Part shown: positions 1-33,165 of the stretch, piece after piece
Layout: each line of letters opens with the position of its first letter
How positions within the stretch are numbered: the stretch's first letter is position 1
Origin: a virus
IMG/VR virus record: IMGVR_UViG_3300045988_164547
Coordinates: 1 to 33,165 of that record
DNA length: 33,165 bases
Direction: 5' to 3' (one strand)
Made by a program: the position numbers and the translations under genes
Notes under the pieces: model-generated
The model's input: the letters and a program-made list of their open reading frames with translations, nothing else
Told to the model about the DNA's origin: nothing
The model's database searches: none

Positions 1-119
1 AAACAAAATGTTAGGACATCTGATTATATTTGGCGAGAACGCTTTTGGGAACTAAAGAATGTTTCTTCGGTCAATAGTGGAGACTATGGTCTTAGAAAAG
101 CGATTTCGCAAATTCAGAG
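1..119. repeat. Left copy of the exact 119-bp terminal direct repeat
   Basis: Bases 1-119 (aaacaaaatgttaggacatc...gcaaattcagag) are identical by eye to 33047-33165. Confidence 0.95.
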
Positions 120-279
120 TAACCCAGGCGGAGTTATACTTAAAATTTCAAACGAGGTAAAACTAACCGATCTTGAAAAACAACTTAAATCACGAGCAAA
201 AAGGAGCGACATCAGCGGTTTCGACATTCTTATTGCAAAAGAAAATAAAGTCATAAAGATAATTAGATATAAAAAATGA
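1..279 (+). CDS. 3' part of the MuF / minor capsid gene (C-terminal extension domain). Continues from 31694..33046 across the circular junction.
   Basis: Frame 1 is open from base 1 (KQNVRTSDYIWRERFWELKNV...IIRYKK) to TGA at 277-279. It is in frame with the ORF that runs off the right end. Confidence 0.85.
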   Translation, partial: KQNVRTSDYIWRERFWELKNVSSVNSGDYGLRKAISQIQSNPGGVILKISNEVKLTDLEKQLKSRAKRSDISGFDILIAKENKVIKIIRYKK

Positions 280-305
280 GAACACAGGCCAAGTCCGTGT
301 TCTCG
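271..305 (-). terminator. Intrinsic terminator oriented for the minus strand
   Basis: A 10-bp stem is followed by TTTTTT only on the minus strand. On the plus strand the same hairpin is followed by GGGGTAAAGG. Confidence 0.6.
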
Positions 306-347
306 GGGTAAAGGGCTAAATTTCCAGGCTAATCAATTCCCCTAACC
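271..347 (-). ncRNA. Candidate ~77-nt small RNA, convergent with and antisense to the 3' UTR of the MuF gene
   Basis: Minus strand has a TTGACT-17 nt-TATAAT promoter (382-354). About 40 nt of non-coding sequence with no ATG follows. It ends in a 10-bp hairpin GAGAACACGG/CCUGUGUUCUC (305-279) and a U6 tract. Confidence 0.5.
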
Positions 348-353
348 AATTAT

Positions 354-382
354 ATTATATGCCGTTTTCGCAGAAAAGTCAA
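354..382 (-). promoter_or_regulatory. Near-consensus sigma-A/sigma-70 promoter on the minus strand
   Basis: Reverse complement reads TTGACT (382-377), a 17-nt spacer, then TATAAT (359-354). A second overlapping TATAAT lies at 354-349. Confidence 0.55.
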
Positions 383-394
383 TCAACTTTATTG

Positions 395-425
395 AGCATC
401 ACGCTTATGGCAAGGTGCTTTTTTA
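395..425 (+). terminator. Possible intrinsic terminator of the portal-MuF transcript
   Basis: Interrupted stem AGCATC..GC / GC..GGTGCT followed by TTTTTT. Confidence 0.35.
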
Positions 426-525
426 ATGCTGTTTTTCAGCTTTTTAGCTGTTAAATATAAAATCACGGGACAAAACCCGTTAATCAAATGAGATAACTGA
501 CTCATCAGTTAAAAAGGAGTTTATT

Positions 526-1086
526 ATGCAAGATTTAATTGATATCTTGAAAGAAGAAGGTATCGAAGTACCGGAAGAGAAGAAAGACGGTTTAAGGCAG
601 AAGCACAGTAAGAATTACAAGGCTGTAGCTGAGTTTGAGAGAAAAGTAAACTCTCTCACAGACCAGCTCACAACTGCAAACGCAACCATTACAGATTTAA
701 AGAGCAAAACAACCGATGTTGACGCCCTTAATCAGCGAATCAAAGATTACGAGAAAGCCGACCAGGACAGAAAAGATGCCGAAGATAAGGCGAAGAAAAC
801 TCAACAGCTTAAAACTCGCTTTGACGCGCTGAAAGGAGACCGTACTTACCTCAACGAAGGTACTGAAAGTTGGATGTTCTCTGAGTTCCAGAAGGCTGTT
901 GCAGACCAAAACAATGCAAGTAAAAGCGATGCGGAAATATATGAGAACATTACCAAAGATAAAAACATATTCACACCGAAAAACGAAAGGTTCAAGAATC
1001 CGTCCGCAGGTAACTCACATCATCAAACGAGCGATGAAGCTTACCTTGCCGAGTATTACAAGAACAACCCGTTTTTCAAGAAATAA
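526..1086 (+). CDS. Scaffolding protein (Phage_GP20-like)
   Basis: 186 aa, highly charged coiled coil, AAAGGAG RBS, immediately upstream of the capsid gene. Confidence 0.7.
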   Translation: MQDLIDILKEEGIEVPEEKKDGLRQKHSKNYKAVAEFERKVNSLTDQLTTANATITDLKSKTTDVDALNQRIKDYEKADQDRKDAEDKAKKTQQLKTRFDALKGDRTYLNEGTESWMFSEFQKAVADQNNASKSDAEIYENITKDKNIFTPKNERFKNPSAGNSHHQTSDEAYLAEYYKNNPFFKK

Positions 1087-1108
1087 TTAAAAAGGAGAAT
1101 TACTTACA

Positions 1109-1975
1109 ATGAGTATTATTTATGGCGCACTCAATGTTGACGAAAGGTATTCCTCAATCGTTGAGCCTAATCTTTATTATGACAGAGTTTTCGTACCCGG
1201 TGTAACATTCACCGATAAATACGAAGAAGGTCCTGCCGGAGCAATCTATGTTCACAAACTTACAGGTTCGGCAGCAGAACCCGGCACACCCGGCAGAGAC
1301 TTTGCGGACGAAGCAAGCCAGGATACGCTTATACCGATACTTCTGAACAACAACTTCCAGAAGTCACGAAAAATATACGGCGTACAGTCTAATGCTGTTT
1401 CATTTGCTGTTGCAAATGAACAACTTGCAGGAGTTATGAACGATATAGGCGAAGGCTGGGGGCAGTCCGGTAATGCTTGTCTTGTTCAGGAAGGCACCGC
1501 TTCTGCCGCAACTACAGCGATAACAAAGTCAAATGCGGTCGCTGCCCTTATAGCCGCTCGCAAAGAGCTTTCCGAAAAGAAAGCAAAAGCAAATACAGTA
1601 CTTTGCTCCCCTGCATATTATGCAGCGCTGCTTGAAGCTGCAGGCGATAAATTTACGCCCGTTCTTAACGACAATGTTGCGGCAACCGGCGCTATCGGCA
1701 GATACCTCGGTTTTAATATCATCGAGGATAACGGTTTATCGGCAGCCAGCGCAAAATATTACGACAAAACCGGTACTCTTAAGACCGTTGCATTTGATAA
1801 GGTTGATTTCATCATGTATAACTTTGAAGCGCTCTCAATCGTTTCAAACCTTGAGGCCTTCCGTCTTGTTGACAGCGAAAACTTTGTCGGCTCAAAGGCA
1901 CAGGGCGAAATGAACACAGGGTACACGGTAACAAATGCCGATGCAGCCCTCGTTCGTAAGCACGCAGCAGCTTAA
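1109..1975 (+). CDS. Major capsid protein
   Basis: 288 aa, strong RBS. Position after the scaffold gene and composition are typical of small HK97-fold capsid proteins. Confidence 0.75.
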   Translation: MSIIYGALNVDERYSSIVEPNLYYDRVFVPGVTFTDKYEEGPAGAIYVHKLTGSAAEPGTPGRDFADEASQDTLIPILLNNNFQKSRKIYGVQSNAVSFAVANEQLAGVMNDIGEGWGQSGNACLVQEGTASAATTAITKSNAVAALIAARKELSEKKAKANTVLCSPAYYAALLEAAGDKFTPVLNDNVAATGAIGRYLGFNIIEDNGLSAASAKYYDKTGTLKTVAFDKVDFIMYNFEALSIVSNLEAFRLVDSENFVGSKAQGEMNTGYTVTNADAALVRKHAAA

Positions 1976-1995
1976 AGAAAGGTGGCGGTTGAATA

Positions 1996-2427
1996 ATGTT
2001 TTTGACATTTGAAGAGTATAAAGCTATGGGCGGTACGCTTGCTGAAACAGATTTCAACCGCCTCTCTTATAGGGCGGAACAAACTCTTAACTCTTACACT
2101 TTTGGCAGAATAAAGGTTCCCGACAACCGTGTAAGAAGGTGTATGTTTGATTTAATTGACTGCGAAAGCGAAAAGGAGCAAAACGCAGGACTAAAAAGCG
2201 TCTCAAACGATGGATACTCTGTCACATACCAAAGCACACAAGAGGCAACCGAAGCGGAATACGATATTATCTATCGCTATTTCGCTTCTACGGACATCCT
2301 CTATCAAGGTGTCGATGGAATCGGCGAGTATGAGCCGGAAAGCGCAGATGGTTACGATTATCTTATGGTTAAGGTCGAGAGTGAAAGCGAGGATTATGAC
2401 CGTTTGAAGGTGGTTAAGAATGCTTAA
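1996..2427 (+). CDS. Head-tail connector / adaptor protein
   Basis: 143 aa, directly after the capsid gene. The call rests on synteny. Confidence 0.5.
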   Translation: MFLTFEEYKAMGGTLAETDFNRLSYRAEQTLNSYTFGRIKVPDNRVRRCMFDLIDCESEKEQNAGLKSVSNDGYSVTYQSTQEATEAEYDIIYRYFASTDILYQGVDGIGEYEPESADGYDYLMVKVESESEDYDRLKVVKNA

Positions 2428-2836
2428 TTATTGGAACAAAACAGTTACTATATACAACAAATACGAAGACGGTGACGGACTGCTACACTATTACAGGCGA
2501 GTCCTTAACAACTGCTTCTGGAAAGAAACAAATAATAAAGTTACTGTTTCCAATGTGACATTACAGAGCAACAATCACATAATCAGAATACCTCAATCAA
2601 AAGACTATATGTCCCCTCTTGAATGGCAAGGTTTGGCTGACAAGTCAAACGCCTTTACGCTTCAAACGGGTGATATTGTTATCAAAGGCGATGTATCATT
2701 TGAGATTAACGAACTCGAAGACGGACATCGCCTTAATGACTTCTTGGCGCTATACAAACAAGGTATCGCAACAATAGTCTCTATTAACGATAATACGGAC
2801 CTACCCAACGCTCATTATTTTATCAAAGGAGAATGA
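2420..2836 (+). CDS. Head closure / head-tail joining protein
   Basis: 138 aa, overlapping start, syntenic position. Confidence 0.45.
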   Translation: MLNYWNKTVTIYNKYEDGDGLLHYYRRVLNNCFWKETNNKVTVSNVTLQSNNHIIRIPQSKDYMSPLEWQGLADKSNAFTLQTGDIVIKGDVSFEINELEDGHRLNDFLALYKQGIATIVSINDNTDLPNAHYFIKGE

Positions 2837-2837
2837 C

Positions 2838-3302
2838 ATGGATTATATCACACCGTTTATCAAATGGCTTTTGACATGTCCCTATGTCCGAAAAAACAAA
2901 GTTTTTGCAAACGCTCTGCAAGCACAAAAAGACAACATCGAGATTGTAACGCAGCAAATCTCCCGCTCACAGGATAAATGCTACATTGACGGCTCTGTTT
3001 TGCACCGTGTTGTCTTTACTGTGTTTGACTATAAAAGTATATCTTTTAACCAGCTTGTAAAGACAATGGTTGACAAGAACGAAAATGTCGCAAATCTCCT
3101 TGAGACAAGACAACTCATCGATTGGATTGCCGAGCAGCGCAAAAACGGCAATTACCCCGATTTCGGCACAAATTGCATTGTTCAAGATGTTTATACGGAA
3201 TACTCATCTCCAAGCACACCGAGCGTTGATAATACTGCAACTCCGGCAATTGCACGATACTCGCTTCCTATAATATGTGAGGTGCTTGATTATGGCAGTT
3301 AA
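2838..3302 (+). CDS. Head-tail joining / tail completion protein
   Basis: 154 aa, AAAGGAG RBS, syntenic position. Confidence 0.4.
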   Translation: MDYITPFIKWLLTCPYVRKNKVFANALQAQKDNIEIVTQQISRSQDKCYIDGSVLHRVVFTVFDYKSISFNQLVKTMVDKNENVANLLETRQLIDWIAEQRKNGNYPDFGTNCIVQDVYTEYSSPSTPSVDNTATPAIARYSLPIICEVLDYGS

Positions 3303-3681
3303 TCAAGATGTTTCGTTCTATATGGAAAAAGCTTTGAAAAAGGCGACCTCGCCCGATGTAAAGCGTTATTTTTTAATAGAATGGTACAGAAAAATGTTTC
3401 CATATATTCCATTCGTTACGGGTACACTTGCCAGTACAATGGATATAGAAATACAACACTCGCCCGAAACCGCTATGGAGACAGGGCTTGAAAATATTGA
3501 CCAAAACATACACTTTAAGGCTCCGTATGCTTCTAATATGTATTACGGAGACGGATTTAATTTTACCAAAGACCAACACCCCTTGGCGCAAGCAAGATGG
3601 GCGCAGGTCGCCGCCGAACTTCACGGCCAAGAGTTGGTTGACAACCTAAAAAAATATATACGAAGGGAGATTTCTAAATGA
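3292..3681 (+). CDS. Tail terminator-like minor structural protein
   Basis: Start moved to ATG 3292 (MAVNQDV), which follows a GAGGTG RBS. Located upstream of the major tail gene. Confidence 0.4.
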   Translation: MAVNQDVSFYMEKALKKATSPDVKRYFLIEWYRKMFPYIPFVTGTLASTMDIEIQHSPETAMETGLENIDQNIHFKAPYASNMYYGDGFNFTKDQHPLAQARWAQVAAELHGQELVDNLKKYIRREISK

Positions 3682-4217
3682 CAGATACACAGTTAAAAAC
3701 ATTTCTCGATACTTTCAAGCATAGCGGAACGGGAGATGTCAAGCGTGAATTGTTTATTATCTTCGGTAGAAAAGGTAATACGGGCGATTTTATTCCGCTC
3801 GGCTACAAGCAAGAAAGCGCCGCAATCGAGAACAATTACAATGAAAATTCTGTAAGAGACGTACTCGGGAATGTGTATAACGATATCATCTCAAAGGATG
3901 AGCAGATATCAATGAGCGAATACCATAACAATCCGAGCGCCTCGCCGTTCCTCGATACAGCGTGGATGTATACTCTTGCGGGGCTCGAAAGCGAGCTTGA
4001 AGACTATGAACTTCTTATGGTTAGCGCTTGGCTGGTTAACGAAAGCGGCGAGTTCTTCGCAAGAAACGTATCCGGTGTTCGCCTCAAGCTCGACAATATG
4101 GGCGGACAGAGCTATACAATGGCCGATGTTACATTCTCGGGTATTTCAAGAGGAAAATTCGGTACCGTATCGAGTTTGGCCAAGCCTGAGTTCAAGGAAA
4201 ATACACCTACGGCGTAA
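3678..4217 (+). CDS. Major tail protein
   Basis: 179 aa, ATGA-coupled start, located just upstream of the chaperone pair and tape measure. Confidence 0.6.
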   Translation: MTDTQLKTFLDTFKHSGTGDVKRELFIIFGRKGNTGDFIPLGYKQESAAIENNYNENSVRDVLGNVYNDIISKDEQISMSEYHNNPSASPFLDTAWMYTLAGLESELEDYELLMVSAWLVNESGEFFARNVSGVRLKLDNMGGQSYTMADVTFSGISRGKFGTVSSLAKPEFKENTPTA

Positions 4218-4277
4218 ATCCAAATACTTTTGGCAAGGATGGTGTTGTACCGTCCTTGCCGAATTAGGAGTAATAAA

Positions 4278-4790
4278 ATGGCAAATGTTATAAATTTTGA
4301 TATATCCGACAACAGGGTCGAATATCGACTCGGTAAGAGCGACCGAACAATTCTTATAGATACGGGCGACATAAATCTTCCCGTTCGTTTATCGGCTGCT
4401 ATGGACTCCCTCAACTCATATTTTACTAAAATGAACAACAAATTCGGTGTGAAAACACTTGAAGATATAGACAAGGTAAAAACAGGCAACGTTGAAGACG
4501 ATGTTGCATTACTTAAGCAAACGGATATAGATGTCCGTAAAATCATAAATGCAGCGTTTAACACTTGCAGCGAAAACGAGCCCGATTTTTACGATATATG
4601 CAAGGCCGCATTCGGTGAGGCAAATTGTTGTTCGGTTTCAAAGAAGAGCGGCAATTATTATTTTGAGGACTTTCTAATCGCTTTGTATCCGGTTATCGAA
4701 GCGGAATACAATGTCCGAGTCGATAAGCTCAAGAATAAGGTTGCAAAATACACGGCTCTAAAGGGAAAGTATTCAAAGAAAGGTAAATAA
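4278..4790 (+). CDS. Tail assembly chaperone
   Basis: Start taken at ATG 4278 (MANVINFD) after a TTAGGAG RBS. It is the first of two ORFs before the tape measure. Confidence 0.5.
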   Translation: MANVINFDISDNRVEYRLGKSDRTILIDTGDINLPVRLSAAMDSLNSYFTKMNNKFGVKTLEDIDKVKTGNVEDDVALLKQTDIDVRKIINAAFNTCSENEPDFYDICKAAFGEANCCSVSKKSGNYYFEDFLIALYPVIEAEYNVRVDKLKNKVAKYTALKGKYSKKGK

Positions 4791-4792
4791 CA

Positions 4793-5356
4793 ATGGTTCT
4801 TGACCTTCCTAAAGAATTAGAAGTTAATGGCGTCAATCGCTCGATTAACAGCGATTTCAGGGATATTATATCGATAATGTCAGCACTTAACGACCCCGAA
4901 CTATCTCCACGAGAAAAAAACTTTGTTCTCTTAACTAATTTTTATGCCGAAGATGATATAAGCGAGCTCGGCGACCTTGAGGAAGCGGTTAAAAAGGCTA
5001 TATGGTTTATAGATTGGGGAAAAGAATATTCTGAGAAAGAAAAAGCACCATCCAAGCTGTTAGATTGGGCTAAAGATTATAACTATGTGGTGTCGGCGGT
5101 AAATCGCCGTGTAAAAACGGTAGAAGATGTCAGAGAGCTTCCATACCTGCATTGGTGGACTTTCCTTGGGTACTTCGCTGAGCGAGGACAATGTCAGATA
5201 TCATATATTATAGAAATTCGAGATAAAATCGCAAGAGGCAAGCCGCTTGATGCAGCGGACAAAGAGTTTTACAAAGCTAACAAGACAGATATAGACCTCG
5301 ATAACGAAAGGGATACTGAGCTTGAAGCTGTATTGTGGGGGGATAAAAATGGCTGA
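4793..5356 (+). CDS. Tail assembly protein (Phage_Gp15-like)
   Basis: 187 aa (EVNGVNRSINSDFRDII...), the conserved position immediately 5' of the tape measure. Confidence 0.5.
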   Translation: MVLDLPKELEVNGVNRSINSDFRDIISIMSALNDPELSPREKNFVLLTNFYAEDDISELGDLEEAVKKAIWFIDWGKEYSEKEKAPSKLLDWAKDYNYVVSAVNRRVKTVEDVRELPYLHWWTFLGYFAERGQCQISYIIEIRDKIARGKPLDAADKEFYKANKTDIDLDNERDTELEAVLWGDKNG

Positions 5357-7304
5357 TTTAGTACTTGATGTTGATTGGGACATATCCGAAGCGGAAGCGA
5401 AGCAAAGGAAACTCAATCGATTATGGGAAGAAAGCAAGTCCAAAGAAGAGCTTATAAGGAAAGAGGCTGAACGCATTAAAGCACAAATCGAAGCCGAAAA
5501 ACAAAAACAACTTGAAATTAACGAAGCTCGCAAGGAGCAACTTCGCATAGCAAAAGAAACGGAAAGAAAGCTGTCCCTCATAAATAGCGGTAAGGCAACA
5601 CCCGACCAACTTATTTCGTGGGGCGGAAAATCATCTGTCGAATCTCAGCTTGCGGCTCAAGAGAAAGAAGTTAAAGCACTTGATGAAGCTCGAGACAGAG
5701 CATATAACAACGAGCGAAATCTTACAACTACACTCGATAAACAAAATCTTAAACTTCAAGAACAAAAAGATAAAACCGCTGAGGTCGGAGACCAAATAGC
5801 ATCTAATTCAAAAAAGACCGCCGACCATACAAAAAAGACGGATAATGCTTTTACAAAGTTGGCAAAGCGTATATCCGGACTTGCCAAGAGTGCACTCATT
5901 TTTTCCGTTATCACTAAAGCTTTAACCGCGCTGCGCTCAATAGTTGCAGATAAAATACTTAAAGACAATGCGCTCAGCAAATATCTAACAAAGATAAAGG
6001 GAAACCTTGCTGTAATAGGCGAAACCTTATTCCAAACCGCAAAGCCTGTTATTGAATGGATTTTGCAAAAGGTAACTATTATAACACAACTTATCGCCAA
6101 TGTGCTTGCAAGGGTTATGCATAAAAATGTTAATGAGATGGCAAAATTTGCGAAGCAATCTCAAAAGGCAAGCAAGGAAGCAAAAAAAACACTGGCGTCA
6201 TGGGATACATTGCAACAGATAAATTCCGAAAAGGATACAACTACAAGTAATGTTACGCCGGATTATAATCAATTTGACGCTGCTTCTTGGACAGAAGATG
6301 AACTGCTTAAAATAGAGGCAATCGCCGCAGGAGCACTCCTCGCCCTTGGTTGTATTCTTGCGTTTTCGGGCGTTAACATTCCTCTCGGGCTTGCTTTAAT
6401 AGCTGCAGGAGCTGTTATTCTTGTCCGTGATGTCATTCCGAATTGGGATAAGATGAGTGACGAAACAAAAAAGACGATACAAACCATACTCGGGATTGCC
6501 GGGGCTGCGTTGCTCGTTATAGGAATCATATTATTGTGCTGCGGAGTTATTCCTCTTGGCATAGGAGCGATAGTTGCGGGAATATCTGTTCTTGGCATTG
6601 CTGCCGCCACGCTTGACTGGACCAAAATCGGACAAGGGGTAAAGGATGTTTTCGCAAAAATCATTGGAGTATTCGCAGGCTTAGGCATGGTTGTATTAGG
6701 TGTTATCCTATGCTTGACCGGCGTGGGAATTCCTATAGGTCTTGCTTTGATTCTTAACGGTATATCCCAGATGTGTTCCGGGACAACTTATGACTGGAAC
6801 ACTCTTGTCGAGAAAGTCAAAAAAATAAAAGAGGATATTCTGAATATTGTGAGCGACCTTTGGACGGGCATTAAGACCGGAAATAAGGATATGATAGTCA
6901 GCGTTGTAAACAGAGTCATTGACGCGCTCAACGGACTTATAGATAAGGCCAACGGCATGCTACAAGGGTTGTTTAATAAGCCCTGGGCCCAGTCGTTTTT
7001 TAGTTGGGCGGGCATTGATACTTCTAATTACGGTATCCCACATATTCCGCATGTATCGTTTCTCGCGAGCGGAGCCGTTATTCCGGGTGGCAAGCCCTTC
7101 CCCGCTGTACTCGGAGACCAGCCGAAGGGCAAAACAAACCTTGAAGCGCCTGAAGACCTTATACGACAGATTGTTCGAGAAGAAAGCAATAGTAACATCA
7201 CGGTTAACTTCACAGGTACAATGGCGCAGCTTGTTAGACTTATGAATCCCGAAATCAAAAGAGAGCAAAACAGAAGTACATTATGGGTCGGAGGCAATAC
7301 ATGA
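5349..7304 (+). CDS. Tail tape measure protein
   Basis: About 651 aa from ATG 5349. Coiled-coil N-terminus, then multiple Gly/Ala/Ile-rich hydrophobic segments. It is one of the longest genes in the tail module. Confidence 0.85.
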   Translation: MADLVLDVDWDISEAEAKQRKLNRLWEESKSKEELIRKEAERIKAQIEAEKQKQLEINEARKEQLRIAKETERKLSLINSGKATPDQLISWGGKSSVESQLAAQEKEVKALDEARDRAYNNERNLTTTLDKQNLKLQEQKDKTAEVGDQIASNSKKTADHTKKTDNAFTKLAKRISGLAKSALIFSVITKALTALRSIVADKILKDNALSKYLTKIKGNLAVIGETLFQTAKPVIEWILQKVTIITQLIANVLARVMHKNVNEMAKFAKQSQKASKEAKKTLASWDTLQQINSEKDTTTSNVTPDYNQFDAASWTEDELLKIEAIAAGALLALGCILAFSGVNIPLGLALIAAGAVILVRDVIPNWDKMSDETKKTIQTILGIAGAALLVIGIILLCCGVIPLGIGAIVAGISVLGIAAATLDWTKIGQGVKDVFAKIIGVFAGLGMVVLGVILCLTGVGIPIGLALILNGISQMCSGTTYDWNTLVEKVKKIKEDILNIVSDLWTGIKTGNKDMIVSVVNRVIDALNGLIDKANGMLQGLFNKPWAQSFFSWAGIDTSNYGIPHIPHVSFLASGAVIPGGKPFPAVLGDQPKGKTNLEAPEDLIRQIVREESNSNITVNFTGTMAQLVRLMNPEIKREQNRSTLWVGGNT

Positions 7305-7729
7305 TAACAATAGACGGTGTTAACTATAAAGCTAATTGGATTGAAAGCACGCTCAAACGCAACGCGGAAATTATAAACGGAGATGCTTCGGGAAGATTAC
7401 AGAATACAAAAGCAATGTACTTAGATTATGTCGGTACCTTTTATAACTATGACGGCGACTTGCGAAGAGACAAAGGCTGTTCCGATGCAGAGTGGGAAGC
7501 GCTATTTATCGTATTGACAAACCCGATTAACAACCATACCATAACAGTTCCTTTTGGCAATGGCACAATCTCAAATGAGTTTTATATTTCATCCGTAAAA
7601 AGTAAGCTCATCACTTCCGAGAGAGGACATAACGAATGGGATAAGACTTATTCTGTAACCTTTACATCAATGAGACCGCAAAGATTGGCAACCTCGCCAA
7701 ACACAATAACGGGGGTGTCATATGGTTAA
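7301..7729 (+). CDS. Distal tail protein-like (short)
   Basis: ATG 7301 after a GGAGG RBS, overlapping the tape measure stop. Located directly after the tape measure. Confidence 0.45.
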   Translation: MITIDGVNYKANWIESTLKRNAEIINGDASGRLQNTKAMYLDYVGTFYNYDGDLRRDKGCSDAEWEALFIVLTNPINNHTITVPFGNGTISNEFYISSVKSKLITSERGHNEWDKTYSVTFTSMRPQRLATSPNTITGVSYG

Positions 7730-9482
7730 TATAAGATATTCGACAGGGTCGTCAGAACTCAAATATATAAGTTTTGGAATTTACGGTCGGAGCCAATACA
7801 AGTGTACATTAAATGATGCAGTTTCAGCCTTCAACAAAACAACGCTATCAAGCTCTGATTTTACCGGATTCAAAGCGCATATAACACAAAGCAATGGAGT
7901 GACGCTTAGTTTCAATCATCCTAATGACGGATGGGATATAAGCCACGGAATTTTTTTCATCTTTTCAAAATATGAAAATGTAACCATAACTCCTAAGTTT
8001 GACAATCAAGACTCTTCTTGTGTTCAAATGTATAAAGATGACGATGGGTGGCAATCTTCGACAAGTCTTGTGATACAGTCCCCTATTATTAAATTGATAC
8101 CTACAACCGCTACTACAGCTAAAAAAATATCAATCAAATTCACTTGGGACGGAACTCCGCAAGATGTTCAATTTACATCAGTAATAATAGGCGGAGAGCT
8201 CATTCAATTTGAAAAAATATTATCTGCAGACTTAATCGAGGAGATGAACATTCTCAGCGATGATTTACCTATCAACGAATTCGATTTTTCAGTCGTGAGT
8301 CAGCAAGACCTGGCTCCGGGAAGTAAATTAAGCGTGTATTCGAACGATGAACATTTTGGTACATTCTGGACCGATAAAGTAGATAAAATCAGCCAGAATT
8401 ATTCCGGAACTGAAAAGGTATACACCCTTGAATGCGTTAATGCCATCGGAATCCTTGATAAGTGTTCTTTCGATGATTGTGACATCTCATTTCTTAACGG
8501 TCCTTTTACCACTTGGTCTTCTTTGAAAAACGAGCTAAAATCCAAAGCAAAATTGGAAATTCAACTGGAAAATGAAAAGGCCGAACCGAATTATGGCGTG
8601 TTAGGACTTGTGCCGGCTCAATCTCTCCGTTTCTTTCTTTGCGAATTTGCTTGGTCCATCTGCCGATGGATTGACACAGCGAGAAGAGATGATATATATC
8701 TGCGGAGCATTCCGAGTGCTGTAACGGTTACGATTCCCTCTGATTACGTTATCGGTAACGCGATCTACCAGAAACAGGATATAATAACGAAAGCCTATTG
8801 GACGCACCCTGTTGAAAATATAGATTGGGGCACAAGCGGTAATGTGCTTGGGACCATAACTCTTCCTTCCACTTCAACACTACGCAAGATATATTATGGC
8901 TCTCCCCCTGCTTGGGCGGATATTAACAATGAAAAATATAAGAACGTAAAGTGGAAAGCTAACTATTTTGAGTATCAATCGCAAGAAGCAACATCAAACA
9001 TATCTGTATTCGGCAGCCAGAACTTAACCGAAACTACAGAAATTCTCTCTCCCGGCACTCACACAACCATAACAGAGCGTAGTCAAGAATATAACAAGTT
9101 CGCATGCGTGGGAATAAGGAATTTTGAAGCAAAGACAGCCAAAGAATTTGGCCTCGATTCACCCCATAGCTTCATCTTTGACCTTATTAAAGCCGGGACA
9201 TATAATTCTTCAACACTATCCGGAGAAACCATTGACAGTGCTAACCTGATTGTAACTCAAAAGGTATCTGACATTCAAAAGCACATTCAAAGTACAGGGA
9301 TTGTAACTGCGACAATAATTCTAAAAGATAATCTTAAAAATCTCCAAGCCGGAGATATGGTTACCATAACAACAGCTTATGACGGTCAGATAACCGGTAT
9401 TATAACCAAGATGGAAATAAGCTTCGGATATAACAACACCGCACAAGTCGAAATCCGCGAAAGCTCAGCATTCATTAAATAA
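7722..9482 (+). CDS. Tail-associated / baseplate hub protein
   Basis: 586 aa, second gene after the tape measure. No lytic domain is recognisable by eye. Confidence 0.5.
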   Translation: MVNIRYSTGSSELKYISFGIYGRSQYKCTLNDAVSAFNKTTLSSSDFTGFKAHITQSNGVTLSFNHPNDGWDISHGIFFIFSKYENVTITPKFDNQDSSCVQMYKDDDGWQSSTSLVIQSPIIKLIPTTATTAKKISIKFTWDGTPQDVQFTSVIIGGELIQFEKILSADLIEEMNILSDDLPINEFDFSVVSQQDLAPGSKLSVYSNDEHFGTFWTDKVDKISQNYSGTEKVYTLECVNAIGILDKCSFDDCDISFLNGPFTTWSSLKNELKSKAKLEIQLENEKAEPNYGVLGLVPAQSLRFFLCEFAWSICRWIDTARRDDIYLRSIPSAVTVTIPSDYVIGNAIYQKQDIITKAYWTHPVENIDWGTSGNVLGTITLPSTSTLRKIYYGSPPAWADINNEKYKNVKWKANYFEYQSQEATSNISVFGSQNLTETTEILSPGTHTTITERSQEYNKFACVGIRNFEAKTAKEFGLDSPHSFIFDLIKAGTYNSSTLSGETIDSANLIVTQKVSDIQKHIQSTGIVTATIILKDNLKNLQAGDMVTITTAYDGQITGIITKMEISFGYNNTAQVEIRESSAFIK

Positions 9483-9499
9483 GGAGATGATAGAATAGA

Positions 9500-11257
9500 A
9501 TGGCTATAAAACTTGAAGCGACAGCAAATGAAATTGAGCTTAAAAAAAACAGGATAAAAAGTCTTAACGAAGTAACTGACCACGATGAAGGTTATCCTAC
9601 TGCTCTTGCGGCCAAGCAATATGCAGATAGTCTCAAAGTAACAGTAGATACCGAGTTATCAGACAAATCGGATAATCCATTACAAAATAAGGTTATCACA
9701 GAAGAACTCAAAAAGCTTAAAGAGTTAAGAGAGACTCAATCAGATTGGAATGTGAATGATACCGCAAATCCGTCCTATGTGAAGAACCGACCGTTCTATA
9801 GCGAAAAGATTGAATCTGATGTATGGGAATTTACAGTTCCAATTACGAATGAGGCAACAGGCGAAGGATTCTATGTTTCTATTCCAATGCCTGATGCTGA
9901 TTTATCTCAATTTACAGACGGACAAGAGTTAGACTACGAAGTTTATGACAATGGGGAGCTTCAAAGCTCGGGTACTAATATATTCTTTAAATCTGTAAAT
10001 ATAAGAGAAATGTTTGAAGATGAATATACAACGGTAGATGCGGATGTTCCTAATGAGTTAATGGGAATGGGAGAAGATGCAGAAAATGTTGGTATTATAT
10101 TTGGTATTACATTAGAGATAACTGATATAGAACAAGGTACTGCCATTATTCATAATACTCCAAACGCTTGCTATGTAATTGGACCTGGATACGGTGGAAA
10201 TGAAAAATATGCAGCTCAAGTTAAATTCAAAAATTTCAAAAACATGATAGACCACGTAAACCAAATTCCTAATAAGTATATAAACTGGGATGTTTATGTC
10301 AACAATAAAAAGTGGAAATGGGAATATCGCGCGTCTGCAATGCCATTTGATACTCAACCTACTATTATAACAGGCAATGTGAGTAAGCTCAAAGCAGATA
10401 CTTTCTACTTTATTAAGTATACTGATACTGCTGACACAAAATTTAAATTGACTTATGGTGCCGACATATTTGTTGATGACACATTAGAATTTAATCGTAA
10501 CAATGCTTGGAGCGACAACTATGAATTGATTCATTGTATATCTGTAGATATTGCAAGTAACACAGCGATATTTGGGAAACCTCATCTTAATAGCGACGAA
10601 CTTATTAGTTGTAGCATCCCCAACAACACTAAGAATTTAAGAATAAAAATTTCTACAAGAGCTGTCAATATGGACATAAAGAATTCGCCAAATCCAGTAT
10701 ATAAAAATAATATGTGGGGTGCCGCTGTTATATTTTCAGCTGATGGTAACCTAATTAAAGGAAACAATTATACTACTATAGGATGTTTCACACAAACTGG
10801 ATTTAACAACTCAAACAATTCTTTAACAGCGAAAGAAACAATAGTGAGGGGAGAAGCCGTAGGGTTGTTACTTAGTTCCGGTTCAAACCCCGCCTGTGTC
10901 ATTGACCCAACTACAGAAAATGAACCTGCCCAAATAAAACATCCAAGATATGAAGGTTTAATCCAGAATGATTTTAGTATAACAGTAGCAGATGACCGAC
11001 GTTCATATAATATGGAAGGTACTTCAACTGGAGTTTGTTGGGAACCGATAAATTCTGTTACATTTACAAACTCATTTGACCTCTCCGGTATCAAAGCTAC
11101 ATATCCAATTCAGTGTTACTCCCAGTTGCAGAGTACAGATAAAAAGTTATTCTTCAAAACAAATGAAGCTAACAACAAGAGAACACAATTATTGATTTCA
11201 ACAGGAGATGCAATGCTTACAGGATTTTCAATCACAGTAGAGGGGGAAATAGAATAA
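9500..11257 (+). CDS. Tail fibre / receptor-binding protein
   Basis: 585 aa. N-terminal anchor motif (SDWNVNDTANPSYVKNRPFY) is typical of Firmicutes prophage fibres, and the C-terminal part is divergent. Confidence 0.65.
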   Translation: MAIKLEATANEIELKKNRIKSLNEVTDHDEGYPTALAAKQYADSLKVTVDTELSDKSDNPLQNKVITEELKKLKELRETQSDWNVNDTANPSYVKNRPFYSEKIESDVWEFTVPITNEATGEGFYVSIPMPDADLSQFTDGQELDYEVYDNGELQSSGTNIFFKSVNIREMFEDEYTTVDADVPNELMGMGEDAENVGIIFGITLEITDIEQGTAIIHNTPNACYVIGPGYGGNEKYAAQVKFKNFKNMIDHVNQIPNKYINWDVYVNNKKWKWEYRASAMPFDTQPTIITGNVSKLKADTFYFIKYTDTADTKFKLTYGADIFVDDTLEFNRNNAWSDNYELIHCISVDIASNTAIFGKPHLNSDELISCSIPNNTKNLRIKISTRAVNMDIKNSPNPVYKNNMWGAAVIFSADGNLIKGNNYTTIGCFTQTGFNNSNNSLTAKETIVRGEAVGLLLSSGSNPACVIDPTTENEPAQIKHPRYEGLIQNDFSITVADDRRSYNMEGTSTGVCWEPINSVTFTNSFDLSGIKATYPIQCYSQLQSTDKKLFFKTNEANNKRTQLLISTGDAMLTGFSITVEGEIE

Positions 11258-11448
11258 TGGAGCTAAGCAAGAAAGATAACAAGGTCGAATATGAAGCAGC
11301 AATGAAGCTTATCCAAGACTTCAATAATAAACTCGAAAAGCAAAGAGAATTCCTCCAAAATCAAGTAACAGATTCTCAAAGACTTGAAGCCCTTGAAAGT
11401 GCTGTTGCAGATTTGATGATGCTTTCTATCAAGGAGGAAAATCAATGA
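11257..11448 (+). CDS. Small coiled-coil protein (tail/lysis junction)
   Basis: 63 aa, TAATG-coupled start. Confidence 0.4.
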   Translation: MELSKKDNKVEYEAAMKLIQDFNNKLEKQREFLQNQVTDSQRLEALESAVADLMMLSIKEENQ

Positions 11449-11588
11449 AAGAGTTCATAATACTTCAATTCAAACTACATAAAGAAGGTAAATCCGCTAT
11501 TCCGATAGAATCATTAGATATTCTTGCGAAGAAGGTTTTAACTGCGGAGGAATATTCAGGATTACTCAATTTGTTAAAAATATTTTAG
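11445..11588 (+). CDS. XkdX-family small phage protein
   Basis: 47-aa ORF absent from the supplied track. ATGA-coupled start. The C-terminal LTAEEYSGLL resembles the XkdX signature. Confidence 0.5.
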   Translation: MKEFIILQFKLHKEGKSAIPIESLDILAKKVLTAEEYSGLLNLLKIF

Positions 11589-11603
11589 AAAGCGAGGCAG
11601 TAA

Positions 11604-11864
11604 ATGAGTGATGCAGTAGCTGTCGCGCTTATATCGGGCGGACTTGCCCTCTTAGGCGTGATTATTACGTCTGTAAGCACTTCTCGCAGAATGACCGCAC
11701 AGCTTGAGCGCAATCAAGCTGTTATCGATACAAAGATAGAAGAGCTTACACGCGAAGTGAGATTGCATAACAACTTCGCGCAGCGTATACCCGTTATAGA
11801 AAGAGACATAAAAGTCATAAATCATCGGATCGATGATTTAGAAAACTTACATAAAGGAGCATAA
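11604..11864 (+). CDS. Membrane-anchored coiled-coil protein, lysis-associated (possible holin or holin accessory)
   Basis: 86 aa. One N-terminal transmembrane segment (VAVALISGGLALLGVIITSV) followed by a coiled coil. Located directly upstream of the lysin. Confidence 0.45.
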   Translation: MSDAVAVALISGGLALLGVIITSVSTSRRMTAQLERNQAVIDTKIEELTREVRLHNNFAQRIPVIERDIKVINHRIDDLENLHKGA

Positions 11865-11869
11865 AAAAT

Positions 11870-12799
11870 ATGAAAATCAATTTAAAGCAGAGGTTCAAAA
11901 ACAAGACGTTTGTTGTATCGTTGGCAACACTTCTCTTAGCAACCGTGTATCAGATACTCGGAATGTTCGATGTCGTACCTAAGGTGAGCGAGGATACATT
12001 GACAAGCGGCTTAATGCTTGTCGTCAATCTGTTGTCTGCTCTCGGCATTCTTGTCGATCCGACAACAGAGGGATTGTCGGACTCGAAGAGAGCGCTTACA
12101 TATGGCACGGCAGATGATGTAAGACAGAATGAAGAAACGGGCGGATATGCGGCAGGAATGCTTTTCTCAGGGCGCAACCGCGTAACGCAGCCGTACACCT
12201 ATAACGTCAATACCAAAAAGGGACACGGCGGTATAGACATAGTCGGAGATGATGATAGAACCGTCCACGCGGTAGAGGGCGGCACAGTATCAATGGTTTC
12301 CGTCTGGGACGGCAAAACCAAAACAGGCACACAGAGCTATGGCAACCTTGTTGTTATAACCGATTCAACCGGCAAGAGACACTTCTATGCGCATCTTGCG
12401 TCTATCTATATGCATAAGGGTCAGAGGGTATCCGCGGGGGATGTTGTCGGCATAATGGGTAACACCGGAAACAGCTTCGGTGCGCATACTCATTATGAGG
12501 TTCGCACAGGGCAGGGCACGGTTACGCGCATAAATCCTGCCGAGTTTTGCGGCGTTCTGAACGCCAAAGGTACATATGCGAACAATGTGTCTGCGGCACC
12601 TGCTCCGTCACACAGAGGCACAGCCTACACTATGACGTGCAAGATGTTATATGTCAGAAAAGGGCCGTCTGTAAGGTATCGCCGAGTCGGGCAGTTCTCA
12701 AGAGGTGAAATCTTCTACGTTGTCGCTCGACAGGGCAATTGGTGTCAGTTGGAAAGCGGCAACTGGATGTGCGCGGGTAAGTATCTTAAGAGAGTGTAA
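11870..12799 (+). CDS. Holin-domain / M23 peptidase / SH3b fusion endolysin
   Basis: N-terminus MKINLKQRFKNKTF...DPTTEGLSDSKRALTY matches the phiLC3-type holin pattern. M23 motifs HGGID and HTHYE are present. The C-terminus is SH3b-like (YVRKGPS...GNWCQLESGNW). Confidence 0.75.
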   Translation: MKINLKQRFKNKTFVVSLATLLLATVYQILGMFDVVPKVSEDTLTSGLMLVVNLLSALGILVDPTTEGLSDSKRALTYGTADDVRQNEETGGYAAGMLFSGRNRVTQPYTYNVNTKKGHGGIDIVGDDDRTVHAVEGGTVSMVSVWDGKTKTGTQSYGNLVVITDSTGKRHFYAHLASIYMHKGQRVSAGDVVGIMGNTGNSFGAHTHYEVRTGQGTVTRINPAEFCGVLNAKGTYANNVSAAPAPSHRGTAYTMTCKMLYVRKGPSVRYRRVGQFSRGEIFYVVARQGNWCQLESGNWMCAGKYLKRV

Positions 12800-12821
12800 T
12801 TGGATAAAGCCTAATAAAAAA

Positions 12822-12855
12822 TAAAATACCGGGTAGATTACTCTACTCGGTATTT
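12822..12855. terminator. Bidirectional terminator between the convergent lysin and integrase genes
   Basis: Stem ATACCGGGTAG / CTACTCGGTAT, flanked by an A-run upstream and a short, interrupted T-rich stretch (TTTTAT) downstream. It overlaps the integrase stop codon. Confidence 0.55.
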
Positions 12856-14391
12856 TATCGTATACCCAAACAAGCTCTTAAAAAAGAACAAAGAGTTCGG
12901 ATTATACTCCTTTGGTGGAGAATTACGTTTCATATCCGAACTTCCGTCGGCATTAACTCTATATGTTTGAGTGTTCCCTTTTAGGTTATAAACGGTTGTT
13001 ATCTTGTATCCTCCGTCAGGCTCGTCCCATACCGTGACAGAATTGATTAGCGTATCAATCAAATGTCTGCGAAAGTCCTCGTCTTCTATGTCACCACTCA
13101 AGAACTGAGATAACCAACCCACAATGACGGTCTTATCCAATGTGAGATATTCACTCTTAGCGGCATCGAGTCTCAACTCGGTGTCCTTTTTTCTTTTTTC
13201 TAACTCTTTGAGCCTTGAGTCAAGAGTCTCCGATTCAACACCACGCTCTACCATTTTAAGCAGATTTTTGATGCTTGTATTTATCTCCTTTAAGTCAGCA
13301 GTCAATGCCGGGATTATAGCGTCACTCTCTATATCCTCTCTATTACACTTGATAGCCATATCTGCGATAGTGTTTATCATTTCAGGGGTGATTAACCGCA
13401 TAGCGTTCTCAGCTACTATACGCTCTATAAGGTCTTTGCGTATTGTTCTTTTCTTGCACGAATGGAAACGCTTACGAGTGCTGCACGAGTAGTAATAATA
13501 GGTCTCCCCTGTTTTACTTCTTCCGCTATCGCCCGTCATATTAGCACCACAATGCCCACAGAACAGCTTTTGAGATAATAGGTAATTCACTCTTGCCTTA
13601 CCACGTGCAGGAGCTTGTGCGTTCGCAGAGAGCCTTTTTTGCACAGTCTCGAATGTTTCTTTATCTATAATAGCAGGAATACCTCCCTCTATACGAATAT
13701 CCTTATATGTATATGTCCCTATATACTTCTCGTTTCTAAGCATAGTTTTAAACGAGTTTTTATTGAACTCAGTTCCCTTTTTGGTGCGATAACCTTGACT
13801 GTTGAATTTTTCGCATATCTCGGAGATAGTTGCCCCTCCTGCATATAAGTCAAACGCCTCTTTGACTATTTGCGCGTTGAGCTCGTCAACAGTAAGCTTT
13901 TTATCGACCGTTTTGTACCCCAAAGGGATTGCACCGCCGGTGCTGTTGCACTTATGTGCCGACTCATTCAGACCTCGGCTCACTTTTTGCGAGAGCTCCT
14001 TAGAGTAAAACTCGGCCATTCCCTCAAGGACTGACTCAAGTATAACGCCCTCAGGGCTGTCGGATATGTTTTCTGTTGCGGATATAACCTTGACCCCGTT
14101 CTTTTTCAGGCGCACTTTATAGGTAGCGGAGTCATAGCGATTGCGGGCGAATCTGTCAAGCTTATAGACAACAACCCCCTGCCATAACCCGTTACTGCTG
14201 TCCCGTATCATCCGGCAGAAGTTAGTACGCTTCGCAGTTTCCTTATAAGCGGACGTTGCGCGGTCTATATATTCTCCAACGACGTTATATCCTTGTCGCT
14301 CGCAGAAGTCCATACAGACCCTCTTTTGCCCCTCTATAGACTGCTCCGTTTGTCTATCGCTACTGTATCTCATATATAGAACAACATTCAT
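12838..14391 (-). CDS. int: Large serine recombinase (phage integrase)
   Basis: Resolvase-type N-terminus (VLYMRYSSDRQ...YKLDRFARN), a recombinase domain, and a Cys-rich zinc ribbon (CGHCGANM...YYYYSCS). Start set at MNVVLYM after a GGAGG RBS. Confidence 0.9.
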   Translation of the reverse strand: MNVVLYMRYSSDRQTEQSIEGQKRVCMDFCERQGYNVVGEYIDRATSAYKETAKRTNFCRMIRDSSNGLWQGVVVYKLDRFARNRYDSATYKVRLKKNGVKVISATENISDSPEGVILESVLEGMAEFYSKELSQKVSRGLNESAHKCNSTGGAIPLGYKTVDKKLTVDELNAQIVKEAFDLYAGGATISEICEKFNSQGYRTKKGTEFNKNSFKTMLRNEKYIGTYTYKDIRIEGGIPAIIDKETFETVQKRLSANAQAPARGKARVNYLLSQKLFCGHCGANMTGDSGRSKTGETYYYYSCSTRKRFHSCKKRTIRKDLIERIVAENAMRLITPEMINTIADMAIKCNREDIESDAIIPALTADLKEINTSIKNLLKMVERGVESETLDSRLKELEKRKKDTELRLDAAKSEYLTLDKTVIVGWLSQFLSGDIEDEDFRRHLIDTLINSVTVWDEPDGGYKITTVYNLKGNTQTYRVNADGSSDMKRNSPPKEYNPNSLFFFKSLFGYTIKYRVE

Positions 14392-14440
14392 TGCCTTATA
14401 TCCTCCTTCTGTGTACAAAAATACACTTGCGGAGTATGGG

Positions 14441-14471
14441 TTTCAATGCTATAATAAATGTAGCATTGAAA
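14441..14471. promoter_or_regulatory. Perfect 11-bp inverted repeat (TTTCAATGCTA-N9-TAGCATTGAAA): candidate attP core or int operator
   Basis: Read directly from the sequence. Lies immediately upstream of the serine integrase gene and overlaps promoter-like hexamers on both strands. Confidence 0.4.
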
Positions 14472-14557
14472 ACGGCGTGAGTTCGTACAGTGTCATTTTC
14501 GTACTCTTGTTTTTAATGCAGCCCCCTGTTCCAGCAGGGGGTGTTTTTTTATTTTTT
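14462..14557 (+). ncRNA. Candidate ~95-nt transcript: extended -10 promoter plus strong intrinsic terminator, antisense to the int leader
   Basis: TGcTATAAT at 14447-14455. Terminator stem CCCCCTG/CAGGGGG at 14522-14541, followed by T7-A-T7. No SD-preceded ORF. Confidence 0.35.
14522..14557 (+). terminator. Intrinsic terminator (plus-strand orientation)
   Basis: GC-rich 7-bp stem, 6-nt loop and a long T tract. The T tract overlaps the 3' end of the minus-strand gene 14549..15523. Confidence 0.65.
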
Positions 14558-15523
14558 TATCCTTTTAAACCCCATTATTTGCATATATTTCTTTAGCGAC
14601 ACCGGCTTTCCCGTGCATATATGCTTATATTCATAATATTTTCTTTGCATTTTTTCATAGTCGATATCGTTTTGCTTTTTAATAATATAATGTTCATACT
14701 CTTCTTTGTCTTTTTCCGTTCTATCATCAACGAACGGTCTATTACTATATAAAACCGGGTCAACTTCAACTAATTCGGCTCTATCCGTTGAATACTTTGA
14801 CATAGAAAAACATCCTTCAATGACTGGAAAAAATACGTGCCTACACCCTTTGTGAAAGCCGCCATATTTCAATACGCTATCCGGAAGTTTAGGATATTTT
14901 TCACTTTTACCGGAAATTGAATATACTCTCCCCTGCAACTTTGCACACTCTGAACAAGTTGCGAAGTGAACGGAACATTCAACTAAATCTGTATTAAATA
15001 ATTTTGCTCTTTTCAATATATCATTAGTTTGTTCTTGTTCTGTAACATCATTCTTATTATCGATTTGTGCCTTTAATTTGTCTCCATCGTCAAGCCATCC
15101 GTCTTTCCATAATTTAATAACCAACCTCATAAAATCTTTTCTTGTATAACCTGCAGGTGAAGCTTTCATCATATTGTATGTAATTGGCACAAGAATTTTC
15201 GATATCTTAATATTTTCCAGTTTACATACATACATCAAAAGAACATAAGATAAATCTTCTGTAACTTTTGGCAGTCCGCCATTTTGAAATGCGAATTTTG
15301 GCACTACAAGCGTTTTACAACTTTCAACATCATTCAAATTATAGACCTTACCGTCAGAAATTATAATATTTGCAGTATAATATATTTTTCTGTGTTCATA
15401 TAAGGAATTCTTACTAAAGCCTGAAACAGCATAAATAACGCCATTTTTATATATTGGGATATTTTTTACTTCAAATTGTTTTTTGGCTTTTATAATGGCT
15501 TTTAATTCCGCAAATGAGAGCAT
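14549..15523 (-). CDS. MuF / minor-capsid-2-family domain protein encoded in the lysogeny module (accessory, function unknown)
   Basis: 324 aa with a GAGGTGG RBS. Motif SVHFATCSECAKLQGRVYS...YPKLP...GFHKGCRHVFFP matches the MuF-family core (H..C..C..QG.vy...CRH.f.P). Visibly AT-richer than its neighbours. Confidence 0.6.
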   Translation of the reverse strand: MLSFAELKAIIKAKKQFEVKNIPIYKNGVIYAVSGFSKNSLYEHRKIYYTANIIISDGKVYNLNDVESCKTLVVPKFAFQNGGLPKVTEDLSYVLLMYVCKLENIKISKILVPITYNMMKASPAGYTRKDFMRLVIKLWKDGWLDDGDKLKAQIDNKNDVTEQEQTNDILKRAKLFNTDLVECSVHFATCSECAKLQGRVYSISGKSEKYPKLPDSVLKYGGFHKGCRHVFFPVIEGCFSMSKYSTDRAELVEVDPVLYSNRPFVDDRTEKDKEEYEHYIIKKQNDIDYEKMQRKYYEYKHICTGKPVSLKKYMQIMGFKRIKK

Positions 15524-15608
15524 TATACCACCTCAAAATCTTTCCTTTTCCTGTTTACAATAAAACTTAACTTACAGCCCTGAGTCCCATTATTGGTACA
15601 GAGAACTA

Positions 15609-15637
15609 TTGACAAAGAAATTAACTTGTGATATTCT
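15609..15637 (+). promoter_or_regulatory. Sigma-A-type promoter (TTGACA-17-TATTCT with a TGn extension)
   Basis: TTGACA at 15609-15614, TGa at 15629-15631, TATTCT at 15632-15637. Confidence 0.45.
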
Positions 15638-15642
15638 TCAAT

Positions 15643-15656
15643 CGAACATTTGTTCT
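15643..15656. promoter_or_regulatory. Cheo-type LexA (SOS) box CGAACATTTGTTCT
   Basis: Matches the Gram-positive consensus CGAAC-N4-GTTC(G). It sits at the predicted +1 of the promoter at 15609-15637. Confidence 0.55.
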
Positions 15657-15679
15657 GATGTTCTGAAAGGAGCGTAAAA

Positions 15680-15835
15680 ATGACACTGTACGAAAATGAA
15701 TTATTAGATATAATTCATTCTGCGCCTAACAAAGAATACGCTCTCATAAAGGCTCTTGAGATTATTATTTCGTTGAAAGAGCAGCCTTCAACATCTCAAG
15801 AACCATCTTCTGCTTGTCCTCGGGAAGACCCCTGA
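15680..15835 (+). CDS. Small protein (51 aa), candidate SOS-controlled antirepressor; its 3' end overlaps the repressor gene antisense
   Basis: AAAGGAG RBS 7 nt upstream of the ATG. MTLYENELLDIIHSAPNKEYALIKALEIIISLKEQ... Not in the supplied track because it is under 60 aa. Confidence 0.45.
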   Translation: MTLYENELLDIIHSAPNKEYALIKALEIIISLKEQPSTSQEPSSACPREDP

Positions 15836-16100
15836 ATAGTTCAAGCAGCCCCTTTTCCTCTTCGGATAATTCCGGAGAGGATTTTTCTTTATGCATGGGT
15901 ACATCTGCTCCCATAAGCCAAGCGATTGATACTCCGAGAGCAGTTGCTATCTCTTCCACACGATTTTGTTTAGGCGAGTACCTACCTCTTCTGTAATTAG
16001 AAATAGTACCCTCATTTACACCTATTCTACGAGCAAGTTCAGCTGGCGAAACGTCTCTTTTTTTGAGTGCTTCATCTAAGCGCTCACTAAATTTAATCAT
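15765..16100 (-). CDS. XRE-family HTH repressor (CI-like, no S24 peptidase domain)
   Basis: 111 aa. HTH segment SPAELARRIGVNEGTISNYRRG. Divergent from the early operon. The C-terminal 45 aa lack Ser/Lys peptidase motifs. Confidence 0.8.
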   Translation of the reverse strand: MIKFSERLDEALKKRDVSPAELARRIGVNEGTISNYRRGRYSPKQNRVEEIATALGVSIAWLMGADVPMHKEKSSPELSEEEKGLLELFRGLPEDKQKMVLEMLKAALSTK

Positions 16101-16117
16101 ATTTTCACCTCGAACAT

Positions 16118-16145
16118 ATTATACATTGTTTTTTGAAAAGCGCAA
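16118..16145 (-). promoter_or_regulatory. Candidate repressor-maintenance promoter (TTGCGC-16-TATAAT on the minus strand)
   Basis: Hexamers read on the reverse complement. A TTTTGAAAAG motif lies in the spacer. Confidence 0.4.
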
Positions 16146-16185
16146 GTTTTTTTGCCAAAAAAGCAAAAAAACTTTTGAAAAACTA

Positions 16186-16215
16186 TTGACTTTTGAATTT
16201 CAAAAGTGTTATAAT
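16186..16215 (+). promoter_or_regulatory. Early rightward promoter TTGACT-18-TGtTATAAT with an embedded operator palindrome
   Basis: TTGACT at 16186-16191 and TATAAT at 16210-16215. The 19-bp palindrome ACTTTTGAAtTTCAAAAGT at 16189-16207 fills the spacer. Confidence 0.65.
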
Positions 16216-16261
16216 AACTTTGCAATCAAGAGATTGCAAGGCGGTCAAAGGAGTGATGCCT

Positions 16262-16390
16262 ATGACTTACGCAGATTTACTTTTAGAGTTGATTAAGCAT
16301 AATCAACAGCTTCTGTTAGAAGTCGAGAGACTGAAAGAAGAGATAAAAAAATCGTCCTGCCACGAACAGGACGAAGCGGAAACCCAGTAA
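16262..16390 (+). CDS. 42-aa coiled-coil peptide, first ORF of the early operon
   Basis: The track ORF 16193.. overlaps the promoter. AAAGGAG at 16247-16253 fits ATG 16262 (MTYADLLLELIKHNQQ...). Confidence 0.4.
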   Translation: MTYADLLLELIKHNQQLLLEVERLKEEIKKSSCHEQDEAETQ

Positions 16391-16499
16391 CTTTACCATT
16401 GAGAGCGGAACTGACCGCCGACGCTCTCAATGCGGATTCCATATTAAGTATATATTGTAAGTCATAATTTGTCAATTATTTTTTGAAAGGAGTGAAAAA

Positions 16500-16718
16500 A
16501 TGGAATCAATCAAGTACGATTACTCCAAACTTTTAGGCAGAATAAGAGAGCTACATTTGACGCAAGCAAATGTAGCAGCGTTCGCCCACATAAGCGAGAC
16601 TACATTAAGGAACAAACTGAAATCAGAAACTTACTTCTCAGTACCGCAAATCGAAGCCATTATGCAGATGTTACACATCCCGTTAAGCGAAATTGAGCCA
16701 TATTTTTTTACGCACTGA
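16500..16718 (+). CDS. Cro-like HTH regulator (DUF739-like)
   Basis: 72 aa. The KYDYSKLLGRIRE...TQANVA...YFFT pattern is typical of small phage HTH regulators. AAAGGAG RBS. Confidence 0.65.
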   Translation: MESIKYDYSKLLGRIRELHLTQANVAAFAHISETTLRNKLKSETYFSVPQIEAIMQMLHIPLSEIEPYFFTH

Positions 16719-16736
16719 CTTTTAAAATTTAAAAGT
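16718..16736. promoter_or_regulatory. Second operator-like palindrome ACTTTTAAAaTTTAAAAGT
   Basis: Same 9+1+9 architecture as 16189-16207, differing by one symmetric position per half-site plus the central base. Confidence 0.45.
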
Positions 16737-16809
16737 TCGGGTTTGAGAGTAGTGTGATTTCACAAGGTACTGAAACGGCGATTACTTCACATAAGAAAGG
16801 AGCGTAATT

Positions 16810-16974
16810 ATGGACGAAAATAATATGCAAGAAAAGTTGAACCGCTTAGCTCGCATTCTTTACAGGACTGTTTACCGATACTATGAAGATGCCGAGCATC
16901 GTAAGGAATTTGACGAGTGGCATTTGAGAGAATACGGAGTGCCGTACCATTGGAAGACATTACAGGAGGAATAA
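16810..16974 (+). CDS. Small hypothetical protein (54 aa)
   Basis: AAAGGAG RBS 7 nt upstream. Preferred over the antisense track ORF 16808..16993. Confidence 0.45.
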   Translation: MDENNMQEKLNRLARILYRTVYRYYEDAEHRKEFDEWHLREYGVPYHWKTLQEE

Positions 16975-17011
16975 AGATGTTCGTCAACGGCAAGTTTAAA
17001 GAGGTAACCGT

Positions 17012-17155
17012 ATGAGCGAAATGATTAGATCTTTTTTTGAGTTACTTATTGTTTTGGCAATTATATACGGATACATCCATGAACAGGACGTAATCGATTT
17101 CGAGCAGCGGTTAAAAGCAAAGATTTTAAAATTCTTATTAGGAGTAATGAAATGA
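17012..17155 (+). CDS. Small single-pass membrane protein (47 aa)
   Basis: Hydrophobic segment FFELLIVLAIIYGYI. Its stop overlaps the next gene's start. Confidence 0.4.
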   Translation: MSEMIRSFFELLIVLAIIYGYIHEQDVIDFEQRLKAKILKFLLGVMK

Positions 17156-18078
17156 TAACAAAATACAAATGGAAAACTCATGATGAATGGTTAAATCTCA
17201 GAAAAGCTTATATCGGTGGATCTGAGGCAGGCTCTATAATCGGAATGAATCCATACAAGAGTGCTTATACTCTTTGGGCGGAAAAGACAGGCAGAGCATT
17301 ACCTTTCGAAGGCAACATAACAACAGAAGTCGGGGCTTATCTTGAAGAGTTTGTTGCCAAAAAATTTGAGCACGAAACAGGGAAAAAAGTCAGAAGAGAA
17401 AATTTCATGCTCGTCAACGATAAGTACCCGTGGGCAGAAGCTAATGTTGACAGAATGGTGGTTGGCGAAAAAGCATTGCTTGAAATCAAGACTACAAACA
17501 GCTTCCCTAACATGAAGAAGATTAAGGGCGGAGAATTCCCCGACGCTTGGTATGCGCAGATGACACATTATCTTGCTGTTACGGAGCTTGAAAGAGCTTA
17601 TCTTGCTGTCCTTGTCAATTGTCGGGAGATCTATTTCTTCACGCTTGAAAGAGACGAGGAAGAGATTCAAGCTCTTATGGAGCAAGAGAAAAGGTTCAAG
17701 CATTACATAGACACAGAATCAAAACCTCCTGTTGACGGCTCTGATTCGACCACCGATACAATAGCGGAAATGTATCCGGATGACAACGGTACTACAGTAA
17801 GCCTTATCGGCTATGAAAATGACCTGAGACAATACCTTGACATAACGCAGAATATCCGAGACCTTGAAGCTTTAAAAAAAGAAAAAATCAATAAAATCAA
17901 GGCTTTTATGGGTGCTGCCGAAAATGGCGAATCCGATAATTTCAAGTGCACTTGGAAAACGGGAAATAGGAATTCATTTGATGTAAAAGCGTTCACACAA
18001 GATCATCCCGACATAGACCTATCGGGATATTATAAAACATCACAATACAGAACTTTTAGAATTAACGAAAGGAAATGA
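17152..18078 (+). CDS. YqaJ-like recombination exonuclease (PD-(D/E)xK)
   Basis: N-terminus WLNLRKAYIGGSEAGSIIGMNPYKSAYTLW, followed by LEIKT. Paired with RecT. Confidence 0.8.
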   Translation: MITKYKWKTHDEWLNLRKAYIGGSEAGSIIGMNPYKSAYTLWAEKTGRALPFEGNITTEVGAYLEEFVAKKFEHETGKKVRRENFMLVNDKYPWAEANVDRMVVGEKALLEIKTTNSFPNMKKIKGGEFPDAWYAQMTHYLAVTELERAYLAVLVNCREIYFFTLERDEEEIQALMEQEKRFKHYIDTESKPPVDGSDSTTDTIAEMYPDDNGTTVSLIGYENDLRQYLDITQNIRDLEALKKEKINKIKAFMGAAENGESDNFKCTWKTGNRNSFDVKAFTQDHPDIDLSGYYKTSQYRTFRINERK

Positions 18079-18896
18079 ACATCGTGGGAAAAATCCAAAA
18101 TCAAGTAGCAACTACAACAAAAAAAGACGTCTCCATGAAAGGCTTAATTAAGTCTATGGAGGGTGAAATCGCCAAAGCATTGCCGAGTGTAATAACACCG
18201 GAACGTTTTACTCGAATGACCCTCTCGGCTATTTCGGTAAATCCTAAGCTTGCAGATTGCACCCCTAAGTCCTTTCTCGGCGCGATGATGAATGCAGCAC
18301 AGCTCGGTCTTGAACCTAACACTCCTCTCGGACAGGCTTATTTAATTCCTTATAAAAATCACGGAATTGATGAAGTACAGTTCCAAATAGGTTACAAAGG
18401 TCTTATAGATCTTGCTTACCGGAGCGGCGAAGTTGAACTTGTACAAGCCCAGGTCGTTTATGAGAACGATACCTTCGAGTGTCAGTACGGGCTTGAACCG
18501 AAACTTTTACACATTCCCGCCGACAGCAACAGAGGCGACCCGATAAAGGTTTATGCCTTATTCAGGACGAAATCGGGCGGATACGGCTTTGAAGTAATGT
18601 CTATGGACGATGTAAAAAAACATGCAGAGAAATACAGCAGAGCCTATTCAACTGCATACTCTCCGTGGAAGACAAACTTTGAAGAAATGGCCAAGAAAAC
18701 CGTTCTTAAAAAGGTCTTGAAATACGCTCCGATGAAATCCGATTTCGTAAGAGCTATTTCATCGGATGAAAGTATAAAATCGGAAATATCTTCAGATATG
18801 TATGAAGTCGCAGACGAAACGATCTATGTCGATGTTGACGAAGAGACGGGAGAAGTTAAAGAAAATGATACAACGCCAAACGGACAAGACGCTTAA
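18075..18896 (+). CDS. recT: RecT-family single-strand annealing protein
   Basis: Motifs PERFTRMTLSAISVNPKLADCTPKSFLGAMMNAAQLGLEP...IGYKGLIDLAYRSG. Confidence 0.85.
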   Translation: MNIVGKIQNQVATTTKKDVSMKGLIKSMEGEIAKALPSVITPERFTRMTLSAISVNPKLADCTPKSFLGAMMNAAQLGLEPNTPLGQAYLIPYKNHGIDEVQFQIGYKGLIDLAYRSGEVELVQAQVVYENDTFECQYGLEPKLLHIPADSNRGDPIKVYALFRTKSGGYGFEVMSMDDVKKHAEKYSRAYSTAYSPWKTNFEEMAKKTVLKKVLKYAPMKSDFVRAISSDESIKSEISSDMYEVADETIYVDVDEETGEVKENDTTPNGQDA

Positions 18897-18900
18897 TTAT

Positions 18901-19101
18901 ATGCAAGCAAACGGTTCTATTACTTATAAACAAATGATGAGCGTGTTGAATATCAACTCCCCGAGAGACATAATCCGACAGCTCAAAAAAGACGGCGTGC
19001 CAATCCTTACAGAGAGAGTTCAATATACCAAAAAGGACGGCACAAAAAGCTTCTATCACAAATTCAGTATAAAGGAGAATGTTAGCAATGACAAAAATTA
19101 A
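18901..19101 (+). CDS. Small winged-helix DNA-binding protein
   Basis: Start set at ATG 18901 (MQANGSITYKQMMSVLNINSPRDIIRQLKKDGVPI), just after the RecT stop. Confidence 0.45.
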   Translation: MQANGSITYKQMMSVLNINSPRDIIRQLKKDGVPILTERVQYTKKDGTKSFYHKFSIKENVSNDKN

Positions 19102-19300
19102 CGTAATCGGAACAGATAAGGAATACATCATAGACGATGTAAACGAAGTATACCAAGATGAAAAATCCGGATTCAGTCTTTTTGTTTATGACGGTAAAAT
19201 TATTAACGCACCTACAAACAGGTTGCTTATTGAAACCGACATAAAAAGCAACGAAGACATTGTTAAACTTAAAGCAAAAGTGGGTAAGACCAATGATTAA
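19088..19300 (+). CDS. Hypothetical protein
   Basis: 70 aa, AAGGAG RBS. Confidence 0.4.
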   Translation: MTKINVIGTDKEYIIDDVNEVYQDEKSGFSLFVYDGKIINAPTNRLLIETDIKSNEDIVKLKAKVGKTND

Positions 19301-19727
19301 CTGTGCTTTTATAATGGGTCGGCTTATTGCCGACCCCGAGCTTCGCACCACTCCGAGCGGCATATCGGTTACATCTTTTTGCGTTGCCGTTGACCGTTCA
19401 TATGTAAAATCCGGTGAAGAGAGACAGACCGATTTTATCAACGTTGTTGCATGGCGCCAGACGGCTGATTTTGTCACACGCTATTTCCACAAGGGCTCTA
19501 TGATAGCAGTTCAGGGCTCTATTCAGACCCGTTCCTATGAAGATAAGAACGGCAACAAACGAACCGCAGTTGAGATAGTTGCAGATAAAGTGTCCTTTTG
19601 TGGCTCCAAGAGCGGCTTTAATGAAAGTTCCGACACACAGACGAGTAATTACACTCAAAACAGCCAAAACGGCGAATTAAGCGCAAACAGCGAAGATTTT
19701 GAAGATGACAGCGGGCTTCCGTTTTAA
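19293..19727 (+). CDS. ssb: Single-stranded DNA-binding protein
   Basis: OB-fold signature GRLIADPELRTTPSG...FINVVAWRQTADF and an acidic tail DDSGLPF. Confidence 0.9.
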   Translation: MINCAFIMGRLIADPELRTTPSGISVTSFCVAVDRSYVKSGEERQTDFINVVAWRQTADFVTRYFHKGSMIAVQGSIQTRSYEDKNGNKRTAVEIVADKVSFCGSKSGFNESSDTQTSNYTQNSQNGELSANSEDFEDDSGLPF

Positions 19728-19748
19728 TTTAAGCTAAGGAGTAATGAA

Positions 19749-20528
19749 ATGGCGGCATATGGATACATCAAAGCGTATCGTTCTTTGCTGGATTGTTGGT
19801 TGTGGGAAGATCGTCCGTATTCTTACGGACAAGCATTTGAATACATTTTATTTTCGGCGTGTTTTCGACCTTGTAAACTATTGATTGATAAGAAAATTGT
19901 CGAGGTTGACAGAGGCGAATTTTACACTTCAATTCGGAAATTGTCGGAACAATTTGGTTGGTCAAGGGATAAAACAAAACGTTTTCTCGACCTGCTAAAA
20001 TCAGACGCGAAAATCGCTTATCAAACGAGCCACCGAAACACCCTCGTTAAAGTGCTGAATTACAGCAAATATCAAGACGAAGCATTTGAAAACGAGCCAC
20101 CGATTGAGCCACTTAAAAGCCACTCAAAAGCCACTCAAAAGCCACTCGCCGACACAAAAGAAGAAAGTAAAGAAAGTAAAGAAAGTAAAGAAAGTAAAAT
20201 ATATAACTCTCCTGACGGAGAGTTGCAAAAAATCATCGAGCTGTTTAATTCAATATGCGTGTCGCTTCCGAACATTCAGATGACCGAAAGTCGAAGAAGG
20301 GCTTTACAAAATTCAAAAATAAAAGACTGGGAACAGCTTTTTGTTAAAGTTGAGGCTTCGGATTTCTTAAGCGGACGAGTCAAGGATTGGAAGGCAAGTT
20401 TTGACTGGGTTATAAAGCCGGTCAATGCGGTAAAAATCCTCGAAGGCAATTACGACAACAAACAACACGCAGTAAGCGGTACAGAAAAAATGGCAGCAGC
20501 GTTAGGAGAATTTGTAAATGGCAACTAA
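19749..20528 (+). CDS. Replisome organiser / replication initiator (wHTH N-terminus, DnaD-like C-terminus)
   Basis: N-terminus GYIKAYRSLLDCWLWEDRPYS is typical of phage replication proteins. Internal iteron-like repeats. Located upstream of the loader. Confidence 0.65.
   Translation: MAAYGYIKAYRSLLDCWLWEDRPYSYGQAFEYILFSACFRPCKLLIDKKIVEVDRGEFYTSIRKLSEQFGWSRDKTKRFLDLLKSDAKIAYQTSHRNTLVKVLNYSKYQDEAFENEPPIEPLKSHSKATQKPLADTKEESKESKESKESKIYNSPDGELQKIIELFNSICVSLPNIQMTESRRRALQNSKIKDWEQLFVKVEASDFLSGRVKDWKASFDWVIKPVNAVKILEGNYDNKQHAVSGTEKMAAALGEFVNGN
20096..20198. repeat. Iteron-like repeats inside the replication gene: GCCAC five times at 11-12-bp spacing, then GAAAGTAAA four times, then an AT-rich run
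   Basis: GCCAC starts at 20096, 20108, 20119, 20130 and 20141. Four exact 9-mers span 20163-20198. Confidence 0.8.
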
Positions 20529-21105
20529 AAAATGCATAGCCGAATGCCTTATGGCTATAAAAATTATTTATCCCTATTTCGCGAAAGACACAGACGAAAA
20601 AGCTCTTGCAAAGATTTGGTGTTCCGTTTTTTCAGATTTTCCGGATCCTTTAATCCTCGGAAGTCTGAAAGATTGCTTGCAGAATATATCCTCTCCGCCC
20701 TGCCCAGCAGACATAATTAAAACGGCTCACAAACTCTATGCTCCATCCGCATATGAGCGCTTTTCTCTCCTTACCGCAAAACTTCGCAAGGTTGAAAGAG
20801 AGGAACAACGGTTTACATACACCGTTGTTGAGGAAAACGGAAAAACGGTAGGTGAAAACGCACGGGCTACTGTTGCCGAGCTATGGGAAACACTTCCCCC
20901 TGACCTCAAATTGTATCTCGGAAGTCAAGGTGAAATGATAAGATTGAGCCGCGACCTGTCTGACGAAGCCCTTAAGTTTGAGCGGGTACGATTTGAAAAA
21001 TACTATGCAACGCAGCCAAAATCCACAAGAATCTTATTAGAATCGTACAACGATAAAGCTTTAGCAACTCATCAAGAAGAGGTAAAAGCACTCAATGAAT
21101 TATGA
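20518..21105 (+). CDS. G39P-like helicase loader
   Basis: The pattern IAECLMAIKIIYPYF...IWCSVFSDF...PPCPADIIK resembles the SPP1 G39P family. No phage helicase gene is present. Confidence 0.5.
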   Translation: MATKKCIAECLMAIKIIYPYFAKDTDEKALAKIWCSVFSDFPDPLILGSLKDCLQNISSPPCPADIIKTAHKLYAPSAYERFSLLTAKLRKVEREEQRFTYTVVEENGKTVGENARATVAELWETLPPDLKLYLGSQGEMIRLSRDLSDEALKFERVRFEKYYATQPKSTRILLESYNDKALATHQEEVKALNEL

Positions 21106-21460
21106 ATACATTATCCCTTTAGTGCCGCCAACCAACAACAAGTACATCGGCAACGGCTCAAAAGACAAAAATTTTCAATACCAGACGGAAAAAAAGCATT
21201 GGGCAGGATATGTCAATCTTTTTTGCAATCCAAAACCGCCTTTCCCGATAGCGAGGGCAAAAGTAACTCTGCACTATCACTTCAAGGATAAACGCAGACG
21301 GGACCCGGATAATTACTCAGGCAAGTTTATTCTTGACGGTTTGGTGCGAGCCGGGATATTGCAGGATGATAGCTTTGCTGTGATAGACTTGGAATTGAAA
21401 GCGGATGTTGATATGAATAAACAGGGATACACAGTAATTGAAGTGGGACAAATTCGTTAA
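21095..21460 (+). CDS. rusA: RusA-family Holliday junction resolvase
   Basis: RRDPDNYSGKFILDGLVRAGILQDDS motif, 121 aa. Confidence 0.8.
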   Translation: MNYEYIIPLVPPTNNKYIGNGSKDKNFQYQTEKKHWAGYVNLFCNPKPPFPIARAKVTLHYHFKDKRRRDPDNYSGKFILDGLVRAGILQDDSFAVIDLELKADVDMNKQGYTVIEVGQIR

Positions 21461-21482
21461 ACAAATAAGGAGAAAAGAAGTA

Positions 21483-23270
21483 ATGGACGGTCAAATTGAT
21501 TTATTTGATGAAATTATCGTTGATAATTTTGCGGGAGGCGGCGGCGCCTCAACCGGAATTGAACTTGCTACAGGACGCCCTGTTAATATAGCAATTAACC
21601 ACGATCCCGATGCGATACTAATGCATAAAACAAATCATCCATACACAGAGCATTATCAAGCTTCGGTATGGGATATCAATCCCGAAGAAGTATGCCGAGG
21701 AAGAAAAGTCGGACTTGCTTGGTTCAGCCCGGATTGTAAACACTTTTCTAAAGCGAAGGGCGGAAAACCCGTTGACAAAAAAATAAGAGGTCTTGCTTGG
21801 ATTGTTTTGCGTTGGGCTGCAAAAGTACGGCCAAGAGTGATAATGCTTGAGAATGTTGAAGAGTTTCAGACTTGGGGACCTGTGCGAAAAGGAAAACCTG
21901 TTAAAAGCAAAGTCGGACAAACATTTAATCAGTTTATTGAGCAATTAAAGGCTCTTGATTATGATGTCGAATACAGAGAACTTAAAGCATGTGATTACGG
22001 AGCACCGACAATACGCAAAAGATTTTTTCTTATTGCTCGATGTGATGGCAACCCAATAGTATGGCCCGAAGCTACACACGCACCGGCAGACAGCCCCGAA
22101 GTGACCACTGGAAAGAAAAAGCCTTACAAATCAGCAGCAGAATGCATTGACTTTTCTCTACCATGTCCTTCTATATTTGAGAGAGCAAAACCGTTAGTTC
22201 CAAACACTCAGCGCAGGATAGCAAGAGGACTCGATAAATTTGTTATCCGAGAAGCAAAGCCTTATTTGGTGCATATCGGTAACGGAGAGCGGAACGGTCA
22301 ACTACCTCGCATTTATGACATTGACAAGCCGCTCAATACTGTTGTCAGTTCGTGCAAGCAGGATCTTGTTTTACCATATCTTGAACAAATTAACCATAGT
22401 GGGAAAGAAACAAGAGGGCAAAAACTTGATAAGCAAGTACCAACAATCACATCGAAACATGGTTTTGCTTATATTGCCCCTTCGCTTATTCAGTACCATT
22501 CAGAAACGGCAAAAAGCGAAGTCAGAGGGCAGAAAATCAATAAGCCGATAATGACAATTGACAGTTCGGGCAGATACGGAGTTCAAATTCCTTTTCTTAC
22601 AAAGTTTCAGCAGAATTCATTGGGACAAAAATGCGTAAAGCCTCTTGATACAGTAATGGCAGGAGCGACAAGGTTTGGAATGGTATCTCCTTTCCTTACG
22701 CAGTATTACAGCGGAGCGGATCATGCTAACACGGTTACAAACCCACTGCAAACGGTGACGGTCAAGCCAAGGCATTTCCTTAATGACTGCTTTTTAACAG
22801 TATTGAGAAATCACATGGACTCCAAAAGTATAAATGAACCTCTCAATACAATTACAGCCAGAGCAATGCATTTTAGTTTTGTAAAAGTGTATGTTAAACA
22901 GTATTCCGAAGATGTATGGCTTGGATATTGGCAAAAAATCCGAGCGATGTTAAACGAATACACGGATTGGAATCTTAACGATAACGAAATCATCGTTTTT
23001 AACATTGACGGAACGGAATATTTTATTTACGACATCGGAATGAGAATGCTACAGCCAAAAGAATTATATGCAGCGCAAGGCTTTCCGAAAGATTATGTTA
23101 TCGAAAAAGATTATCTCGGTAATACATATCCAAAATCAAAGCAAGTTGCCCGTTGCGGTAATGCTGTTCCACCGCCATTTGCAACAGCACTCGTAAGAGC
23201 AAATCTTCCCGAATACTGCGATACGTATATACTAACAATGGCTGATTTAATGGAAAGGATGGCAATATGA
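21483..23270 (+). CDS. DNA (cytosine-5) methyltransferase, orphan
   Basis: Motif I DNFAGGGG, motif IV SPDCKHFS, motif VI MLENV, and C-terminal QGFP...CGNAVPPP. Start set at ATG 21483 after an AAGGAG RBS. Confidence 0.85.
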   Translation: MDGQIDLFDEIIVDNFAGGGGASTGIELATGRPVNIAINHDPDAILMHKTNHPYTEHYQASVWDINPEEVCRGRKVGLAWFSPDCKHFSKAKGGKPVDKKIRGLAWIVLRWAAKVRPRVIMLENVEEFQTWGPVRKGKPVKSKVGQTFNQFIEQLKALDYDVEYRELKACDYGAPTIRKRFFLIARCDGNPIVWPEATHAPADSPEVTTGKKKPYKSAAECIDFSLPCPSIFERAKPLVPNTQRRIARGLDKFVIREAKPYLVHIGNGERNGQLPRIYDIDKPLNTVVSSCKQDLVLPYLEQINHSGKETRGQKLDKQVPTITSKHGFAYIAPSLIQYHSETAKSEVRGQKINKPIMTIDSSGRYGVQIPFLTKFQQNSLGQKCVKPLDTVMAGATRFGMVSPFLTQYYSGADHANTVTNPLQTVTVKPRHFLNDCFLTVLRNHMDSKSINEPLNTITARAMHFSFVKVYVKQYSEDVWLGYWQKIRAMLNEYTDWNLNDNEIIVFNIDGTEYFIYDIGMRMLQPKELYAAQGFPKDYVIEKDYLGNTYPKSKQVARCGNAVPPPFATALVRANLPEYCDTYILTMADLMERMAI

Positions 23271-23536
23271 ACGATATGACTTACGAAGAAGTCAGAAATA
23301 ATTTTATTCAAGATTTAGCTGAAAACGCTTACTTGAGTATGTGCTCTATGGAAGAAATGAAAATTGTTATTGAAGCTCTTGATAAGCAGATACCGAAAAA
23401 AATTATACGCAAATCTAAAAAGGCATCATTAGAAGATATAAAATGCCCAAATTGTCAAAGAGAAATCGACGCAATGAATATAGTAAATTACTGCACTTAT
23501 TGCGGACAGGCTTTAGATTGGAGTGCCATAGAATGA
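23267..23536 (+). CDS. Zinc-ribbon protein
   Basis: CPNC...N17...CTYC, 89 aa. Confidence 0.5.
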   Translation: MNDMTYEEVRNNFIQDLAENAYLSMCSMEEMKIVIEALDKQIPKKIIRKSKKASLEDIKCPNCQREIDAMNIVNYCTYCGQALDWSAIE

Positions 23537-24147
23537 AAAGCGTAATGATAAGCATTAAGCCTAAATACTGCGAGCTTATTGCGAGCGGCAAAAAGACGAT
23601 TGAAGTGAGAAAAACAAGACCGAAGATTGAAACGCCGTTTAAGTGCTATATCTACTGTACTCTTCCACCAAAAGAAGAACTATTAAATTTTGGGAGTTTT
23701 CGTGAATATGCAAACGAGTTAATAAGATTGCAAGACGGACTGATAGTGTATGATTACGGAATGCGAGTTTGTTGTGATATTGAAGGCCGCCCATATTCAC
23801 AAGATAATTTCCTTTGCAAAAAAGTTATAGGCGAGTTTATGTGCGATAATATTTATCCGATACGGTATGAAATGGACGGATTTGCTGATGCGGTTGACTG
23901 CGAAACAAGCTGTTTGAAGCCAAGAGATTTTATCGCATACGGAAAAGGCAAACAATTATACGGTTGGCGCATATCCAACCTTGTGATTTATGATAAGCCG
24001 AAAGAGTTGAGCGAATTTGAAAGACCATGCAATCATAACTGCTTTGTCCCATGCCCTCATTATCGAGGCAAGGAATACGAATGTGAAAAACCTATAATAA
24101 CAAGACCGCCACAGAGCTGGTGCTATGTTGAGGAGGTAAAAGAATGA
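23533..24147 (+). CDS. ASCH (PUA-like) domain protein
   Basis: SIKPKYCELIASGKKTIEVRK signature. ATGA-coupled start at 23533. Confidence 0.65.
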   Translation: MKSVMISIKPKYCELIASGKKTIEVRKTRPKIETPFKCYIYCTLPPKEELLNFGSFREYANELIRLQDGLIVYDYGMRVCCDIEGRPYSQDNFLCKKVIGEFMCDNIYPIRYEMDGFADAVDCETSCLKPRDFIAYGKGKQLYGWRISNLVIYDKPKELSEFERPCNHNCFVPCPHYRGKEYECEKPIITRPPQSWCYVEEVKE

Positions 24148-24326
24148 AGATAATATATGACGATTTACCCGAATTTATTGAGGTGCGGTTGCGTTGCGAA
24201 AATACAAGGAAAAAATCAATGTGTAAATACTGCCCTTTTTATGCCCGTTGTGAGATTGACGACGATAGGCGTTTGCATACGATGTGCTGTGAAATAGATG
24301 GAGTACGTAACGGAGGGGAAAAATGA
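24144..24326 (+). CDS. Small Cys-rich protein
   Basis: 60 aa, coupled start and stop. Confidence 0.4.
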   Translation: MKIIYDDLPEFIEVRLRCENTRKKSMCKYCPFYARCEIDDDRRLHTMCCEIDGVRNGGEK

Positions 24327-24937
24327 ATTGCAAAGATAATTGTTTACATTACGAAGTCTGCGCACAATTTTCAAAGGCTGACGGTGCAAATCACGAATAT
24401 TATGACTTCTCAAATCAAGCTGAAAAATGCGAGTGCTTCAAAGACTGCCACAGAGGTATCAATGACGAAAGACTAACGCCTACGGCTGATGTGGCAAAGA
24501 TAGCAAGATGTAAAGACTGTATGACAGATAACGAGATTATAAAGGCTTTGGAGTGCTTATGTTGGAATCGTTCAAAATGTAGAGAATGTCCGTATTCTCC
24601 GAGGTATGAATTTCCGCTTTGTCAACGGCAAATTGCAAAAGATTCTCTTGACCTTATCAAACGCCAAAAGGCTGAGGCTGATAGTGCAAAAGCAAAAATC
24701 AAGATTTGTGCAGAAGTCATAGAAAGACAAGACGCAGAGATTGAGAGGTTAAAGAATAGAATAAGTGAACAGAAGGCATATACGGCAGATTTGCAAAACA
24801 AGATTGTAAAATTAAAAGATTACAACGAAAATTTGCTTGCCGCAAATACGGGTTTGTCAAATGAAGTTCTCGAATTCAAAGCAAAATTTGACGATTTTAT
24901 TACTAATCTCTTAAAAGAATTGGTTGGTGAGGAATAA
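24323..24937 (+). CDS. Cys-rich N-terminal domain plus coiled-coil protein
   Basis: 204 aa. N-terminus MNCKDNCLHYEVC...AEKCECF is paralogous to 25224..25451. Confidence 0.5.
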   Translation: MNCKDNCLHYEVCAQFSKADGANHEYYDFSNQAEKCECFKDCHRGINDERLTPTADVAKIARCKDCMTDNEIIKALECLCWNRSKCRECPYSPRYEFPLCQRQIAKDSLDLIKRQKAEADSAKAKIKICAEVIERQDAEIERLKNRISEQKAYTADLQNKIVKLKDYNENLLAANTGLSNEVLEFKAKFDDFITNLLKELVGEE

Positions 24938-25227
24938 TGAGAGTGATTTTGTTTAGAGGTAAACGGACAGATAACGGCGAGTGGGCGTACGGTGTGCCTA
25001 CGAAAGATAATCACGGTGAAATGGTTATGGTTGAAAGCACATTCGAGTGTGAAGAATATAATTGCTGTGGTGCAAATTGTTTGTATGTTGAGTGGGACGG
25101 AATATGTTTTACAAACAGACAAACCGTAGAAATGGATTACTTGTATGAAAGCGAAACAACGGTTTGCTGTGAAGTTATCGGAAACATACACGACAACCCC
25201 GAATTGTTAAGGAGTGATACAGAATGA
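24937..25227 (+). CDS. YopX-family protein
   Basis: LFRGKRTDNGEWAYG...VIGNIHDNPELL. Confidence 0.65.
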   Translation: MRVILFRGKRTDNGEWAYGVPTKDNHGEMVMVESTFECEEYNCCGANCLYVEWDGICFTNRQTVEMDYLYESETTVCCEVIGNIHDNPELLRSDTE

Positions 25228-25451
25228 ATTGTCGAGATTGTCTGCATTTTAAGGCGTGTTATGAAATGGCGACAGCAAATAATGCGGATGAGTTTAACAC
25301 AATGTTCGCTGAGAAATGTGAAGATTTCACCAACCGTTCCGAATGGGTACATTTGCCAAGTGACGAATATCCCTTTACTGTTCGCGGTGATATTGCAAAG
25401 GGACTTATTATTTCAAATTGTCGAGCAGCAGAAAAAGCATTGGAGGAATAA
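25224..25451 (+). CDS. Small Cys-rich protein (paralogue of the 24323 N-terminal domain)
   Basis: MNCRDCLHFKACY...AEKCEDF. Confidence 0.5.
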   Translation: MNCRDCLHFKACYEMATANNADEFNTMFAEKCEDFTNRSEWVHLPSDEYPFTVRGDIAKGLIISNCRAAEKALEE

Positions 25452-25454
25452 ACA

Positions 25455-25556
25455 ATGGAGTGTACAGAGAAAAATATTGACAAGAATAAATTGTTGAAAT
25501 TCTCGGTAGACGCAGATAATCTAAATCGGATAAGTATTTATCAAAAAAAGGAGTGA
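25455..25556 (+). CDS. Small hypothetical protein (33 aa)
   Basis: GGAGG RBS 8 nt upstream. Short, so uncertain. Confidence 0.3.
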   Translation: MECTEKNIDKNKLLKFSVDADNLNRISIYQKKE

Positions 25557-25560
25557 TGAT

Positions 25561-25692
25561 ATGAGAAAATACATAGAAATCATTGCAGTCATTCTTGTTT
25601 TCATCGGAGCGGCGGTATTATCCGTTTATTTAATTTCAAAGGTGTTTTTGAAATTACTCGTTTTTATATGTTGGGCGGTGATTTTGGTATGA
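25561..25692 (+). CDS. Small hydrophobic membrane protein (43 aa)
   Basis: AAGGAG RBS. Two hydrophobic stretches (IIAVILVFIGAAVLSVYLI and LLVFICWAVILV). Confidence 0.4.
   Translation: MRKYIEIIAVILVFIGAAVLSVYLISKVFLKLLVFICWAVILV

Positions 25693-33165: not shown

What the first reader, a model, noticed from the sequence alone, without database searches (positions are those of the whole stretch)
271..382. Consensus-promoter small RNA unit convergent with the MuF-toxin gene, in a type-I-antitoxin-like 3'-overlap layout
Seen on the minus strand:
- Promoter TTGACT-17 nt-TATAAT (382-354).
- A purine start near 347.
- About 77 nt with no ATG and no SD.
- A C-rich single-stranded-looking segment (CCCUUUACCCC).
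- A 10-bp GC-containing hairpin followed by U6 (305-271), whose U tract abuts the MuF stop codon.

The hairpin has a T-run only in the minus orientation. The likely plus-strand terminator of the MuF mRNA lies further on, at 395-425, so the MuF 3' UTR would be fully complementary to this RNA.

Established knowledge: prophage-borne type I toxin-antitoxin pairs of Bacillus (txpA/RatA, bsrG/SR4) use exactly this convergent 3'-overlapping arrangement.

Inference: the RNA may restrain MuF-toxin expression in the lysogen, standing in for the missing immunity gene. Alternatively it may act in trans through its C-rich motif.
Basis: partly seen in the sequence, partly recalled or inferred. Interest (0 to 1): 0.62.

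Follow-up and report, generated by a model that had tools for sequence, protein, structure and literature searches.

The report
Small RNA gene partnering phage toxin
Just behind a phage head-protein gene that ends in a nuclease toxin domain lies a separately promoted gene for a 77-base folded RNA on the opposite strand. It sits where an immunity gene normally lies and accompanies this toxin domain in dozens of distant phages, so it is probably an RNA antidote.

Summary
On the minus strand, TTGACT-17-TATAAT (382-354) is followed by a 77-nt non-coding RNA (347-271) ending in a 10-bp hairpin and U6. One correction: the C-rich segment is not single-stranded. It pairs with the G-rich 5' end, and this helix covaries.

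The window is a complete temperate Ruminococcus phage, not a Bacillus one. The "MuF" gene is a Phage_min_cap2 protein. Its last 155 residues form a PD-(D/E)xK nuclease domain closest to the tRNase CdiA-CT of B. pseudomallei 1026b.

Close relatives differ only in this cassette:
- no tail;
- an ADP-ribosyltransferase tail plus 54-aa ORFs;
- this tail plus the RNA gene.

Across 65 distinct phage and metagenome loci carrying this tail (35-100% identity), 55% have a near-consensus convergent promoter, against 2-6% in controls. I extracted 43 distinct RNA units. The downstream protein genes fall into 25 unrelated clusters. In the reverse direction, 28 of 34 matches to an RNA core pattern abut such a tail.

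The link between RNA and toxin is well supported. The mechanism is not shown. I favour direct neutralisation of the nuclease; antisense action is the main rival. There is no Rfam match, and I found no paper describing it. This scan has noted the same pairing before on other DNA.

The parts
31682..33165 (+). Minor capsid protein 2 / MuF-type gene, first part. The record is circular with a 119-bp end repeat, so the gene runs 31682..33046 and then 1..279, giving 547 aa. The shared N-terminal part ends near residue 392. The toxin tail begins at about 32858.
   Evidence: Pfam Phage_min_cap2, residues 8-368, E = 1.9e-53. End repeat. Full length read from the contiguous relative L003. Breakpoint found by comparing P0006, P0007 and P0008.
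1..279 (+). Last 92 codons and stop of the same gene. This is the C-terminal half of the 155-aa PD-(D/E)xK nuclease tail, with the motifs SDYIW...WELK and NPGG, ending RYKK*.
   Evidence: Alignment A3: invariant E41, D71, K82 with E/D80. AlphaFold model pLDDT 92.9. Best PDB match 4g6v_A, CdiA-CT of B. pseudomallei 1026b. 652 cluster representatives have this domain, in every listed hit but one (P0122) at the C-terminus.
354..382 (-). Promoter of the small RNA: -35 TTGACT (382-377), 17-nt spacer, -10 TATAAT (359-354).
   Evidence: Kept in variants L005, L033, L041, L047, L045 and others. A match of 10/12 or better occurs on this strand in 55% of 65 distinct loci, against 2-6% in controls.
271..347 (-). 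Small RNA of 77 nt. P1 pairs 347-339 with 315-307. P2 pairs 334-331 with 322-319, with loop AGCCUGGA at 330-323. The terminator hairpin pairs 304-295 with 287-278. U6 is at 276-271.
   Evidence: Fold. Covariance model R1 scores 80.6 bits, a single copy in the window. In 10 distinct variants 94% of cells are paired and 13 of 20 pairs show double changes, reached by 0 of 500 shuffles. No Rfam or tRNA match.
394..425 (+). Plus-strand intrinsic terminator closing the portal-MuF transcript. Its left arm belongs to the variable cassette. Its right arm and T-run begin the leader shared by all relatives; the cassette boundary is near 406.
   Evidence: Fold of -9.8 kcal/mol. Equivalent hairpins of -17.6 and -13.6 kcal/mol in L029 and L034, with different left arms.
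426..525 (+). Conserved leader of the scaffold gene. It is not part of the toxin cassette.
   Evidence: Nearly identical in relatives with other tails or with none.

Best explanation
The stretch is a gene for a ~77-nt structured RNA that belongs to the C-terminal toxin cassette of the phage's minor-capsid (MuF-type) protein. It takes the place of the immunity gene.

Shown:
- It has its own near-consensus sigma-70 promoter, a covarying fold and an intrinsic terminator on the strand opposite the toxin gene.
- It is linked to this nuclease domain, in both directions, across distant phages.
- No protein neighbour is shared among those loci.

Inferred:
- The RNA is made constitutively, including in the lysogen, and acts as the antidote of the CdiA-CT-like PD-(D/E)xK nuclease.
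- The mechanism I favour is direct. The conserved G-rich/C-rich helix with its fixed G.U wobble is bound by the nuclease domain as an inhibitor or pseudo-substrate, as in type III toxin-antitoxin pairs. This would protect the lysogen from leaky toxin and from toxin delivered by incoming related virions.
- Perfect complementarity to the mRNA 3' end may add a second, antisense layer.
- During late lytic transcription the opposing mRNA would titrate the RNA.
For: Cassette swap in close relatives (scaffold protein 82-99% identical):
- No tail, with the terminator immediately after the gene (L034).
- ADPrib_exo_Tox tail plus one or two 54-aa ORFs (L029-L032).
- This tail plus the RNA unit (window, L003-5, L033).

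Association from tail to RNA:
- 160 loci were fetched through the tail, giving 65 distinct gaps.
- The best minus-strand promoter averages 9.6 of 12 matches. It reaches 10 or more in 55% of gaps, against 3% on the plus strand, 4-6% in coding controls and 2% in shuffles.
- From these gaps I extracted 43 distinct RNA units of 41-112 nt.

Association from RNA to tail:
- 34 exact matches to an RNA core pattern were found in 2.9 million viral contigs.
- 27 of them lie 4-56 nt from the C-end of a convergent tail gene, plus one more judged by eye.

Strand:
- The minus-sense fold is more stable in 39 of 43 units (-30.0 against -23.6 kcal/mol, p = 3e-8).
- G.U cells outnumber A.C cells 16 to 0 in P1, and 50 to 2 in the majority-type helix.
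- The terminal Lys codons are AAA 91 to AAG 6, against 584 to 243 in the rest of the tail.

Helix sequence:
- The sequence CCUYYGCC/GGYRGGGG is conserved, with U.G at position 3 in 22 of 25 helices, while the outer stems and loops vary freely.
- An antisense RNA would not need this.

Other points:
- Downstream protein genes fall into 25 unrelated clusters.
- The tail has intact catalytic residues and a tRNase-like fold.
- There is a precedent for a prophage RNA neutralising a protein toxin by direct binding: AbiF/RCd22 (PMC12373285).
Against: - There is no expression or binding evidence.
- The convergent, stop-codon-overlapping layout is invariant. That fits an antisense role at least as well as a direct one, or it may simply be inherited from one ancestral cassette.
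- The tail has not been shown to be toxic.
- The window's own tail does not reach the Pfam CdiA_C threshold. Only some family members do.
- The window's RNA type is the rarer one (10 distinct variants). My reading that its helix corresponds to the majority-type helix, as a circular permutation, is an inference.
- Model R1 does not detect the majority type.
- No host tRNA acceptor stem resembles the helix.
- The loci are phylogenetically related, so the counts are not independent events.
Confidence: 0.4

Rival explanations
1. Pure cis-antisense regulator, as in type I systems or lambda OOP. The RNA pairs with the 3' end of the MuF-toxin mRNA. The duplex is cut (for example by RNase III), or translation termination is disturbed. 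This keeps toxin synthesis down in the lysogen. The RNA never touches the protein.
For: - The convergent orientation, with the U-tract overlapping the last codons and the stop, is kept in essentially every locus.
- In the window the mRNA must run through the RNA gene to reach its terminator at 394-425.
- The promoter is independent of late transcription.
- Known type I pairs with 3' overlap exist in prophage-like elements of Firmicutes (established knowledge).
Against: - A cis-antisense RNA is complementary whatever its sequence. Yet one helix sequence with a fixed G.U is conserved among cassettes whose proteins share only 35-45% identity.
- Only 9 nt of coding sequence are covered.
- The toxin is a 155-aa nuclease domain of a virion protein, not a small membrane peptide.
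- Tandem duplicated RNA units (L052, L065) suggest a dosage effect.
Confidence: 0.3
2. The RNA is linked to the tail but is not an antidote. It could be a cofactor, guide, chaperone or co-packaged partner that the nuclease domain needs in order to act or to be loaded into the capsid.
For: - The same two-way association applies.
- The conserved helix suggests protein recognition.
- Solved relatives of the tail bind structured RNA, namely tRNA (PMC9086364).
Against: - The RNA occupies the slot of immunity genes in polymorphic toxin cassettes (PMC5576092).
- Its constitutive promoter is opposed by late transcription, so its level should fall exactly when the protein is made.
- I know of no precedent.
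Confidence: 0.1
3. The unit is independent of the toxin. It could be a lysogen-expressed trans-acting small RNA ('moron') aimed at host or phage mRNAs. Or it could be a convergent unit that merely insulates or interferes with late transcription.
For: - It has the promoter-gene-terminator layout typical of morons.
- It lies between two transcription units.
Against: - It follows the tail and not the neighbourhood. Relatives with the same flanking genes but another tail, or none, lack it.
- It accompanies the tail in front of scaffold, terminase, lipoprotein and other genes.
- Its best predicted pairing with phage start sites is no better than for shuffled RNA (14 of 100 shuffles as good).
- Its own terminator stops it after 77 nt, so it cannot interfere far.
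Confidence: 0.08
4. A chance promoter-like site next to an ordinary hairpin, with no product.
For: AT-rich phage DNA throws up promoter-like sites: 16 were found in the first 3 kb.
Against: - Conservation and covariation across distant loci.
- Strand asymmetry and the codon bias of the A-run.
- Controls at 2-6% against 55%.
Confidence: 0.02

Closest known systems
MuF polymorphic toxins of temperate phages (Jamet et al. 2017, PMC5576092), including those with the cd13442 / CdiA-CT(1026b)-type tail
   Same: - A head-morphogenesis (MuF / minor capsid 2) N-terminal part.
- A C-terminal toxin domain swapped between close relatives.
- The partner sits immediately downstream.
- Temperate phage context.
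   Different: That paper describes small ORFs as presumed immunity genes (89% of cases) and, in the passages read here, mentions no RNA partner. Here the slot holds a convergent RNA gene, and no protein neighbour is shared.
CdiA-CT(II)/CdiI of Burkholderia pseudomallei 1026b (PDB 4G6V; Pfam PF18451)
   Same: - Best structural match of the tail (probability 1.0, TM 0.51/0.58).
- PD-(D/E)xK catalytic residues are conserved.
- Family members reach the Pfam cut-off.
   Different: - That toxin is delivered by contact-dependent inhibition and neutralised by a protein, CdiI, that binds the active site.
- Its substrate is known: the acceptor stem of tRNA-Ala.
- Here the carrier is a virion protein, the partner is an RNA and the substrate is unknown.
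Type I toxin-antitoxin pairs with convergent 3' overlap (txpA/RatA, bsrG/SR4 in B. subtilis); nuclease-toxin type I pairs (RalR/RalA)
   Same: - An independently promoted small RNA, convergent with the 3' end of a toxin gene and complementary to it.
- Prophage setting.
   Different: - Those toxins are mostly short membrane peptides.
- No conserved RNA helix is shared across distant members.
- Whether pairing matters here is untested.
Type III toxin-antitoxin systems (ToxIN and relatives) and AbiF(Cd)/RCd22 of a C. difficile prophage (PMC12373285)
   Same: - A structured RNA neutralises a protein nuclease-type toxin by direct binding.
- Conserved RNA motifs.
- Tandem copies occur in some relatives here (L052, L065).
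   Different: - In those systems the RNA gene lies upstream on the same strand.
- ToxI-type RNAs are repeat arrays processed by the toxin.
- Here there is a single unit, downstream and convergent.
Lambda OOP RNA (short cis-antisense RNA against the 3' end of cII)
   Same: A phage-encoded short RNA with its own promoter and terminator, convergent with the 3' end of a gene and overlapping it.
   Different: - OOP covers much more coding sequence and targets a regulator, not a toxin.
- It does not travel as a cassette with a protein domain.

Membership tests
MuF polymorphic toxin | N-terminal MuF / minor-capsid-2 head-morphogenesis domain in the packaging module | tested here: met
   Phage_min_cap2 E = 1.9e-53, between the portal and scaffold genes.
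MuF polymorphic toxin | Variable C-terminal toxin domain exchanged between close relatives | tested here: met
   Relatives have no tail, an ADPrib_exo_Tox tail or this PD-(D/E)xK tail, after an identical breakpoint at ...RENVPK.
MuF polymorphic toxin | Small immunity ORF immediately downstream | tested here: not met
   There is no conserved ORF between 280 and 412. Downstream genes of 66 loci fall into 25 unrelated clusters. The ADPrib-type relatives do carry 54-aa ORFs.
CdiA-CT 1026b-like PD-(D/E)xK nuclease (PF18451) | Profile match above the curated cut-off | tested here: inconclusive
   The window's tail gives no hit. The close relative P0006 scores 14.6 bits. Family member P0071 scores 27.5 bits against a cut-off of 26.6.
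CdiA-CT 1026b-like PD-(D/E)xK nuclease (PF18451) | Fold and catalytic E...D...(D/E)xK residues | tested here: met
   Top Foldseek hit 4g6v_A, followed by Hef, SfsA and Mus81. E41, D71 and K82 are invariant, and position 80 is E or D.
CdiA-CT 1026b-like PD-(D/E)xK nuclease (PF18451) | tRNase activity and toxicity | not testable with these tools
   Known only for the Burkholderia proteins (PMC9086364).
Type I toxin-antitoxin | Antitoxin RNA complementary to the toxin mRNA | tested here: met
   The RNA gene lies inside the stretch between the stop codon and the plus-strand terminator and overlaps the ORF by 9 nt. Actual pairing is untested.
Type I toxin-antitoxin | Small, usually hydrophobic toxin peptide | tested here: not met
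   The toxin candidate is a 155-aa soluble nuclease domain of a 547-aa virion protein.
Type III toxin-antitoxin | RNA antitoxin gene upstream of the toxin on the same strand, as tandem repeats processed by the toxin | tested here: not met
   A single unit, downstream and convergent. Tandem pairs occur only in L052 and L065.
Type III toxin-antitoxin | Direct RNA-protein neutralisation | not testable with these tools
   Inferred only, from the conserved helix sequence.
Any Rfam family (including tRNA mimics skipping-rope, DUF2693-FD, salivarius-1) | Covariance-model match | tested here: not met
   - Window 1-1200: nothing near a gathering score.
- 14 related loci: no match at gathering scores.
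- Two related loci: nothing at E <= 1.

The most novel reading that the evidence does not exclude
Polymorphic toxins can have RNA immunity. A small RNA whose conserved G.U-bearing helix mimics the nuclease's RNA substrate plugs the CdiA-CT-like domain. Lysogens would then be immune, through an RNA, to a toxin injected with the DNA of related phages. The two RNA architectures (the window type and the majority type) would be circular permutations of one recognition helix.
Probability: 0.3. Interest if true: 0.85.

Novelty: new variant of a known kind. Interest (0 to 1): 0.7.

Why it matters
Polymorphic toxin cassettes are thought to pair each toxin tail with a protein immunity gene. Here a widespread phage-borne nuclease tail (652 cluster representatives) has no shared protein partner. 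Instead it has a dedicated, conserved small RNA gene.

If the RNA is the antidote, three things follow:
- RNA antitoxins extend to virion-delivered toxins.
- A class of MuF toxins that appears to lack an immunity gene is explained.
- There is a simple, testable pair for asking how an RNA blocks a tRNase-type nuclease, and how lysogens resist toxins injected by related phages.

Annotation pipelines would also miss these partners altogether.

Tried and rejected
- Known RNA families: no Rfam match for the window or related loci. No tRNA or tmRNA.
- Public phage records: no match to the first 1200 bases by blastn.
- DNA search of 301 genomes of the host's family: only the Ruminococcus MAG holds the unit. 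The other hits matched only the AT-rich promoter.
- Model R1 in 151 genomes of that family: only the same MAG. Three weak hits were plain terminators with no tail gene nearby.
- Trans targets: the best duplex with 37 phage start regions is no better than for shuffled RNA.
- tRNA acceptor-stem mimicry: among 33 tRNAs read from 30 of the 43 tRNA loci of the host MAG, none resembles P1 (best 8 of 14 positions). The majority-type helix is nearest to the initiator tRNA stem (10 of 14), but in a different host. This gives no support.
- Small protein idea: the 31-aa and 21-aa plus-strand ORFs and the 38-aa minus-strand ORF in 359-505 have no SD. They lie mostly in the leader shared with relatives that have no tail.
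- Frameshift or readthrough at A6-UGA followed by a hairpin: considered, but the extended peptides are short and not conserved.
A narrower alignment worked.
- My first parse of the ARAGORN output was faulty and was redone.

Full report
**What the window is.**
The window is a complete viral record of 33,165 bp whose last 119 bases repeat the first, so the genome is circular or permuted. It encodes:
- terminase, portal, a Phage_min_cap2 protein, scaffold and capsid on the plus strand;
- a serine recombinase and an HTH repressor on the minus strand.

It is therefore a temperate phage. A 99% identical scaffold gene lies in a 171-kb contig of a Ruminococcus sp. MAG.

The "MuF" gene runs 31682..33046 and then 1..279, giving 547 aa. 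Residues 8-368 are Phage_min_cap2 (E = 1.9e-53).

**The observation.**
On the minus strand I find:
- TTGACT-17-TATAAT at 382-354, matching 11 of 12 positions, the best site in the first 3 kb;
- G347, 7 nt after the -10 hexamer;
- a 10-bp hairpin at 304-278, then U6 at 276-271.

The U-tract is the complement of the last two Lys codons, and the hairpin starts inside the TGA stop. The RNA folds at -25 kcal/mol, z = -2.66. It has no Rfam or tRNA match.

The C-rich segment is not single-stranded. It pairs with the G-rich 5' end to form helix P1. P1 is followed by a short stem (P2) with an 8-nt loop, and then by the terminator.

The plus-strand terminator proposed at 395-425 is real. It is a hairpin at 394-420 of -9.8 kcal/mol, followed by a T-run. 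Its right arm and T-run are shared by all relatives, while the left arm changes in step with it.

**A natural swap experiment.**
Phages whose scaffold protein is 82-99% identical share the minor-capsid gene up to ...IHRDYVRENVPK. After that point they differ:
- L034 stops there, and the terminator follows at once.
- L029-L032 carry an ADPrib_exo_Tox tail followed by one or two 54-aa ORFs. They have no strong minus-strand promoter.
- The window, L003-L005, the MAG and L033 carry a 155-aa tail followed by the RNA unit.

The RNA gene is therefore part of the tail cassette, in the slot where polymorphic toxin cassettes keep their immunity gene (PMC5576092).

Among the window-type relatives the promoter is kept, while the stems show compensatory changes:
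- U-A to C-G in P2 of L005;
- an almost completely re-written terminator stem in L033.

**What the tail is.**
A full HMMER scan found 652 cluster representatives with this domain. In every listed hit but one (P0122) it is at the C-terminus. In the ten full-length members scanned with Pfam it follows Phage_min_cap2 or Phage_Mu_F.

The alignment keeps E41, D71, (E/D)80-x-K82 and other positions, which is the PD-(D/E)xK signature. A confident model (pLDDT 92.9) matches best the CdiA-CT toxin of B. pseudomallei 1026b (4g6v_A, probability 1.0), then the Hef, SfsA and Mus81 nucleases.

Some family members pass the Pfam CdiA_C cut-off. The window's own tail does not.

The Burkholderia toxin cuts tRNA-Ala in the acceptor stem and is blocked by a protein that binds its active site (PMC9086364). 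Jamet et al. list this tail type (cd13442) among MuF toxins.

**The RNA follows the tail.**
I fetched 80 viral and 80 metagenome loci through the tail alone, at 35-100% identity. In nearly all of them the minus strand just after the stop codon carries a near-consensus promoter and a short RNA that ends in a stem and a U-run abutting the stop.

Over 65 distinct gaps, the best promoter match reaches 10 of 12 or more in:
- 55% on the minus strand;
- 3% on the plus strand;
- 4-6% in coding controls;
- 2% in shuffles.

From these gaps I extracted 43 distinct RNA units of 41-112 nt. They come in two body types.

*Window type (10 distinct variants).* It has P1 (GGUUAGGGG/CCYUUACC), P2 and a separate terminator. 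On a model-fitted alignment:
- 94% of cells pair, against 80% in shuffles;
- 13 of 20 pairs show double changes (reached by 0 of 500 shuffles);
- slid controls pair at 41-58%.

*Majority type.* This is a single long hairpin: outer stem, AA, CCUYYGCC, loop, GGYRGGGG, GG, outer stem, U-run. The outer stem changes freely, while the inner helix is nearly constant.

Read from its loop end, the majority helix resembles the window's P1 read from its 5' end: GG, a variable step, a G.U, then GG. I take this as a possible circular permutation, but it is an inference. Model R1 does not cross-detect the majority type.

**The reverse test.**
An exact pattern for the majority-type core gave 34 matches in 2.9 million viral contigs. 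Of these, 27 lie 4-56 nt from the C-end of a convergent tail gene, and one more does by eye. The remaining six are GC-rich coding sequence, four of them identical.

**Which strand.**
- The minus-sense fold is more stable in 39 of 43 units (p = 3e-8).
- G.U cells outnumber A.C cells 16 to 0 in P1 and 50 to 2 in the majority helix. The second count was selected on pairing and so is biased.
- The terminal Lys codons are AAA 91 to AAG 6, against 584 to 243 elsewhere in the tail. This suggests the A-run is kept for the antisense U-tract.

**No shared protein partner.**
The first downstream plus-strand genes of 66 loci fall into 25 unrelated clusters, including terminase-like, scaffold, lipoprotein and others.

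**Mechanism.**
The RNA-tail linkage is shown. The function is inferred. Two readings fit the data.

*Antisense action.* It fits the invariant convergent overlap and the terminator lying beyond the RNA gene.

*Direct action on the protein.* It fits three things:
- the conserved helix sequence with a fixed wobble, which a cis-antisense RNA would not need;
- the tandem copies in L052 and L065;
- the RNA-binding nature of the tail's solved relatives.

It also has a precedent in AbiF/RCd22.

I favour direct neutralisation (0.4) over antisense-only action (0.3). The two may coexist. I found no trans target and no tRNA look-alike.

**Known or new.**
There is no Rfam family for it. The passages of Jamet et al. 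2017 that I read mention no RNA partner, and my other literature searches turned up none. A 2026 preprint on bacterial tRNA mimics concerns other RNA families.

This scan has, however, reported the same kind of pairing on other DNA: CdiA-CT-like or other phage nuclease tails facing a small structured RNA. A later check of one such case was sceptical about the functional claim. That is why I ran the promoter, strand and codon controls here.

This window adds two things: a clean cassette-swap series and a second RNA architecture.

Noticed in passing
window 14549-15523 (-): A 324-aa ORF lies beside the serine recombinase and the repressor. It matches only the core of Phage_min_cap2 (residues 171-251) and PHROG 'minor head protein' families. 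It is a second MuF-core-like protein, in the lysogeny module, and has no PADLOC match.
   Followed up: partly
window 420-452 and 31323-31355: A 33-nt inverted match (85%) links the leader just after the plus-strand terminator to the 3' part of the portal gene. On a single plus-strand transcript the two arms would bracket the whole MuF gene. It could be chance in AT-rich DNA.
   Followed up: no
window 426-525: The leader before the scaffold gene is nearly identical in all relatives, whatever their tail. It holds hairpins at 464-481 and 497-516, the second just before the SD, and a weak promoter-like TTTTCA-17-TATAAA.
   Followed up: no
L029:3685-3849; L032:3503-3667 and 3683-3847: Relatives with an ADP-ribosyltransferase tail carry 54-aa ORFs with the motif YSSPRWNDKQLPV (PHROG 8857, function unknown). 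The ORF is duplicated in L032. These are candidate immunity proteins.
   Followed up: partly
L052:1660-1755; L065:1633-1724; L130 downstream of the tail: Two phages carry the majority-type RNA unit as a tandem pair. L130 has a second tail fragment after the first, like an orphan toxin cassette.
   Followed up: no
window 271-276 and the same place in 65 loci: The tail ends ...RYKK* in most members, and the two Lys codons are almost always AAA. The last codons therefore double as the template of the antisense RNA's U-tract.
   Followed up: yes
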